Assembly (NCBI GenBank): GCA_039030515.1
Contig: JBCCEA010000001.1
Coordinates: 29,896-93,895 of the forward strand
Source of the DNA: Myxococcota bacterium
Lineage (GTDB): Bacteria; Myxococcota_A; Polyangia; Polyangiales; Houyiibacteriaceae
Reading direction: 5' to 3'
DNA length: 64,000 nucleotides
Below, piece by piece: positions 1-64,000 of this stretch. The position numbers were made by a program, and so were the translations under genes. The notes under the pieces were generated by a model. That model did not search any database, was not told the DNA's origin, and worked only from the letters and a program-made list of their open reading frames with translations. The stretch's first letter is position 1. Each line of letters begins with the position of its first letter.

Positions 1-23
1 CGTGTTCGGCGCATGTATGTGGG

Positions 24-58
24 CAGGGATGAACTGAGACGAACACTCAAGGAAGAGG
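24..58 (+). promoter_or_regulatory. fliC 5' leader with two CsrA-type GGA motifs (CAGGGATGA at 24-32; CAAGGAAGAGG at 48-58, overlapping the SD)
   Basis: Read directly. The second motif overlaps the Shine-Dalgarno 6 nt before ATG 65. The first resembles the CsrA consensus ACARGGAUGU. Confidence 0.4.
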
Positions 59-64
59 TGTACC

Positions 65-916
65 ATGGCGATGACCGTAGTCACGAACGTGCCGTCAATG
101 ACAGCACAGCGAAATCTCAACAAGACGAATAACTCTTTAAATAAGAGCTTACAGCGTCTGTCGAGTGGATTGCGAATAAACACCGCAGCGGATGATGCGG
201 CGGGTCTGGGCATTAGTGAAAAGCTACAGTCTCAGATTCGCAGCATGGCCCAGGCGGAGCGAAACGCGGGTGACGCGGTCAGTCTGTTACAGACTGCCGA
301 GAGCTCGCTAAGCGAAATGAGTGGAATTGTCACCCGCATGCGCGAATTGACGATTCAGGCAGCCAACGACACCGTCGGGTCGACAGAGCGGCAGTTTCTT
401 GACGACGAGCTCACGCAGCTCCGAGACGAGTTTGATCGCATCGCGTCGGTTACGGAGTTCAATGGCACCAAACTCATCGATGGTAGCGTTTCGGGTACCA
501 ACCAGCTCACGTTCCAGGTGGGTACCGGCGCGACCAGCAACGACCGAATCGAGGTCAGCATTGGAACGACAACAGCGGGTTCTGTAGGTACTACCGCTGC
601 TACTTCGGGCTTGAATGCGGTCGGTCTTACGACCCTCACTGCAGCCCAAGGTTCGCTTGCTATCCTTGATGAGGCCATCAGCGATATCTCGACGCAGCGT
701 GCGACGTTGGGCGCGTCGCAAAATCGGATGGAGGTTACGATCTCCAATCTATCCTCTGCTCGAGAGAATCTCTCGGCGGCGAATTCTCGGATTCGCGATG
801 TGGATGTAGCCAGTGAGTCAGCCAATCTGACTCGAGCGAACATCCTGACCCAGGCAGGTGTCTCTGTTCTCGCTCAGGCGAATCAGACTCCTACCCTCGC
901 GTTGTCACTCATCTAA
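65..916 (+). CDS. fliC: flagellin (short, 283 aa)
   Basis: N-terminus NLNKTNNSLNKSLQRLSSGLRINTAADDAAGL and C-terminus TRANILTQAGVSVLAQANQTPTLALSLI are canonical flagellin D0/D1. SD GGAAGAGG lies upstream. Confidence 0.95.
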   Translation: MAMTVVTNVPSMTAQRNLNKTNNSLNKSLQRLSSGLRINTAADDAAGLGISEKLQSQIRSMAQAERNAGDAVSLLQTAESSLSEMSGIVTRMRELTIQAANDTVGSTERQFLDDELTQLRDEFDRIASVTEFNGTKLIDGSVSGTNQLTFQVGTGATSNDRIEVSIGTTTAGSVGTTAATSGLNAVGLTTLTAAQGSLAILDEAISDISTQRATLGASQNRMEVTISNLSSARENLSAANSRIRDVDVASESANLTRANILTQAGVSVLAQANQTPTLALSLI

Positions 917-933
917 TGGGTGCGCGCGAAGCG

Positions 934-961
934 CTCCCGGGACTGATCCCGGTCCCGGGAG
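934..961 (+). terminator. perfect 10-bp-stem GC-rich hairpin after fliC (CTCCCGGGAC-N8-GTCCCGGGAG), no U-tract
   Basis: Inverted repeat read directly, 18 nt after the fliC stop. The missing T-run makes intrinsic termination uncertain. Confidence 0.35.
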
Positions 962-1071
962 CGGGGGCGCGTCTTGAGTACGCTATAAAAAGGCCACGGA
1001 ACCGTCGTAAGATCGCCAAGCTTCTGACAGAGAGCCTGCCCGATTTCCCATGAGTTTTCAGTCGCAAGCGT

Positions 1072-1087
1072 AGGCATGGGGCATGCA
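1072..1087 (+). promoter_or_regulatory. candidate sigma-54 promoter (aGGCAT-N5-aTGCA) upstream of fliD
   Basis: GG and GC are spaced as in TGGCAC-N5-TTGCW. It lies about 45 nt before the TTG start at 1130, which has AGGAG 6 nt upstream. Confidence 0.35.
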
Positions 1088-1129
1088 TCACAGCGTCTGC
1101 AATCGAACCTCAAGGTTTAGGAGCGTTCC

Positions 1130-2494
1130 TTGACTCAGCCCCTTGCATCATTTTCCGGATTGGCCTCCGGACTCGACACATCTTCACTTATCGCCCAGCT
1201 GGTCGAAGTCGAAAGCCTTCCCATCGTACGGATGGAGGATCAAAAGGCCGACTACGAATCGATGAGTCGGCGGATTACCGATATCGCTGGTGAAGTCGAA
1301 AACACGCGCACTGAGATCAAAAAGCTCGAAACCGAAGACGATATCCTGACCTATACGGGAACCAGCAGCGACAGCACCAAGGTCGGTGTGACTGCCACAT
1401 CTCTCGCTGTTCCCGGTCAATATACGGTACAGGTTTCGGCCCTTGCTGCGGCTCAGTCGAACGTTTCAGACGGTTTTTCAGATGCCGATACAGTAGGCCT
1501 TTTCGGCACAGGGGACCTCGCCATACAAGTCGGTACCGATACTGCTGTGACAATTAGCATCGACGGTACCGATACTTTGAATACTGTAGCTTCTAAGATT
1601 AATGATTCAGATGCTCGGGCTATCGCATCGGTGATCTTCGATGGAAGTACGTATCGACTACAGGTGGTTGGAGAGGATACCGGAGTTGCGAATACTGTGA
1701 GTTACACAGAGGGTGGATCTCTTGCCTTTGACTTCGAAGGTACTTCTGGTGGCTTAAGCAATCAGCTTGTTGCGGCTGTCGACGCCGCCTTTTCGGTAAA
1801 TGGCCTTGCAATGACCCGAAGTTCAAACGCGGTAGATAGCGCTATTCCGGGATTTCGACTGAATCTGTCGGACACGACCACAAGTGCGGTGACCATATCC
1901 GTAGCCCAGGACACTTCGGCGCTTTCGGGCAATGTTCAAGGTTTCGTAGATAAATTTAACTTCATGATGGATCTCATCGACCAGGAACTGCTTTTTGACG
2001 GTACTGTTCGATTGGGGGATTCGTTGCGCGGAGATTCGGCTCTTCGGAGCACTCAGGAGCAGTTTCGTTTGCTCATAGTTTCACAGGTAAACGGACTTTC
2101 CGGCGAGTATGATACTTTTGCTCAGCTGGGAGTGAGTATCGATCAGACAGGAACACTTACTTTCGACTCGGCCATGCTAAGTACCGCACTTACGGATGAT
2201 CCCGATTCGGTTGTCGAGTTTTTCACGGGAAATGATACCGCCGACGGCTTTGTCAGCCTCTTTGATTCACTTACGGATACCTACACCAACGCCGACAATG
2301 GAGTTCTGACGGCGCGAACCGATGGACTCGCGGACCGAGTTACCGATTTGGATGATCAAATCGCGAGAACTCAGACTCGGATCGACGCTTATGAAGCGCG
2401 CTTGCGTCGGCAATACACGAATTTGGAGACTACGGTGAGCAGTCTTCAAAGCCAGGGCGATCAGCTTCTGGCTGCTTTGGGATCGGTCAGCTAG
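1130..2494 (+). CDS. fliD: flagellar filament cap protein (HAP2)
   Basis: N-terminus FSGLASGLDTSSLIAQLVEVESLPI and C-terminus RIDAYEARLRRQYTNLETTVSSLQSQ are typical FliD. Sits between fliC and fliS. Confidence 0.9.
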   Translation: MTQPLASFSGLASGLDTSSLIAQLVEVESLPIVRMEDQKADYESMSRRITDIAGEVENTRTEIKKLETEDDILTYTGTSSDSTKVGVTATSLAVPGQYTVQVSALAAAQSNVSDGFSDADTVGLFGTGDLAIQVGTDTAVTISIDGTDTLNTVASKINDSDARAIASVIFDGSTYRLQVVGEDTGVANTVSYTEGGSLAFDFEGTSGGLSNQLVAAVDAAFSVNGLAMTRSSNAVDSAIPGFRLNLSDTTTSAVTISVAQDTSALSGNVQGFVDKFNFMMDLIDQELLFDGTVRLGDSLRGDSALRSTQEQFRLLIVSQVNGLSGEYDTFAQLGVSIDQTGTLTFDSAMLSTALTDDPDSVVEFFTGNDTADGFVSLFDSLTDTYTNADNGVLTARTDGLADRVTDLDDQIARTQTRIDAYEARLRRQYTNLETTVSSLQSQGDQLLAALGSVS

Positions 2495-2510
2495 GAGGAG
2501 CGGTATTTCC

Positions 2511-2906
2511 ATGTCCTTTGGTCTCGCACAATATCGAACAGCCCGTGTGCAAACTGCTTCGCCAGTGAGCCTCCTCGTGCAACTCTATGATGCCGCGTTG
2601 AAGCATTTGGGGTCGGCCAAAGAGGCGATAGCGGATGGTGATCACGCAGCGAAAGGGCTCGCTATCGGGAAGGCGCATCGAATCGTTACCGAGCTTCAGG
2701 CCACGCTTGATCATGAAAAAGCCCCGGAGATCGCGGAGCAGCTCGACCGACTCTACGACTTTGTGCTTCATCGAATCGGGGTTGCTAACTTCAAAAACGA
2801 TGCAAATTCGATCGACGAAGCGGCTTTGGTCATGGATACGTTGCGAGGCGCCTGGGTTGAGATCGCTCAGAGCGGGGAGCAGCCTCAGGTCAAGGTCGTC
2901 AAATGA
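2511..2906 (+). CDS. fliS: flagellin-specific export chaperone
   Basis: AQYRTARVQTASPVSLLVQLYDAALKHL and EQLDRLYDFVLHRI match the FliS family pattern. 131 aa. Confidence 0.9.
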   Translation: MSFGLAQYRTARVQTASPVSLLVQLYDAALKHLGSAKEAIADGDHAAKGLAIGKAHRIVTELQATLDHEKAPEIAEQLDRLYDFVLHRIGVANFKNDANSIDEAALVMDTLRGAWVEIAQSGEQPQVKVVK

Positions 2907-3244
2907 ATACCGTGGTTTCAATTCTGGAGGCCGTTGAAGCACTCGCCTCTCAGGATCCGGCGGCCTTGACGTTCGAGCAATTTGACGCGCTGGTCACGCA
3001 GCGGGAAGTACTGGTGACACAGCTGGCGAAAGCGATTCGGCAAACGCCTCCGGAGACACCGGAGGTGCAGGATCGCGTGCTCGCTCTGGTCACGCAAGGA
3101 ACGCATCTTCAGCAGGTTGCAAATCTACGGATCGAGGAGATTCAGGCTGCCCTTCACAAAGTGCAGCAAGGCAGGCAGATGCTTCGCGGATATCGGCCTG
3201 GTCGCGGAGAGAGGCTGCGAGGTGCAGTTCGGAACTCTGCCTAG
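2903..3244 (+). CDS. hypothetical helical protein coupled to fliS (possible FliT/FlgN-like chaperone)
   Basis: ATGA overlap with the fliS stop. 113 aa, helical and Gln-rich, ending QQGRQMLRGY. The function is only inferred from position. Confidence 0.5.
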   Translation: MNTVVSILEAVEALASQDPAALTFEQFDALVTQREVLVTQLAKAIRQTPPETPEVQDRVLALVTQGTHLQQVANLRIEEIQAALHKVQQGRQMLRGYRPGRGERLRGAVRNSA

Positions 3245-3767
3245 GGTTTTTATACGGCCTAGCGTTTTTGTATTCGCACTTATAGTGCAATGCATGCTGT
3301 CTTCAGAAGTCTTGGCTCAGCAACGTCGCTTTGGTGTGACCTTTGATTCGGGTTCGGGCATCTCTATGGCTTCCGGACAGGAAGATGTTGTCACGCGTCG
3401 AACTCCGATATTTCTGGATGCCGGTGTGCGAACTTTTGTCGACACAAGACCTGAGCTTGCCTACGCGGGAGCCCTCAGAGTCGAGGTCGATGGCCGCGCG
3501 AGCGTGGGAGTGGTGGCTCGGGTGGAGTACTCGGTTCCGCTCACTCGGAGCCTCACCTTCAGGCCTCAGGGAGGTCTGAATCTATTTTTGGCACCGTTCA
3601 GCATGTTCGGCCCTGAGCTTGGTTTCGCGTTGCGCCTCGCGCTCGATCCCAAAGCAGCCCTGGTCGCGCGCGGGCTTATCGACGGCTATCTATGGGGCAG
3701 CGATGTGCCCGACGATACGGCGGTAGTCATGATCAACGGCACGCTCGGATTAGAGCTGCTTTTATGA
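3222..3767 (+). CDS. putative secreted / outer-membrane beta-strand-rich protein
   Basis: GTG 3222 preceded by GGAGAGAGG. Signal-like RVFIRPSVFVFALIVQCMLSSEVLA-QQ. Alternating hydrophobic pattern thereafter. The ATG at 3117 would overlap the upstream gene by 128 nt. Confidence 0.45.
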   Translation: MQFGTLPRVFIRPSVFVFALIVQCMLSSEVLAQQRRFGVTFDSGSGISMASGQEDVVTRRTPIFLDAGVRTFVDTRPELAYAGALRVEVDGRASVGVVARVEYSVPLTRSLTFRPQGGLNLFLAPFSMFGPELGFALRLALDPKAALVARGLIDGYLWGSDVPDDTAVVMINGTLGLELLL

Positions 3768-4240
3768 AAGGTGTCCGCAGAACCGTCCGCAGCTCAGGCT
3801 TTGCCCGAGTTGCGTTTCTGGTGATTTTGGAGGTCTCGCTGTGGTCGGTTTCGGCGTGCGGTGACTCTTGCGTTCGACATAGCGACTGCCCGGGAGATCA
3901 AGAGTGTGTTGTGGGTGTGTGCACAATTTTGGCATCCGAGGCGTCGGTTGGGGATGCCAGTCAGGAGGCTGGATCGATCGATGGAGCGGCCGGCGGCGAG
4001 GGCGGAGTTGTGGACGCCACCGTACTGGTCGATTCGGCGGTTGTGGATTCAGCGGTCGATGGAGCGGCCGGCGGCGAGGGCGGAGTTGTGGACGCCACCG
4101 TACTGGTCGATTCGGCGGTTGTGGATTCAGCGGTCGATGCCGCGGCGACGGATGCAGGGCTGAACGACGCTACGCCAAGCGATGCATCGAGCGATGCTGG
4201 CGCAGTCGACGGAGGCGCTGCGGATTCGGCAGCTTCGTAG
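3764..4240 (+). CDS. Cys-rich lipoprotein with acidic Ala/Asp/Val repeat
   Basis: ATGA overlap with the upstream stop. Lipobox LWSVSA-C, then CGDSCVRHSDCPGDQECVVGVC, then a duplicated 26-aa unit. Confidence 0.6.
   Translation: MKGVRRTVRSSGFARVAFLVILEVSLWSVSACGDSCVRHSDCPGDQECVVGVCTILASEASVGDASQEAGSIDGAAGGEGGVVDATVLVDSAVVDSAVDGAAGGEGGVVDATVLVDSAVVDSAVDAAATDAGLNDATPSDASSDAGAVDGGAADSAAS
3980..4135. repeat. perfect 78-bp tandem duplication (2 copies) inside the lipoprotein gene
   Basis: GATGGAGCGGCCGGCGGCGAGGGCGGAGTTGTGGACGCC... repeats exactly with period 78, giving the 26-aa unit DGAAGGEGGVVDATVLVDSAVVDSAV twice. Confidence 0.9.
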
Positions 4241-4346
4241 TCGACCGATATCGTGATCGACCGATAGGTCCTCTCAGAGAATCGCGGCGAGTTGATCGAA
4301 TAACCCCGAGAAACCAAGCACAGATGTTCGAAGGGTCACTCAATCC

Positions 4347-5249
4347 TCATTCCCAATCTGCGACCTTTGCACGAATTTGCTTTTCGAGTGCAGCTCGCAC
4401 GTCGTTTGAAATACCGAGGCCATGCCACGACTGGTGCACCTCTTCCTGAGGAGTGTAGTCCGCGTTGTCGAGGAGCGGGATTCCAAACCCCTCTCCTCGA
4501 ACGAGGTCGTCGGCAATGGTGACGATCGCCGCCAGCGGGTTGATACGCCCATCCATGCGCGGGCAGTGGTGATGCTCGACGATCCACCGGATTTCATCGG
4601 AAAGTTCCCAGGCCTTGCAGACCGCACCGCCGGCGTGCTCATGGGCGCTGTCGATCGCCGATGCGAGTAGATCTGCGCTCAAGTCGTCCAGGTCTTTGAG
4701 TTTTGGACTGTCGACGATCGCTAAGGCGGCAGCCGTACCCATGTCGTGCAGCAGACCGCAGAGGAAGAGATGGTCTGATGGATATTGCGTCTGGTCGGAG
4801 AGAAACTGACAGGCTCGGGCCACCTTGATGCTGTGGTCCTTGACGGAATTCATGACCTCTCCGTACCGCTTGCTTCGAAAGAGGGTAGATTCCATCGCCA
4901 CGATCCAAACCAGGTTCTGGATCTCTTTGAGACCTAGCCGCATGCACGCATCTTTCAGGCTTCGCGGCGCTACCTTGGTTTTGTACATCGGAGAGGCAGC
5001 GCGATGAAGCATGCTGGCTGCGATCATCGGATCGGTGGAAATCAGCTCGATGATCTCCTCCATCCCGACGTTGGGTCGCTTGATCAGTGCATTGACCTCC
5101 AGAGCGACCTTCGGCAGTAGGGGCGGACGGTAGTCTTCTCTACGAAAGAGCGCCAAAATCCGCTCGGTTGGATCGTCAAAGAGCGAGGCGTCGGCTTCGT
5201 TTACGCTGTGTATGCCCCGTCCATAGTTTGGGTTCATCCTCGCTTTCAA
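4347..5249 (-). CDS. HDOD domain protein
   Basis: LLPKVALEVNALIKRPNVGMEEIIELISTDPMIAASMLHRAASPMY and GLLHDMG match the HDOD pattern. TTG start with AGGAGG 8 nt upstream. Confidence 0.8.
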   Translation of the reverse strand: MKARMNPNYGRGIHSVNEADASLFDDPTERILALFRREDYRPPLLPKVALEVNALIKRPNVGMEEIIELISTDPMIAASMLHRAASPMYKTKVAPRSLKDACMRLGLKEIQNLVWIVAMESTLFRSKRYGEVMNSVKDHSIKVARACQFLSDQTQYPSDHLFLCGLLHDMGTAAALAIVDSPKLKDLDDLSADLLASAIDSAHEHAGGAVCKAWELSDEIRWIVEHHHCPRMDGRINPLAAIVTIADDLVRGEGFGIPLLDNADYTPQEEVHQSWHGLGISNDVRAALEKQIRAKVADWE

Positions 5250-5353
5250 ATTACATTCCTCCTTTGAATGAAGGAGCCCAGGCGATCCGCATTTCTATGG
5301 GAAACGGCGAGTTGATCGAGAACTAAAGCCGATGTCCTTTTTTTGCGCCTCCT

Positions 5354-6472
5354 TTAGCGAGACGCGAGCTTCAATGCTCGCACCAAATCGCTTGCGTTGT
5401 TGGCGACGGCCTGTGCGGTTTGCGTCGCGATCACGCCGTCCCGCACCAGGCGGATCAACATCCGATCAAAAGAGTGAGAGCCTACCTCGCTGGAGCACGT
5501 GTCGAGTGCGGCAGCCAGGCCCCGGAGACGACTCCCGTCTCGAATGCACTCCATGATGGTTGGGGCTGGAACGAGGATTTCGGTGGCAAGCACCAGTTCG
5601 CTGCCCCCTCGTTTGGGGATGAGTCTTTGGGACACGATCGCGCTGAGGCAGTCTGCAAGTCGTTGACGGGTCGCGTCGCGCTGATCTTCCCCGTAGAAGT
5701 TGACGATTCGTGAGATCGCTCGCGTGGCGTCCTTGCTGTGCATCGTCGACACGACGAGTCGGCCTGACTCTGCGGCGGTGATGGCGACGTTGATGTCTTG
5801 ATGGTTTCGGAGCTCTCCGATGAAGATCACGTCCGGGTCTTCACGCAGGGCGCCTTCCAGTCCCTCTTCGAAAGAATCGACATCTCTGCCCACCTCGCGC
5901 TGCGAGAATCCCGAGTTGACATCTTTGAAGACAAACTCGATCGGGTCTTCGATGGTGACGATATGTTTCGAGGTCGTTTTGTTGATGTACTCGAGCATCG
6001 AAGCGATCGTGGTTGACTTGCCGTTCCGAGTGGCTCCGGTGACCAGGATCAGACCTCGGTTCTGCATTGCGATGCGCTTCATCACCGGTGGAAGTCGCAG
6101 GCTCGTGAAGTCTGGAATCTCGCTTGGAATGTTTCTGGCGATGAGGCCGAGCGTCCCGTTTTGCTTGTAGAGATGGCAGCGAATGCGGGTCACGTTCGGT
6201 ATCTGACATGAAAAGTCGCACTGGTTGCGCTTGATGAGATCGAGAGAGATCCCTGCCCATCGCGCAAGCGCACTCGCTCCTCCGGTGATCGTGGCCTCGT
6301 CGAGCGGGGGGTGGTCGAGAGGACAGAGCTGACCTCGAATACGGACCATCGGGGTAGCGGCGGCCCGAAGGTGGATGTCGGAGGCTCCGGCGGCGAGCGC
6401 GCCCTTTAGAATTCTCAGTACCGTTTCCTGCGCTTTGTAGTTCTCACCCTCGCTCGGCGTGGCCGCCTTCAC
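5354..6472 (-). CDS. PilT/PilU-family type IV pilus retraction-type ATPase (variant Walker A GATRNGKST)
   Basis: Motifs seen: ASDIHL, Walker A GATRNGKST, Asp box IVTIEDPIEF, Walker B DPDVIFIGELR, His box VVSTMHSKDA. Confidence 0.9.
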   Translation of the reverse strand: MKAATPSEGENYKAQETVLRILKGALAAGASDIHLRAAATPMVRIRGQLCPLDHPPLDEATITGGASALARWAGISLDLIKRNQCDFSCQIPNVTRIRCHLYKQNGTLGLIARNIPSEIPDFTSLRLPPVMKRIAMQNRGLILVTGATRNGKSTTIASMLEYINKTTSKHIVTIEDPIEFVFKDVNSGFSQREVGRDVDSFEEGLEGALREDPDVIFIGELRNHQDINVAITAAESGRLVVSTMHSKDATRAISRIVNFYGEDQRDATRQRLADCLSAIVSQRLIPKRGGSELVLATEILVPAPTIMECIRDGSRLRGLAAALDTCSSEVGSHSFDRMLIRLVRDGVIATQTAQAVANNASDLVRALKLASR

Positions 6473-7932
6473 GACTTTGCCATTTCAACCCGATTGCGAC
6501 CCGCGTTTTTGGCGGCGTAGAGCGCTCGGTCGGCGTTTTCGATCAGTTCCTCTGGGTTTTCTGCCGCAAGTCTCGAGTCACAGGTGACGCCGAGGCTCGC
6601 GGTAACCCGCAGCGGTTCGCCATGATAGTCGACCACTTTGGCCTCGATGGCTTCCCGCATCTCTTCCGCAAGTCGGGCTGCCTCTTTGGCTTCGGTGTTC
6701 GGCATGATGACGCAGAACTCTTCTCCGCCAAATCGGGCCGGAAAGTCGGACTTCCGCAGATGGTCCTTCAGCGCTGCGGCGACCGAGCTGAGCACGAGGT
6801 CGCCGGCCTGGTGCCCATGGGTATCGTTGAACGCCTTGAAGTGGTCTACGTCGATCATGGCGACTGCGAGGGGGAGGCCTCTCTTACGGCTGCGCTCGAA
6901 CTCCCTTGTGATCGTTTCATCGAGGGCTCTTTTGTTCGGCAGTTTGGTCAGCGCATCGCTCAAGGCCATCGTCTTGAGTACTTGGTTGGCTCGCCTCAGT
7001 TCCGTCGCAAGCACTTCTTTTTCTTCGAGCAGGCGTTCAAGTCGGCGCACCGCACCTTCGTACTGTACGTTCAGCTGGAAGAGCTCTTCGGCGGCGTCCT
7101 TGATCAAGTCTTCGAGATTTGCCTGAGGCCTAAGGGTACGTTCAAAGTCTCGCGCGCATTCTTCAACTTTTATGGGTATCGAGTTAAGTAGTTCCTCGAT
7201 TATTTGCTCATCAAGCGCAAGGTGAACCCCTGCTTCGATCGCTTGCGCTCGTAGTTTGTGGGTAGGGCCTCCTTCAAAAACGGCCGCAAGGCGTTCTGCC
7301 GCCCAGCTCAATCGCGCGAGCTTGTCCTCTGGAGGTTCGAGTTGGTGATGGCATTCGATAGCGAGGGCGGTCGCCTGAGGCATGCCGTATTCCCGGGCGA
7401 GGCGAGCGCCTTTTTCAGGGTGCGCCATCCATCCTTCGGCACGCTCTTGAGTAGGACGGTGCAGCGCCGGTGAAGCCGCAAGGGCTGCGGCACGACTCAA
7501 ATCGGTTCGCGCATGAGAGAGCAGCCCGAGTTCCAGCAGGAGTCCCGTGGTGAATACCTCCGACTCGTCAGGATAATGCACGGCATGGGCAAGCTGCGCG
7601 ATCGCTACCGCCCGACGAAGACAGCACGCCAAGAGCTGTCTTCCTTCTGGGGTATCGGGCGCCATATCGGTGACGGCGATGTTTAATGCGAGGTTGCGAA
7701 TGCCGCGCACCCCGAGTACCGCACAAGCACGTCGAATGTCGGTCACCTTACTACGACGTAGGAGTAAGGGGCTGTTGACCAGGGACAGGACCCGGACGGT
7801 GAAGGCCGGATCGCTCTGTATCAGTCCTGCAACGTACGGCAGGGAGCAATCCGGCTGCATGGCCGCACTCACGATCTGCACCGCTAGGGCAGATATGGGT
7901 GAGCTAGTTTGTGAATCGGTATGCCCGGTCAT
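6469..7932 (-). CDS. HDOD-coiled coil-GGDEF diguanylate cyclase (GGEEF active site, RxxD I-site present)
   Basis: N-terminal HDOD (SLPYVAGLIQSDPAFTVRVLSLVNSPL). C-terminal DVDHFKAFNDTHGHQAGD, then RKSD-x5-GGEEF. 4-nt overlap with the pilT-like gene. Confidence 0.9.
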   Translation of the reverse strand: MTGHTDSQTSSPISALAVQIVSAAMQPDCSLPYVAGLIQSDPAFTVRVLSLVNSPLLLRRSKVTDIRRACAVLGVRGIRNLALNIAVTDMAPDTPEGRQLLACCLRRAVAIAQLAHAVHYPDESEVFTTGLLLELGLLSHARTDLSRAAALAASPALHRPTQERAEGWMAHPEKGARLAREYGMPQATALAIECHHQLEPPEDKLARLSWAAERLAAVFEGGPTHKLRAQAIEAGVHLALDEQIIEELLNSIPIKVEECARDFERTLRPQANLEDLIKDAAEELFQLNVQYEGAVRRLERLLEEKEVLATELRRANQVLKTMALSDALTKLPNKRALDETITREFERSRKRGLPLAVAMIDVDHFKAFNDTHGHQAGDLVLSSVAAALKDHLRKSDFPARFGGEEFCVIMPNTEAKEAARLAEEMREAIEAKVVDYHGEPLRVTASLGVTCDSRLAAENPEELIENADRALYAAKNAGRNRVEMAKS

Positions 7933-8018
7933 GAGGCGGCATCACTCCCACATCCCAGGTTTACGTCCATTTGGGGACAAACTGGACCCCTCGGCGTAGA
8001 GGGTCGTTCGTATTTTTT

Positions 8019-8633
8019 TCACGCGGCCGGCGAAGCGGGTTGGGCGACGAGTCCACCGAGTCCCTGAGCCACCAGGGTGTGTCGAACGCCGAGCTCTCGG
8101 CGATCGAGGATCACCTGCTTGCCCTCCCGCGAGTTGAGACCAAGCACGATAGGTGCCGCCAGGTTTACGGTGGCGGGGGCGTTTGGCGGCGCTGTAATCA
8201 CCGCAGCTACCGCGACCTCCTCGTCGTCAAGTCCAGCGATTTGTTGGGCCTCTTCGATTGGGTAGCCCTCAAATACGAGTCTTGCTTCGATGACCAAGAG
8301 TTGAATCTGCGGATCGACGCGTGATACGAGCGCGCGTACGTCGTGCCCCTCGTCGGTTTCGCAGAGCACAAAGCTCGTATGCTCTTGCATCCCGAGCAAA
8401 CCTGCCGGAAAGGCGAGTGCATGCTCGTCTGCCTCGCGGATCTGGACTGCACCGGCCTGTGCGCGCTGATTCTCGCTTTGAATCTTATCCACGAGCTCTC
8501 CTCGATACACCGAGAATTCCTTAGGGGCGTGCACCCCTATTCGTACTCTGCCGCGAGATACCGAAAGGACTGAAATCTGGATGAGTCCTCCGATTTCAAT
8601 TCGCTCTCCTATTTTTCTTGTTAACGTCAGCAT
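8019..8633 (-). CDS. csrA-fliW: CsrA-FliW fusion protein (N-terminal carbon storage regulator domain, C-terminal FliW domain)
   Basis: MLTLTRKIGERIEIGGLIQISVLSVSRGRVRIGVHAPKEFSVYRGELVDKI (CsrA) runs in frame, with no stop, into ALAFPAGLLGMQEHTSFVL...TVNLAAPIVLGLNSREGKQVIL (FliW). ATG 8633 has AAAGGAGAG upstream. Confidence 0.85.
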   Translation of the reverse strand: MLTLTRKIGERIEIGGLIQISVLSVSRGRVRIGVHAPKEFSVYRGELVDKIQSENQRAQAGAVQIREADEHALAFPAGLLGMQEHTSFVLCETDEGHDVRALVSRVDPQIQLLVIEARLVFEGYPIEEAQQIAGLDDEEVAVAAVITAPPNAPATVNLAAPIVLGLNSREGKQVILDRRELGVRHTLVAQGLGGLVAQPASPAA

Positions 8634-8654
8634 CCTTGCTCTCCTTTTGCAGCA

Positions 8655-9000
8655 CGCCTCGCTGGGCCCGAACGCCCGCTTACCTCCGATGCTCGTCGCT
8701 CGAAGTACCGAATGTACGCCTTCGCGTCTGCGCTTCGTGGGCGCAGGGCGTTCGGGCCCATCGAGACGCGCTGCAGTACGCCTCGCCGGTCCGGAAAGGC
8801 CGCGAACCTTTGATGTTCGTCGCTTGACGTACGGAATGAAGGCCTTCGCGTCTGCGCTTCGTGGGCGCAGGGCGTTCGGGCCCATCGAGACGCGCTGCAG
8901 TACGCCTCGCCGGTCCGGAAAGGCCGCGAACCTTTGATGTTCGTCGCTTGACGTACGGAGTGTACGCCTTCGCGCCTGCGCTTCGTGGGCGCAGGGCTCC
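8655..9000. repeat. 124-bp tandem repeat array (2 near-identical full copies plus diverged partial copies at each end) between flgL and csrA-fliW
   Basis: Units 8718-8841 and 8842-8965 differ at 3 of 124 positions. Partial copies lie at 8655-8717 and 8966 to about 9000. Each unit holds the hairpin CTGCGC-N7-GCGCAG and a TCCGGA-containing loop. Confidence 0.9.
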
Positions 9001-9036
9001 TAAGCGAATTGGTGCGCTCGCGATGAGCCAAGTACA

Positions 9037-9921
9037 TCATCGCTGCGCCAAGCTTGGTGGCGGAAGTTCTCCTGCGATCTGAACGGCTGTGTTCAAAGCC
9101 GTTTGGGCTTGATTGAACGCGAAGTACGCATCGACATCCGATTCTCCGACCAGCTCGGTTTGCCGGATGGCCGCTTCATCTTCCACTCGATCTGCCACAG
9201 ACTGTGCAACATCCAGGGCTGCAATCAGTGCACCGGTGGTTCCACGCGCATCGGAGACACGACCATGGGCGATGTCCAGACCGTCAAGCGTGCCTCGAAT
9301 CGCCGGCACATCATCGGCGCGAAGCGCAGTGGACAGATTTTCCAAGACCGCGATCGGGTCGTCCGGTGCTCCCGGAGCGAACGCCGCTTGCGCATTGATC
9401 TTCATCGGCATGCGTACGCCTGGCGCCACTTCCACTTCGCGAACATTTTGATCGCTGACGAATGTGCCCGATGCATCAAAAGGTGGTGCGTCCTCTAGGT
9501 AGCCCGCAAAGAGATAGGCCCCTCCCTGACCCTGGGTGTTCGCCAGAGAGATAAGCTGCTGCCTCAATTCCTCAACCTCCGATGCGGCGTTGAGCCGGTC
9601 TCCGGCATTGAGGGTATCGTTGGCGGTTTGGGTCGCGAGCTCGCGGGCTCGGTTCAGAATGTCGGTGACATTGGAAAGCGTATCGTCAGTGAGCTGCAGG
9701 TTTGCGATAGCGCGCTCGGCCGACTCCTTATGCATGGCGGCACGGGCCTCTCGGCTTCGCTCACGGCGGGCGGCCGCAAAATCCGCCGGATCGTCCGAAG
9801 GGTCCTGAACCCGGCGTCCGGTGGTCAACGTTTCCTGAGCCTGAGCTACTTCTTCACGGGATTTGGCGATGTTGATCCGGTTCAGTTCATAGAGCATGGA
9901 ATCCGTAACGCGCATCACCAT
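9037..9921 (-). CDS. flgL: flagellar hook-filament junction protein 3 (HAP3)
   Basis: MRVTDSMLYELNRINIAKSREE N-terminus with a flagellin-like C-terminus FNQAQTALNTAVQIAG. Follows flgK. Confidence 0.85.
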   Translation of the reverse strand: MVMRVTDSMLYELNRINIAKSREEVAQAQETLTTGRRVQDPSDDPADFAAARRERSREARAAMHKESAERAIANLQLTDDTLSNVTDILNRARELATQTANDTLNAGDRLNAASEVEELRQQLISLANTQGQGGAYLFAGYLEDAPPFDASGTFVSDQNVREVEVAPGVRMPMKINAQAAFAPGAPDDPIAVLENLSTALRADDVPAIRGTLDGLDIAHGRVSDARGTTGALIAALDVAQSVADRVEDEAAIRQTELVGESDVDAYFAFNQAQTALNTAVQIAGELPPPSLAQR

Positions 9922-9924
9922 CTC

Positions 9925-11316
9925 CTATCGCTTGAGGTTGATCAGCTCGGCGAGCATTTCATCCGCGGTTTGAATCACCTGGAGGCTGGTCTGGTAGCTG
10001 CGCTGAAACTGCATGAGGTTGACCATCTCCTCGTCGGTACTCGCTCCGGAAACGGACTCTCGCAGGGTGGAGACCTGTTCAAGTGCAGATTCGGAGGCTT
10101 CTTCCCGAAAAAGTGCATCCGATACGGTCACGCCGGCGTCGCCGATGAGCTCTCGAAGCGCTTCTCCGGCGGTCGCGGTGCTGCCAAGAGCGATCGAGCT
10201 TGTGGCAAGCGCTTGAAGATCGAGGGCGTTGCGGTTGTCCCCCGGTAAGAGCGTGGGGTCTGTGGCTGCCGCGAGCGCTTCAGGCACGCCATCTACGGCT
10301 GAAGAAATTTGCACTTGAGAAGCAGCGCCGCTTGCGGTGCCGATCGTTTCAAATAGATTCCGGCCGGTGATTCCATCCAGTCCATATCCGGCGCTGTGGG
10401 TGCCGTTGTAGGCGGTGGTAAAGTCGAACGCGAGCTGATCGAGCGCGTTTTGTGCGGAGGTCAAACCTCCGTCGCGTGCATCGATCCACCCGCTAAGCTG
10501 TCCGCTCGTAAGACTGGAGGCCACATTCTCTTGGACGCCAGCACTGATGCGGAACACGTCGACGTTGGAAGTCGCGGGATTTCGCTGCGTCGAGAGCGGA
10601 TGCACGGATCCATCGGCAGTGACCAAGGACTGGCCTCCTCCGAGAAGCAGTTGAATGGGGCCATCTTCCTGCTCGAGTACGGTGACCGGGACGACATCGG
10701 CTACTTCACGTACGAGCTGGTCTCGTCGATCTCTGAGGTCGCTTGCCTCAAGCTCAGAAAGCTCCGTTTTTGCAATTTCTTGCCCTAGTCGTGCGATTTC
10801 TTCAAGTTTTCCATTTAGGTCTGCAACTTCGTCTTCTATACGCCCGTTGATGTCCTCGCGTCGCTGGGTCAAGAAATCTGAAGTGGCTCGGAACGAATAT
10901 GCGAGCTGTTCGGCAAGGGTGAGTACCGAGTTGCGGCGCGTAAGGTCCGATGGATCCGAGCTGAGATCGGCGATCGCGTTTTCAAACGCGTCGAGTGCAT
11001 CCGCCAAGTTTCCAGCCTCATCGCCGAACGCCTCGTCGAGGGGTCTTAGCGCCTCTGCGCGCGCGGACGATTCACCCATCATCGAGCGGGCGCCGAGCAA
11101 ACGACGTTCGATGTACGGATCGATGACCCGTTTTTGTCCGACCGCGCGAGAGCCGAGTCCAGGAGATTGCGCGGCGATGGGATCGATGTGTGCCAGCCTC
11201 CGGCTGTATCCCTCCGTGCCGACGTTGGAGGCATTTTGTGAGGAGACCTGCGTTCCGAAGGCATGGCTGCGCATACCGTTGGCTCCCAGATTTAAGATGC
11301 CGAATACGGTCGTCAT
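9925..11316 (-). CDS. flgK: flagellar hook-filament junction protein 1 (HAP1)
   Basis: FGILNLGANGMRSHAFGTQVSSQNASNVGTEGYSRR N-terminus and EEMVNLMQFQRSYQTSLQVIQTADEMLAELINL C-terminus. Confidence 0.9.
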   Translation of the reverse strand: MTTVFGILNLGANGMRSHAFGTQVSSQNASNVGTEGYSRRLAHIDPIAAQSPGLGSRAVGQKRVIDPYIERRLLGARSMMGESSARAEALRPLDEAFGDEAGNLADALDAFENAIADLSSDPSDLTRRNSVLTLAEQLAYSFRATSDFLTQRREDINGRIEDEVADLNGKLEEIARLGQEIAKTELSELEASDLRDRRDQLVREVADVVPVTVLEQEDGPIQLLLGGGQSLVTADGSVHPLSTQRNPATSNVDVFRISAGVQENVASSLTSGQLSGWIDARDGGLTSAQNALDQLAFDFTTAYNGTHSAGYGLDGITGRNLFETIGTASGAASQVQISSAVDGVPEALAAATDPTLLPGDNRNALDLQALATSSIALGSTATAGEALRELIGDAGVTVSDALFREEASESALEQVSTLRESVSGASTDEEMVNLMQFQRSYQTSLQVIQTADEMLAELINLKR

Positions 11317-11320
11317 TCGG

Positions 11321-11638
11321 CTAGATCGCTCCCCTGCGCAGTCCGGACTGCAGGTCCTTGGGTTTGCCGCTCGCGCTGTACGCGATCGATGGCTCTTCGC
11401 CTCCCGTCGCCAACCCTCGGAGGCACGAAACGAGATGTCTCATGAGCCCGATGTTTCGGCGGGACAGCTCGGAAATTTCCTCAAGTTCGGAGTCGTGGAT
11501 GCCGATCTCTTGGATACGTGAAAGGAGGGCCCGCTTCTCTTCCTGAATCTTGAGGAGCTCGTCCAGGTTCGCGTATCGGGTTGCGGTGCGTTCCTTTGCC
11601 AGTACATCCCGAAACTTTTCAATTAAGACGTCATTCAT
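11321..11638 (-). CDS. FlgN-like export chaperone (putative)
   Basis: 105-aa helical protein between flgM and flgK. The call rests on position and composition only. Confidence 0.45.
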   Translation of the reverse strand: MNDVLIEKFRDVLAKERTATRYANLDELLKIQEEKRALLSRIQEIGIHDSELEEISELSRRNIGLMRHLVSCLRGLATGGEEPSIAYSASGKPKDLQSGLRRGAI

Positions 11639-11707
11639 TTTTGGATACTCATGTGGCTAGAGATTCAGCAAGGTGGTTTGAGTAGGCGTAGCCCCACCAC
11701 TTCTGGG

Positions 11708-11986
11708 CTAGCGTTCCTCCTCGAGCATGCGTTCGGCGATGCGTGCCGGATCGATCTCAAAACTACCGTCTTCGATGGCGGCGCGAAGGCGTTCGATCCG
11801 CTCTAGGTCGGGCTTTTGTTCGGCCCGGGCGTCCGCCAGGTGCTTTGCGGCTCCCGAGAGCTCTACCGAGGTGGAGTGCTGCGGACGCACCTCGCTCTGC
11901 CGTTGTTCCTCATGTACTTGCTTTGCACGAGTCTGGCTCGCTTTGATGTCGGCAAGAGTGCTCGCGTGTGGGTCTTGGATCTTCAT
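11708..11986 (-). CDS. flgM: anti-sigma-28 factor
   Basis: 92 aa. C-terminus RIERLRAAIEDGSFEIDPARIAERMLEE is the typical FlgM sigma-28-binding region. Confidence 0.75.
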   Translation of the reverse strand: MKIQDPHASTLADIKASQTRAKQVHEEQRQSEVRPQHSTSVELSGAAKHLADARAEQKPDLERIERLRAAIEDGSFEIDPARIAERMLEEER

Positions 11987-13203
11987 GATGAATGTTCCTC
12001 CAATCGTCGGTTCGGACGCTTCTCCGAGGACCTTGAGGAATAATTCGTAGGCTGAGGTCGAATTTCTCGAGTTGCGGGTGCCTCAGGTCGGTCGGAGTTT
12101 GATGCTCCAGGGGTTCCGGACAGCGGTACTTCGGCGTCTTCCATGGATGTGGAGCGACGAAGTTCAATGATTTCAATGCGCGAGAATCCGCCCCGGGGAT
12201 CGGTTCCACCAAAAGTTCCCGTTCGATTCCAGGTCCGGCGGGTTAAGTGACGAGCGCCATCCACCCGTGCCTCCCAGCCGTCGTAGACGATCTTCTGGAT
12301 CGCTCCGGAGGAGTCGTAGTCGATCGAGTGCACCCGCTCGACGATACCCATATGACCCGCACGCTCAGGATGGGCTGCACTTCCAGTGAGCATGAATGCG
12401 CGACGTCCCTGTAGTATTTCCTGATCGATGGAGGTTGCGCTCGCTCCTGTGACCACTCGACCCCACCCCTTTGGAACCTCACCATCTTCGATGCTCGTCG
12501 TGAGTCCGTTGGGCGCGGGATAGCCCCATCCGTGGGCCCGTGGGGCTACCGGCACCGAAAACCCGGCTCGTCTCGCAAGCTCCATCGTAAACAGATTGCA
12601 CTTGTATTGACCCTGGTAGCCCCCTGCGTCTTGCACGTTGAATGCGGCTATCTCACCGGAAGAGGTACGGGTGTGGTAGTTGCTCGAGAGATCGTCACGC
12701 TGAAGCGTGCCCTCGCGGCTCCAGCGCGTGGACCGCTCGGCGGAAAGAAGTTCCTGGGCGGCTTGCTGAAGTTGGGCAGTCGCTCCCTCGAGTGGGGCGC
12801 CGGTGATCGGACCAAAGTCTACCGACCTCATACGGCGTAGGGTGCCGACGAGTTTTGGGGACGATTCCCCATGCGGCTGGTTGGTCTTCGATGTGCTGAC
12901 GCTTCCAGTCTCCTGAGTCGCTGAAGAACCCAGAGACGCGTCCAGCGCATCTCGAAGCCCAATACCTCCGCCATCCGATAAAGCTTGGGTCAGGGCTTGG
13001 TCCACCAGGTGACCGAATACCGAGGCGCCCGGAGCCTTGCCGAGCATGCCGTCTGAAACGCTGGTTTCTCTCAGCACGCGAACCAGCTGGGCGAGGATGA
13101 GCTCTTCGAACTGACCTGCTGCCTGAGCGGAGTTGGTCTGCTTCGATGGTTGCTGCATCTGCTGCATCTGCTGTGCGATTTCTTCTGTGCCGATGAGCGT
13201 CAT
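11983..13203 (-). CDS. flgJ: FlgJ-like rod-binding protein fused to a CHAP/NlpC-P60-like Cys-His hydrolase domain
   Basis: N-terminal rod-binding motif AAGQFEELILAQLVRVLRET. C-terminal YKCNLFTMELARRAGF...GWG...AGHMGIVERV resembles a papain-like Cys/His amidase. ATGA overlap with flgI. Confidence 0.7.
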   Translation of the reverse strand: MTLIGTEEIAQQMQQMQQPSKQTNSAQAAGQFEELILAQLVRVLRETSVSDGMLGKAPGASVFGHLVDQALTQALSDGGGIGLRDALDASLGSSATQETGSVSTSKTNQPHGESSPKLVGTLRRMRSVDFGPITGAPLEGATAQLQQAAQELLSAERSTRWSREGTLQRDDLSSNYHTRTSSGEIAAFNVQDAGGYQGQYKCNLFTMELARRAGFSVPVAPRAHGWGYPAPNGLTTSIEDGEVPKGWGRVVTGASATSIDQEILQGRRAFMLTGSAAHPERAGHMGIVERVHSIDYDSSGAIQKIVYDGWEARVDGARHLTRRTWNRTGTFGGTDPRGGFSRIEIIELRRSTSMEDAEVPLSGTPGASNSDRPEAPATREIRPQPTNYSSRSSEKRPNRRLEEHSS

Positions 13204-14375
13204 TGTAGTTCGATCTCAGCCTGCAGAGCTCCGGCAGTTCGGAGCGCCTGAAAGATCGCCACGAGATCTCTCGGACGGGCGCCGAGGGCGTTGAGTGCAG
13301 TGACCACGTCGGCGAGATTTGCTGAACCCTGCAGACGTTGTAAGGACCCGGTCGCCGCTTCGGCGCGGACCTCGCTCTCCGGCACCACCTCGGTCGTTCC
13401 CTCGCCAAATGGGTTCGGTTGAGATACCGCAAAACTCTCACGGATCTCGACGGTCAGGCCTCCCTGGGCGATCGCCACTTCAGAGATGCGAACATGGGTC
13501 CCAAGTACGATGGTGCCGGAGCGCTCGTCGATAACCACCCTTGCCGGAGCGTTTGGGGTCACGGACAACATTTGTACGTTCGCGATAAGGCCCACCTGCT
13601 GTCCGCGATACTCCGGAGGCACCCTCATGCGGATCGTACCTGAGTCGACCGCCTGGGATATGTTGGGTGCTACATGTGCATTGATCGTGTCGACGATGCG
13701 CTGGGCGGTGACGAAGTTGGGGTCTCGAAGCGTGAACACGAGCAGATCGCGATTCAGTGCTGGAGCCGCCACCCGCCGCTCTACGATGGCTCCTGCGGGC
13801 ACGCGTCCCACCGTCACGTGGTTGTTTTGAACGCCGGACCCTGAGCCGCCTTCCGCGCTGAAGCCTCCGAGTAAAAGGGGCCCCTGAGCGACCGCGTAGA
13901 CTTCTCGATCGGCACCGTGAAGAGGCGTTTGAACGAGCGTGCCGCCTTGGAGGCTGCGGGCGTTGCCCAAGGAGGATACCGCGACGTCGATGCGCGTGCC
14001 CGGATTGGCAAAAGGTGGAAGCGTAGCCGTGACGACGACCGCGGCCGCATTCTTGGTTTGAATCGTGGTGGGATCGATCGTGGCTCCCAGACGACGCAGC
14101 ATGGCGGCCGTGCTCTGGACGGTGAAGCGCGCCTGCCCGCTGTCGCCCGTTCCGTTTAGGCCGACGACCAGTCCGTAGCCGATCAGTTGGTTTGGCCGAA
14201 CGCCGCGAATATCACAGAGCTCTTCGATTCGTGAGGCTTCTGCGACTGCGGCCGCCGAGGCGAGAAACGCTACCAGCAGAGTCTTTTGTACCCGGAAGCG
14301 TGCGCGTGATCGCGTCCTCGGCGCCGGACGCGCTGCGCTTTCGACTCCCAGCACCCGTTCAAGACGAGCCGTCAT
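13200..14375 (-). CDS. flgI: flagellar P-ring protein
   Basis: RIEELCDIRGVRPNQLIGYGLVVGLNGTGD and LVAIFQALRTAGALQAEIELQ are canonical FlgI. Confidence 0.95.
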   Translation of the reverse strand: MTARLERVLGVESAARPAPRTRSRARFRVQKTLLVAFLASAAAVAEASRIEELCDIRGVRPNQLIGYGLVVGLNGTGDSGQARFTVQSTAAMLRRLGATIDPTTIQTKNAAAVVVTATLPPFANPGTRIDVAVSSLGNARSLQGGTLVQTPLHGADREVYAVAQGPLLLGGFSAEGGSGSGVQNNHVTVGRVPAGAIVERRVAAPALNRDLLVFTLRDPNFVTAQRIVDTINAHVAPNISQAVDSGTIRMRVPPEYRGQQVGLIANVQMLSVTPNAPARVVIDERSGTIVLGTHVRISEVAIAQGGLTVEIRESFAVSQPNPFGEGTTEVVPESEVRAEAATGSLQRLQGSANLADVVTALNALGARPRDLVAIFQALRTAGALQAEIELQ

Positions 14376-15076
14376 AGCGGTCTCACCTTAGAAAGAAGTC
14401 TCGAAAGCCAGCCTTGACGCTGGTTGTCCGCCAAGGGGCCGCGACCCGCAAACTGAATCTGAGCGTCGGCGATGAGGCTCGAGCCAATCGAGTTGTCCTG
14501 CTCGATATCCTCAGGCCGAATCACTCCGGAGACGTAGATATGTAGTTCTTCATTATTGATGAGAATGATCTTGGTGCCTTCGATGAAGAGATCTCCGTTT
14601 GGCAATTTTCTTTTGACACGGACCGCGATCGAACCGTTCGCCGTCGACCCGCGGGAGGTACTGCCGTCGCCGCTGAAGGAGGCGTTGCTCAGCACCGAAA
14701 GCAGCTGGGAAGGGTTGATGTCTGGGTGGGCATTTTGCAGAGCCTGTGTCAGTCCGAACAGCACCGGAATCCCGAAGGATTCCTCCGAATCCCGCTGCAC
14801 ATCGGTCGATGCATCGCCTGATGCCTGAGCGCTCTCGCTGATTCGAACGGTGACGAGATCGCCTACGTGACGGGCCTGAAAGTCTGCGAACAGTCCGGAT
14901 GCGTTATCGGTCCAAAGGGACCCGTCTGAAACCGGCGTTGGACGCTGCTCATATTCGCCAGGTTGGTAGTTTCGTTCTCTCGCCGTGTGAGGACGTATCT
15001 GTTGCGGCCCGCAGGAAAAGGCTAGCGAAGAGGAGAGGGAGGTGAGCGTGAGCACGGTCCGCACTCGGCGATTCAT
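14372..15076 (-). CDS. flgH: flagellar L-ring lipoprotein
   Basis: Start at ATG 15076 (ATGA overlap with the flgA stop) gives MNRRVRTVLTLTSLSSSLAFS-C lipobox. GSLWTD...ARHVGDLVTVRISE is the FlgH core. Confidence 0.9.
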   Translation of the reverse strand: MNRRVRTVLTLTSLSSSLAFSCGPQQIRPHTARERNYQPGEYEQRPTPVSDGSLWTDNASGLFADFQARHVGDLVTVRISESAQASGDASTDVQRDSEESFGIPVLFGLTQALQNAHPDINPSQLLSVLSNASFSGDGSTSRGSTANGSIAVRVKRKLPNGDLFIEGTKIILINNEELHIYVSGVIRPEDIEQDNSIGSSLIADAQIQFAGRGPLADNQRQGWLSRLLSKVRPL

Positions 15077-15786
15077 CGAACCACCTCTACCTGCTGTCCA
15101 TCCAGGATCTTCGCCTGTAGCTGGGTGTTCGTAGGGCCGGTGCGCACCACGATGACCTCGCCGACCCGTCCAGGTTGCCTGGCCTCGCCCGGCGCCGTGG
15201 CTCGAACAGCGCCAACCTGCACCACCACCTGCACTCGGTTTCCCGGTTCGATGATCGGAGGCGGACACCGCACATCGGCCCGAATGGGCACCCGCTTCTC
15301 GCGACCGTTGGACCGGAACACGACGACCGCGCCCGTGCTGCCGGAACGCCTCGGCGGCTGCGCCTCAGCGCGAATGTCGAGTCCGGAGGCCGCTATCGTG
15401 AGGCGTGCCGGCCCATGAATCGCTCTCACCTCGCAAGGCTGAATCGCCCGTTGAACAGAGGGCTGCACCATTTCTGCAAATCGCTCGGCATTCAGCTCTT
15501 GCGCCTGCCTTTCGATGCGAGTCGCAGTGGGAATCGCGAGTCCACGTGCGTTTCGATCTGCCCTGCGGAGTGCCGCAAGCACCTCGGAGCGACGCACAAT
15601 TCGTGAGCTTCCGACTGGAGGAGCGATCCCCAGCTCCAGCGCCCCGAGTTCTGTCCCAGAGAGTGCTGGAATCACCTCGTCAAGGGTGATGCGATCTTGC
15701 GCGGCTGCCGAGCGGTGCTCGGTCCCGAGGACGATCAAAAAGAGAACTCCGCAGCAAAGCACACGAATCTGCGAGGGAGACGGCAT
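15073..15786 (-). CDS. flgA: flagellar P-ring assembly chaperone
   Basis: C-terminal SAF-like IIEPGNRVQVVVQVGAVRATAPGEARQPGRVGEVIVVRT. ATG 15786 is chosen because GTG 15804 lies inside the -12 element of the predicted sigma-54 promoter. Confidence 0.8.
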   Translation of the reverse strand: MPSPSQIRVLCCGVLFLIVLGTEHRSAAAQDRITLDEVIPALSGTELGALELGIAPPVGSSRIVRRSEVLAALRRADRNARGLAIPTATRIERQAQELNAERFAEMVQPSVQRAIQPCEVRAIHGPARLTIAASGLDIRAEAQPPRRSGSTGAVVVFRSNGREKRVPIRADVRCPPPIIEPGNRVQVVVQVGAVRATAPGEARQPGRVGEVIVVRTGPTNTQLQAKILDGQQVEVVR

Positions 15787-15799
15787 CTTCGTTAGACAC

Positions 15800-15815
15800 A
15801 GCACTGAACGTGCCA
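15800..15815 (-). promoter_or_regulatory. sigma-54 promoter TGGCAC-gttca-gTGCt upstream of flgA
   Basis: The minus strand reads ccggcTGGCACgttcagTGCtgtgtctaacgaagATG. GG/GC spacing is canonical. Confidence 0.55.
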
Positions 15816-15966
15816 GCCGGTTTGTTCAAGGATCACGGTGACGCGACGCAAAAGGTGCCAAGGACTCGTCAATCCCGCGTCGTGGTCCGCCATCATTTCG
15901 ACACTGGATCATGTCGGTGCGCACCCACTGCACCACCAGTCTCACGCCGCGCCAAGTTGAGTACGA

Positions 15967-23613: not shown

Positions 23614-24507
23614 GTGATGCGCGGCGTAGATGCCGACGACCGCAATGCTGAATCGGGCGATGCGGTGCAGGGCCAAGATGAAGACCGTTCCTCAGGCGGC
23701 TCCATACGGGTAGAGGGTTACGACGCCTCAAATCGGAGTGAGGTGCCGAGCACGGCCCCTTCAGAAACGCCCTCCTCCGGGCCTGCTTCTGCGATAGAGC
23801 CACGGGCCGACCGCGGTTGCGTGCTGCTCGTTGAAGGCACGATGCCCGTGCCCTATGCGTTTCGGAGTGTACTGGACGATGCCGGGTATGACGGCATTTC
23901 TGCCCTGGCGCCCGACGGAGGCCTTACACGCATGGTCGATCGTCTTCTGCCCGATACCATCGTTTTGATGCTGGCCGAGCAGGAGCCTCTACCGCTGGGT
24001 CTGAAAAGTGAGCTGCACAAGCTCATGGGCACCCCCTTGGTTTTGGCTGTCGACCGCTGCGGACCGAACTTGATTCAGCTTTTTGATTCCATCGGCGCGC
24101 TTGCGACGGTGGTGGTTCCCGGCAACGTGGAGCAGTTGCGCGCTTCGATACGCACGGCCTCAGCGTTGGCGAAACGGGTAGAGGCACCGGTGCGTGCGCC
24201 TCGTTTTCGGGAACGTGACGATCTCGAGCATGCCATCGATCGAGCGGTTGGGATCCTTCAAGCGGCCCGCTCAAGTGGAGGCTATGGAACCAAGCATGCC
24301 CCCGAATCGATGCTTACCCAACGCCTCACCGGACTTTCAGAACGCGAATGGGACGTGCTGCGTGCGCTTGGGGCCAACATGAGACCGAAGCGCATCGCGG
24401 AAGAACTGGGCATCAGCCTTTACACCGTCCGAAATCATCTGAAGTCGATTTACTCCAAAGTGGGCGTGCACTCTCAGCAAGAGCTGATCGATCTGCTCAA
24501 AGGTTGA
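23614..24507 (+). CDS. LuxR/FixJ-type HTH regulator with degenerate (Asp-less) receiver-like domain
   Basis: C-terminus LSEREWDVLRALGANMRPKRIAEELGISLYTVRNHLKSIYSKVGV. In the receiver-like region, LLVEG replaces the DD pair and VLMLAEQ replaces the phospho-acceptor D. Confidence 0.75.
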   Translation: MMRGVDADDRNAESGDAVQGQDEDRSSGGSIRVEGYDASNRSEVPSTAPSETPSSGPASAIEPRADRGCVLLVEGTMPVPYAFRSVLDDAGYDGISALAPDGGLTRMVDRLLPDTIVLMLAEQEPLPLGLKSELHKLMGTPLVLAVDRCGPNLIQLFDSIGALATVVVPGNVEQLRASIRTASALAKRVEAPVRAPRFRERDDLEHAIDRAVGILQAARSSGGYGTKHAPESMLTQRLTGLSEREWDVLRALGANMRPKRIAEELGISLYTVRNHLKSIYSKVGVHSQQELIDLLKG

Positions 24508-24556
24508 ATTCTACTGAGCCAACCTATCCATTCAGTGGCTAGTACTCATTGGATAC

Positions 24557-24626
24557 GACCCAGTGTCTATGACCCAGTGTCTATGACCCAGTGTCTATGA
24601 CCCAGTGTCTATGACCCAGCGACTAT
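24557..24626. repeat. 14-bp tandem repeat GACCCAGTGTCTAT, 4 perfect copies plus 1 degenerate
   Basis: Read directly between the convergent 3' ends of the luxR-type gene and flgG. Confidence 0.95.
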
Positions 24627-24645
24627 GACTCATCCCAATCGATCG

Positions 24646-25425
24646 TTACCGCGTGATGCGCTTGAGCATCTCATCAGCAGCTTCGATCACTTTTTGATTG
24701 ATGTCGTAGGCGCGCTGGCTGCTGATGAGGTCGATCATTTCGTTGACCACCTCGACATTGCTGCCCTCTAGAAATCCCTGGGCGATCGTGCCGAGTCCCT
24801 CTTGACCTGGGGTGGCGACGATGGGCTGACCGCTGGCGTCGGTCTGGTCGAATAGGCTTCTGCCTGTCGCGAGTAGACCTTGGGGGTTGGCAAAACCCGC
24901 CAGTTGAAGCCGACCTACTTCCTGTGCGTTGGGCTGTCCGGCTACCTGCACACTGATGGTGCCGTCTGCAGTGACGGTGATCGCGGTAGCATCCAATGGG
25001 ATGGTGATGTTGGGTTCGATGGCAAGACCGTCGACGGTGACCAGGTTCCCCTCCGCATCCGCGTGCAGATTCCCTGAGCGGGTGTAGGCCAGTTCTCCCG
25101 TGGGCCTTTGAACCTGAAAGTAGCCGTCACCTTCGATCGCCAGGTCCATGGGACCATCGGTCTGCTGCAGGCTGCCTTGGGAGTGAATGAGGGTCGTGGA
25201 GACGGTGCGCGTCCCCTGTCCGAGCTGCACGCCGGTGGGCAAAGTGCCCCCGTCTCCCGTCCGGCCCCCTGGTGCACGAACCGTTTGATAGACGAGGTCT
25301 TGAAACTCCGCTCGAGCACGGCGAAATCCGGTTGTATTGACGTTGGCCATGTTATTTGCGGTTACGTCGATATTGGTTTGCTGGGCAACCATCCCGGTTG
25401 CGGCTGTATTTAGGGCACGAAGCAT
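24646..25425 (-). CDS. flgG: flagellar distal rod protein
   Basis: MLRALNTAATGMVAQQTNIDVTANNMANVNTTGF and LISSQRAYDINQKVIEAADEMLKRI. Confidence 0.95.
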   Translation of the reverse strand: MLRALNTAATGMVAQQTNIDVTANNMANVNTTGFRRARAEFQDLVYQTVRAPGGRTGDGGTLPTGVQLGQGTRTVSTTLIHSQGSLQQTDGPMDLAIEGDGYFQVQRPTGELAYTRSGNLHADAEGNLVTVDGLAIEPNITIPLDATAITVTADGTISVQVAGQPNAQEVGRLQLAGFANPQGLLATGRSLFDQTDASGQPIVATPGQEGLGTIAQGFLEGSNVEVVNEMIDLISSQRAYDINQKVIEAADEMLKRITR

Positions 25426-25439
25426 AGGGTTCTCCTTGG

Positions 25440-26192
25440 TCAGCGAGCGGCGAGGTCGCGCGCGGCGCGTTCATCGATTTGTTTGAAGTTGTCGATGACT
25501 TTCTGAAAAGCATCGAATGCCCGGCTGGCCGTAATCAACTCGGTCATTCCCTGCACTGCATTCATATTGCTGGTTTCGAGAGAGCCCTGAACGACCTGAA
25601 CCTCTCCTGGCAAGACCGCAGGTAGTGGATCGGGCGCACGAAACAGGGTGAGTCCCTCTTTTTCCAGCTGCGCTAAGTCGAAGCGTACGATTCGTAGCCG
25701 ACCGACCTCAGCGCCGTCCGCGTGTATCGTGCCATCACTGCCGATTACGATTTCTGCAGCATCCTCGGGAATACGAATCTCGGCGGTTCTGGGATCGTTT
25801 GGATTTCCCTCCGCGGAAAGGACCTGATGACCGCCTGGAGAACGCAAAAGTCCCTCTGCGTCGGTACGAAAAGAACCGGCACGCGTATAGCGCACGCCCG
25901 CGTTTGTTTGCAGAGCGAACAAACCCTCTCCCTGTAGGGCGAGGTCTAAAGGAGCTCCCGTAGACTCGAGGGTACCGGGGGCCGCATCGATCCCGACCTC
26001 TGCGACCCCCACGTAGCGGAGCGGCTGCACCACGTCCGGATCGCCTGACGCGCCTGCAAGGGTCTCCCTAAAGGCGACTCGATCGGCGCGAAAGCCGGTG
26101 GTGCCCGCATTGGCGACGTTGTTGGCCACCACACTCAGGTTTCGCTCCTGAGCGATCGCTCCCGACAAAGCGCTATAGATACCGTCACTCAT
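25440..26192 (-). CDS. flgF: flagellar proximal rod protein
   Basis: IYSALSGAIAQERNLSVVANNVANAGTTGFR and LITASRAFDAFQKVIDNFKQID. Confidence 0.9.
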   Translation of the reverse strand: MSDGIYSALSGAIAQERNLSVVANNVANAGTTGFRADRVAFRETLAGASGDPDVVQPLRYVGVAEVGIDAAPGTLESTGAPLDLALQGEGLFALQTNAGVRYTRAGSFRTDAEGLLRSPGGHQVLSAEGNPNDPRTAEIRIPEDAAEIVIGSDGTIHADGAEVGRLRIVRFDLAQLEKEGLTLFRAPDPLPAVLPGEVQVVQGSLETSNMNAVQGMTELITASRAFDAFQKVIDNFKQIDERAARDLAAR

Positions 26193-26902
26193 TCTGAATC
26201 ACTCTTAATTCGTGAACGCAGCCGAGCGGTTGCCTCACCTAGGAGTTGACATATGCGGCTTTCGGTAACGTCGAGTATCTTACCTATCTCCGCCTGAGTG
26301 CATTCTTCTTGATAGTAGAGTGCCAGCACCAACTGAGTACGCTGAGGTAGCTTACCGATCGCAGATATCAGTTTTGAGTGCAGTCGTTCCTGTTCGAGTA
26401 GGCCTTCTGGATCTTTGCCGGCGTTGGCGATCTCATCGGGTTCGACTTCCCCAAGGCGTCCCAACGCTGGAGCTCGTGCCAAATGCTCCATAAGCTTTTG
26501 GAACTGCTCTAAGGGTATAGAAAGCCTTGCGGAGATCTCCTCCTCTGTCGGTTCTGTGCCGTATTCTTGTCTCAGCTCGCGAATGGTCTTTTCAACCTCT
26601 GCCATCCGTCTCCGCCCGTGTCGGGTCATCGGATCTGCCGCACGGAGCTCGTCGAGAATGGCTCCGCGGATTCGGGTGTCCGCATAGGGTTCGAAACGTG
26701 GATTTACTTTTTCGTCATAGGCGTTTACCGCCTTAAGCAGGCCCTCGGTTCCGGCAGATATCAAATCGTCCACCTCCACGTTGGGAGGCAGTCTACGCGC
26801 CATTCGAAACGCGATGCGTCGGACTCTGGTCAGGCCAACGCGAACCAACTCGTCTCGTTTGGACTCTCGACCGTAGACCTTATGTACTGCGTGGCCTAAC
26901 AC
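26189..26902 (-). CDS. fliA: flagellar sigma-28 factor
   Basis: Region 2 VEVDDLISAGTEGLLKAVNAYD and region 4 TQAEIGKILDVTESRICQLLGEATARLR. Sits after flhG. Confidence 0.9.
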   Translation of the reverse strand: MLGHAVHKVYGRESKRDELVRVGLTRVRRIAFRMARRLPPNVEVDDLISAGTEGLLKAVNAYDEKVNPRFEPYADTRIRGAILDELRAADPMTRHGRRRMAEVEKTIRELRQEYGTEPTEEEISARLSIPLEQFQKLMEHLARAPALGRLGEVEPDEIANAGKDPEGLLEQERLHSKLISAIGKLPQRTQLVLALYYQEECTQAEIGKILDVTESRICQLLGEATARLRSRIKSDSE

Positions 26903-27759
26903 ATTTGCCTCGGTGTCGACGGCAGAGGTAATAGTCTTCGCACGATCGTTTCGATGGCGCGTGCCGCTACTCCAGATGCTGCACCCAGCACAAATGGGGT
27001 TCCGCTTGAAACGGCCTCTCGTACTTTTTCATCTCGAGGAATGGAACCGAGATACTTCATTTCAAGAGTCAAAAACCTGCGGACGATCCCATCGATGCGG
27101 TCGTAGAGCGCAGCGCCCTCAGCATCGTTGACTACTTGGTTGGCGACGACTTGAATTCGGTCGAGTCCAGCGCGCCGGTGCAGCACTTTCGCCATGGCGT
27201 AGGCGTCCCGCAGCGAAGTCGGATCCGGGGTGCATACCAGGAACACCTCGTCTGCGTAGGCTGCAAAGTCGACCGCATTGCTTCCAATTCCTGCGCCGGT
27301 GTCGATGACGAGCACATCGAACCCTTCGGCTACTTCTTCTACCGCCTCTATGAGCGCCCGGCGTTCCTTGGTTCCAATATTGGCCATCTCGTATCGGCCA
27401 GGGCAGGCTGGAATCAGTTTTACTCCGCACGGTCCTTCGATGAGGATATCTCCTATTTTGCATTGTCCGCTAAGAACCGAGCGCAAGTCGTTTACGGGCT
27501 GCAGGCCAAGTGCAAGGTCTAGACTCGCGAGGCCGAGGTCCGCATCTAAGAGAAGTACTGAAAGTTCACCCTGTTTCGCCAGCGCTACACCTACGTTGGC
27601 GGAAACCTGGGTTTTCCCCACGCCTCCCTTACCACTGGTGACCGCAATCGTGAGTGGACCGCCATCGCCTCGGTGGAAGTTGATTTTGGTGCGTCCTTCG
27701 TCTTTGCTGTCGTCTTTGACGACTCGAAGCCCCGCCGCCTGATCAGATAGCCGTTGCAT
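26896..27759 (-). CDS. flhG: MinD/ParA-type flagellar number regulator ATPase
   Basis: Deviant Walker A TSGKGGVGKT. Follows flhF. Confidence 0.9.
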   Translation of the reverse strand: MQRLSDQAAGLRVVKDDSKDEGRTKINFHRGDGGPLTIAVTSGKGGVGKTQVSANVGVALAKQGELSVLLLDADLGLASLDLALGLQPVNDLRSVLSGQCKIGDILIEGPCGVKLIPACPGRYEMANIGTKERRALIEAVEEVAEGFDVLVIDTGAGIGSNAVDFAAYADEVFLVCTPDPTSLRDAYAMAKVLHRRAGLDRIQVVANQVVNDAEGAALYDRIDGIVRRFLTLEMKYLGSIPRDEKVREAVSSGTPFVLGAASGVAARAIETIVRRLLPLPSTPRQMC

Positions 27760-27761
27760 TG

Positions 27762-28745
27762 CTACAGTTCCTCCCCCGACAAGAGACTTGCCAAACGCTC
27801 CGCAGATGCTGTTTCGATGTCCTCAGGAACTCTCTGACCGATAGTGAAGTACGAAAAGGGTAGTCCAGAGAGTACCTGAGCCTCGATGATCGAGCCGTGA
27901 AGAAGCGCTTCATCCAATTTTGTACACAAGAGTTTCAATGGTCGAAGAACCGCATGACGGTCAATACAGGCAGAGAGCTCATGATCTCGCATACCGGCAG
28001 TCATGCAGAGATGAACTTCCACCGGCTCCTGAACTCGCTGCAAGGTCTCTGCCATTTCTGCGAGTGCCACTCTGTCTTTTGGAGAGCGGCCTGCGGTATC
28101 GACCAACACCAGGTCCGCGCCTTCCAATCGACGTAGCGCGATCTCAAGCGAGGAGGAGTCATGCGCTATTTCCATAGGAACTCCGATTAGATCGGCGTAC
28201 CTCTCGAGCTGCTCGGCTCCTCCAACTCGGTACTGGTCGATGGTGATCAGTCCAACCTGTTTGTCGTGGATGAGGGATTGTTGCGCCGCTAGCTTTGCAA
28301 TCGTTGTCGTTTTTCCGACACCTGTGGGACCTACGAGCGCCAAGACTCTGGCGCTTTCCTTTCGGATCGGTCCGTCAAACTGCATCTCAAGCGCGAGTGC
28401 TGCCTCGAGCGACGGTCGAGCGAGTCCCATGGACAGCGGCTCGCCTTCTTCCCGCTGTCGTACGATGGTCGATAGGGCGCGTGCAGCGGTTGGAGGAACG
28501 CCCGCCCGTACTAGCTCGCTTTCGACCATCCCGCTGGCGTGTCTGTGACGCGTGTTGGGTCGACTCGGCGTGATCCCTAGGTTGAGTGCAACTTTCTCGC
28601 TCACCGCTTTGACCTCGATCTGGGAGGGTCCCAATGGGTCTCCCGGGACTTGGCGCGAAGAAAGGATGATCGCATCGGGGCCTAGTTCTTTTTTTACGTG
28701 AGCCAGTACTTCCTCAAAGCGTCTTGCTCGAAATACGCGTTCCAT
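27762..28745 (-). CDS. flhF: SRP-type GTPase for flagellar placement
   Basis: LALVGPTGVGKTTTIAKLAA, LVDTAGRS and CTKLDE motifs. Confidence 0.9.
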   Translation of the reverse strand: MERVFRARRFEEVLAHVKKELGPDAIILSSRQVPGDPLGPSQIEVKAVSEKVALNLGITPSRPNTRHRHASGMVESELVRAGVPPTAARALSTIVRQREEGEPLSMGLARPSLEAALALEMQFDGPIRKESARVLALVGPTGVGKTTTIAKLAAQQSLIHDKQVGLITIDQYRVGGAEQLERYADLIGVPMEIAHDSSSLEIALRRLEGADLVLVDTAGRSPKDRVALAEMAETLQRVQEPVEVHLCMTAGMRDHELSACIDRHAVLRPLKLLCTKLDEALLHGSIIEAQVLSGLPFSYFTIGQRVPEDIETASAERLASLLSGEEL

Positions 28746-28772
28746 CGCTTCATTTGCTCCTTGTAAAAGGCA

Positions 28773-30821
28773 CTAAGATCGGATCACCCCGAGGTTTCGC
28801 ACGGTGGTTTTGGGTTCGATTTCACGATAAGAAAGAACAGACAAACCCGGTATGCGCCGAGTTAGAAAGTCCGACACTCTGCATCGCACATCAGGTGCAC
28901 ATACAACTACCGGAGGAGTGTTCACCCCGGCAAACGCTCGGGCAGCCTGGTCGAGAGAAGAGAGAATGCGCTGCGATGCGCCAGCGTCCGGACCTCCAGA
29001 GCGAAACGCTTCTTCCGCTCTTGGATCCAGTACTAGGGCGGCGACCGCCCCATCCTCACCACGAAACCTCTCGGTGATGTGTCGTGCAAGGCGTGCTCGA
29101 ACTCGCTCGCATAGCTCGGCGGGATCTTTGACGTCTCGAGCATGGTCGGCTAGCGCTTCAAGAATGGTTCTTAGATCCCTTATGGAGACCGACTCCGACA
29201 AGAGATTTCGCATCACCTGAATGACTTGGCCGAGTGGAAGTAGATTGGGAATCAGCTCGTCTACGAGCTGCGGCTGGGTCTTTGCGAAGAGGTCGATGAT
29301 CTCCTGAGCTTCGCTTCGGCCGAGAAGTTCCGGGGCGATGGAGCGCAGCAGTTCCGTGAGGTGGGTGGCGCCTACGGTGGCGGCGTCGACCACCGTGTAT
29401 CCAAGTGCCTCGGCGTTGTCCCGTTCTGAAGGCGAAACCCATTGCGCCATCAGTCCAAAGGCGGGCTCTCGAATCTTTTCGCCCTTGAGCGCGGGAAGAT
29501 TGCCGGCGGGGTCCATAGCCAAGAACTGACCAGGCCGGAGCGACCCCTTGCCGACCTCGTTGCCCGAGAGGAGCAGCCGGTAACCGTTGGACTCGAGGCG
29601 AAGGTTGTCTCGAATATGAATGGACGGGATGATCACTCCGAGTTCGGCAGCCAAGTTGCGACGGATCGCGGTGATGCGTTCCACGAGCTCGCCGCCTTTT
29701 TCCGAATCGACGAGAGGTACGAGTTGAAAACCTACCTCCAGTTCCAGCAGGTCGACCGGCAACATTCGCTCGATCTTTTCTCGTTCGGAAGGCTCGACCA
29801 GTTCTCCTTCTTCGGTGGGACCCGCTTCTCCCTCCTTATCGTAGTCTTTGAAACGCTCCGATTGACGCGCTCCATAGCCCAGCGCTCCTGCCAGTAGAAA
29901 GAAAGGCAGCACCGGCATTCCCGGAAGTAGTCCTACAAAGCCAAGTACGCCTGAGGCGAGGTACAGCGCGTTGCCCTGCTGGCCGAACTGCCGCAGAAGT
30001 GCAGGGCCAAGAGCAGCTCCGGCAGCAGCGCGGGTGACGACAACACCTGCTGCAGTAGACACGAGCAGTGCAGGAATCTGAGAGCCGAGTCCATCGCCGA
30101 CCGTGAGTATGGTGTACGTTGAGGCTGCATCTGATGCGCTTAAATCGTTCTGGACGATTCCAACAATGAACCCAACCACGATATTGATCGCGGTCATGAG
30201 CAGACCTGCTACCGCGTCTCCTCGAACGAACTTGCTGGCTCCATCCATCGCACCGAAGAAGTCGGCTTCCTGACCGATCTCTTTTCTTCGGTCTCGCGCC
30301 TCATCTTGGGTCAAAGCGCCAGATGCCAAGTCGGCATCGATAGCCATCTGTTTGCCTGGAAGTGCATCCAAGGTAAAGCGAGCACTCACTTCAGCGACTC
30401 TGCCGGCGCCTTTGGTGATCACCACAAAGTTGATGATCACGAGCAGAATGAAGACGGTTCCACCGACTAGATAGTTGCCTCCAATGATGAACTCTCCAAA
30501 TGCCCGGATCACGTTCCCCGCTGCGGCTGTACCCGAGTGTCCCTCCAGCAAGATCAGCCGAGTTGAAGCGACATTTAGCGCCAGGCGCAAAAGCGTCGAG
30601 AAGAGCAAGATGCTGGGAAAAGCAGAAAGGTCTAGCGGCTTGTCGAGATGGATGCTGATGAGAAGCAGTGCGACCGAAAGAGCGATCGAGGAGGCGAGCA
30701 GGAGATCGAGAATGACCGCAGGCAGTGGAACGACCATGAGGAGCACGATGCCCACCAGAATCAAGGGAACGATCGACGCAACCATTTGAGGTCCTCGCAG
30801 AATACGCATGACGTCGTTCAT
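28773..30821 (-). CDS. flhA: flagellar type III export apparatus protein
   Basis: FPSILLFSTLLRLALNVASTRLIL, GAMDGASKFVRGDA. 682 aa. Confidence 0.95.
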   Translation of the reverse strand: MNDVMRILRGPQMVASIVPLILVGIVLLMVVPLPAVILDLLLASSIALSVALLLISIHLDKPLDLSAFPSILLFSTLLRLALNVASTRLILLEGHSGTAAAGNVIRAFGEFIIGGNYLVGGTVFILLVIINFVVITKGAGRVAEVSARFTLDALPGKQMAIDADLASGALTQDEARDRRKEIGQEADFFGAMDGASKFVRGDAVAGLLMTAINIVVGFIVGIVQNDLSASDAASTYTILTVGDGLGSQIPALLVSTAAGVVVTRAAAGAALGPALLRQFGQQGNALYLASGVLGFVGLLPGMPVLPFFLLAGALGYGARQSERFKDYDKEGEAGPTEEGELVEPSEREKIERMLPVDLLELEVGFQLVPLVDSEKGGELVERITAIRRNLAAELGVIIPSIHIRDNLRLESNGYRLLLSGNEVGKGSLRPGQFLAMDPAGNLPALKGEKIREPAFGLMAQWVSPSERDNAEALGYTVVDAATVGATHLTELLRSIAPELLGRSEAQEIIDLFAKTQPQLVDELIPNLLPLGQVIQVMRNLLSESVSIRDLRTILEALADHARDVKDPAELCERVRARLARHITERFRGEDGAVAALVLDPRAEEAFRSGGPDAGASQRILSSLDQAARAFAGVNTPPVVVCAPDVRCRVSDFLTRRIPGLSVLSYREIEPKTTVRNLGVIRS

Positions 30822-31873
30822 CAGATTTGACCCTTCAGTCTCAACACGTGAGCGATGATTGCAGCAACAGACTCATAGAGTTCGACGGGAATAGGCTGGC
30901 CGACCTTGACGTCTCTATACATGGCGCGCGCAACTGGTTTGTTCTCGAGTATCGGTATTCCGCGTTTGCGAGCTTTTTCCCGCATCTTCATGGCAACGTT
31001 GTCCACGCCTTTTGCAATGACGATCGGTGCAGTATCTCCACCAGATTCATAACGAAGAGCGATCGAGATATGGGTTGGATTGGTCACCAAGCAGGTGGCT
31101 TTTTCCACATCGGCGACAGCCCTGCGGTTGGCGGCTTCGCGCTGCTTCCGGCGTCGTTTTCCCCGTAGATGCGGATCTCCCTCTGCCTCCTTATGTTCGT
31201 CTTTGACCTCCTGCTTGCTCATCTTGTTGTCGTCAGCGAACTTTTTGCGGTTGTACCACCAGTCAAACGCAGCGATCAGGGCGAACGCGATGCTCCCCTG
31301 TATTGCCACCTGCCCTGCAACCGAAAGCACCATCGATGCTCCGGTGATCGGCTGAGTTGCAGCAAGCATGGCAAATGCTGGGGTAGCTTCTGCGACGAGC
31401 CGGAATACCACTGCGCCCAAGAGAAGGAGTTTGGTCATCTGCTTGAGCAGTTCGATGGCACTCTCTTTACCTGGGAGAATCTTTTTTAGCTGAGGTATTG
31501 GATTAAAGCGCTCAGGCTTTGGCATCAGTGGTTTGAAGCTGAAAAACCAGCGCGTTTGGAGTATCCCGGAGATCACCGCTGCGAGCATGGTGAGTATCAC
31601 AAAGGGCAGTAGAGTCCTTTGGAGCACACTCATCGCTGAGGCAAGAGCGAGTGCGGGATTGTCGACGAATTCGAATCGAAACATTCGTGTAGAGAAACCA
31701 TGGAGTCCAAGCCAGAGAGAGTCGCCGAGCAAAGCGATGCATATGCATCCGGTGATCAGAACGACAGCGGCGCCGATGTCGGCACTCTTTGCTATTTTGC
31801 CTTCTTCGCGCAGTTTCGCTTTGCGCTTCGCTGATGCTTCTTCTGTTTTTGAGGATTTGTCTTGCTCGGCCAC
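30821..31873 (-). CDS. flhB: flagellar type III export switch protein
   Basis: DKSSKTEEASAKRKAKLREEGKIAKS and the autocleavage motif VTNPTHISIAL. GTG start with AAGGAAGG 5 nt upstream. Confidence 0.95.
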   Translation of the reverse strand: MAEQDKSSKTEEASAKRKAKLREEGKIAKSADIGAAVVLITGCICIALLGDSLWLGLHGFSTRMFRFEFVDNPALALASAMSVLQRTLLPFVILTMLAAVISGILQTRWFFSFKPLMPKPERFNPIPQLKKILPGKESAIELLKQMTKLLLLGAVVFRLVAEATPAFAMLAATQPITGASMVLSVAGQVAIQGSIAFALIAAFDWWYNRKKFADDNKMSKQEVKDEHKEAEGDPHLRGKRRRKQREAANRRAVADVEKATCLVTNPTHISIALRYESGGDTAPIVIAKGVDNVAMKMREKARKRGIPILENKPVARAMYRDVKVGQPIPVELYESVAAIIAHVLRLKGQI

Positions 31874-31912
31874 TACGGCCTTCCTTTTCGGACCACGGTT
31901 GCTTTCTGGATG

Positions 31913-31928
31913 TGCAGCGAATATGCCA
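31913..31928 (-). promoter_or_regulatory. sigma-54 promoter TGGCAT-attcg-cTGCA upstream of flhB
   Basis: The minus strand reads aaTGGCATattcgcTGCAcatcc. The -12 GC lies 40 nt upstream of GTG 31873, so the predicted leader is about 29 nt and carries the SD. Confidence 0.5.
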
Positions 31929-32037
31929 TTCCAGTTAGGTGACCTATTCGGTGCGAGGTGCGGGTACGGCTCTTTACTTGATCAGAAAAATCCCACTCAA
32001 GGTGTGACTCAATTCGCCCGATCGTAAGGAAAAATAG

Positions 32038-32065
32038 CGATTTTGATTTTCGCTACACTTCAGTA
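32038..32065 (-). terminator. weak intrinsic terminator-like hairpin (TAGCGA-N9-TCGCTA followed by T5 on the minus strand) between fliR and flhB
   Basis: Read directly. The stem is only 6 bp and AT-rich, so confidence is low. Confidence 0.3.
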
Positions 32066-32204
32066 GTTGCAGGGTATTGTGCTGCATTTTGATCGACATG
32101 CTCGTCAGTCGTCGTGCACGTTGACGTCACCGCACTGACATTTGAAGGCCCAACTTTGACGAGATGAAGCAGGGGGCGAGGTGCAGCCTCGGTTCGGTTA
32201 CCTC

Positions 32205-32240
32205 TTGATTTCAGCGCCGTGATTGATTTCAGCGCCGTGG
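32205..32240. repeat. 18-bp tandem duplication TTGATTTCAGCGCCGTGA/G, 2 copies
   Basis: Read directly, about 45 nt 3' of the fliR stop. Confidence 0.9.
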
Positions 32241-32285
32241 GCCATGAAGGCGCTGGACTTGTCTTCGCTCTGAATTAACCGGGGG

Positions 32286-33071
32286 CTAGGCTCCTCGGAG
32301 CGCTCGGAGAATCTCGTAGGGCAGTCCTTGAATTTGAACCCCGATCGCGGTCGCAATGCTTGATGCTGCGATGTACAGGGTAAGCAGGCCGGCGGCGGTG
32401 GCGATTGCAAAGCTCATGGCAAAGATCTGCACGCGAGGGGCGGCGCGAGAGGCAAGTCCTGTGCCCAGCTGTACGATAAACATGGTCGCCACGACTGGCG
32501 CGGCGATGCGTAGCGCCTGGGTAATCATTTGAGTCGAAACCCGCAGGACGCCGCCGGAGGCAAATGTAGCGAAGGTGTTGCCGGGCGGAGCGAGGACGAT
32601 ACTCGCCTGGAGCGCTTCGAGCACGACATGATGCCCTGAGAGCACCAGAAAGATGACGACTGCGAGAATGTTGAATATGCGGCTGGTAGGAAGATTGGTT
32701 TCTCCGAAGGTCGGATCGATGCTCGTTGCAAATCCAAGACCCATGGAAAAGCCGGCTGCCGTACCCGCAATCTCCGTTGCCGCAAATACGCAGCGTACAG
32801 TGAGTCCAATGAGCATGCCGATCAGCATTTCTCCCAGTCCTCCTCGCAGTAGCGCGATGACGTTGATGGAAAAAGAGTCGGTAAGATGCATATTGGGAAG
32901 AGTCAGCGCCCATGCAACAAAAAGACCGATCGCCATCCTTATCTGTACGGGAGTCGTGCTGCCGAAAGGTGCTGGGAGCAGCGCTAGAGTGACCCCGACG
33001 CGAATCGCTATCAGCATCATCAGTGGAGCGAAGTGAAGAAATGCAGAGCTCAATTCTAAGCTATCGCGCAT
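32286..33071 (-). CDS. fliR: flagellar export apparatus protein
   Basis: Starting at ATG 33071 (MRDSLELSSAFLHFAPLMMLIAIRVG) gives a 261-aa polytopic protein. The longer ORF to 33365 would overlap fliQ. Confidence 0.9.
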   Translation of the reverse strand: MRDSLELSSAFLHFAPLMMLIAIRVGVTLALLPAPFGSTTPVQIRMAIGLFVAWALTLPNMHLTDSFSINVIALLRGGLGEMLIGMLIGLTVRCVFAATEIAGTAAGFSMGLGFATSIDPTFGETNLPTSRIFNILAVVIFLVLSGHHVVLEALQASIVLAPPGNTFATFASGGVLRVSTQMITQALRIAAPVVATMFIVQLGTGLASRAAPRVQIFAMSFAIATAAGLLTLYIAASSIATAIGVQIQGLPYEILRALRGA

Positions 33072-33136
33072 GGCTTCTCGAGGCATCGATCTTTGACTGG
33101 TTCGGCGCGGCAGATCGCAGTCATCGGATCGAGGCG

Positions 33137-33406
33137 TTAGGGCCCTAGCTGTCCCATGGTCTGAAAGGCAGCGATGCAAAAATCCTTGAGTTGTTGCAGG
33201 ATCCAGGCGCCGCTTACGAGGAGTGCCACGACGGCTCCGATCGCCTTGGGTGCAAAGGCTACGGCTTGGTCGTTGACCTGAGTCGCGGCCTGCAAGATCG
33301 CCATGAAGAGTCCGATGATGACCACTGCAGCGACCGGCGGTGCCGCCGTAACAACCGCCGTCCACAGCATTTCCCGAAACCAGTCTAACGCGAAGGCAGC
33401 ACTCAT
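33137..33406 (-). CDS. fliQ: flagellar export apparatus protein
   Basis: 89 aa. AAPPVAAVVIIGLFMAILQAATQVNDQAVAFAPK. Confidence 0.95.
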   Translation of the reverse strand: MSAAFALDWFREMLWTAVVTAAPPVAAVVIIGLFMAILQAATQVNDQAVAFAPKAIGAVVALLVSGAWILQQLKDFCIAAFQTMGQLGP

Positions 33407-33413
33407 TGGATCC

Positions 33414-34172
33414 TCATGAAAAAGAGCTTGCGACCGACTGCATGAGCAGCGCCCATCCGTCGACGACGACGAAGAGAAGAAGTTTCATCGGAGTGGAGAC
33501 CATGGTGGGGGGCAGCATCACCATGCCCATCGAGGTCAGCATGGAGGCGACGATGATGTCGACGAGCACGAAGGGTAGAAAAAGCAAGAAGCCCATCTCG
33601 AAACCGGTGCGTAGCTCGCTGATCATGAATGCGGGCACTAGAGTGTAGAGCGAAACTTCGTCTTTACTCTCGGGTCTTGGAGATTGACTTAGGTCGTAGA
33701 ATAGGAGCAGGTCGCTCTCTCGCGTTTGGCGCAGCATCCAACCTCCGAGGACCGCTTCGATCCGCTCAAAGAACGCTTTGTCGTCGAGTTCTTCCTGGAT
33801 GTACGGTTCCAAGGCCTCGGTGTTGAGGCGACTTGCAACAGGCGCCATCACCACCGTTGTGAGCATAAGTGACAGTGCAAGAATCACCTGAACCGGGGGT
33901 ACGTTTTGCGTTCCCATCGCTTGCCGCACAAAGGAAAGCACTACGACGATCCGAGTGAACGAGGTCATCGAGATCAGGATGGCCGGTGCGATCGAGAGCA
34001 CGGTCATCAACAACAGCACTTTGAGAGCCGGAACCATTTGTTCGGGCCCTTCGACATTTCCTAGGGAAAACGTTACTTCAGGCAGGGTAGGTTGGGCAAA
34101 TGCCGTCAAAGGAATTGAGAAGAGGAATGCCGGCACCAAGCATAGAAGCAGCCGCTGAACTGCAGCGCCCAT
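33414..34172 (-). CDS. fliP: flagellar export apparatus protein (start uncertain; ORF open to 34316)
   Basis: TSFTRIVVVLSFVRQAMGTQNVPPVQVILALSLMLTTVVMAP and GFLLFLPFVLVDIIVASMLTSMGMVMLPP. Confidence 0.9.
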   Translation of the reverse strand: MGAAVQRLLLCLVPAFLFSIPLTAFAQPTLPEVTFSLGNVEGPEQMVPALKVLLLMTVLSIAPAILISMTSFTRIVVVLSFVRQAMGTQNVPPVQVILALSLMLTTVVMAPVASRLNTEALEPYIQEELDDKAFFERIEAVLGGWMLRQTRESDLLLFYDLSQSPRPESKDEVSLYTLVPAFMISELRTGFEMGFLLFLPFVLVDIIVASMLTSMGMVMLPPTMVSTPMKLLLFVVVDGWALLMQSVASSFS

Positions 34173-34275
34173 CGCACATCCCGGGCGCAGGACTGACTGG
34201 AGCTGGACTGACTGAAGGTGAAAGCTCCGATCAACCAAGGTATCTCCCGCTCGGTGCGCATCGCTCGCTTGCACT

Positions 34276-35409
34276 CTATTTTCCAGCGGCTCTTCTGAGC
34301 TTGATAAGACCCGCAACCGCTTCGGAATGAATACTTTGCTTCCTTTGCGCTTCAGCGAGCTTCATCAGTTTTGTGCCGAAGTTTGGATCGCTGTCGGATT
34401 CCTGCTCTGAGACGCGAGCTTTCGGCACGTCGTTTTGGGCCCGGATACCTTTGGCGACCCCTTTGCGGAGTTTAGAGAGCAGATTGTGGGTAGGTAGCTC
34501 GATGGGTATGTCGTCGATATCTACCGACACCGAACTTCCGGGGTTTTTTCTGCTGGGATCTTTGTTGTGAGACTGATGTGCTTCACCAGGACCCGCCGGA
34601 AGTGAGCTGAGCCGTGTCGTCGCGTTGCCCTGGATAGATAAAAGGTGGTCTTCGCCGAGAGCACGCACGAGAACCAGCTGATGTTTCGTGCCCAGCCTTC
34701 GCGAAGCGAGCAACTCGATCTCCGGACGTTCCAAGATAAGCGGATTGGACTTCTGCAGATAGCGCATCACCAAATAACCTATTCCAAGTAGTGCAGTGAT
34801 GAGCAGAAGCAGCCCTATGTTCAGGCTCGTTCCGGAGGCGGTCGATGTGAGGTCTCTGCCGGATTGCACAGCAGGTGCGGGTGCCTCTGACGGAGACCGG
34901 TCTGTACTGTCGACAGGATTGGAGTTCGCACCGGAAGGTTGCTGTGACGGCGCAGTAGGTTCTGCCCGAAGTATCGGGGTTTGGGTTGCTTCCGAAGCGT
35001 CGCGACGTGGCGCTTCGGAAGAGGGCACTTCGACTCGTGCCGCAAATGGCAGGCGTATTTTCGCTCCCGCAGACCCGAGTTCGACGCGTATTTCCTCGAC
35101 CGGGACTTTGAGGCCTGGTTTCAGCTGGAGGACCACAACGGTAGAACCCTGCATTCCCGGTCGCAATCGGATGCTTCGTATATGTTCGCCGTCGCCAGGC
35201 CGATCTAAGTGCACATCCAACATATTCGGAAACCAGAGTCGAATCTGTCCTTCTCGAGTTCGGATACGCGGGGATGCGAGCGGCGTATTTGAGGTCAATA
35301 AGATATCTGTGTAGTCAGAGCCGGAGAAGATGTTTGCGTCGGTGAAGGACTGTGCGGCAACCGTGCTGGGGATCAAGAGTACGATGAGCCAAAGCGAGAC
35401 CAGTCTCAT
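34276..35409 (-). CDS. fliO: FliO-like protein with long N-terminal periplasmic extension (AMIN-like beta domain, inferred)
   Basis: C-terminal half has TM LLLLITALLGIGYLVMRYL and then IELLASRRLGTKHQLVLVRALGEDHLLSI (FliO pattern). The N-terminus has a signal peptide and IRLWFPN...STVVVLQLKPG. 377 aa, against about 100-150 aa for typical FliO. Confidence 0.6.
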   Translation of the reverse strand: MRLVSLWLIVLLIPSTVAAQSFTDANIFSGSDYTDILLTSNTPLASPRIRTREGQIRLWFPNMLDVHLDRPGDGEHIRSIRLRPGMQGSTVVVLQLKPGLKVPVEEIRVELGSAGAKIRLPFAARVEVPSSEAPRRDASEATQTPILRAEPTAPSQQPSGANSNPVDSTDRSPSEAPAPAVQSGRDLTSTASGTSLNIGLLLLITALLGIGYLVMRYLQKSNPLILERPEIELLASRRLGTKHQLVLVRALGEDHLLSIQGNATTRLSSLPAGPGEAHQSHNKDPSRKNPGSSVSVDIDDIPIELPTHNLLSKLRKGVAKGIRAQNDVPKARVSEQESDSDPNFGTKLMKLAEAQRKQSIHSEAVAGLIKLRRAAGK

Positions 35410-35726
35410 CCTCCACCCCCGAGACGTCGCACTCTCTCGTGAGGTGATACGATGTCTGTGACGCGAACGCCGTAGCGGTCTCCGACAACGATCGCCTCTC
35501 CCTGCGCGATCAGCGTCTGATTGGCGTAGATGGAGAGCGGCGTTCCTGAGGGGGCGTCGAGTTCTACTACGGCTCCAGAGCCGACATCGAGAAGCTCGCT
35601 GATGCGCATTCGCTTACGTCCAAGTTCTACCCTTATCGTGAGAGGGATATCGAGAATGCGATCTAAATCCCGAGGTGAGTGACTTTGGACACTGCTCGAA
35701 TCAACTTTTTCTTCTTCGGATTCCAT
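35406..35726 (-). CDS. fliN: flagellar motor switch protein
   Basis: ILDIPLTIRVELGRKRMRISELLDVGSGAVVELD...LIAQGEAIVVGDRYGVRVTDIV. Confidence 0.9.
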   Translation of the reverse strand: MESEEEKVDSSSVQSHSPRDLDRILDIPLTIRVELGRKRMRISELLDVGSGAVVELDAPSGTPLSIYANQTLIAQGEAIVVGDRYGVRVTDIVSPHERVRRLGGGG

Positions 35727-35803
35727 CGCTTACTCCAGGTTTCGGACGATCGCCAGGGGTTCAGCCCCTAGCCAGACTGCGTTTGCTACAGGTATTCTCA
35801 GTT

Positions 35804-36784
35804 TCAATGCATCTTTGAGGTGTGGACCGCGGTGACCGCAACCGCGAGGTTTCCATGATGGATACACGGGTCTCCGTAGAGCACCGCAATGCCCTCGCTG
35901 CAGATGGGAGTCGGCTGGCTCGGTACTGAATCGAGTCGAACGATGTCTCCTTTGCGTAGACCGAGAACGTTGCGAATGTCCGATCGAACCTCACCCAGTA
36001 CCGCGACGAGACTGAGGTCGGTGCCGTGAAGGTTTTCCGCCATGCGATAGCGCTCCTCAATCGACGGGAGGTTGACGGTCGTGTCCTCCTGTTTTGGCAT
36101 CGTGGAAAGGGTGGCTTCTGGAGAGAGAACAACGATGAGGTCGTCGGCGGGTGCGCCCAGAGGGGTGACCCGCACCGCAAAGCGTAAAAGAGACTCGTAC
36201 GTATCGATTTCCGGCAGCTCGCTCCGTTCGAGCAACTCTCCAAACTCGAAATCGTTGCGGTCCTCACACCAGCTTTCCCCAAAGAGTTTTGAAATGTCGC
36301 TCGTGATCGGGCGCATCACGCGCTTGTCTACTGGGCTCAGGGTCTTGCGGGCATCGGATGGCCCCGCTGCAGCCTCGGTAGTGTCGAGGCGCAGCGGGGC
36401 GCCGAGTCGGCGATCAAGAAGGAATGAAACAAGATTCGGACCCAAGATAAGCAGACCTCGTGACCTGTCGGTTTGCGTAGTCAACGTGGCGATGGCGGCG
36501 CCAGGAGCTATTGCATCCCGCATGACACGATAAGGAATAATTTCTGCAGGCTGAGCTTCGACATTTGCCGAACATCCTGCGGTTCGAAGCACCAACCTAC
36601 GTACTCTACCGGCGAGAAACTGCGTGGCCCGGTCTGCAGGTGAAAGCGCATCGCGAAGACGCGGCTCCTTACTCGTAAGGTCGAGACTCTCCACCTGTTC
36701 CTCAGGTCCGGTCTGTCGCATCACGTCGAGTAGGGCGTCGGTCTCCTCTCCAGTCAGTATTGGTTCGTCGGAGTCAAAGTTCAT
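35804..36784 (-). CDS. fliM: flagellar motor switch protein
   Basis: 326 aa, sits between fliL and fliN. LTGEETDALL N-terminus, with a CheC-like middle region and a SpoA-like C-terminus. Confidence 0.9.
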   Translation of the reverse strand: MNFDSDEPILTGEETDALLDVMRQTGPEEQVESLDLTSKEPRLRDALSPADRATQFLAGRVRRLVLRTAGCSANVEAQPAEIIPYRVMRDAIAPGAAIATLTTQTDRSRGLLILGPNLVSFLLDRRLGAPLRLDTTEAAAGPSDARKTLSPVDKRVMRPITSDISKLFGESWCEDRNDFEFGELLERSELPEIDTYESLLRFAVRVTPLGAPADDLIVVLSPEATLSTMPKQEDTTVNLPSIEERYRMAENLHGTDLSLVAVLGEVRSDIRNVLGLRKGDIVRLDSVPSQPTPICSEGIAVLYGDPCIHHGNLAVAVTAVHTSKMH

Positions 36785-37284
36785 TGAACGACAAACTCCG
36801 TAAAGTAGGCATCGACAACGTGAGTGCCGCCCAGAACGTCATTGACTGCATCCACGAGTTCACGACGGATGCGCTCCTTATTCTCGCTACCGTCCGTTTG
36901 AGGGGCAGATACCTCAGAAAAGTAGATCAGCATTTGACTTCGAATCGGAGGGATTGCGCGCTCGACGATCGGTTGGTCTTCGTCAGCTCGTGCTTCGAGG
37001 TGAACGGTCACCTTGATGTATCTGGGAGCGCCGGGACTGTTTAGGTTGGCGATGAGCGGCATCAGCTCGATCAGTGGGCCAAACTCGCGTGCGCGTGGTT
37101 CCGGTGGGGGAGCCTCTTTCTCTTCTGGTGCGGGAGCGGCCGCGGCAGGTTGACCACCTCCGAGCAGCAAGTAGGCGCCGAGCCCGGCTATGAGCAGCAG
37201 GTTGAACAGCATGAGAATCAGCATCAGCCGATTTTTTCCCCCGCCATCGACTTTCGTGACTTCGCCTTCGGTGTCGTCCGCCAT
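36781..37284 (-). CDS. fliL: flagellar basal-body-associated protein
   Basis: N-terminal TM NRLMLILMLFNLLLIAGLGAYLLL, then YIKVTVHLEA...IRSQMLIYFS. First gene of the fliL-M-N-O-P-Q-R block. Confidence 0.85.
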   Translation of the reverse strand: MADDTEGEVTKVDGGGKNRLMLILMLFNLLLIAGLGAYLLLGGGQPAAAAPAPEEKEAPPPEPRAREFGPLIELMPLIANLNSPGAPRYIKVTVHLEARADEDQPIVERAIPPIRSQMLIYFSEVSAPQTDGSENKERIRRELVDAVNDVLGGTHVVDAYFTEFVVQ

Positions 37285-37298
37285 CGCGAAAGTAAAGG

Positions 37299-37314
37299 AG
37301 CACGGCGTGTGCCA
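37299..37314 (-). promoter_or_regulatory. sigma-54 promoter TGGCAC-acgcc-gTGCt upstream of fliL
   Basis: The minus strand reads ttcTGGCACacgccgTGCtcctttactttcgcgATG. Canonical GG/GC spacing. Confidence 0.55.
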
Positions 37315-37615
37315 GAACCTAAGTGCCCGAAGATATGCACTTCAACGAGAGACTTCGCCAGAGAACCAACGCCCAAGCAGATTTGACGCCGATCGTTTGA
37401 CACCCACACCGGCAGGTAAATGTTCGGCTCTTCAAATTCGAAGCCTGCGAGGAGTTCGGCTACGGAAGCGATTCAAGGCAGTGAAGTTTTTCCTTTACCG
37501 AGAAGAACATCACCCTCACTCGGGGCTAGGCGAGGAATTGTTTCCTCCCGCATGCATCTTAGGCGCGATATCTTTAGATAAATCCCGTGGCCTGATACGT
37601 GCTAACGCTCAACCC

Positions 37616-38008
37616 ATGGTTCTCACAGTGCTGACGGCATCTCTGTTTTTGAGCCTGCTCGTGATCGCACTATGGATACATGAGGACAGGCTTCGAGCGC
37701 GCCGAATGAACGTGCTGCCTGGGTCCCAGTCTCAGCGAGCCCAGGTGGCCACATTGCGCAGTGGTGAAGTCGCCGCCGCGGAGCGAATCGTACGAAGGAA
37801 TCTACGTCAGGTAGAGACGGTTCGATCCAATCTGGAAATGGACGTTTCAAGAGAGCTGACTCCAAAGCGTTCGGGTGCGCATGCTCGCTTGGGTGTGTAT
37901 GCTTCGGAGAAGAGGCATTTCGACAAGGCTTGTGAACGCATTGTCGACGTCGAGTGGACTGTTGTCGAAGTTCCATCGGCGAGTCATCTGACCGTTCGAG
38001 GTGTCTAG
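37616..38008 (+). CDS. hypothetical small membrane-anchored protein (weak call)
   Basis: ATG 37616 gives MVLTVLTASLFLSLLVIALWI (TM) plus a 110-aa soluble part. No clear SD. The upstream part of ORF 37190-38008 looks non-coding. Confidence 0.3.
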   Translation: MVLTVLTASLFLSLLVIALWIHEDRLRARRMNVLPGSQSQRAQVATLRSGEVAAAERIVRRNLRQVETVRSNLEMDVSRELTPKRSGAHARLGVYASEKRHFDKACERIVDVEWTVVEVPSASHLTVRGV

Positions 38009-39583
38009 CTAGCGCTCCGAGGATGCGCGCGCAGATCCCGCGAGACCGAGTCGTCGCCGCATTTTCGCAAGCCGACTTCGTTCCATTCCCAAACGCTGAG
38101 CGGCCCGACGGATCACGCCTTCCTCATGGCACATCGCGTGTTGGATCAGCGCGGTCGCGAGCGTACGGATCGCCTCGTCGTAGTGCACACCGTAGCGGAT
38201 AAATACGCCCGTTGATGGTTCTCGATTCGGCGTTTGGGAACGAGGATCGAGATCCACAATTCGAGGAGAAAGGAGGTTCAACTGGTCGATTTCCGATCCG
38301 CTCGATAGGACGACGAGTCGCTCTATCTCGTTGGCTAACTCTCGTACGTTGCCCGGCCAGTCGTAGCGCTCGAGTGCGCCCAGCACTTCGGCAGACAAGC
38401 GGAGCGGCGGAGTCGAGTACTTTGCGGTGTAGAGGTCCAGAAAGTGTTTTGCAAGCAGGGAGATGTCGCCTTCCCGATTTCGCAACGGAGGAAGTTCGAT
38501 ACCGACAACGACGAGCCTGAAATAGAGATCCTCTCGAAATCGCCCTGCCCGTACTTCCTGTCGTAAGTCTTTATGCGTTGCCGAGATGAGACGTACATCG
38601 ACCTGCTCCGGGCGGCTGGAACCGATGGGCGTGATCTCTCCCTCTTGCAGAACGCGTAGAAGCATCGATTGAGTCGAAAGAGAAAGTTCGGCCACCTCGT
38701 CCAAGAACAGGGTTCCGCCGTCGGCCTCATGAAAGAGACCCGGCTGATCGCGAGTTGCACCCGTAAACGCGCCTTTTCGATGACCGAACAGCGTACTCTG
38801 CAATAGGGACTCGGTGAGGCCTCCGCAGTTTTGCGCGATGAACGGAGATCGACTGCGGGGACCACCTGTATGCAGCGCTTTGGCCACCAGTTCTTTGCCG
38901 GTTCCGGTCTCGCCAGAGATGTAGACGGTGACGTCGGTTCGGCGTACGCGCTCCAGAGCCAGCAGCGCTTTACGAAGCGCCGGACTCGATCCAACAATCG
39001 ATTCAAACCCAGCTGCCCTGCGCAGCGTTTCGTTTTCGCGTGCGAGCTTTTTGTTTTGCGCCTCCAGGGTGGCCTCTCGATCGGTCCGCTGGACCTCAAG
39101 GCTGTAGCTTTGTGAACACTGATAGATCGCGCTGCGAAGCTCCTCAGGGCTGAATGGTTTGGCTACAAAACGGCTAATTTCGCAAGCATTGACGAATTGT
39201 TTGAGCACTTCTACGTCCGCGTAGCCCGACATGAGAATCCGCTCTGTGCACGCGGAGGGGTATCGTTTTGCGATTTCGGTGAGCAGTTCAAGGCCACTCA
39301 TCTGCGGCATATTTTGATCGGTCACTAGTACCGCTGGCTCCACCTCCTCAAAGGCCTCGAGGGCTTCCCGTCCCGAGGAACAGAGGACGATGTCGAAGAT
39401 TCCCCCGAGGGACCTTTGGGTGGCTCGAAGAAATGGCTCTTCATCATCGACCAAGATGACGCGATGCTTGTGCGTTTGAAGTGTGCCGTCACCCTCGGAG
39501 TTTTGAATATGGGAATGCCGGCGACTTCTCAGGGTAGGTTCGCCCGTCGAACCCAGGGCACCCAGGTGTTCATGACACTCCAT
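38009..39583 (-). CDS. sigma-54-dependent response regulator (NtrC/FlrC/FleR type enhancer-binding protein)
   Basis: Receiver (VILVDDEEPF...VLVTDQNMPQMSG), AAA+ (ISGETGTGKELVAKALH, GAFTGA, FLDEV) and C-terminal Fis-type HTH. Confidence 0.9.
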   Translation of the reverse strand: MECHEHLGALGSTGEPTLRSRRHSHIQNSEGDGTLQTHKHRVILVDDEEPFLRATQRSLGGIFDIVLCSSGREALEAFEEVEPAVLVTDQNMPQMSGLELLTEIAKRYPSACTERILMSGYADVEVLKQFVNACEISRFVAKPFSPEELRSAIYQCSQSYSLEVQRTDREATLEAQNKKLARENETLRRAAGFESIVGSSPALRKALLALERVRRTDVTVYISGETGTGKELVAKALHTGGPRSRSPFIAQNCGGLTESLLQSTLFGHRKGAFTGATRDQPGLFHEADGGTLFLDEVAELSLSTQSMLLRVLQEGEITPIGSSRPEQVDVRLISATHKDLRQEVRAGRFREDLYFRLVVVGIELPPLRNREGDISLLAKHFLDLYTAKYSTPPLRLSAEVLGALERYDWPGNVRELANEIERLVVLSSGSEIDQLNLLSPRIVDLDPRSQTPNREPSTGVFIRYGVHYDEAIRTLATALIQHAMCHEEGVIRRAAQRLGMERSRLAKMRRRLGLAGSARASSER

Positions 39584-39800
39584 CTTTAGGTCATCGGCTG
39601 CTGAGCGCCGGTTTTGAAGCCACCTGAGCTCAAAGGAGCTTGACGCGCTCTTTGGGTGCGGTGCTCCGGACCCTCCGCGAGGTTGATTTCAATATTGATA
39701 CTGGCCACAAGGCGACGTCGACGCGCCAAGACCGAATCGAGAGTCACGCGGAGGATTCGAAATTGTAGTCGAGGTTCCGGCGAGGTACATCACATGTTCG

Positions 39801-41975
39801 ATGAGTCCATACGAACTGCTTTCGCTTGTCCGCTACCCAACCCTTGTTATCGTGCTTCAACTCGCCGTTGGCTGCGTCCGAGGCGATAGCGAATCGACTA
39901 CCGCAATCCGGAGAGAATCGATGCGTCCACCTGTGGCCAAACAAGTGCCTTACGAGCTTACGAGTCATGACCATACTCGAAGCGACCCTTACTACTGGAT
40001 GCGGGACGATGCCCGACGCGATCCGGAGGTGTTGGGCTACCTCGAGCAGGAGAATGCCTACGCCGAAGCGTTTTTTGAACCTCTCGATGCGTTCCGCTCC
40101 GCGCTCTACGAGGAGATCGTGGCCCGAATCCCGAAAGACGATGCTTCAGTCCCCCATCGGTTGGATGGCTACTACTATTACGATCGCGTTGAGGATGGAG
40201 ACGAGTATCGTCGCTACTGCCGTCGCCGAGGATCGATGGATGCGCCGGAAGAGGTTTTTTTCGACGCCAATCGAGAGGCCGAAGGCCACGACTACTACTC
40301 TGCCGTCGGTCTCACCGTCAGCGTGGACGGCAATACGCTAGGCTACGGCGAAGATACGCTGAGTCGTAGGATCTACACGCTTCGTTTTCGTGATTTGGTC
40401 TCAGGTCGTCCGCTCGATGATGTGATCGAAGGAACGACCGGGCAGCTCGTATTCGCACTCGATAATCGCACCGTCTTTTACGTAAAAAGAGATCCGGGCA
40501 CCCTTCGCGCCTACCAGGTGTACCGCCATCACCTCGGCACGAATCCCGAGGCAGACGAGCTCGTTTTTCACGAAGAGGATGAGGAGTTCTACCTGTCTAT
40601 CCGCAGAAGTCGGAGTCGCGAATACATCTTGATCGCAAGTCGCCAAACGCTTTCCCACGAATACCTGACGATCGATGCGCAGCGTCCAGACTCTGCCCCG
40701 GTAGTGGTGCTACCGAGGGAACGCGGTCACGAGTACGATCTCGATCATGCACGCGGACGTTTTTTCATTAGGACGAACTGGCAAGCGCGGGATTTTCGTT
40801 TGATGTCCGTAGCTCCTGAGATGAGCCAAGATAAGTCTGCTTGGAGGGACGAAGTACCTGCGGAAGAGGGTGTGTTTCTAAGGGATTTTGAACTGTTTGC
40901 GGGTCATCTCGCGGTGTCCCAGCGTCGACGAGGTCGTACCGAGCTCCAGGTGATTCCCTGGACCGATCGAGAAAAGGCCCATCAGCTTGAGTTCGATGAA
41001 CAATCCTACGTAGTGCAGTTTGACCGCAACTCCGAGTTTGACAGTGCAACCTTGCGTTTTGCTTATCAGTCGATGACCACTCCACGTTCGGTATTCGACT
41101 TTGATATGGAACACAAAACACGCATTTTGAGAAAGCAATCGAATATAGAAGGTGATTTCTCTCCCGAACACTATTCAAGTGCATCTCTTACGATTACCGC
41201 TCGAGATGGAGCTGAAGTTCCCGTGTCCCTGGTGTTCCGCGCAGACTTGGATCGTTCAAAGCCGCAACCGTTGCTGCTTTATGGCTATGGTTCTTATGGA
41301 TACTCGATGGATCCAACGTTTTCCTCCCCAAGACTCAGTCTGCTCGATCGCGGAGTCATCTTTGCCATCGCCCACGTTCGCGGTGGGCAGGAGCTTGGAA
41401 GAGCTTGGTACGAAGACGGCAAACTGCTCCAGAAACGAAATACCTTCACCGACTTTATCGACGTTGCTGAAGGTCTCATACGCGCAGGTTGGACTGAGAC
41501 CGAGAAACTCTTCGCCCAGGGAGGAAGCGCAGGTGGCTTGCTGGTTGGGGCGGTTGCCAATATGCGTCCCGATCTTTTTGCGGGTATTGTGGCCAATGTC
41601 CCTTTTGTCGACGTGGTGACGACCATGCTTGACGAGTCGATACCGCTGACGACTTTTGAATACGATGAATGGGGTAACCCGGGTCAGCGAGAGTATTACG
41701 AATACATGCTGTCCTATTCTCCGTACGACAATGTCTCGGAGCAGGACTACCCCGCGATGCTGGTGATCACTGGGCTGCACGACAGCCAAGTTCAGTATTG
41801 GGAGCCAGCGAAATGGGTGGCGCGACTACGCGCTCGAGGCGTCGGTCGGCAACCGATCGTATTTTCAGTCAATATGGATGCGGGTCACGGTGGAGCATCA
41901 GGGCGCTATCGTAGACATCGCGAGACGGCCATGGCGCAGACCTTCATATTGAGTCAGCTGAACAGAGTTGACTGA
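39801..41975 (+). CDS. ptrB: oligopeptidase B / protease II (S9A prolyl oligopeptidase family), lipoprotein-type signal
   Basis: DPYYWMRDD, catalytic GGSAGGLLVG, DSQVQYWEPAKW, GHGG. N-terminal LQLAVG-C. Confidence 0.9.
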   Translation: MSPYELLSLVRYPTLVIVLQLAVGCVRGDSESTTAIRRESMRPPVAKQVPYELTSHDHTRSDPYYWMRDDARRDPEVLGYLEQENAYAEAFFEPLDAFRSALYEEIVARIPKDDASVPHRLDGYYYYDRVEDGDEYRRYCRRRGSMDAPEEVFFDANREAEGHDYYSAVGLTVSVDGNTLGYGEDTLSRRIYTLRFRDLVSGRPLDDVIEGTTGQLVFALDNRTVFYVKRDPGTLRAYQVYRHHLGTNPEADELVFHEEDEEFYLSIRRSRSREYILIASRQTLSHEYLTIDAQRPDSAPVVVLPRERGHEYDLDHARGRFFIRTNWQARDFRLMSVAPEMSQDKSAWRDEVPAEEGVFLRDFELFAGHLAVSQRRRGRTELQVIPWTDREKAHQLEFDEQSYVVQFDRNSEFDSATLRFAYQSMTTPRSVFDFDMEHKTRILRKQSNIEGDFSPEHYSSASLTITARDGAEVPVSLVFRADLDRSKPQPLLLYGYGSYGYSMDPTFSSPRLSLLDRGVIFAIAHVRGGQELGRAWYEDGKLLQKRNTFTDFIDVAEGLIRAGWTETEKLFAQGGSAGGLLVGAVANMRPDLFAGIVANVPFVDVVTTMLDESIPLTTFEYDEWGNPGQREYYEYMLSYSPYDNVSEQDYPAMLVITGLHDSQVQYWEPAKWVARLRARGVGRQPIVFSVNMDAGHGGASGRYRRHRETAMAQTFILSQLNRVD

Positions 41976-42063
41976 TGCAGAGTAGTTCGATGCAGAGTTG
42001 ACTGATGCAGAGTAGTTCGATGCAGAGTTGACTGATGCAGAGTTGACTGATGCAGAGTAGTTC
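41974..42063. repeat. 15-bp tandem repeat, 6 units in two variants (GATGCAGAGTAGTTC / GATGCAGAGTTGACT)
   Basis: Read directly. The array starts at the ptrB stop, and the variant CAGAGTTGACTGA copies the last ptrB codons plus the stop. Confidence 0.95.
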
Positions 42064-42092
42064 AGCATAGATGCATCCGATATTGGATTGGC

Positions 42093-45032
42093 TTAGCTCG
42101 CGTCGTCGCCCATGAGTTCATCGAATGCTGCGTCCACATCATCCGCGGTTGGGTCTGGTGGAATCTCTGCATAAGAAGTCGACGGCGATTGGGTCAAGTT
42201 ACGGATTCGCTCACCGACACCCCGAAAGTCTGGGTGACGCTTCTGAACTTTTTGATAGTAATAAAGAGCTTCCTTCGCATCGTGAAGCAGCTCATACGCA
42301 TGTCCAATCTCAAAGTAGAGTCCCAATTCTTCATGTTCGTTGCGCTCTTTGGCGTTGAGACCTCTCTTGAAACGGCTTATCGCTTCGGCAAACTGACTCT
42401 TCTCGATAAGGCAAAGCCCGATCATGGTGTGTGCAGTGCACTCGCGCTTCGGACTAGACATCGCGAGTTCGAACTCCTGAATCGCATCGTCTAAGAGCTC
42501 CATCTCTTTGTAGGCTATGCCTAAGTCGAAGTGCGTATCGCTGTCGTCGGCACTGACCTGTTGCTCGATGCCTTCTTTGAATTGGGCGAATACTTGTTCG
42601 ACGTCGAGTACATCGCTTCCGGGGTTGGTTGCGTCTTCCGCATGTCCGAGTTCCTCGGCCAGTTTTTCTGCGAGTTCAAATGACTGATCCGGATACTGAG
42701 ATGGTCTAATGGAAACTTGAGCTGCTGCCGCCGCCGCCATCTCTTCGATCTCCTTGGCCTTGTCGAGCAAAAGAGGATGGTTCGGATGCGAATTGAGCAT
42801 GTCTTGGAGCGTGAACCTTGCTTCGTCGAAGATTCCCTGGGCCAAGAAAAAGTCCACCTCGTCCAGGGTTTCCTCGATCTCGCCCGGAGGCATGGAAAGA
42901 CGTTTTTGAGCCTCTGCCTTGGCGAGGCGAAGATCCGCCTCTGTGGTGTCCGTTTCGTTAAACTCACGAGGGGATATGGGCGCTTCGAGAGCTGGATCTC
43001 CCTGGATCGATTTCGGGATCTCTCTTGCAATGAACGGCGCGGCAGGTGGGTGCGCGACTTCGAAAGGGGTTGTCGCTCCGGGTAACTCCTGAGAAGAGTC
43101 TGGGGGAGCAAACCTCTCATTTGCTTCTTTGTCTCCAGGAATCGAAAACGGATACCCCTTTGCTTCGAACGGACCTGAGCTGTTTCGTTGTTCCCATGGG
43201 GCAGGTAGGGTGCCGGCCTCCGGTGGTGACGCGCTTCCCGCTGGTCCACGATGGCGCGGTAGGTCTCGCGTCGGGACCATCAAATCCGCGGGGGGCGGGA
43301 CGATCGACTCATACTCGACCGCTTCCTCTAGCCTTACGTCGCTCGCCGTAAGATCGATGAGATCCGACTCGTCGTCGACGAAGAGCACCTCCTCGTCCTC
43401 TTCAAAAGTCGCTCGATCTAAAGGAGCTGTGTCTTGGTAGTGCTCTTGCGGATTCAAGGCTGCCGGTGCTGCCCTCGGGTCCTCGGGATCGAGCGCCTGA
43501 ATCTGCGCTCGGTAGCCTTCAGCGGCCTCCGGTAGTGCGACCTCGGTTAGCGAAATGAGTTGCCCCAACTCTTGGAGGGCCTCCTGCAGCAGTCCTTCTT
43601 CCGCATAGGTGTTCGCCAAGATTTCCCGCGCCTGCCTATGGCTGGGGTCCAATTGGATGACGAGGCTCAGTTGCTCGATGACCTTGCTGCGCAGTCCGTA
43701 GCGCTGGAATACCTCGCATTCGGTGAGCAGTCGCGCGATCTGCGCCTCCTGGGCGACGTCTGGAGGTATCGAGGTGAGACGGACATGTCCTTGAGCGCCT
43801 TGATCTTCGCCCTCAAATTCCTCGATCAGTTCGTCGTCGTCCAGCAGCATCATGCCGCTTTCGCTTTCTTTGGCCTTCCGTTCGAGACTCTGGGGAGCCA
43901 GTGGTTCAGGACGGGGATGGTTCGGTGGCGTGACCGGCGGTCGCTTGAGTGGCTCTGTGGCTTCCCGCTGCTGCGTAGACTGCAATGGAGTGGGCCTTGG
44001 CGGTTTCACCGTCACGCGGCGCCGCACTGACGGTTCCAAATCCCAGTCGTCGACTTCTTCGGCAGGCACGGCTCCCGAGGGCTCGACCACCGCGGAAGGG
44101 GGAGGAGTGATCGCAGCCGGAGGACGACTTCTCGGAGCATAGCCCGCTAGGGCTTGGCGGGCTTCCGCATCGCCTGGGTCCAACTCCAAAATCGCCTTGA
44201 GAATCCGCGCCCGCTCTTCCGGTTTGTTCGTCTCGTGTAGAATTCGGACGATCTCCCGATACACACTGATGGTTTTGGGTATTTGTTCCAGCATGTGGAA
44301 CGCCCGTGCCAGCAGTTCTAGCGTGCCGATATCGCGCGGATTGGCCTTGAAGCAAAGCTGCAGTTTGGCAAGGGCCCGTTTCGCATCGTTTCGGTCGAGG
44401 TAGAGCCGCGCCAATGCGATCGCGGTCTCCAGATCGTCCTGGCGATGGTAGAGCAGTCGCTCGGCTACCTTGATGTAGTCGTCGATGCGACCCTGGCTCC
44501 TTAGCAGGTGCGCTCCAGTCTCAAATTCCTGAGCTGCCTCCTTGGTTTTTCCCGCTTTAGAGAGCGCCTCGGCAAGTTTGATTCGGATCGGGATGTTCTC
44601 CGGATCCAGGTCGCACATGCGGGCGAGGGTTTCGAGAGCCTGCTCCACATCTCCGTTTCGGGCGTACGCTCCGGCAACCTGCTCGTACGTGCTCAAGGCA
44701 TCGCTCACGAGTTCAAGCTGTTCATACATATCGGCGAGCCGGAGAGAGATATCGAGTCGTGCTGAATCGAGTTTGAGAATTTGCTTGTAGACTGCCACGG
44801 CCTTCAGAAAAAAACCCTGGCCTGCATAGTGCTCTGCTACTCGAGCATAGGTCTCGATGGCTTCCGGTCGTGCGCCCCTGCGGGTGTGTAGATCGCCGAT
44901 TTTGAGCCACGTGCGAACGTCGCTTGGATCGTCCTTGACGAGCTTTTGATACTCCAGGATCGCCTTGTCGTAGTTCCCCTTCGAGATTTGCTTCTGAGCG
45001 GAGGCGAGTATTCTAGAGCGATCGACTGCCAC
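42093..45032 (-). CDS. large TPR-repeat protein (979 aa) with Pro-rich and acidic linkers
   Basis: Multiple TPR-like units at both ends (KGNYDKAILEYQKLVKDDPSDVRTWLKIGDLH...; FEIGHAYELLHDAKEALYYYQKVQKRHPDF). Confidence 0.85.
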   Translation of the reverse strand: MAVDRSRILASAQKQISKGNYDKAILEYQKLVKDDPSDVRTWLKIGDLHTRRGARPEAIETYARVAEHYAGQGFFLKAVAVYKQILKLDSARLDISLRLADMYEQLELVSDALSTYEQVAGAYARNGDVEQALETLARMCDLDPENIPIRIKLAEALSKAGKTKEAAQEFETGAHLLRSQGRIDDYIKVAERLLYHRQDDLETAIALARLYLDRNDAKRALAKLQLCFKANPRDIGTLELLARAFHMLEQIPKTISVYREIVRILHETNKPEERARILKAILELDPGDAEARQALAGYAPRSRPPAAITPPPSAVVEPSGAVPAEEVDDWDLEPSVRRRVTVKPPRPTPLQSTQQREATEPLKRPPVTPPNHPRPEPLAPQSLERKAKESESGMMLLDDDELIEEFEGEDQGAQGHVRLTSIPPDVAQEAQIARLLTECEVFQRYGLRSKVIEQLSLVIQLDPSHRQAREILANTYAEEGLLQEALQELGQLISLTEVALPEAAEGYRAQIQALDPEDPRAAPAALNPQEHYQDTAPLDRATFEEDEEVLFVDDESDLIDLTASDVRLEEAVEYESIVPPPADLMVPTRDLPRHRGPAGSASPPEAGTLPAPWEQRNSSGPFEAKGYPFSIPGDKEANERFAPPDSSQELPGATTPFEVAHPPAAPFIAREIPKSIQGDPALEAPISPREFNETDTTEADLRLAKAEAQKRLSMPPGEIEETLDEVDFFLAQGIFDEARFTLQDMLNSHPNHPLLLDKAKEIEEMAAAAAAQVSIRPSQYPDQSFELAEKLAEELGHAEDATNPGSDVLDVEQVFAQFKEGIEQQVSADDSDTHFDLGIAYKEMELLDDAIQEFELAMSSPKRECTAHTMIGLCLIEKSQFAEAISRFKRGLNAKERNEHEELGLYFEIGHAYELLHDAKEALYYYQKVQKRHPDFRGVGERIRNLTQSPSTSYAEIPPDPTADDVDAAFDELMGDDAS

Positions 45033-45167
45033 TTCAACCTACGTGTGTCGCCTCGAGGCTGGCGAACTTGTCGACGACGGGCTTAAGATCGAATGACGAC
45101 CATACCGTGCTTCTTTTCAAGCGATTACGCTGCTCCATGTCGATATGCTGCGCTTGCTTCAAGCCTA

Positions 45168-46514
45168 TCATCTGTTGTTGGGTTCCATCCTGAGTCGTTC
45201 GAGGAACCGTGTTGAAACAGTTCCCTCTAAGAAAGCTTTCGATGACAGGATACGCTGATGTAGGGGAATATTTGTATGAATTCCCGTCACGATCGTTTCT
45301 GAGAGTGCCCTTTTCATTCGGTCGATGGCCTGTGGGCGATCTCGGCCAAAGCTGATCACCTTGGCAACGAGGGAGTCGTAGTCGCTAGGTACGCGGTATC
45401 CTCCGTAGATCCCGTCGTCCACGCGTATTCCGGGTCCCCCTGGCGGATGGTACTCGGTGATTAGTCCTGGGGAGGGGGCATCGGTCTCCGGATTTTCAGC
45501 GTTAATTCGGCATTCGATCGCAGCGCCTCGGATCGAAATTTCGTCCTGAGAGAGAGAGAGACCCCTTCCGGAGGCGACTCGGATCTGCTCCAGCACCAGA
45601 TCGACTCCGGTCACCAGTTCGGTGACCGGGTGTTCGACTTGAATGCGGGTATTCATCTCCATGAAGGTGAGATTGCCGCGTTCATCCATGAGGAATTCCA
45701 CGGTGCCCGCGGAGACGTAGTCGCTTTCCTTCATGGCTCGACGTAGTGTCGCAGATAGGTCTTGGCGGAGTTCATCACTTACGGCGCCACTGGGGGCCTC
45801 TTCGAGAAGTTTTTGGTGACGTCGCTGAATAGAACATTCCCGCTCTCCGAGGACGAGTGCTTGGTGATGGTCTACGAGCACTTGGAACTCGATATGCTTC
45901 GGCTCTTCGATGAAACGCTCGCAGTAGAGATCGCCTATTGAAAATGCAGCGATCGCTTCTGCCTGTGCCTTTTGGAACGTACGCCTCATCTCACTTGCAG
46001 AACGAACGATGCTCATCCCGCGTCCACCACCACCGCCCGAAGCCTTGAGCATCACCGGAAATCCAACGGCCTGTGCCTGCTGCACTGCGTCTTCCGTACC
46101 TTGAAGCACATTGGAGCCACGCATCAAGGGCAGTCCAAGGCGTTTTGCCAGGGCGCGTGCCTGCACCTTATCTCCCCACTGCCGCATGTTTTCAGGAGTG
46201 GGACCGATGAACGTGAGTCCGCAAGCAAGGCACACGTCGGCAAAGTCAGGATTCTCAGAAAGAAAACCGTAACCTGGGTGAACTGCGTCGGCACCGGTGA
46301 TCTCTGCAGCAGCCATGAGCGCGGGGATATTCAGGTAGCTCTGATGTGCCGGACCGGGGCCGATGCAGACTGCCTCGTCGGCAAGGCGAACATGCATGGC
46401 CTGGGCATCCGGTACGCTATGGACTGCAACGGTCTCCAGCTCTAACTCTCGACAGGCACGCAGGATACGGAGGGCAATTTCCCCCCGATTTGCGATGAGC
46501 ACCTTACGGAACAT
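45168..46514 (-). CDS. accC: acetyl-CoA carboxylase biotin carboxylase subunit
   Basis: MFRKVLIANRGEIALRILRACRELE...MLKASGGGGGRGM...EMNTRIQVEHPVTE. Confidence 0.95.
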   Translation of the reverse strand: MFRKVLIANRGEIALRILRACRELELETVAVHSVPDAQAMHVRLADEAVCIGPGPAHQSYLNIPALMAAAEITGADAVHPGYGFLSENPDFADVCLACGLTFIGPTPENMRQWGDKVQARALAKRLGLPLMRGSNVLQGTEDAVQQAQAVGFPVMLKASGGGGGRGMSIVRSASEMRRTFQKAQAEAIAAFSIGDLYCERFIEEPKHIEFQVLVDHHQALVLGERECSIQRRHQKLLEEAPSGAVSDELRQDLSATLRRAMKESDYVSAGTVEFLMDERGNLTFMEMNTRIQVEHPVTELVTGVDLVLEQIRVASGRGLSLSQDEISIRGAAIECRINAENPETDAPSPGLITEYHPPGGPGIRVDDGIYGGYRVPSDYDSLVAKVISFGRDRPQAIDRMKRALSETIVTGIHTNIPLHQRILSSKAFLEGTVSTRFLERLRMEPNNR

Positions 46515-46520
46515 AACGAA

Positions 46521-46964
46521 TCAACCCTGGGGTTTCATTCGAAAGAGCACGTCACCGAACTCGACGGGCTTTCCGTTTTCGACGAGGATCTCCTCGACAA
46601 TTCCGGACACCTCAGACTCGATTTCGTTCATCAGCTTCATCGCTTCCACGATGCACAGGATCTGGCCGGACGAGACCTGAGCTCCAAGCTGAACGTAGGG
46701 TGGCGATCCCGGAGAGGGTGCGCGATAAAAAGTTCCCACAAAGGGTGAGGTCACGTCGATAAGATCCGCTCCAGCGGGCGAACCCATCGGTTCCGCTGCG
46801 ACGGGCAGTTGCGATTGAGTCGCTGCAGAAGTCGAAAAAGGTGCAGTTAGGCTGTTTCGACGTAGCAAGATGCGTTCATCGCCGCTCTCGATTTCCACTT
46901 CAGCGATGTCGTGATCTTCGATGGCGCGCATCAGCGCACGGAGCTGATCGAGATCGATCTGCAT
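46521..46964 (-). CDS. accB: biotin carboxyl carrier protein
   Basis: Biotinylation motif [18 protein letters not shown] 46964 has GGAG 6 nt upstream. Confidence 0.9.
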
Positions 46965-47001
46965 GGAGTACTCCTCAATGTCCGTGGGTGACGTCCGTCG
47001 T

Positions 47002-47520
47002 TCAACCAGCCTCAAAACGAGGTCGTTTCAGGTGTACGATGAGCGCCTGTAAGCCGAGGTAATAGCTTTCACGTCCGAAACCGGCAATCGAACCGAGACA
47101 GACCGCGGCGGTATAGGAGCGGTTTCGAAACGACTCTCGGCCATCGATATTGGAGAGATGAACTTCGACGCAGGGAATCGCGATCGCCTTGATCGCATCT
47201 CGCAGTGCGATCGAGCTATGCGTCAGGGCTGCAGGATTGATGACAACGCCCGCGGCGGTCTCTCGAGCTTCATGCAGCCAGTCGACGATCACTCCCTCGT
47301 GATTTGATTGCCGACACTCGACATCGCAACCCATGTCGGCACCGTAGCGGCGAAGGTCTGTGTCCAGCTCCTCAAGCGACCCGTCGCCGTAGATCTCCGG
47401 TTCTCGTGTCCCAAGCAGGTTCAGGTTGGGGCCGTGAAGTATGAAAACCGTAAGCGATGGCCTCGACCCGTCGATCGCTTCGTCGGTAGCGCGACCTACA
47501 CTCAGCGTTTTGCCACTCAC
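47002..47520 (-). CDS. aroQ: type II 3-dehydroquinate dehydratase
   Basis: [19 protein letters not shown]...RQSNHEG...[16 protein letters not shown]...VEVHLSNI. Confidence 0.9.
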
Positions 47521-47608
47521 GCTTCAGCCCTACACGCCGCGCACCTTGCGTGCCACCTCGGAGGCCAGAAATCGCGAGCCTTTCTTCCGGCCAGTCCCTC
47601 CGTCGTGT

Positions 47609-47971
47609 CTAGACCAGCGCTTCGGAAAGCCGGCTGCTCTGACGACGTAGCAGATAGCGTGCCTTGCCGAAGTTGCCGGTCGGGTGGAGGGTGAGCGCTA
47701 CGAAATGCTCCTCGGTAAGCACGCGGATGATCGTGGTAAGCCGCTCGGCCCGAATAGCGATCTCGCTTGCCCCGCCGACTTCCAACATTTCTGCAGCGCT
47801 GCGAACTTGGTTCAAAACCACACTGAACTCGGCCCCTACCGCTTCCACGTCTGGCGTTTGCTCCGATCCGCGCACGTAGTGTTCGAGAGGGATACCGTCG
47901 CTGTCCATGATGACGCTTGCAATGCTGCCTTCGGCTTGGTCGACGACCTCTTTTAAAATCTCCTTGAACAT
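47609..47971 (-). CDS. Roadblock/LC7 (MglB-like) domain protein
   Basis: 120 aa. LKEVVDQAEGSIASVIMDSDGIPLE and ...TTIIRVLTEEHFVALTLHPTGNFGKARYLL fit the Roadblock pattern. Confidence 0.7.
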   Translation of the reverse strand: MFKEILKEVVDQAEGSIASVIMDSDGIPLEHYVRGSEQTPDVEAVGAEFSVVLNQVRSAAEMLEVGGASEIAIRAERLTTIIRVLTEEHFVALTLHPTGNFGKARYLLRRQSSRLSEALV

Positions 47972-48030
47972 GGACTTCCTCCGCCATCCGCGCGTTTGTC
48001 ACAGATGACGACATGTAATCCAATGACAAG

Positions 48031-49080
48031 TCAAGTAGTTCTACTTTGGATCGCCTCGGTGATCGTTTCCCGCCACGCGGAGACGAACCGTTTCATCGAA
48101 AAATCGATCCGCGCCCGCGCTCTTGCGGCTTGGCCCATGCGCGTCGCGAGCTCTCGGTCTGCGAGCAACCTGCGAGCCGCCAGGCGTAGTTCGTCGGCTG
48201 TGTCGCATACAAAGCCCTCCACGCCTTGGGTGATGGGGCAGCTTGGATGCGTTGCGGTGACGATGGGCATGCCCGTAGCCATCGCCTCCAGCATCGCAAG
48301 GTTGTAGCCGTCCTCTAAGGGTGCGGCCGCGGTGTGCACGTAGAAACGGTGCTTGCGATAGTACGCTTTGAGGGTTTGCCAGCATGATGCAGGTTCGACG
48401 CCCGCGAAATCTGGATTGACTCCGACCAGTCTGACGTTTGGCCGATCGCTGCCTGCGTTTGGCTCTTCGTTCGTTGCGGTTTGAAACGCTGCTTCGTGCA
48501 GTGGCCATCTCAAGTATTCGGTCTTGAGGGTGATATGGTTGGCGACCCGCAGCCCAAGGTCGAGTGCGCCGTCGTAACCGCAGTACTCCTCGCAATCGAC
48601 CGCGCCCTGAATCACCTTTGCGCGGTCGAGAGCCCACGTGTTCTGCTTCATCGGAGAGATAACGACGGGTAGCGCCTGAACAGCTTTCAAATATTTGTCG
48701 ACAAGAGTTCTGATTTCCGCGCCGCTTTCGCCTCTTTGCTCTTGTTTGAGTCGCCCCTGCAGCGAGCTGTGAAAGGTGAGTATTTTGGCTCCGGCCATGC
48801 CGCGGCAGGCGAGTAAGTCGGTAAGGTTGTGGGCGATGATGCAGTCGTACCGACGACCTCTCGCCTCCTGCATCGTGCAGAGCCGAACGTTTGCGGGCAG
48901 TGGCCGCATCCGCTCGTCCCAGTTTCGATGGTGGTGACCCGCCAGCTCAACGACGACATCCATGGGCATGCCCAGTCGAGCCAGATCAAAGCAGTAGGCT
49001 TCATGGGAGTTGAATGTCAAAAGACGGATCACAGCTTGAGCCTCGATTCTAATCGATTTGTGCCGGGCCTCTTGAACCAA
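48031..49080 (-). CDS. glycosyltransferase family 1/4 (GT-B)
   Basis: C-terminal EDGYNLAMLEAMATGMPIVTA...GVEGFVCD matches the E-x7-E type motif. Confidence 0.8.
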   Translation of the reverse strand: MVQEARHKSIRIEAQAVIRLLTFNSHEAYCFDLARLGMPMDVVVELAGHHHRNWDERMRPLPANVRLCTMQEARGRRYDCIIAHNLTDLLACRGMAGAKILTFHSSLQGRLKQEQRGESGAEIRTLVDKYLKAVQALPVVISPMKQNTWALDRAKVIQGAVDCEEYCGYDGALDLGLRVANHITLKTEYLRWPLHEAAFQTATNEEPNAGSDRPNVRLVGVNPDFAGVEPASCWQTLKAYYRKHRFYVHTAAAPLEDGYNLAMLEAMATGMPIVTATHPSCPITQGVEGFVCDTADELRLAARRLLADRELATRMGQAARARARIDFSMKRFVSAWRETITEAIQSRTT

Positions 49081-49165
49081 ACCTATCGACCCAGAGGTTC
49101 CCCTTGATTTCCACAGTGTCTACTTGACAAGCACGCGGCGCAGATTACAAGCGAGGTCCCCACCA

Positions 49166-49249
49166 GCGGAAGTGGCGGAATTGGCAGACGCGCTAGACTA
49201 AGGATCTAGTGGGGTAATACCCGTGGAGGTTCGAGTCCTCTCTTCCGCA
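49166..49249 (+). tRNA. tRNA-Leu (type II, long variable arm); anticodon read as AAG
   Basis: Acceptor GCGGAAG/CTTCCGC, D-arm GCG-GAATTGGCAGA-CGC, anticodon stem CTAGA/TCTAG with loop CTAAGGA, variable arm TGGGGTAATACCCGT, T-arm GGAGG-TTCGAGT-CCTCT, discriminator A. CCA is not encoded. Confidence 0.85.
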
Positions 49250-49318
49250 CCCGTGCTGAAATCGGCTCGCTCCGAAAGCCGCCCTGGCAGACGTGAGCTA
49301 GGCGCCACCAAATGCGAG

Positions 49319-49777
49319 TTAGGCGCTACCGGGCAGCACGCTAAGGACGCGAGAGATTCGCCAAAGCACGGGTAGATTCCTCACCCCACCATACACCCGC
49401 AACTCGCCCCGCCACACAGCGCGTAGCGCATCGCGAGCGTTGGGTCCGAAGGGATTGGGAATGCCCCGGGTGAGAACTTCGATCTGACTGAGACGAACGA
49501 TCATCTCGCTGCTCGTCCGAATCGTGATGTCGGGAATGCCGCAAATCCCGTGATGCACGACCAGGCGTCCGAGTTTGAACTGCAGGGTAACCGCAAGGTC
49601 CAAGTCTTCCGCTACGATGGCGACCCGGCCAAGCAACCGAGCGAAGACCGCTCGGCGCGCCGGATCATCCGCTAGGTTTTGACCGATGAGCTCGGCAAGC
49701 ATAGAGACGAGACCGTTTTCGGTTCCCCCAGGGGCCATCTCAATTTCTTGAGAGCTGTCGGTTCGAGACGAAGTCAT
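49319..49777 (-). CDS. SCP2 sterol-carrier-like domain protein (putative)
   Basis: LAELIGQNLADDPARRAVFARLLGRVAIVAEDLDLAVTLQF fits the pattern of SCP2-like small proteins. The assignment is weak. Confidence 0.5.
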   Translation of the reverse strand: MTSSRTDSSQEIEMAPGGTENGLVSMLAELIGQNLADDPARRAVFARLLGRVAIVAEDLDLAVTLQFKLGRLVVHHGICGIPDITIRTSSEMIVRLSQIEVLTRGIPNPFGPNARDALRAVWRGELRVYGGVRNLPVLWRISRVLSVLPGSA

Positions 49778-49812
49778 CCGGTATTCTTGCCTTCAGCCCT
49801 CGACACAACCAA

Positions 49813-50241
49813 CTACAAATACTCGGTGTCTACCTTTTTGGCACTTGCCACCAATGCTCGCGACGACTCCACAAACCGAATCATGGTAGGCAGGTGGCCT
49901 TTGGTCAGCCTCAGCTTTCCTTCCATCATCCCCTTGATGGGATCGAGCGAGCCCTCGATGACTTCCTTCCATCGATGGTAGCTGGCTTTGATCACAAAAG
50001 AGGTTGGGCTTTCGTCGATCGCTTGTTCTCCTTTGATCAATGTCGCGTTGCGGCAAACCCCCTCGTGGACATCGAGCACCATGGCCATCGGCTGCTCAAT
50101 TCCCAAGGCGGCATCGGCTTCAACCACCATGGCGACCGCTCCGAACGTCCACGGCTTGCCGTGGGTGCGGTAGGCTTCATTTTGGTTCACCGCATCTTTG
50201 AACGCGGCGGTCCATCCTTCAGAAGGAAAACGATGACTCAT
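49813..50241 (-). CDS. SCP2 sterol-carrier-like domain protein
   Basis: WTAAFKDAVNQNEAY...FVIKASYHRWKEVIEGSLDPIKGMMEGKLRLTKGHLPTMIRF. Start at ATG 50241. Confidence 0.6.
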   Translation of the reverse strand: MSHRFPSEGWTAAFKDAVNQNEAYRTHGKPWTFGAVAMVVEADAALGIEQPMAMVLDVHEGVCRNATLIKGEQAIDESPTSFVIKASYHRWKEVIEGSLDPIKGMMEGKLRLTKGHLPTMIRFVESSRALVASAKKVDTEYL

Positions 50242-50360
50242 AACGGCTCGGTGTAGCAGGGCTGGTCTGCACGTCCATGTCGGTTGGCGCTTCTCTAAAA
50301 GCCCCAAGAAATCAGAGCTGGCGTTCCAGCAATCGATTCTCAGGGCTCAAGACGTCTATC

Positions 50361-51740
50361 CTAGAGGGCAGCGATGCGGACAGGAGGAAGTCCTGTCGAG
50401 CTGGCTACCGTTACGGCATCGAGCTCCTGCAGGGTGGTCTCTCCGTCGGTGCTGACGACAAATCGATGGATCTCATCCGCGCCCGAGTTGGGCACCAGTA
50501 ACAATCCTGAGGAAGTTCCATAGGCGCCCTGACCGAGTACGAAGGAGCCGTCCGCTACGATCAATACCTCTTGGCTTCCGGTTTCAAGCTCTGTGAGCAC
50601 CAGACGATCGGTGACGTCGTCGCCATTGCCCAGCGCCACACCGACTGCAAGACCGTCACCAAGGGAGGTAACCGTCCAAGTCGCAAGGAGGGACGATGTG
50701 TCGTCCGCGTTTTCAAAGCGGGCTACTTCCTCGAGTTCGCCAGAGCCGTTCAAACGAAGTTGAACTAGACCCGAGGTTGCCCGTACCCCTTCTTCGTCGA
50801 AGAAGGATACGTTGGAATATCCCTTACAGGCGACGAGGACTTCTCTTTCGGTTCCGGGTACGCGGGTCACTTGACCACAGTTGGCAAGGCCTCCCAGCGG
50901 AACACCGGTGACGGTCTCACTGTTCAGGTCGACCACCGCGGTTATGCCGTCGCCGTGTCCTCGAGGGCCGGAGAAGTCGCTCGACAATCGGTCGAGGCCT
51001 ACGATGAGGTAGTCCCCGATCCGAACGATCCGGCTCGGGCGGCTGACCACTGACACATCAACCTCAGTCCGCTCGCCCCCCTCGCTTTGCTCTAGTCCGG
51101 TGACCACCTCGTTGAAGTCGCTGAGATCGACCCGATCGCCGTTGAGCGTCATCGTGGTCGGATCGAATCCGAGTAGGTCCGTACCCTGGTCGATTTCCGG
51201 TGCATCCGGATCAAGGCTGCCGGAGTAGCGTGACGCAAACGCGCTCGTATCGCTGACAATGACGTAGTCATGAGGGTTCGATCTGAACCCCACCTTACCG
51301 TCTGGGTTTCCGCTCAAGCGAACCTGGCCGACGAGGTCTCCCTCGGGCTGGCAGAAGAGACTGACCGCGTCGGTACCGAATCGGTCGATCACGCCAAAGG
51401 TTCCCGCGTATTGCGCAGAGGGAAAAACCACGTCTCCCGAGAGCGCAGCCACCAAGCCGGGGCGGGTAACGCCCGAGTTGTGCCAGCTCTCGGCGAGGAC
51501 CTCTGCCTCTGCTCCCAGAAGAGAGACGGCGGTGCTCGAGAAGTCCGTCGAGATCACGGCAAAGCTCGGGATTTCGGACAAACTAGAGAGTCCCGACTCT
51601 CCGCTAGGGCAAAGCCCGCTTTGCACGTTGGGATCTTCTAAAGAGGTGCCGTTCGAGTCGTCGTCGCAGCCGACGGTTAAAGAAGTTAGTGAAAATGCAA
51701 TAAGAAAGCGGCCGAGGTTTTCGGCAATCCGAGTGTTCAT
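50361..51740 (-). CDS. surface/periplasmic lipoprotein, probably beta-propeller-like, translationally coupled to the TonB-dependent receptor
   Basis: Lipobox LTSLTVG-C followed by DDDSNG. Repeated beta-strand-rich segments. TAATG overlap with the upstream receptor stop. Confidence 0.7.
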   Translation of the reverse strand: MNTRIAENLGRFLIAFSLTSLTVGCDDDSNGTSLEDPNVQSGLCPSGESGLSSLSEIPSFAVISTDFSSTAVSLLGAEAEVLAESWHNSGVTRPGLVAALSGDVVFPSAQYAGTFGVIDRFGTDAVSLFCQPEGDLVGQVRLSGNPDGKVGFRSNPHDYVIVSDTSAFASRYSGSLDPDAPEIDQGTDLLGFDPTTMTLNGDRVDLSDFNEVVTGLEQSEGGERTEVDVSVVSRPSRIVRIGDYLIVGLDRLSSDFSGPRGHGDGITAVVDLNSETVTGVPLGGLANCGQVTRVPGTEREVLVACKGYSNVSFFDEEGVRATSGLVQLRLNGSGELEEVARFENADDTSSLLATWTVTSLGDGLAVGVALGNGDDVTDRLVLTELETGSQEVLIVADGSFVLGQGAYGTSSGLLLVPNSGADEIHRFVVSTDGETTLQELDAVTVASSTGLPPVRIAAL

Positions 51741-53962
51741 TATAGTTCCTTTCGATATTGAACGGTGAGTGCAAAGCGCCGGCCCGGTAGTGGATAGCCG
51801 ACGAAGTCTTGGCCACGGGTGTCTCTCAGGTCCCTTGCTGCCCCAAGGAAGGAAACCCCGCAGTTGAAGCGCAGCGCTGCGCTTAGGTCGAGCCAGGTTG
51901 CCGCTGCGACCTCTACGAAATTTGCTGGATCATTGTAATAAGAGCCGCGATATCGCATGTGAAGCGTAATTGAGAGATTCTCCACGGCACCCAGAGCTCC
52001 GCTGTGATAGGTCGCTTGGGCTTGGGCGACCTGTCTAGGCCTCCACACCAGATCGCGCGCCCCGTCCCCAGTGGCGCGCATCAAGGTCGCGCTTCCGTTG
52101 ACGCTTACCCGCTCCAGAAGGTGTTTTGCTGTATGTAGTGTGCCGGAAAAGCCCGCCTCGACGCCCAGGGTCTCCGCGTGGTTGAGGTTTTCGGCTTTTG
52201 CGGTTCCACGTGAGTTTTGCCGGTATTGGATCAGGTTGCGAAGGTCACTGTGGAAACCACGCACCTCTCCTTGAATCTCTAGAAGTGACCCTCTCTTCCG
52301 AAACACTGCCCCAAAATCCAAGTTTCGTCCCCGCTCGGGGTTGAGATCGGTGTTTGCTTCGAGTGCACCGCGATCGCCAAAGAGCTCCAGCACCGAGGGT
52401 GTGCGCACTCCGGTCGAAATTGAGGCGACGAGGCTGAGGAACGGAAGAGGCGTTGCGGTTGCGCCCAGGCGGTAGACCGGTTCGATCAGGGTGTCGCTCC
52501 GAGAGGTTTGCGTGCCGAGTAGCTCTCCCTGAATTCGGGCTCGGGTACCGTAGACCTGGATACTGGGTCGCAGAGTCCAATAGGTACGAAGCGCTTCTCC
52601 ATGAAGGTTGAATTCAACAGCGCCTCGCATGGTCGCTCGATCCGAATCTTGCTGCGGGGTGCCGAGTGCGTTGTCCGGCAGATATCGATCGCGCCGTACT
52701 GCGAGGAGCGTGGTGATCTCGAGATACTCGGCGACCGAAAGCTCCAAGGAAGAGCGTAGATGCATCGCGCTGATCCGATCGTCTGAAATTTCGCGACCCA
52801 AGCCAATTTCACCAAAGCGATCGATGAACTGGCGGCGCTGATGGCCTCCTCCCCACAACAGCCCAACGCGGTGTCCTCGTCCAAAAGGCTGAATCAAAGA
52901 AGCGCTGCCGATTCCCTGTGTCTCGTTTCGGCGAGAGTGGCGGGCGTAGATCGCGGAGGGTCCGGGCGCACCACCTTGCCTTGAGAGTGCAAGGAGCGCG
53001 ATCTCCAAAGTCCCTCCAGACTCGAGTTCGCTGCGGCTGTGAAACAGCCCGTGACCGCCGAGCACCTGTGCGTTTTGTCGCCTGCGACTCTCGTCGTCGC
53101 TCGGGTCGAAGACCGTGCCGTTGTCGTAGTGGATCGGGTAGTCATTTTGGCTGCCGTAGGCACCGACCGAGCTCACCACCATGGTGCGGTTGCTCCAGAC
53201 CACCGCAGATGCCGACGATCGGTGGGTACCAAAACTCCCCCAGCCCGTTTCGAGCATCAGGTAGTCCCGATAGTCTCGCCGCGGCTTGAGCCGCACCACG
53301 CCTCCGATAGACGGTGAGAGAAGCCAAGCTGGCGCTCCTCCCCGGAATACCTCGAGCGATTCGAACGCCTCCAGCGGAAGCAAGCTGAGGTCCAACGGGC
53401 CGGTGTCTGGTCCGGTGAGCGGAAGGTCTCCCAGCATGTACACGGTATGGCCAAACTGCGCTCCTCGGAGCGCAAGTCTTGAACCACTGCCCATGCCTCC
53501 CACCGCGACCACATGGGATCCTGGGGTCTGGCGTAGGACCTCGGAGGTGGTGGCCATCGCGACATCTGTTGCCGCCGGTACTTCTGTGCCCGAGGCGCTC
53601 GGGTCCAGTCCGTGAAGCGCGATCGGGCCCGGGTGGGCGACCGCTCGGGCCTGATACGCAGAGGCGCCTACATCGGTCGAGCCTGGATCGTTCGGATCGG
53701 GGTTCGTGTTCGCTGCGGGCTGTGCCTGTGCGGACTCCTTCGCAGATTCGTTCGATGCGGTTTGCTCCGTTGGGGTTTGAGCAAGGCTCCTCTGTGCCTG
53801 CACCGCGGGATGCAGCAGCGACCAACCGAGCAACACCCCAAAGGTTCCGGCCCCAGGAAAGACACGCTGGTGACGATGCACGCTCCAGCCCCGAGACGGT
53901 ACGGCCGCGAATGATGCGACGCGCTCGGAGAGATACGTGGGATGGGGCGGGGTTGGCTTCAT
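51740..53962 (-). CDS. btuB: TonB-dependent outer-membrane receptor (BtuB-like, cobalamin uptake inferred from the riboswitch)
   Basis: Plug region SRLALRGAQFGHTVYMLGDLPLTG...LEVFRGG with a beta-barrel C-terminus. Start at ATG 53962, because upstream ORF sequence runs through the riboswitch. Confidence 0.8.
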   Translation of the reverse strand: MKPTPPHPTYLSERVASFAAVPSRGWSVHRHQRVFPGAGTFGVLLGWSLLHPAVQAQRSLAQTPTEQTASNESAKESAQAQPAANTNPDPNDPGSTDVGASAYQARAVAHPGPIALHGLDPSASGTEVPAATDVAMATTSEVLRQTPGSHVVAVGGMGSGSRLALRGAQFGHTVYMLGDLPLTGPDTGPLDLSLLPLEAFESLEVFRGGAPAWLLSPSIGGVVRLKPRRDYRDYLMLETGWGSFGTHRSSASAVVWSNRTMVVSSVGAYGSQNDYPIHYDNGTVFDPSDDESRRRQNAQVLGGHGLFHSRSELESGGTLEIALLALSRQGGAPGPSAIYARHSRRNETQGIGSASLIQPFGRGHRVGLLWGGGHQRRQFIDRFGEIGLGREISDDRISAMHLRSSLELSVAEYLEITTLLAVRRDRYLPDNALGTPQQDSDRATMRGAVEFNLHGEALRTYWTLRPSIQVYGTRARIQGELLGTQTSRSDTLIEPVYRLGATATPLPFLSLVASISTGVRTPSVLELFGDRGALEANTDLNPERGRNLDFGAVFRKRGSLLEIQGEVRGFHSDLRNLIQYRQNSRGTAKAENLNHAETLGVEAGFSGTLHTAKHLLERVSVNGSATLMRATGDGARDLVWRPRQVAQAQATYHSGALGAVENLSITLHMRYRGSYYNDPANFVEVAAATWLDLSAALRFNCGVSFLGAARDLRDTRGQDFVGYPLPGRRFALTVQYRKEL

Positions 53963-54139
53963 CGTGGCAGAGGGCCACCCCGGGAACGGTATCGGACAAG
54001 CAAACCAGCGCTCAGGCACCGGAGATGCGATGGTCGCTTTAGGCAACTCAACCGAGAGGTTCAACGCTCCCGCTGCCTTCCGATGACCGCATCGGCTCGT
54101 CTTCAACCGCCATCCCCGAGGCGAGGTCAAAGTGCACCT

Positions 54140-54345
54140 AATTTGAGCAGGTCTCCGGACTGACGGCCGTGAACCAGGTGGCCTTCCCAACGAGCCCTCC
54201 GGCTTGGGGGATTCCCATCCGAAAGCGTCTCGTCAGTGGCATGATCACCCGGGCGTAGACCGAACACCGTGGCGGGTCCGCGTCGGAATCGCACCGACTT
54301 CCCTCTTGGAACTGCCGGTTTTCTCTCCGGATTCCTGCTGATTGC
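54140..54345 (-). promoter_or_regulatory. cobalamin (AdoCbl) riboswitch
   Basis: The minus strand reads ...AGAGGGAAGTCGGTGCGATTCCGACGCGGACCCGCCACGGT...ATGCCACTGACG...TGGGAAGGCC...GTCAGTCCGGAGACCTGCTC, which is the conserved core plus the B12 box. Confidence 0.8.
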
Positions 54346-54482
54346 AAAAAGCAACCAACCCAAAAGGCACACCACACTGCGATCCTCGCAGGCGGAAGTC
54401 AACTCGGTTTGCGGTCTCGGATGTCGCTCGATGAAGCCTGGGTGAGAGCGACGCTAGGCCACGATCGAGTGCGCCCTCAGAG

Positions 54483-55241
54483 ATGACGGTCTATGACTCT
54501 TCGATGCGCCCCACCGTCGAGCTTCGTCGTCGCGCCTGCGTGGTGCGCTTCCCCAAGCCCCAACGCATGCTGAGCTGGGCTGTGCTTCAAGGGGGTATGG
54601 TGGTTTCCGATACCGTGGCGTGGCTCGAAGTTCGAGGAGAAGAGCTTCCTGCCGATGTGAAACCAGAGTGGGTGGCTGAGCAACGTCTCAAGGAAGAGGC
54701 TCTAGTGGATGCAGTCACCCTGATGACGAGCCGTCGTATCGATACGCTGCAGGAGACTTGGTCGGGAATCGACGAGGTTCATGTGAGGTGCTGGTCGACG
54801 ACGGGTTTGTCCAATGCCGTTCATATTCGCGGTGCTCTCGGTGCTCAAGGGGATCACGCGAATCGAGCTGCCTCGAGGTTCGGGACGATCAACGCGCTCT
54901 GCCAAGTGGACGTGCCTCTTTCGTTTCCTGCGAGCATGGAAGCGCTTTCCCTAGTTGCTGAGGCTCGAACGGCCGCGGTGATCGAGGCCTGCGCTGCGCT
55001 TCCTGAGCGGCCTGCATGGACCGGGACCGGGACCGACTGCATCGTCGTCGCTTCACCCATCGACGAACAGGTACCTCATGCCTACGCGGGCAAGCACACC
55101 AAGCTAGGCCAGGCGATCGGTCAGGCTGCGTTCGATTCGTTTTCTGCCGGGATTGCGGCTTGGCTTGAGGAAGTGCGGCAGTGCACCGAATCCCACGCGC
55201 ACTCTCGGTGTTTTGGCGCCGTGGGCGCAGAGGAAGATTGA
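54483..55241 (+). CDS. cbiZ: adenosylcobinamide amidohydrolase (CbiZ family, putative)
   Basis: MLSWAVLQGG...VTLMTS...TINALCQVDVPL...TGTGTDCIVVA fits the CbiZ pattern. First gene of the cob salvage operon. Confidence 0.7.
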   Translation: MTVYDSSMRPTVELRRRACVVRFPKPQRMLSWAVLQGGMVVSDTVAWLEVRGEELPADVKPEWVAEQRLKEEALVDAVTLMTSRRIDTLQETWSGIDEVHVRCWSTTGLSNAVHIRGALGAQGDHANRAASRFGTINALCQVDVPLSFPASMEALSLVAEARTAAVIEACAALPERPAWTGTGTDCIVVASPIDEQVPHAYAGKHTKLGQAIGQAAFDSFSAGIAAWLEEVRQCTESHAHSRCFGAVGAEED

Positions 55242-55798
55242 TGTCTCATTTGTTGCTGGTAGGTGGGGGATCTCGCTCGGGTAAGAGCGAATACGCGTTG
55301 CAGCGCGCACGAGAGATCTCGCCAACGAGAGCGTTCGTGGCGACAGCGCAGGCGTTTGATGACGAGATGAGATCTCGCATCGCGCGACACAGAGCAGAGC
55401 GAAAAGGTCAGTTCGATAGCTTCGAATCACCAACCGAACTCGTAGCGCTCCTCAGTACGCTCGAGCATGAGGTGGTCGTGGTCGACTGCCTGACGCTTTG
55501 GATGAGCAACTTGCTTCTCGAAGACAGGTCTGACGCTGAGATTCTCCTTAGGGTAGATCGGCTGGTCGATTGTTGCGTGCGTCGCGAAGGAACGACGCTG
55601 CTGGTGACGAACGAAGTAGGCCTTGGCATCGTGCCCGAACATGCTCTTGCTCGCCGGTTTCGAGATCTTGCGGGATTTGCCCATCAACGGCTTGCGGCCG
55701 CGGCCGACGAAGTCGTTCTTTTGGTATTTGGCATTCCTCTCAAGATAAAACAGGAAGCGTCCGACAATGCCGACTCTTCTCTCCGAGAACATCCGTGA
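55241..55798 (+). CDS. cobU: adenosylcobinamide kinase / adenosylcobinamide-phosphate guanylyltransferase
   Basis: LLVGGGSRSGKSEYA P-loop, DDEMRSRIARHRAER, VVVDCLTLWMSN, LLVTNEVGLGIVPE. The ATG overlaps the cbiZ stop. Confidence 0.85.
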   Translation: MSHLLLVGGGSRSGKSEYALQRAREISPTRAFVATAQAFDDEMRSRIARHRAERKGQFDSFESPTELVALLSTLEHEVVVVDCLTLWMSNLLLEDRSDAEILLRVDRLVDCCVRREGTTLLVTNEVGLGIVPEHALARRFRDLAGFAHQRLAAAADEVVLLVFGIPLKIKQEASDNADSSLREHP

Positions 55799-55844
55799 CT
55801 CTAAGCATCGCATGTGCCGCTGACCTCCGTAGATCGCTCCTCTG

Positions 55845-57023
55845 ATGAGCGACGGTTTCGCACAGATCCTGCTCGCAGCGGCGCTTTTGTGGGATCAAAG
55901 GCTCGGAGAAATGCCTTCAAAGTTGCACCCGGTGGTCTGGTTTGGGGCGGGAGTCGATCTAGTGCGGCGAGTCAGTTTCAGACCGGCAGCGTCGCCAGCG
56001 ATGCAGTGTTTCGCCGGAATGCTCACGCTTGCGTTGATGGTCTTGGCGGCAGGCTCGTTTGGTGGAGTCCTGCAGGTGCTTCTCGCCTGCCTGCAGGACT
56101 CAACCTGCCTGCACGATCTTCTCGGTAGTTGGGTTTCTGTCCCAGTGCGTTCGGCGCCTGATACACCCTCTGCGTCCCCGTTCTCCTCAGGGTTTCCGAG
56201 CGGAGGTTCGATCATCTTCTCCGTACCTTCGCCGATCGCCCTTGCGGGCTCCGTGTGCTCGCTTGTCTTGGGAGCCTACTTTTTGAAGTCTACGTTTGCG
56301 GCTCGTGCGCTTGTCGAGGCCGGCAGGCGAATGGTTCGCGAGGCCAAGACGGCTCGTGAGGCCAAGACGGCTCGCGAGGTAACGGGGGAAGACTGCCTTG
56401 CGCCGCTTCGTCGTGAACTCACCAACCTTTGCAGTCGCGATCCGACAGACCTCAGCGAAGAAGAACTGTTTGCCGCTACGATCGAATCGCTGACCGAGAA
56501 TATTTCAGACAGTGTTGTTGCGCCGCTAATGTATTATCTCTTTTTTGGGATCCAAGGTGCGATCGTCTATCGCGCGATCAACACCATGGATGCGATGATC
56601 GGCTATCGAGGACAGTATCTTTGGTTTGGCAAAGCCGCTGCCCGAGTCGACGACTTAGTCAACTGGGTTCCCTCTCGCGTTACTGCGTTCATCATGGTCG
56701 TTGCGTCGCTACCGCTCGGGTTGTCGCTCCGCGACGGGATTCGCATATTCTTTCGCGACCGGTATCGAACCGAGAGTCCCAACGCGGGTCAGCCGATGGC
56801 CATGGCAGCAGGTCTATTGGGGGTGCGACTAGAAAAACGCGAGCATTACGTTTTGCATGCGGAGGCACCTTCCCCGAAGCGTAATGATCTCGAATGCGCT
56901 ATTCGTCTCACCTCGCATACTTGTTTTCTTGCGCAGCTGCTTTGTCTGGTGTTTGTGCTGTGCCTGCCTTTGCCTTTGCCTTGGGCGTTTGGAGGTATGT
57001 ATCGATGCGGGTGGTTTGAGTGA
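55845..57023 (+). CDS. cbiB: adenosylcobinamide-phosphate synthase (CbiB/CobD), longer than typical, with an internal 18-bp duplication
   Basis: LLWDQRLGEMPSKLHPVVWFG, ESLTENISDSVVAPLMYY, AINTMDAMIGYR, PNAGQPMAMAAGLLGVRL. REAKTAREAKTARE arises from the tandem 18-mer at about 56338-56373. Confidence 0.85.
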   Translation: MSDGFAQILLAAALLWDQRLGEMPSKLHPVVWFGAGVDLVRRVSFRPAASPAMQCFAGMLTLALMVLAAGSFGGVLQVLLACLQDSTCLHDLLGSWVSVPVRSAPDTPSASPFSSGFPSGGSIIFSVPSPIALAGSVCSLVLGAYFLKSTFAARALVEAGRRMVREAKTAREAKTAREVTGEDCLAPLRRELTNLCSRDPTDLSEEELFAATIESLTENISDSVVAPLMYYLFFGIQGAIVYRAINTMDAMIGYRGQYLWFGKAAARVDDLVNWVPSRVTAFIMVVASLPLGLSLRDGIRIFFRDRYRTESPNAGQPMAMAAGLLGVRLEKREHYVLHAEAPSPKRNDLECAIRLTSHTCFLAQLLCLVFVLCLPLPLPWAFGGMYRCGWFE

Positions 57024-58675
57024 TGCCGGTCTCCGATATCGAGGCCTTCTCGAACAAGGTTTCTGCACGAGGAGAAGGGCGCAACGCTCCGGTCTTGATG
57101 ATCCAGGGCACGGCGTCGGACGTCGGTAAGTCGCTGGTCGTGGCAGCGCTTTGCCGGATCTTCAAGATGCGGGGCTGGCGCGTGGCTCCCTTCAAGGCGC
57201 AAAACATGGCGCTCAACTCTGCCGTGACGTCCGAGGGGCATGAAATAGGACGTGCTCAGGCGATGCAGGCGGTAGCGGCGGGGGTTTTGCCTCACGTGGA
57301 CATGAATCCCATTTTGCTCAAGCCTGAAGGCGAACTCCGCTCTCAACTTGTGGTGCTTGGGACCTCCAGGGGGGTGATGTCTTTTTCAGCGTACCGCGCC
57401 CGGCATGACGAGCTGGCCGAGGTGGTCCTAAGGTCGCTCGATCGGTTGCGCCGTCGCGTCGATTTGGTTGTGGCGGAAGGAGCTGGAAGCCCGGCGGAGA
57501 TCAACCTCCGCGATGGAGACCTGGTCAATATGTTCGTCGCCAAGGCGGCTCAAGCGACCGTACTGCTCGTTGGCGATATCGATCGAGGGGGCGTATTTGC
57601 GTCGCTGCTCGGCACCCTAAAGCTTCTCAGTCCAGACGAGCGCGCTTTGGTTCAGGGCCTGATCGTCAATAAGTTTCGGGGCGACCCCGCACTCTTTGAA
57701 ACTGGGATCGGCTACCTCGAGAAGTCGAGCGAGCTGCCGGTGCTCGGAGTACTGCCCTACCTGCCTTCGGTAGGTGTTGCCGAAGAGGACTCGGTGGCGC
57801 TCGAGCGCAGGCGGGATCGTCCTCGGGCCCCTTTGGACGAGATCGAGATCGCGGTGGTACGCCTGCCGCATCTCTCCAACTACGACGACGTGCAGCCACT
57901 TGAGGCAGAACCGGGGGTCTTGGTCCGGTTCGTGGACAACCCTCGCGATCTCTTTGGGGCGGACCTCATTCTACTACCGGGCTCCAAAAAGACGGTCGCC
58001 GACTTGGCTTGGCTGCGTGCGACCGGCTTTGCCGACGCGTTCTCTCGCGTGAGTCGTGAGCTACCGATCATCGGGATTTGCGGCGGATGTCAGATGCTTG
58101 GAGAAGTTTTGGAAGATCCAGAAGGCGTCGAAAGCGCTGCCGGCTCGTACGAAGGACTCGGTTTGCTCCCGCTACGAACTCGCTTCGGCCCGGTGAAGCG
58201 CACGACGCAGGTGATCGCGACACCCTTACAGTCTGTGCCGTGGATGACTCCCGAGCTGCAGGATGAACAGCTGCATGCCTACGAAATTCACCATGGGCGT
58301 TCGACACGGCTTCGCGGACCTGCCGCATTTTGTCTTCTGCAGCGCCACGGGACCTCGATGCATCTGCCGGAGGGTTCGGTTCAAGGTCGCGTGGTCGGCA
58401 CCATGCTGCACGGCTTCTTCGATGAGTCCTGGTTCCGAGGGGCATTGCTTCACTGGCTATCTCAAATCAAGGGAGCGTCGCTCGGAGCCGGGCGAGTGTC
58501 TGCATCCAATTTGCGTTCTGGAGGCACAAACGCTTCCGACCGTCCCGCTCCTAAGCGTTCTGAACTCGGGATGCATTCAGATCCCGGGATGCGTTCGGAT
58601 CCCTACGATGATTTGGCTCGCTCCTTTGGAGCATCCCTCGACATTCAGCGAATCGAAGCCATGGTCGAAAGATGA
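57020..58675 (+). CDS. cobQ: cobyric acid synthase
   Basis: VLMIQGTASDVGKSLVVAALCR, VVAEGAGSPAEINL, GICGGCQMLG. Confidence 0.9.
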   Translation: MMPVSDIEAFSNKVSARGEGRNAPVLMIQGTASDVGKSLVVAALCRIFKMRGWRVAPFKAQNMALNSAVTSEGHEIGRAQAMQAVAAGVLPHVDMNPILLKPEGELRSQLVVLGTSRGVMSFSAYRARHDELAEVVLRSLDRLRRRVDLVVAEGAGSPAEINLRDGDLVNMFVAKAAQATVLLVGDIDRGGVFASLLGTLKLLSPDERALVQGLIVNKFRGDPALFETGIGYLEKSSELPVLGVLPYLPSVGVAEEDSVALERRRDRPRAPLDEIEIAVVRLPHLSNYDDVQPLEAEPGVLVRFVDNPRDLFGADLILLPGSKKTVADLAWLRATGFADAFSRVSRELPIIGICGGCQMLGEVLEDPEGVESAAGSYEGLGLLPLRTRFGPVKRTTQVIATPLQSVPWMTPELQDEQLHAYEIHHGRSTRLRGPAAFCLLQRHGTSMHLPEGSVQGRVVGTMLHGFFDESWFRGALLHWLSQIKGASLGAGRVSASNLRSGGTNASDRPAPKRSELGMHSDPGMRSDPYDDLARSFGASLDIQRIEAMVER

Positions 58676-59328
58676 AGGAAGAGAACGGTCTTGCGAGCCA
58701 AGAGACGCCGAATGCAGAGGACACTGAGGATCAACATCGCGAAAAGATGAAGGCCTTGCAAATGCGGCAACGTCAGGCGCGAAGGCAGAAGACGGTGAGC
58801 CGCGGTATTCTGCTCGTGCACACCGGAGACGGGAAGGGTAAGTCGTCTTCAGCGTTTGGCGTTGCGATCCGTGCTGCGGGCCACGGACAAAAGGTCGGCA
58901 TCGTTCAATTCATCAAGGGCACTTGGAAAACCGGTGAACAAGCGGCGCTCGCGCGCTTTCCCGAAATCGAACATGTCGTCTCAGGAGACGGCTTTACCTG
59001 GGATACGCAAGACCGAACGCAGGATATCGCCTCTGCTGAACGAGGGTGGGGCGAGGCGCAGCGCATGATCGAAGCCGCTCGAGTCGATTCCAAGGCCTAC
59101 CAAGTGATCATATTGGACGAGCTCAACATCGCCCTCCGCTACGACTACCTCCGGATCGAAGATGTCGTCGAAGTGTTGAAGAACAAGCCCGCTGAGCTGA
59201 GCATCGTCGTCACTGGACGCGACGCCAAAGCGGAGCTCATCGAGATCGCGGATACAGTCAGCGAAATGCGCTGCGTCAAACACGCCTACGAAGCTGGAGT
59301 GCGCGCACGCAGAGGGGTCGAGTTTTGA
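58672..59328 (+). CDS. cobO: cob(I)yrinic acid a,c-diamide adenosyltransferase
   Basis: HTGDGKGKSSSAFGVAIRAAGHGQKVGIVQFIKG...ILDELNIAL...VVTGRDA. Confidence 0.9.
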   Translation: MKEENGLASQETPNAEDTEDQHREKMKALQMRQRQARRQKTVSRGILLVHTGDGKGKSSSAFGVAIRAAGHGQKVGIVQFIKGTWKTGEQAALARFPEIEHVVSGDGFTWDTQDRTQDIASAERGWGEAQRMIEAARVDSKAYQVIILDELNIALRYDYLRIEDVVEVLKNKPAELSIVVTGRDAKAELIEIADTVSEMRCVKHAYEAGVRARRGVEF

Positions 59329-59366
59329 ATATTGCTCCTAAACGTGCGTGCGCCTTACGCGTTTAG

Positions 59367-59408
59367 GCATTGTTACTCAAGCATTGTTACTCAAGCATCG
59401 TTACTCAA
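59367..59408. repeat. 14-bp tandem repeat GCAT(T/C)GTTACTCAA, 3 copies, continuing into the bolA 3' end
   Basis: Read directly. On the minus strand each unit contains GATGCTTGA or AATGCTTGA, copying the last bolA codons (D-A-stop). Confidence 0.95.
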
Positions 59409-59692
59409 GCATCGTCGCCCTGAAAGGACTGTGGCGTATAGGTTTTCAGCGCCAGCGCGTGCACTGGTCCCGCCATCAATTCACCGAGCGCCTTATAGAC
59501 CATCTGGTGCTGTTTGATGCGCGAGATTCCCTCGAACGACGTAGAGACCACGACTGCCTCGTAGTGATCCTTCGTTCCCGTCAGGTCCTTTACGGAGACG
59601 TGGGAAACTCCCGTGATGTGCTCTCGGATTCGTGCTTCGACCAGGTCCGGCTCGATCATGGGAGACACCATAGCAGCTTTGTGAGTCCGCAC
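59405..59692 (-). CDS. bolA: BolA-family protein (start uncertain)
   Basis: VSVKDLTGTKDHYEAVVVSTSFEGISRIKQHQMVYKALGELMAGPVHALALKTYTP matches the BolA pattern. Confidence 0.75.
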   Translation of the reverse strand: MRTHKAAMVSPMIEPDLVEARIREHITGVSHVSVKDLTGTKDHYEAVVVSTSFEGISRIKQHQMVYKALGELMAGPVHALALKTYTPQSFQGDDA

Positions 59693-59695
59693 CCT

Positions 59696-61039
59696 TCAGA
59701 GTCGAATCGCCTGCAGACGTCGGTTGACGTCGCGGGCGAGCGCGAGCTCTTGGTCTCGAGGTAACGATGTGGTCGCAGCAAAGAGAGCGAACGCTGCAAG
59801 TTCATGCAGTGCCTGGTGCAGTGCCTCGACCGGGTTTTCCGCATCGCTTTCGCGAAGTGAGGTCAACACTCTCTCGGGCTGCACAGAGCCGTCTTCTTCG
59901 ACCCTACTGCCGAAGTAGTCTTCGTAGCCGCTGCCCTGAATCCAGGCGTTTAGGGTCTCATGGGTCTGATCGACCCCACCATAGGTTGCCACCGCAAAAA
60001 ATACGTCACGCATGACCTCGTTGAATCCGGACAGGAGTCTAAGGACCGCCTCGGTGTCCAAGCGATCAGGGCTGCGAAGCTCGACAAAACCCCGCTGCAG
60101 AAGGTGGTAAATCGACTTCGTGGTTTCGAAAAGATCCTTGCCGGTGGCTCGAGCGATGTCTTCGATGGAACGGTTGCCGTCGCACTGATAGACGACCATC
60201 GCCACTTCCGGCTCCAGCGAGGTGCGACCGACCCTTCCGGTGATCTCCGGACAAAGGTCCGTAGAAGGAATTCGCTGCTGAAACAGGGTCATTTCGTCGA
60301 TTCGCTGCACTCCCTCCATGAGTAGCCCCTGGATCGGCAGATGCATTGGGGTTTCTGGAGGTGCATTTTCGTTTGCGGTGGTGAAGAGATAGCACCCAGC
60401 GGGTACGAGGAGGGCTCCATAGGCGATCTGCTTGGCCTGTGACTGCAATGCGCTGAAAAGCCTTTCTCGGTCGATATGTCCGGAAGCGATCAGGGCTTCC
60501 GCAAGGCCGCGATCGCTGTCGAGTGTATCCGCGACCTCCAGGAGCTGCTGCTTGGTGATCATGCCGAGGCGATACAGCACCTGGCTGAGACGCTCCGCTT
60601 TGACGGTGCTCGTGGCGCCTTTAAGAGCCGCCTGGTCGAAAGATAGGGTGCGACGCTCTGAGGCCCCCAGCACGGTGAAGTCACCGCGCCAGTTCGATGA
60701 CGCGATGACGCTTATCATCTCGATGATGGTCATGCGGTGGATGACTTCGCCGGCCATCAAGATGCGACTGTCGTGCTGAGAGCTGCCTCGTCGAAGCACG
60801 ATGAAGTCGTCGCTTCGGATGGCTGCATTCCAAGCATCGTCCGGTCCCGCCAAAAGAGGTGTGCCGTCAGCGCTGCGGATGACGCCGTCTCGGTCGACGA
60901 TCACGTTTCCCACCTGAGTGCTCACCCGCGTCATGGTAGCGGCTGTGGCTCGACTACGTCGTGCAAAAGTGCATTTACTGCCCATGGCTTCGGTGGGTTT
61001 CGGGGGCTGTCCCAGGATCCGCCGTCGTGGTAGGGGCAT
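59696..61039 (-). CDS. DUF4388/PATAN-like domain protein (putative; start uncertain)
   Basis: MTIIEMISVIASSNWRGDFTVLGASERRTLSFDQAALKGA resembles the DUF4388 N-terminal module common in Myxococcota. Weak call. Confidence 0.5.
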   Translation of the reverse strand: MPLPRRRILGQPPKPTEAMGSKCTFARRSRATAATMTRVSTQVGNVIVDRDGVIRSADGTPLLAGPDDAWNAAIRSDDFIVLRRGSSQHDSRILMAGEVIHRMTIIEMISVIASSNWRGDFTVLGASERRTLSFDQAALKGATSTVKAERLSQVLYRLGMITKQQLLEVADTLDSDRGLAEALIASGHIDRERLFSALQSQAKQIAYGALLVPAGCYLFTTANENAPPETPMHLPIQGLLMEGVQRIDEMTLFQQRIPSTDLCPEITGRVGRTSLEPEVAMVVYQCDGNRSIEDIARATGKDLFETTKSIYHLLQRGFVELRSPDRLDTEAVLRLLSGFNEVMRDVFFAVATYGGVDQTHETLNAWIQGSGYEDYFGSRVEEDGSVQPERVLTSLRESDAENPVEALHQALHELAAFALFAATTSLPRDQELALARDVNRRLQAIRL

Positions 61040-61054
61040 TTTAGGAGGCCGTTT

Positions 61055-64000: not shown

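Follow-up and report, generated by a model that had tools for sequence, protein, structure and literature searches.

In uncultured flagellated Myxococcota, the flagellar operon ends in a gene for an ATPase of the PilT/PilU family. This ATPase represents a discrete clade that had not been described before and is confined to these organisms, and the conserved unit is the flagellar operon plus this ATPase, not the three-gene string in which the ATPase was first noticed. That string lies in the window, the whole 64,000-nt stretch of Myxococcota DNA analysed here, and comprises, in order on the minus strand, an HDOD-GGDEF diguanylate cyclase (6469..7932, 487 aa, with Pfam and NCBIfam matches), the ATPase (5354..6472, 372 aa, assigned by TIGR01420, a clade HMM and its predicted fold) and, as the final gene, a stand-alone HDOD protein (4347..5249, 300 aa, Pfam HDOD). 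A preliminary description of this DNA had placed the three genes on one strand behind the late flagellar genes; all three ORFs are indeed present, GTGA (6469-6472), which contains both the stop of the cyclase and the GTG start of the ATPase, is the 4-nt overlap it reported, and the gap before the cyclase measures the 86 nt that it gave. Its view that this is not a standard arrangement is upheld, the ATPase directly following flgKL/csrA::fliW in 19/19 loci. No description of a PilT-like ATPase clade in a flagellar operon was found in the literature, and the association suggests that the flagellum is connected with a pilus-type motor protein in a way not yet described. The reading favoured here, tentatively, is that of a specialised PilT paralogue that is expressed with the flagellum, tuned by c-di-GMP and possibly serves to switch off pili in swimming cells.

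The flagellar operon runs in the order flgA-H-I-J-M-N-K-L(-csrA::fliW), followed by the ATPase; since it begins at flgA and carries flgH and flgI, it is not the purely "late" operon of the preliminary description. In the window, flgK (hook-filament junction protein 1, 9925..11316, minus strand, FlgK HMM 726 bits) and flgL (hook-filament junction protein 3, 9037..9921, minus strand, FlgL HMM 428 bits) are both present as ORFs, and their orthologues in relatives are annotated PF22638/PF06429 and Flagellin_N, respectively. What had been taken for separate csrA and fliW genes is a single minus-strand ORF (8019..8633, 204 aa) that starts with ATG at 8633 behind the ribosome-binding site AAGGAG, stops at 8019 and encodes an N-terminal CsrA (Pfam, E 1.8e-19) and a C-terminal FliW domain (E 2.9e-20). 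This CsrA::FliW fusion, rather than a FliW-CsrA pair of separate polypeptides, is common to all 22 database relatives. A structured repeat of 403 nt, specific to the window, is inserted between flgL and csrA::fliW and could affect transcription. The whole string from flgA to the ATPase is headed by a candidate sigma-54 promoter (TGGCACGTTCAGTGC, 15801..15815, minus strand), which a pattern search returned as a consensus match only, with one mismatch, and a sigma-54 activator gene lies at 38009-39583 of the window.

Conservation of the pairing was assessed in 19 loci with upstream DNA, representing 16 lineages (below 85% identity), in all of which the ATPase comes directly after flgL, csrA::fliW or HDOD-GGDEF, with csrA::fliW usually sitting between flgK-flgL and the ATPase. 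Measured from the HMM envelope, its distance to the upstream gene ranges from -16 to +111 nt across the 19 loci, and where genes were called, six junctions show an overlap of 1-4 nt with the upstream neighbour, while in two further cases the ATPase lies 1-2 nt downstream of that gene. The ATPase is thus very probably made whenever the flagellar operon is expressed, co-transcription being judged from this gene spacing. When the three most divergent CsrA::FliW fusions were taken as an independent starting point, the ATPase was again recovered downstream in 3/3. In the controls, flagellar genes lay near 0/80 other genome-derived PilT loci and near 0/~109 loci of Group II, a second PilT-like group that has the Walker A motif in common with the clade. 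The ATPase is the terminal gene of the flagellar operon, and the genes downstream of it differ at every locus.

The clade itself, whose members are seen only in Myxococcota-type MAGs, is sharply delimited: its HMM scores members at 517-628 bits (the window ATPase at 598) and all other sequences at 426 or less, and in a neighbour-joining tree, built without a labelled PilU set, it is monophyletic, with 64 sequences, no foreign member and a stem length of 0.17. Clade members are on average 59% identical to one another, 38% to Group II and 36% to canonical PilT, and the clade also stands apart from PilT-like genes found elsewhere in the Myxococcota, for example in Sorangium (L073) and Sandaracinaceae (L026). 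It is therefore very unlikely, and the least probable of the explanations considered, that the ATPase is no more than the standard retraction PilT of this organism, placed beside flagellar genes by coincidence. An HMM search did reveal no other PilT in the 64-kb window, and the protein exceeds the family threshold and is predicted to adopt the PilT fold; however, synteny in 19/19 loci and 16 lineages against 0/~190 control loci, the separation from canonical PilT and from the PilT-like genes of other Myxococcota, and the altered His box and degenerate AIRNLIRE motif described below all speak against it.

As regards the trio, synteny is only partly borne out: the tie between flagellar operon and ATPase is conserved, but the trio as such is not, and co-occurrence with flgKL/csrA, suggested earlier as a check, is strong for the ATPase, partial for HDOD-GGDEF and weak for the stand-alone HDOD protein. 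HDOD-GGDEF is wedged upstream of the ATPase only in the window, L001/L002, L005 and L211 (4/16 lineages), which counts against a pilus ATPase tuned by the operon's own cyclase, and these four copies are no closer to one another than to non-flagellar members of their family. The stand-alone HDOD gene adjoins the ATPase only in the window; in L005 and L006 the distance is 2-2.5 kb. One alternative considered is that the three genes form an autonomous c-di-GMP module which has a promoter of its own and is merely parked beside the flagellar operon in this particular genome. The 86-nt spacer before the cyclase (7933..8018, minus strand) and the 104-nt gap between the ATPase and the HDOD gene (5250-5353) would leave space for separate expression, the window-specific repeat parts flgL from csrA::fliW, and relatives of the cyclase occur in unrelated genomic contexts, the family being widespread outside flagellar loci. 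Yet scans of the 86-nt spacer gave no recognisable sigma-70 promoter or terminator and no sigma-28 or sigma-54 box, its RNA fold is not significant (z = -0.39), and neither promoter nor terminator was detected in the 104-nt gap. In relatives, moreover, the ATPase gene overlaps csrA::fliW or abuts flgL too closely for a promoter to fit between, and it is the cyclase that overlaps csrA::fliW in L211, by 4 nt. Together with the fact that what is conserved is the tie of ATPase to operon and not the trio, this makes an autonomous module decidedly improbable.

At the level of family and fold, the ATPase is a recognisable PilT relative. It scores 368.3 bits against the "PilT/PilU family" model of NCBIfam (TIGR01420, cut-off 319.1) over residues 20-361 of 372, and Pfam returns T2SSE (E 5.6e-38) plus a weak AAA_22 match; no MshEN or PilZ domain was detected by Pfam and no added domain is visible in the structural model. 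The AF2 model (pLDDT 93.8, pTM 0.89) is a predicted two-domain PilT fold, with an N-terminal PAS-like and a RecA-like ATPase domain, whose top Foldseek matches are all PilT or PilU (TM 0.8-0.93), and PilT structures from Thermus, Aquifex and Pseudomonas can be aligned with the protein from end to end. PilT-type ATPases are defined by a Walker A motif GX4GK[ST], an Asp box and an atypical Walker B motif Dh4GE with the catalytic Glu (PMC6762196). These three are found in the ATPase, all on the minus strand: Walker A, GATRNGKST, at residues 146-154 (nt 6011-6037), the Asp box, IEDPIEF, at nt 5933-5953 and Walker B, DVIFIGE, at nt 5807-5833. Their key residues are retained almost throughout the clade (n=109), with the Walker A Lys and the Asp-box Glu in 109/109 and the Walker B Glu in 108/109. 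The Walker A sequence had been singled out as unusual, but A-T-x-N is normal in the clade, GATGNGKST appearing in 95/120 among the matches listed, and is also present in other PilT-like groups; only the change of Gly to Arg at position 4, shared by 3/109 clade sequences, is out of the ordinary. Judged by the model and these motifs, the fold and catalytic residues would be those of an active PilT-type hexameric motor.

The preliminary description had nevertheless credited the ATPase with every PilT signature, and this does not hold beyond the Asp box and Walker B. In the His box (AESGRLVVSTMHS, nt 5735-5773, minus strand) the first His is replaced by Arg, so that the His pair is missing; across the clade this position is Arg in 92/109 sequences (84%) and His in 14/109, the second His being kept in 106/109. 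Since the first His is reported to be required for function (PMC6762196), the motor may behave differently from PilT. The counterpart of AIRNLIRE is also degenerate: the window ATPase has TIMECIRD (nt 5537-5563, minus strand; 3/8 identical), and the clade consensus is T-V-x-D-C-I-R-D, with Cys-x-Arg invariant, which counts against a role in pilus retraction. The same is true of the lack of type IV pilus genes, none of which turned up within the 64-kb window or the flanks examined.

These features invite the alternative that co-option has put the ATPase at the service of the flagellum itself, as a hexameric cytoplasmic motor or remodeller that does not act on pili, and whose candidate targets would be the basal body, the export gate, the traffic of late substrates and chaperones, the CsrA::FliW-flagellin checkpoint or the disassembly of the flagellum. 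The ATPase belongs strictly and exclusively to the operon (19/19 loci) and is often translationally coupled to csrA::fliW or flgL, the clade is far from pilus PilT (36% identity) in addition to its His-to-Arg change and degenerate AIRNLIRE, no pilus genes lie near the ATPase, and the Helicobacter PilM/N/O proteins of the motor cage offer a precedent (PMC10823254). On the other hand, there is no known step in flagellar function that calls for a PilT-type ATPase, and the flagellar T3SS is already equipped with FliI; the flagellar clusters examined contain no partner resembling PilM/N/O or PilC, the complete PilT architecture is kept with no added domain, and position in an operon means co-expression, not physical association. 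Such co-option is rather unlikely on balance, although it is the chief rival of the favoured reading. If it were true, under c-di-GMP control, it would represent a second independent borrowing of type IV pilus machinery by the flagellum, the Helicobacter PilMNO cage being the other, and no earlier case would have involved the motor ATPase.

The connection with c-di-GMP begins with the cyclase, in which Pfam identifies an HDOD domain (residues 13-197, PF08668, E 2.7e-29, 102.5 bits against a cut-off of 22.9) and a GGDEF domain (residues 324-481, E 6.9e-48) joined by a coiled-coil linker. A motif search located the active-site motif GGEEF at residues 402-406 (nt 6715-6729, minus strand) and a putative I-site, RKSD, at residues 393-396 (nt 6745-6756, minus strand); in the resulting RKSD-FPARF-GGEEF string the two are exactly 5 residues apart, as had been described, and the pattern RxxD-x5-GGEEF holds across the family. 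By these motifs it would be an active GGDEF diguanylate cyclase with product inhibition. The stand-alone HDOD protein, translated from a TTG start after AGGAGG, matches Pfam HDOD (PF08668, E 8.5e-35, 120.5 bits against a cut-off of 22.9) and, more weakly, HD (E 1.8e-08), the PDB HDOD structures 3i7a and 3hc1 are matched, and the HD dyad (LLHDMG) is retained, as is an HHH cluster. By motif, neither protein qualifies as an HD-GYP c-di-GMP phosphodiesterase: the stand-alone one lacks GYP throughout, and the HDOD domain of the cyclase lacks the HD dyad.

More generally, the association of the ATPase clade with c-di-GMP is supported statistically. Genes of c-di-GMP type (HDOD, GGDEF, PilZ) occur within 5 kb of 5-6/12 clade loci and of 13/21 Group II loci, compared with 5/62 canonical PilT loci (Fisher p = 0.002-0.008 and p = 2e-6, respectively), Group II ATPases being directly paired with REC-PilZ or REC-GGDEF-EAL proteins. 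This enrichment, the PilZ-domain kinase and ParA proteins encoded downstream of the ATPase in L212, and the existence of PilT paralogues in non-pilus contexts, for instance Geobacter pilT1 in the recA operon (PMC5065972), would also suit a regulatory or traffic ATPase that serves some other envelope machine or signalling pathway (Tad-like, T2SS-like or concerned with polarity) under c-di-GMP, with the operon providing only the timing. That is an unlikely explanation, as no partner gene is conserved besides the flagellar ones, downstream genes varying by locus, and no platform, pilin or secretin genes lie near the ATPase.

In the favoured reading, that of a c-di-GMP-tuned PilT paralogue acting on pili, production of the ATPase would be slaved to flagellum assembly; the ATPase would dock on the base of the type IVa pilus and either drive retraction or compete with PilB, and cells committing to swimming would in this way withdraw their pili. 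The c-di-GMP made by the operon's own cyclase would tune this action, and both the cyclase's HDOD domain and the separate HDOD protein might serve the cyclase as regulatory input or partner. It counts against such tuning that Pfam finds no known c-di-GMP-binding domain in the ATPase.

When compared with characterized systems, the ATPase is closest in build to PilT, as represented by Thermus thermophilus PilT2 (5FL3), Aquifex aeolicus (2EWV), Pseudomonas aeruginosa (3JVV) and Geobacter metallireducens PilT4 (6OJX/6OJY): length and two-domain fold are alike (TM 0.84-0.93, 34-41% identity), and the Walker A Lys, Asp box, Walker B Dh4GE and second His-box His are shared. The clade differs in its Arg for the first His-box His, in Cys-x-Arg within a degenerate AIRNLIRE, and in a gene that is never beside pil genes and always at the end of the flagellar operon. 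PilU and other PilT paralogues are accessory members of the same family, among them Vibrio cholerae PilU (PMC6762196) and the Myxococcus xanthus paralogues with auxiliary pilus roles, PilU (MXAN_1995) and MXAN_0415/6705/6706 (PMC13584747). A good AIRNLIRE is missing in both PilU and the ATPase, and, like PilU, the ATPase is plausibly a modulator of pilus retraction and not its principal motor. It is nevertheless no closer to PilU (P. aeruginosa 9N32, 216 bits) than to the PilT structures (233-276 bits), it carries no C-terminal extension, and its flagellar operon context is unique; in M. xanthus, a species without flagella, the paralogues have no flagellar link.

Residence of a PilT paralogue inside the operon of another cellular process has a precedent in Geobacter sulfurreducens PilT1 (GSU0146), co-transcribed with recA (PMC5065972), although the host process there is recombination and here the flagellum, and the clades differ. 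The PilM/PilN/PilO cage of Helicobacter pylori, which controls motility (PMC10823254), demonstrates that proteins of the type IV pilus family can be recruited genetically and physically to the flagellar motor, so that co-option does occur; the recruits there are parts of the alignment complex and not an ATPase, H. pylori lacks pili, and no PilMNO homologues were detected in the flagellar cluster of the window. The operon itself resembles the flgM-flgN-flgK-flgL-fliW-csrA late operon of the Bacillus subtilis type, known for its FliW-CsrA-flagellin partner switch (PMC4054197, PMC8523840), in having the same flgM-flgN-flgK-flgL string with csrA/fliW, but here the two are joined in a single polypeptide, with CsrA ahead of FliW, flgA/H/I/J lie upstream, and a PilT-family ATPase closes the operon. 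Finally, pilus ATPases and flagella are controlled by c-di-GMP through the MshEN domain of MshE/PilB (PMC4624765), the PilB-PilZ-FimX system (PMC8389850) and YcgR-type brakes (PMC9303241). Unlike the MshE/PilB types, the window ATPase is devoid of MshEN and PilZ, and the putative sensor would be the HDOD domain; in common with these systems, an I-site cyclase is encoded just upstream, and PilZ/GGDEF genes recur around the relatives of the ATPase.

The PilT-like ATPase of the window (5354-6472; 372 aa) is the middle member of three minus-strand genes, whose open reading frames and domain matches bear out the positions assigned to them in the preliminary description. It is preceded by an HDOD-GGDEF cyclase (6469-7932, minus; 487 aa), whose HDOD domain (E 2.7e-29) is N-terminal and whose GGDEF domain (E 6.9e-48) is C-terminal, and followed by a stand-alone HDOD protein (4347-5249, minus; 300 aa), which also matches an HD model. 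The reported cyclase/ATPase overlap is real, since the stop codon of the cyclase and the GTG with which the ATPase begins share the sequence GTGA, and so is the 86-nt gap 5' of the cyclase; the third gene is preceded by 104 nt. The cyclase carries GGEEF with RKSD exactly five residues ahead of it, and the Walker A of the ATPase does read GATRNGKST. What had been described as two genes, csrA and fliW, is instead a single 204-aa ORF (8633-8019, minus), which contains both domains with CsrA at the N-terminus.

The flagellar regulon of the window is full, as judged from gene calls and profile matches: flgA-H-I-J-M-N-K-L runs on the minus strand into csrA::fliW and the three genes, fliC, fliD, fliS and a fliT-like gene are on the plus strand, and flgF/G, fliA (26189-26902), flhG, flhF, flhA, flhB, fliR, fliP, fliO, fliM/N, fliL and a sigma-54 activator, an enhancer-binding response regulator (38009-39583), are found farther along. 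Immediately 5' of flgA and of fliL there are -24/-12 boxes of sigma-54 type, each with one mismatch (15801-15815 and 37300-37314, minus). The flagellar/chemotaxis region also includes cheY-like and cheX-like genes (17335-18275) and sizeable ORFs without a Pfam match (15967-17160, 19239-20708, 21078-21716 and 22488-23285). Within the 64-kb window there is no PilB-type or second PilT ATPase and no pil gene of any kind, nor did Pfam reveal PilM/N/O-like genes in the flagellar cluster. Converging on the HDOD gene is a Cys-rich ORF (3692-4240, plus) with a signal-peptide-like N-terminus and only a weak EB-module match, within which lies a 78-nt tandem repeat (3978-4146; 2.2 copies, 97% identical).

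The association of the ATPase with the flagellar operon recurs throughout its clade, that is, the flagellar-operon branch of the PilT/PilU family to which it belongs. Neighbourhoods were collected for eight clade members via their contigs, for seven through a scan of metagenomes with DNA patterns, and for three further loci in an independent search that set out from the CsrA::FliW fusions that diverge most; together with the window this gives 19 loci having upstream DNA, which correspond to 16 lineages below 85% identity. Of the three genes, only the ATPase is conserved throughout (19/19 loci), since the HDOD-GGDEF gene is present in only some lineages and the stand-alone HDOD gene adjoins only in the window. 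The ATPase lies immediately downstream of csrA::fliW in ten loci, of flgL in four, and of an HDOD-GGDEF gene, itself after csrA::fliW, in five (the window and the related loci L001, L002, L005 and L211), and the upstream order in the 19 loci is always flgH-I-J-M-N-K-L, with flgA ahead wherever the sequence reaches. At six called junctions (window, L003, L005, L007, L008 and L212) the ATPase overlaps the upstream gene by 1-4 nt, and a gap of 1-2 nt precedes it in L001/L002 and L006; at the L213 and L211 junctions the gene calls disagree. Because its downstream neighbours are different in every locus, the ATPase marks the end of the conserved unit. Among these neighbours, L212 (9896-12732) encodes Ser/Thr kinase-PilZ and ParA/MinD-like-PilZ fusions between the ATPase and a flagellin gene, and additional ParA/MinD-like genes lie 3' of the ATPase in L003 and L004.

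The surroundings of 80 further PilT loci in reference genomes, and of the ~109 loci of Group II, a second PilT-like group, contain no flagellar gene. The 80 control loci derive from a genome scan with the clade alignment, in which two of the three back-translated patterns are generic PilT motifs; the matches listed comprised canonical PilT, the ordinary pilus-retraction ATPases, at no more than 41% identity, and no clade member. Set against these controls, the clade synteny effectively excludes both a chance adjacency to flagellar genes and the view that the protein is an ordinary PilT and nothing more, which we regard as extremely unlikely.

Membership of the PilT/PilU family, the premise of that view, is itself clear from profile (368 bits with the NCBIfam PilT/PilU model, cut-off 319), motifs (one His excepted) and fold, the AF2 model (pLDDT 93.8) having only PilT/PilU hexamer subunits as its best structural matches. 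The claim that every PilT signature is present has nevertheless to be corrected: two histidines define the PilT His box (PMC6762196), and in the window ATPase (AESGRLVVSTMHS) Arg stands for the first of them, while the PilT-specific AIRNLIRE motif is degenerate and reads TIMECIRD; a PilU identity is not demonstrable. The substitution in the His box is a signature of the clade, found in 84% of 109 sequences, as are an invariant Cys-x-Arg that replaces the core of AIRNLIRE and, within the N-terminal domain, His100/Tyr102; near-invariant in the same 109 are the Walker A Lys, both Asp-box Glu, the Walker B Glu and the second His. The Gly-to-Arg change in the window Walker A occurs in only two other sequences, both ~60% identical to the window ATPase, and is thus real but rare. 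Walker A is not diagnostic of the clade, since a DNA pattern for TGATGNGKSTT, tried as a marker, drew mostly Group II; where it fails, the clade HMM score does divide the two.

The 118 best database relatives of the window ATPase are 49-60% identical to it, and the named ones all come from Myxococcota-type MAGs (Myxococcota, Polyangiales, Sandaracinaceae, 'Deltaproteobacteria'); beyond the clade, identity falls sharply to ~41% at ordinary PilT. With a profile of 49 members, members scored 517-628 bits and everything else, including what a scan of 1.84 billion cluster representatives brought up, at most 426, and clustering at 50% reduces the clade to essentially one representative. A neighbour-joining tree with 186 other PilT-like sequences unites the 64 clade members in a monophyletic group with a long stem. 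Mean identity is 59% inside the clade, 38% to Group II and 36% to canonical PilT, with no clean gap by identity alone (within-clade minimum 47%, outsider maximum 45-47%). Among the best matches of the profile after clustering of the library at 50% are proteins in which two PilT-like modules stand in tandem, 700-1000 aa long (P0263, P0265-P0270).

The cyclase is part of a large HDOD-GGDEF family of Myxococcota, in which more than 120 relatives share 40-49% identity and all 15 members checked have RxxD-x5-GGEEF. Since members outside the operon occur in unrelated gene contexts, and since the four distinct operon-embedded cyclases resemble each other no more closely than they do other family members, it is a generic regulated enzyme that sits in the operon of some lineages only. 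A subfamily of operon copies was rejected, as they do not group in a neighbour-joining tree, and their mutual identities (39-48%) are too low to tell one old insertion from several recruitments. Nor is there a general pairing of HDOD-GGDEF proteins with PilT-like ATPases, which is contradicted by L209 and L210, two cyclase-family loci elsewhere; in L209 an HDOD+HD protein adjoins the cyclase-family member. Proteins of this HDOD+HD type, resembling the stand-alone HDOD of the window, lie 2-2.5 kb off in L005 and L006; L006 and L213 also have solo GGDEF genes, and L212 encodes PilZ proteins.

When the same crude HMMs were applied to every locus whose flanking DNA amounts to 6 kb or more, a c-di-GMP-type gene lay within 5 kb in 5-6 of 12 clade loci (Fisher p 0.002-0.008 vs canonical), 13 of 21 Group II loci (2e-6) and 5 of 62 canonical loci, with the caveat that the HMMs derive from myxobacterial sequences while the canonical loci are spread over many phyla. 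Group II has the Walker A of the clade (GATGNGK[ST]T) with a canonical His box, is more abundant and has no flagellar link. Its ATPase is followed ~15 nt downstream by a REC-like/PilZ protein in 25 of 64 loci and directly preceded by a REC-GGDEF-EAL protein in ~11 (for example L101 6024-8759 and 4934-6013, L128 1825-4587, L133 7403-9486 and L147 7167-9178, with ~35 more in L089-L208), which looks like an uncharacterised c-di-GMP/PilT-like module; the PilZ partner does not correspond to M. xanthus PixA, the domain order being reversed. The enrichment and this direct pairing lend contextual support to a functional tie between c-di-GMP and the part of the PilT family that comprises the clade and Group II. 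Such a tie would also suit a c-di-GMP-controlled ATPase serving some other machine, which seems quite unlikely; a domain search found no known c-di-GMP-binding domain on the window ATPase.

The CsrA-FliW fusion (~200 aa) is found in every related locus having the pair (L001 5875-6480, L003 7384-8004, L005 4814-5386, L006 6412-6999, L007 6375-7004, L008 6408-7004 and also L211-L213), and both Pfam domains are present in 22 of 22 database relatives. Fusion would render the antagonism between CsrA and FliW intramolecular, to be relieved by flagellin; a full-text search of the literature returned no description of a natural fusion of this kind. Downstream of it, searches of the 86-nt and 104-nt spacers for intrinsic terminators and for the consensus of sigma-70, sigma-28 or sigma-54 were negative, and the RNA folds of the spacers are no better than those of shuffles. 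The sigma-28 pattern (TAAA-N14-17-CGAWA) matched twice, where 1.5 matches are expected, and both times away from the operon, sigma-70 and terminator scans stayed at or below shuffle expectation, and Rfam had no match over 3800-12200. These spacers, together with the gene overlaps in relatives, favour read-through from the flagellar operon into the ATPase, and an independent module transcribed from a promoter of its own appears very unlikely. A complication specific to the window is the flgL-csrA spacer (9036-8634), which measures 403 nt against 4-40 nt in relatives and is filled by three tandem 124-nt repeats (8648-9019), each with 30-nt inverted arms; its RNA is predicted to fold much more strongly than shuffles do (z = -5.4), and the repeat has no other copy within the window. 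Possible explanations are the insertion of a repeat element and a structured csrA::fliW leader.

The clade thus combines an intact PilT-type motor with exclusive and tight membership of the flagellar operon and with recurrent c-di-GMP neighbours. A possible reading, which we put forward tentatively, is that of a specialised PilT paralogue made with the flagellum, acting on pili and tuned by c-di-GMP. The ATPase would be produced together with the flagellum and engage the base of the type IVa pilus, such that pili are retracted or blocked in cells becoming swimmers; c-di-GMP from the co-encoded cyclase may tune its activity or recruitment, with the HDOD domain of the cyclase supplying the input and the stand-alone HDOD protein as a possible partner. 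Against action on pili count the lack of pilus genes in the window and the flanks examined, the degenerate AIRNLIRE, the altered His box and the restriction of the cyclase to a quarter of the lineages. The main rival, genuine co-option of the ATPase by the flagellum, has a conceptual precedent in the PilMNO proteins of Helicobacter (PMC10823254) but lacks a mechanistic template, and we consider it somewhat unlikely.

Were the ATPase to act on pili, flagellum assembly would be coupled to pilus withdrawal by hard-wired genetic means, a clean solution to the swim-or-twitch choice, which in other bacteria is handled by diffuse c-di-GMP networks; were it to act on the flagellum, it would add a novel part to that organelle and a novel role to the PilT family. 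While these functions are proposals drawn from sequence, the synteny is striking and the clade a sharply defined, testable target: a small soluble protein with a confident predicted fold and clear signature residues. It also carries a warning for annotation, in that 'PilT' calls in these genomes need not mean twitching motility. Myxobacteria are the textbook gliders and twitchers without flagella; their uncultured relatives have complete flagellar gene sets and a pilus-type motor ATPase joined to the flagellar operon, beside a fused CsrA-FliW regulator and often c-di-GMP enzymes too. We know of no cultured host for the clade, full-text searches of the literature gave no description of a flagellar-operon PilT, and a search on flagellated Myxococcota likewise returned nothing specific. 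PilT paralogues as such are known in M. xanthus (PMC13584747) and in Geobacter, where one is part of a non-pilus operon (PMC5065972), whereas none of them resides, as do the ATPases of this clade, in a flagellar operon.

Follow-up and report, generated by a model that had tools for sequence, protein, structure and literature searches.

One gene in this 64-kb stretch of DNA (the window, by which we mean the whole stretch that was analyzed) encodes CsrA and its antagonist FliW as a single polypeptide, and the fused protein belongs to both families by profile and by fold. The fusion is a real, selected gene and not a sequencing artefact. What is new here is a natural single-chain form of a known two-protein switch, not a new category. 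Full-text literature searches returned no published description of a natural CsrA-FliW fusion, and the earlier note on this DNA likewise knew of no characterized fused version; an earlier mention is possible.

One reading frame for CsrA and FliW

The fused gene runs on the minus strand from an ATG at 8633-8631 to a TGA at 8021-8019 and encodes 204 residues (Table 1). Its open frame reaches upstream to 8885. We take ATG 8633 as the start because MLTLTR is the N-terminus of every homologue in the alignment and the upstream extension consists of tandem repeat sequence. The identical 204-aa protein is called in an NCBI MAG, and an AAGGAUG motif overlaps the start codon.

Pfam CsrA (PF02599) matches residues 1-52 with 70.8 bits (cut-off 27, E = 9e-20), covering profile positions 1-52 of 53. 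Pfam FliW (PF02623) matches residues 74-187 with 74.1 bits (cut-off 25, E = 1.1e-20), covering positions 2-122 of 122. The TIGR00202 csrA equivalog is also passed (72.2 against a cut-off of 70.1), but none of the NCBIfam full-length FliW equivalog models is, the best being NF009799 with 74.4 bits against a cut-off of 165. All NCBIfam FliW matches begin at profile position 5-11; the late starts and the shortfall in score indicate that the FliW part is divergent and N-terminally shortened. There is no second CsrA or FliW reading frame within the 64-kb window, and with this single ORF FliW is not a separate titratable protein at the locus.

The earlier note had read the region as one minus-strand ORF of 204 codons between 8633 and 8019, free of stops and frame changes, with CsrA first, FliW second and almost no linker. 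The ORF reading, the two full-profile Pfam matches and the alignments to 5DMB, which meet at residue 61, agree with this on every point. The note's Shine-Dalgarno sequence, AAAGGAGAG, is present and its start site holds, but the spacing to the ATG is 5 nt (CAAGG) and not 6 nt. The profile searches it proposed place the protein in PF02599, PF02623 and TIGR00202, and leave it below the cut-off of the full-length FliW models.

Table 1. Coordinates of the fused gene, its parts and the neighboring features discussed in the text (window positions).
Feature	Position	Strand	Basis and remarks
fliC flagellin gene (65-916) and leader	1..916	+	Pfam Flagellin_N, Flagellin_C; candidate CsrA target
csrA::fliW fused gene	8019..8633	-	204 codons and TGA stop; ORF reading, Pfam, identical proteins elsewhere
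FliW domain, residues 62-190	8064..8450	-	Pfam, Foldseek, pLDDT; without the first strand of free-standing FliW
Junction, residues 61-72 (GAVQIREADEHA)	8418..8453	-	phmmer against 5DMB chains; lowest-confidence internal block of the model
CsrA domain, residues 1-60	8454..8633	-	Pfam, TIGR00202, AlphaFold2, Foldseek; helix 45-57 bears I51 and N55
Shine-Dalgarno-like AAAGGAGAG	8639..8647	-	Direct sequence reading; CAAGG, then ATG
Spacer between flgL and the fused gene	8648..9019		Three 124-nt units in tandem; every unit is one long GC-rich hairpin
Upstream genes flgJ-like, flgM, flgN-like ORF, flgK, flgL	9037..13203	-	Pfam; conserved operon context

The fusion is not confined to one assembly or one species. 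Two independent assemblies, the NCBI MAG contig and the Logan assembly of run SRR22824269, give the identical protein, which argues against the missed stop or frameshift that the note wanted checked. A protein search returns 22 proteins of 190-237 aa at 40-100% identity, 21 of which lie at 40-60% identity to the window protein; both Pfam domains are found in 22/22. When GTDB species were scanned, with one genome per species, the single-ORF fusion was detected in at least 19 (L001-L019), a lower bound because only one peptide pattern (MLTLTRRxGE) was used. The genomes are labeled Myxococcota, Polyangia, Polyangiales, Polyangiaceae, Sandaracinaceae or "Deltaproteobacteria", and one of them, L016, is a complete 9.07-Mb chromosome. 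The survey of relatives suggested earlier has therefore turned up the same architecture repeatedly, and its conservation across many genomes removes the concern over a missed stop or frameshift.

An exhaustive profile search of 1.84 billion cluster representatives, followed by domain parsing, yields a wider family of 71 CsrA-FliW proteins with a median pairwise identity of 32%; these are drawn from a library of 50%-identity representatives. The trimmed clade that contains the window protein accounts for 41 of the 71. Source records name the fused proteins merely "CsrA" or "FliW", so surveys that count the two genes separately misclassify these genomes.

Junction, predicted fold and conserved contacts

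Residues 2-61 of the fused protein align with residues 3-62 of the 5DMB CsrA chain, and residues 61-189 align with residues 10-140 of the FliW chain (phmmer). Because the two alignments meet at residue 61, there is essentially no linker, and the joint is closer than the note had put it. The alignment to 5DMB_A begins at FliW residue 10-11, and the first FliW strand (residues 1-9) is absent. Relative to the unfused genes of two related genomes, L020 and L023, approximately 19 residues of the CsrA tail and 9 residues of the FliW N-terminus are gone; neither the CsrA tail TTVESEQLESWLRELGDED of L023 nor the FliW N-terminus MKIETSRFG of the unfused relatives is found in the window protein. CsrA of the unfused relatives is 12-19 residues longer, whereas the fused chain enters FliW at residue 61, leaving no free CsrA C-terminal extension past about residue 60. 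The junction is thus more than a simple read-through. The spacing between the conserved cores across the family has a lower bound of 11 residues, a mode of 12, which is the value of the window protein, and a maximum of 57. In members with long linkers, the motif x-T-x-R-F-G of the first FliW strand is retained, in some of them together with the former initiator Met.

The point at which CsrA ends corresponds to a boundary known from Campylobacter jejuni, where CsrA that lacks 15 C-terminal residues (1-60 left) still binds FliW and CsrA that lacks 20 does not (PMC7829508). These truncations define the retained residues 1-60 as the minimal FliW-binding piece. V51 and N55 are critical in the same system (PMC7829508). 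The C. jejuni proteins are laboratory truncations of a free protein, whereas the fusion is a natural truncation that runs straight into FliW.

An AlphaFold2 monomer model built from the 22-sequence alignment has a mean pLDDT of 88 and a pTM of 0.80. The CsrA part is modeled with strands within residues 11-35 and a helix at 45-57, and Foldseek aligns it to the CsrA/RsmA chains 2BTI, 5Z38 and 1VPZ with TM scores of 0.74-0.77. For the FliW part the closest matches are 5DMD_B and 5DMB_A (E = 2e-8, normalized TM of 0.75-0.76); pLDDT is about 91-97 in most blocks of this domain and 86 for residues 91-100. Residues 61-70 have a pLDDT of 66, the lowest inside the chain. Each domain is thus predicted, in a confident model, to have the CsrA or the FliW fold.

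The positions that we take to be RNA-binding from E. coli CsrA mutagenesis (L2, L4, R6, R/K7, V42, R44 and E46) are all occupied as listed in the window protein. They are also kept across the family, with L2 in 66 of the 71 proteins, L4 in 61, R6 in 67, R/K7 in 65, V/I42 in 71, R44 in 70 and E46 in 71. The CsrA helix of the window protein bears I51 and N55; position 51 is I, V, L or M in the family, and N55 is kept in 64/71. We know of no role for N55 beyond FliW binding.

The partner surface can be traced as well. N157, A160 and Q173 of the fused protein are equivalent to B. subtilis FliW N108, A111 and Q124; they are found in 70, 61 and 69 of the 71 proteins, respectively, and in 41/41 members of the window's clade, in which P161 is also invariant. 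In 5DMB, the FliW residues around N55 are P26, F58, N108, A111 and Q124 (bioRxiv 10.1101/2020.07.02.184341), and CsrA N55 and position 51 together with FliW N108, A111 and Q124 matter for the CsrA-FliW contact (bioRxiv 10.1101/2020.07.02.184341; PMC7829508). By alignment, both sides of the known contact (N55 and I51; N157, A160 and Q173) are almost invariant. Other contact positions vary. FliW P26, required for CsrA binding in B. subtilis (bioRxiv 10.1101/2020.07.02.184341), corresponds to L80 and is F, P, L, I or Y in the family; the F58 equivalent, read from the alignment as L113, is likewise variable. The K123-D41 salt bridge of B. subtilis has no conserved counterpart, with V/K/R/A at position 172 and P/A/S at position 41. 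This bridge is needed for inhibition in B. subtilis and is described as particular to Bacillales (bioRxiv 10.1101/2020.07.02.184341), so its absence here says little.

Flagellar locus and origin of the fusion

The window contains a large flagellar cluster. The genes fliC, fliD, fliS and a fliT-like gene lie on the plus strand at 65-3244. On the minus strand, flgA, flgH and flgI precede the flgJ-flgM-flgN-flgK-flgL series, of which the fused gene is the last member; the flgN-like ORF has no Pfam match and is named from its position. Elsewhere in the window are flgF, flgG, fliA, flhG, flhF, flhA, flhB, fliR, fliP, fliO, fliN and a sigma-54 activator. The order flgI-flgJ-flgM-(flgN)-flgK-flgL-fusion recurs in most related loci for which the flank was captured. 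Downstream of the fusion, the relatives usually have a PilT-like ATPase, at times with an HDOD-GGDEF gene between.

The spacer that separates flgL from the fused gene is peculiar to this genome. Its 124-nt repeats, whose hairpins fold with z = -5.4, are absent from all relatives, and in the related loci the fused gene begins close behind the flgL match. An Rfam search of the repeats gave no match. A role as a CsrB-like decoy was considered and dropped, GGA being found only in the proximal unit (AUCGGAGG) and the repeats being absent from relatives. In a promoter and terminator scan of 7800-9200, no sigma-70-like promoter was detected, and no hit exceeded what shuffled sequence gives.

The fused gene has two flagellin genes within 10 kb, whose leaders are candidate CsrA targets on the strength of their GGA motifs. 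The fliC leader in the window has a GGA at 27-29 within CAGGGAUGA (24-32) and a second at 51-53 within the Shine-Dalgarno sequence (CAAGGAAGAGG); by estimate, two GGA in this 64-nt leader are not above chance alone. The second flagellin gene is located just beyond the window start, in L037, and its leader contains two hairpins whose loops present GGA, and has CACGGAGGAGAC at the Shine-Dalgarno position. A hairpin-loop GGA combined with a Shine-Dalgarno GGA is found in 5/6 of the flagellin leaders examined, drawn from fused and unfused genomes. A similar arrangement is present upstream of flagellin genes in L003, which carries the fusion, and in both unfused genomes.

These two unfused genomes, L020 (a Myxococcales MAG) and L023, carry csrA and then fliW directly after flgL, with the stop of csrA overlapping the ATG of fliW in L023. 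Geobacter sulfurreducens has the operon flgJKLMN-csrA-fliW (PMC13407953), with the same position after flgL, the same csrA-fliW order and N55 present; it differs from the fusion in having two separate genes and proteins and a CsrA that retains its C-terminal extension. In B. subtilis the genes are separate and in the order fliW-csrA (PMC6529632), as the earlier note had it. The csrA-then-fliW order is therefore not unusual in this part of the tree, and as L020, L023 and Geobacter share it, the domain order of the fusion reflects the local ancestral gene order. The Geobacter-type arrangement of separate genes is probably the ancestral one. Compared with the separate genes of these relatives, the fusion resembles the product of an in-frame deletion in which CsrA lost its tail and FliW its first strand, either in one step of about 28 codons across stop and start or by read-through followed by trimming.

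Covalent joining is not limited to the trimmed form. A rough neighbor-joining tree places the trimmed proteins, the window protein included, in one large clade, and the unfused L020 and L023 nest among long-linker fusions. One long-linker CsrA-FliW cluster (P0064) comprises seven proteins from several contigs, among them one of a Desulfobaccales MAG. Here the same domains are covalently joined as in the window protein; unlike it, the long-linker forms still have both the tail of CsrA and the first strand of FliW, and resemble a simple read-through. The window's clade is a separate, larger and trimmed lineage. Reverse-order FliW-CsrA proteins also recur (P0171, P0075), and tandem CsrA-CsrA proteins are likewise present in sequence databases; Pfam confirms the joined domains in these architectures and in the long-linker form. 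Several distant library fusions are singletons, which may be errors. Since long-linker and reverse-order fusions recur, fusion has probably happened more than once. Covalent Csr architectures other than that of the window are thus present in databases and undescribed.

A proposed single-chain switch and its alternatives

The known systems with which the fusion can be compared are the Hag-FliW-CsrA system of B. subtilis and the Geobacillus thermodenitrificans complex (5DMB), which involve the same two families. In B. subtilis, CsrA is bound and allosterically inhibited by FliW; flagellin in the cytoplasm titrates FliW, and the CsrA that is then free blocks flagellin translation at two GGA sites (PMC6070490; PMC6529632). 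The published view of this inhibition is allosteric and non-competitive, and its mechanism is still debated (bioRxiv 10.1101/2020.07.02.184341). The fusion shares with the B. subtilis system the contact residues (CsrA N55 and position 51, and the equivalents of FliW N108, A111 and Q124), the link to late flagellar genes and candidate GGA sites in the flagellin leaders, one of them at the Shine-Dalgarno sequence. In B. subtilis, however, the two are separate diffusible proteins, translationally coupled, with about one FliW per CsrA dimer, whereas the fusion is one polypeptide, CsrA then FliW, with one FliW per CsrA monomer. It further differs in the absent CsrA tail and first FliW strand and in P26 and K123-D41, which are not conserved. 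The exact FliW:CsrA stoichiometry matters in B. subtilis and is enforced by translational coupling (PMC6529632), and the fusion is in this respect an extreme form of stoichiometry control.

The explanation that we favor, with moderate confidence, is that the fused gene encodes a single-chain flagellin-FliW-CsrA homeostasis switch, a self-inhibited CsrA dimer that is released by flagellin. The CsrA domains of two chains would form the usual strand-swapped dimer, which would resemble the 2:2 FliW-CsrA complex except that every FliW is covalently linked where a CsrA helix ends. At rest, the FliW domain would dock onto the CsrA helix via an N55-Q173 contact (N55-Q124 in B. subtilis) and hold CsrA in a state that does not bind RNA, allowing flagellin mRNA to be translated. 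Unexported flagellin would accumulate, bind the same FliW face and displace FliW from the helix and core of CsrA. Once free, the CsrA dimer could bind the leader GGA sites, including the one that overlaps the Shine-Dalgarno sequence, and block translation until flagellin export resets the switch. The antagonist would be fixed at one FliW per CsrA monomer, with an intramolecular switch in place of a diffusible partner. The analysis establishes the two domains, the conservation of the fusion and of its RNA-binding and interface residues, the flagellar operon context and the GGA motifs in the leaders; that FliW docks in cis, that flagellin competes with it and that flagellin synthesis is regulated as a result are the parts of this scheme that we infer. 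We would give even chances to the broader claim that fusion has turned a switch between two partner molecules into one within a single molecule, a conformational switch gated by flagellin, in which one chain senses a secreted structural protein and represses its mRNA.

Flagellin gating of the fused protein is plausible in that it fits the conserved interface residues. Flagellin protects residues 3-11, 22-28 and 95-115 of B. subtilis FliW (PMC6070490). The protected surface contains the N55-contacting residues and adjoins the fusion point, which makes it sterically reasonable for flagellin to compete with the tethered CsrA helix. Several points count against a gated switch. A tethered antagonist is at very high local concentration, so that inhibition could be permanent; the missing first FliW strand is part of the flagellin-protected region 3-11; P26, which B. 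subtilis FliW needs, is replaced by L and is variable in the family; and the GGA count of the window's own fliC leader is not above chance alone.

The same losses invite a different reading, in which FliW no longer inhibits and serves as a tether or adaptor that links RNA-bound CsrA to flagellin, for example by keeping flagellin mRNA close to flagellin as it is synthesized or to the export gate. In a variant, flagellin binding itself would sterically block RNA binding, so that the logic would be altered or inverted. With the first FliW strand and the CsrA tail deleted and P26 not conserved, the classical complex may indeed be altered, and the salt bridge needed for inhibition in B. subtilis has no conserved counterpart. 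The C. jejuni CsrA-FliW system is reported to influence flagellin mRNA localization (PMC4894983). We nevertheless consider the adaptor and its variant, taken together, to be unlikely, because the near-invariance of N55, N157, A160 and Q173 is hard to explain unless the contact between FliW and the CsrA helix is still used, and the absence of a salt bridge reported as Bacillales-specific says little.

Proteolysis at the junction or internal initiation could instead yield two proteins from the fused ORF, which would then operate as an ordinary two-protein switch. The low confidence of residues 61-70 in the model would suit a processing site, as would the proline-rich linkers of up to about 57 residues in some family members. 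In the window's clade, however, trimming of the junction has reached a sharp minimum (the mode is 12 residues from one conserved core to the other), and the N-terminal FliW strand is absent; cleavage would thus produce a strandless FliW and a CsrA that ends around residue 60. Nor does the junction offer a conserved start codon or Shine-Dalgarno sequence, and M82 is unconserved and lies inside the FliW core according to the alignment. On this evidence, separate products are improbable.

It is more doubtful still that the protein is a permanently self-inhibited relic without a regulatory role, its CsrA neutralized in a lineage that no longer uses it. The very high effective concentration of a tethered inhibitor would favor such a state, but the RNA-binding residues are under strong purifying conservation despite the median identity of 32%, the position in the flagellar operon is kept across the related species with a captured flank, and the flagellin leaders keep their GGA sites. 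A useless gene would be expected to be lost and not conserved. Finally, an artefact in which a missed stop or frameshift joined two genes is effectively refuted for the window's clade: csrA and fliW do overlap in the unfused L023, where one indel could in principle join them, and several distant fused library proteins are singletons, but the protein is identical in two independent assemblies, the same single ORF occurs in 19 species genomes including the complete chromosome L016, and a single indel cannot make a junction at which about 28 codons are missing relative to the unfused genes.

The fused protein is a natural tool for the study of the FliW-CsrA mechanism, since its stoichiometry and geometry are fixed. 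It indicates that two parts are dispensable, the tail of CsrA and the first strand of FliW, and it should make flagellin-triggered release measurable in one molecule. Gene fusion would represent evolution's solution to the strict stoichiometry requirement seen in B. subtilis. Cultured members of the phylum are known for gliding rather than swimming, and the locus documents a complete flagellar system together with its regulator in uncultured Polyangia. The repeated covalent Csr forms, whether trimmed, long-linker, reverse or tandem CsrA-CsrA, would, if true, make up a largely unexplored design space.

Start region and upstream spacer of the fused genes

In three of the 19 loci that carry csrA and fliW as a single ORF (L006, L007, and L018), a hairpin, GCGCAGGAUGCGC, lies ~20-35 nt 5' of the fused-gene ATG. 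Its loop exposes AGGAU, and a GGAGG Shine-Dalgarno follows immediately. Judged from the sequence, the hairpin looks like a candidate CsrA binding site, a resemblance suggesting that some members of the fusion family may autoregulate. The start region of the window's own fused gene contains AAGGAG and AAGGAUG.

The spacer between flgL and this gene consists of tandem repeats whose copies are 77-100% identical. Every unit forms a long GC-rich hairpin with arms of 30 nt, and the folding z-score of the repeats is -5.4. An Rfam search with the repeats returned no matches, and the spacer is absent from the related genomes compared. Both short-read contigs of the source organism end within it. The repeats may affect how the mRNA is processed or how stable it is; alternatively, they may be a mobile repeat.

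Coordinates of features in the window and in L037, the locus that extends beyond the window's start
Feature	Location	Strand	Remark
Spacer repeats	window 8648-9019		124-nt unit, present three times in tandem
PilT-like/HDOD-GGDEF region	window 5354-7932	minus	3' of the fused gene
ORF with exact internal duplication	window 3692-4240	plus
tRNA gene	window 49166-49249	plus
Cobalamin riboswitch	window 54129-54364	minus	83 bits
Second flagellin gene	L037 9225-10070	minus	outside the window, beyond its start
Microsatellite	L037 10700-10775		upstream of the second flagellin gene

Other covalent Csr architectures

Covalent arrangements other than CsrA-FliW are common among the best 150 matches in the library of cluster representatives (P0045-P0171). 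These matches include 64 CsrA-CsrA tandem proteins, which are possible single-chain dimers, together with nine FliW-FliW proteins, four proteins with four CsrA domains, four with the reverse order FliW-CsrA, and one CsrA-CsrA-FliW protein. Examples of each architecture are borne out by Pfam. CsrA is also duplicated or in tandem in Lysobacter relatives: seven Lysobacterales loci (L026, L028, L029, L031, L033, L035, and L036) contain ORFs of ~150-230 aa, around positions 5980-6444, with two CsrA-like segments each. In some of them, a second such ORF lies immediately 5' of the first.

Flagellar genes and remaining features of the window

The second flagellin gene forms a tandem pair with the window's fliC and is preceded by ~8 copies of GGGTCTTGAT. 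The window holds a complete flagellar gene set, and the genome is labelled Myxococcota, whose cultured members are known to glide rather than swim. The genomes found to carry the fused gene are all uncultured Polyangia-type MAGs.

Elsewhere, the tRNA gene and the cobalamin riboswitch are ordinary; the latter lies 5' of a TonB-dependent receptor and adjoins the cobalamin salvage genes CbiZ, CobD, and CobQ. The internally duplicated ORF repeats a segment of 28 residues (DGAAGGEGGVVDATVLVDSAVVDSAV...), and its product is possibly secreted or lipoprotein-like.

Genes downstream of the fusion

Of the 19 fused loci, 11 (L002, L003, L006, L007, and L013-L019) encode a PilT-like secretion ATPase 3' of the fusion. 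In this window and L002, an HDOD-GGDEF diguanylate cyclase intervenes between the two, and a further HDOD-HD protein lies beyond. The arrangement is a hint that flagellin control, c-di-GMP, and a pilus-type motor are connected, and that the connection is conserved.
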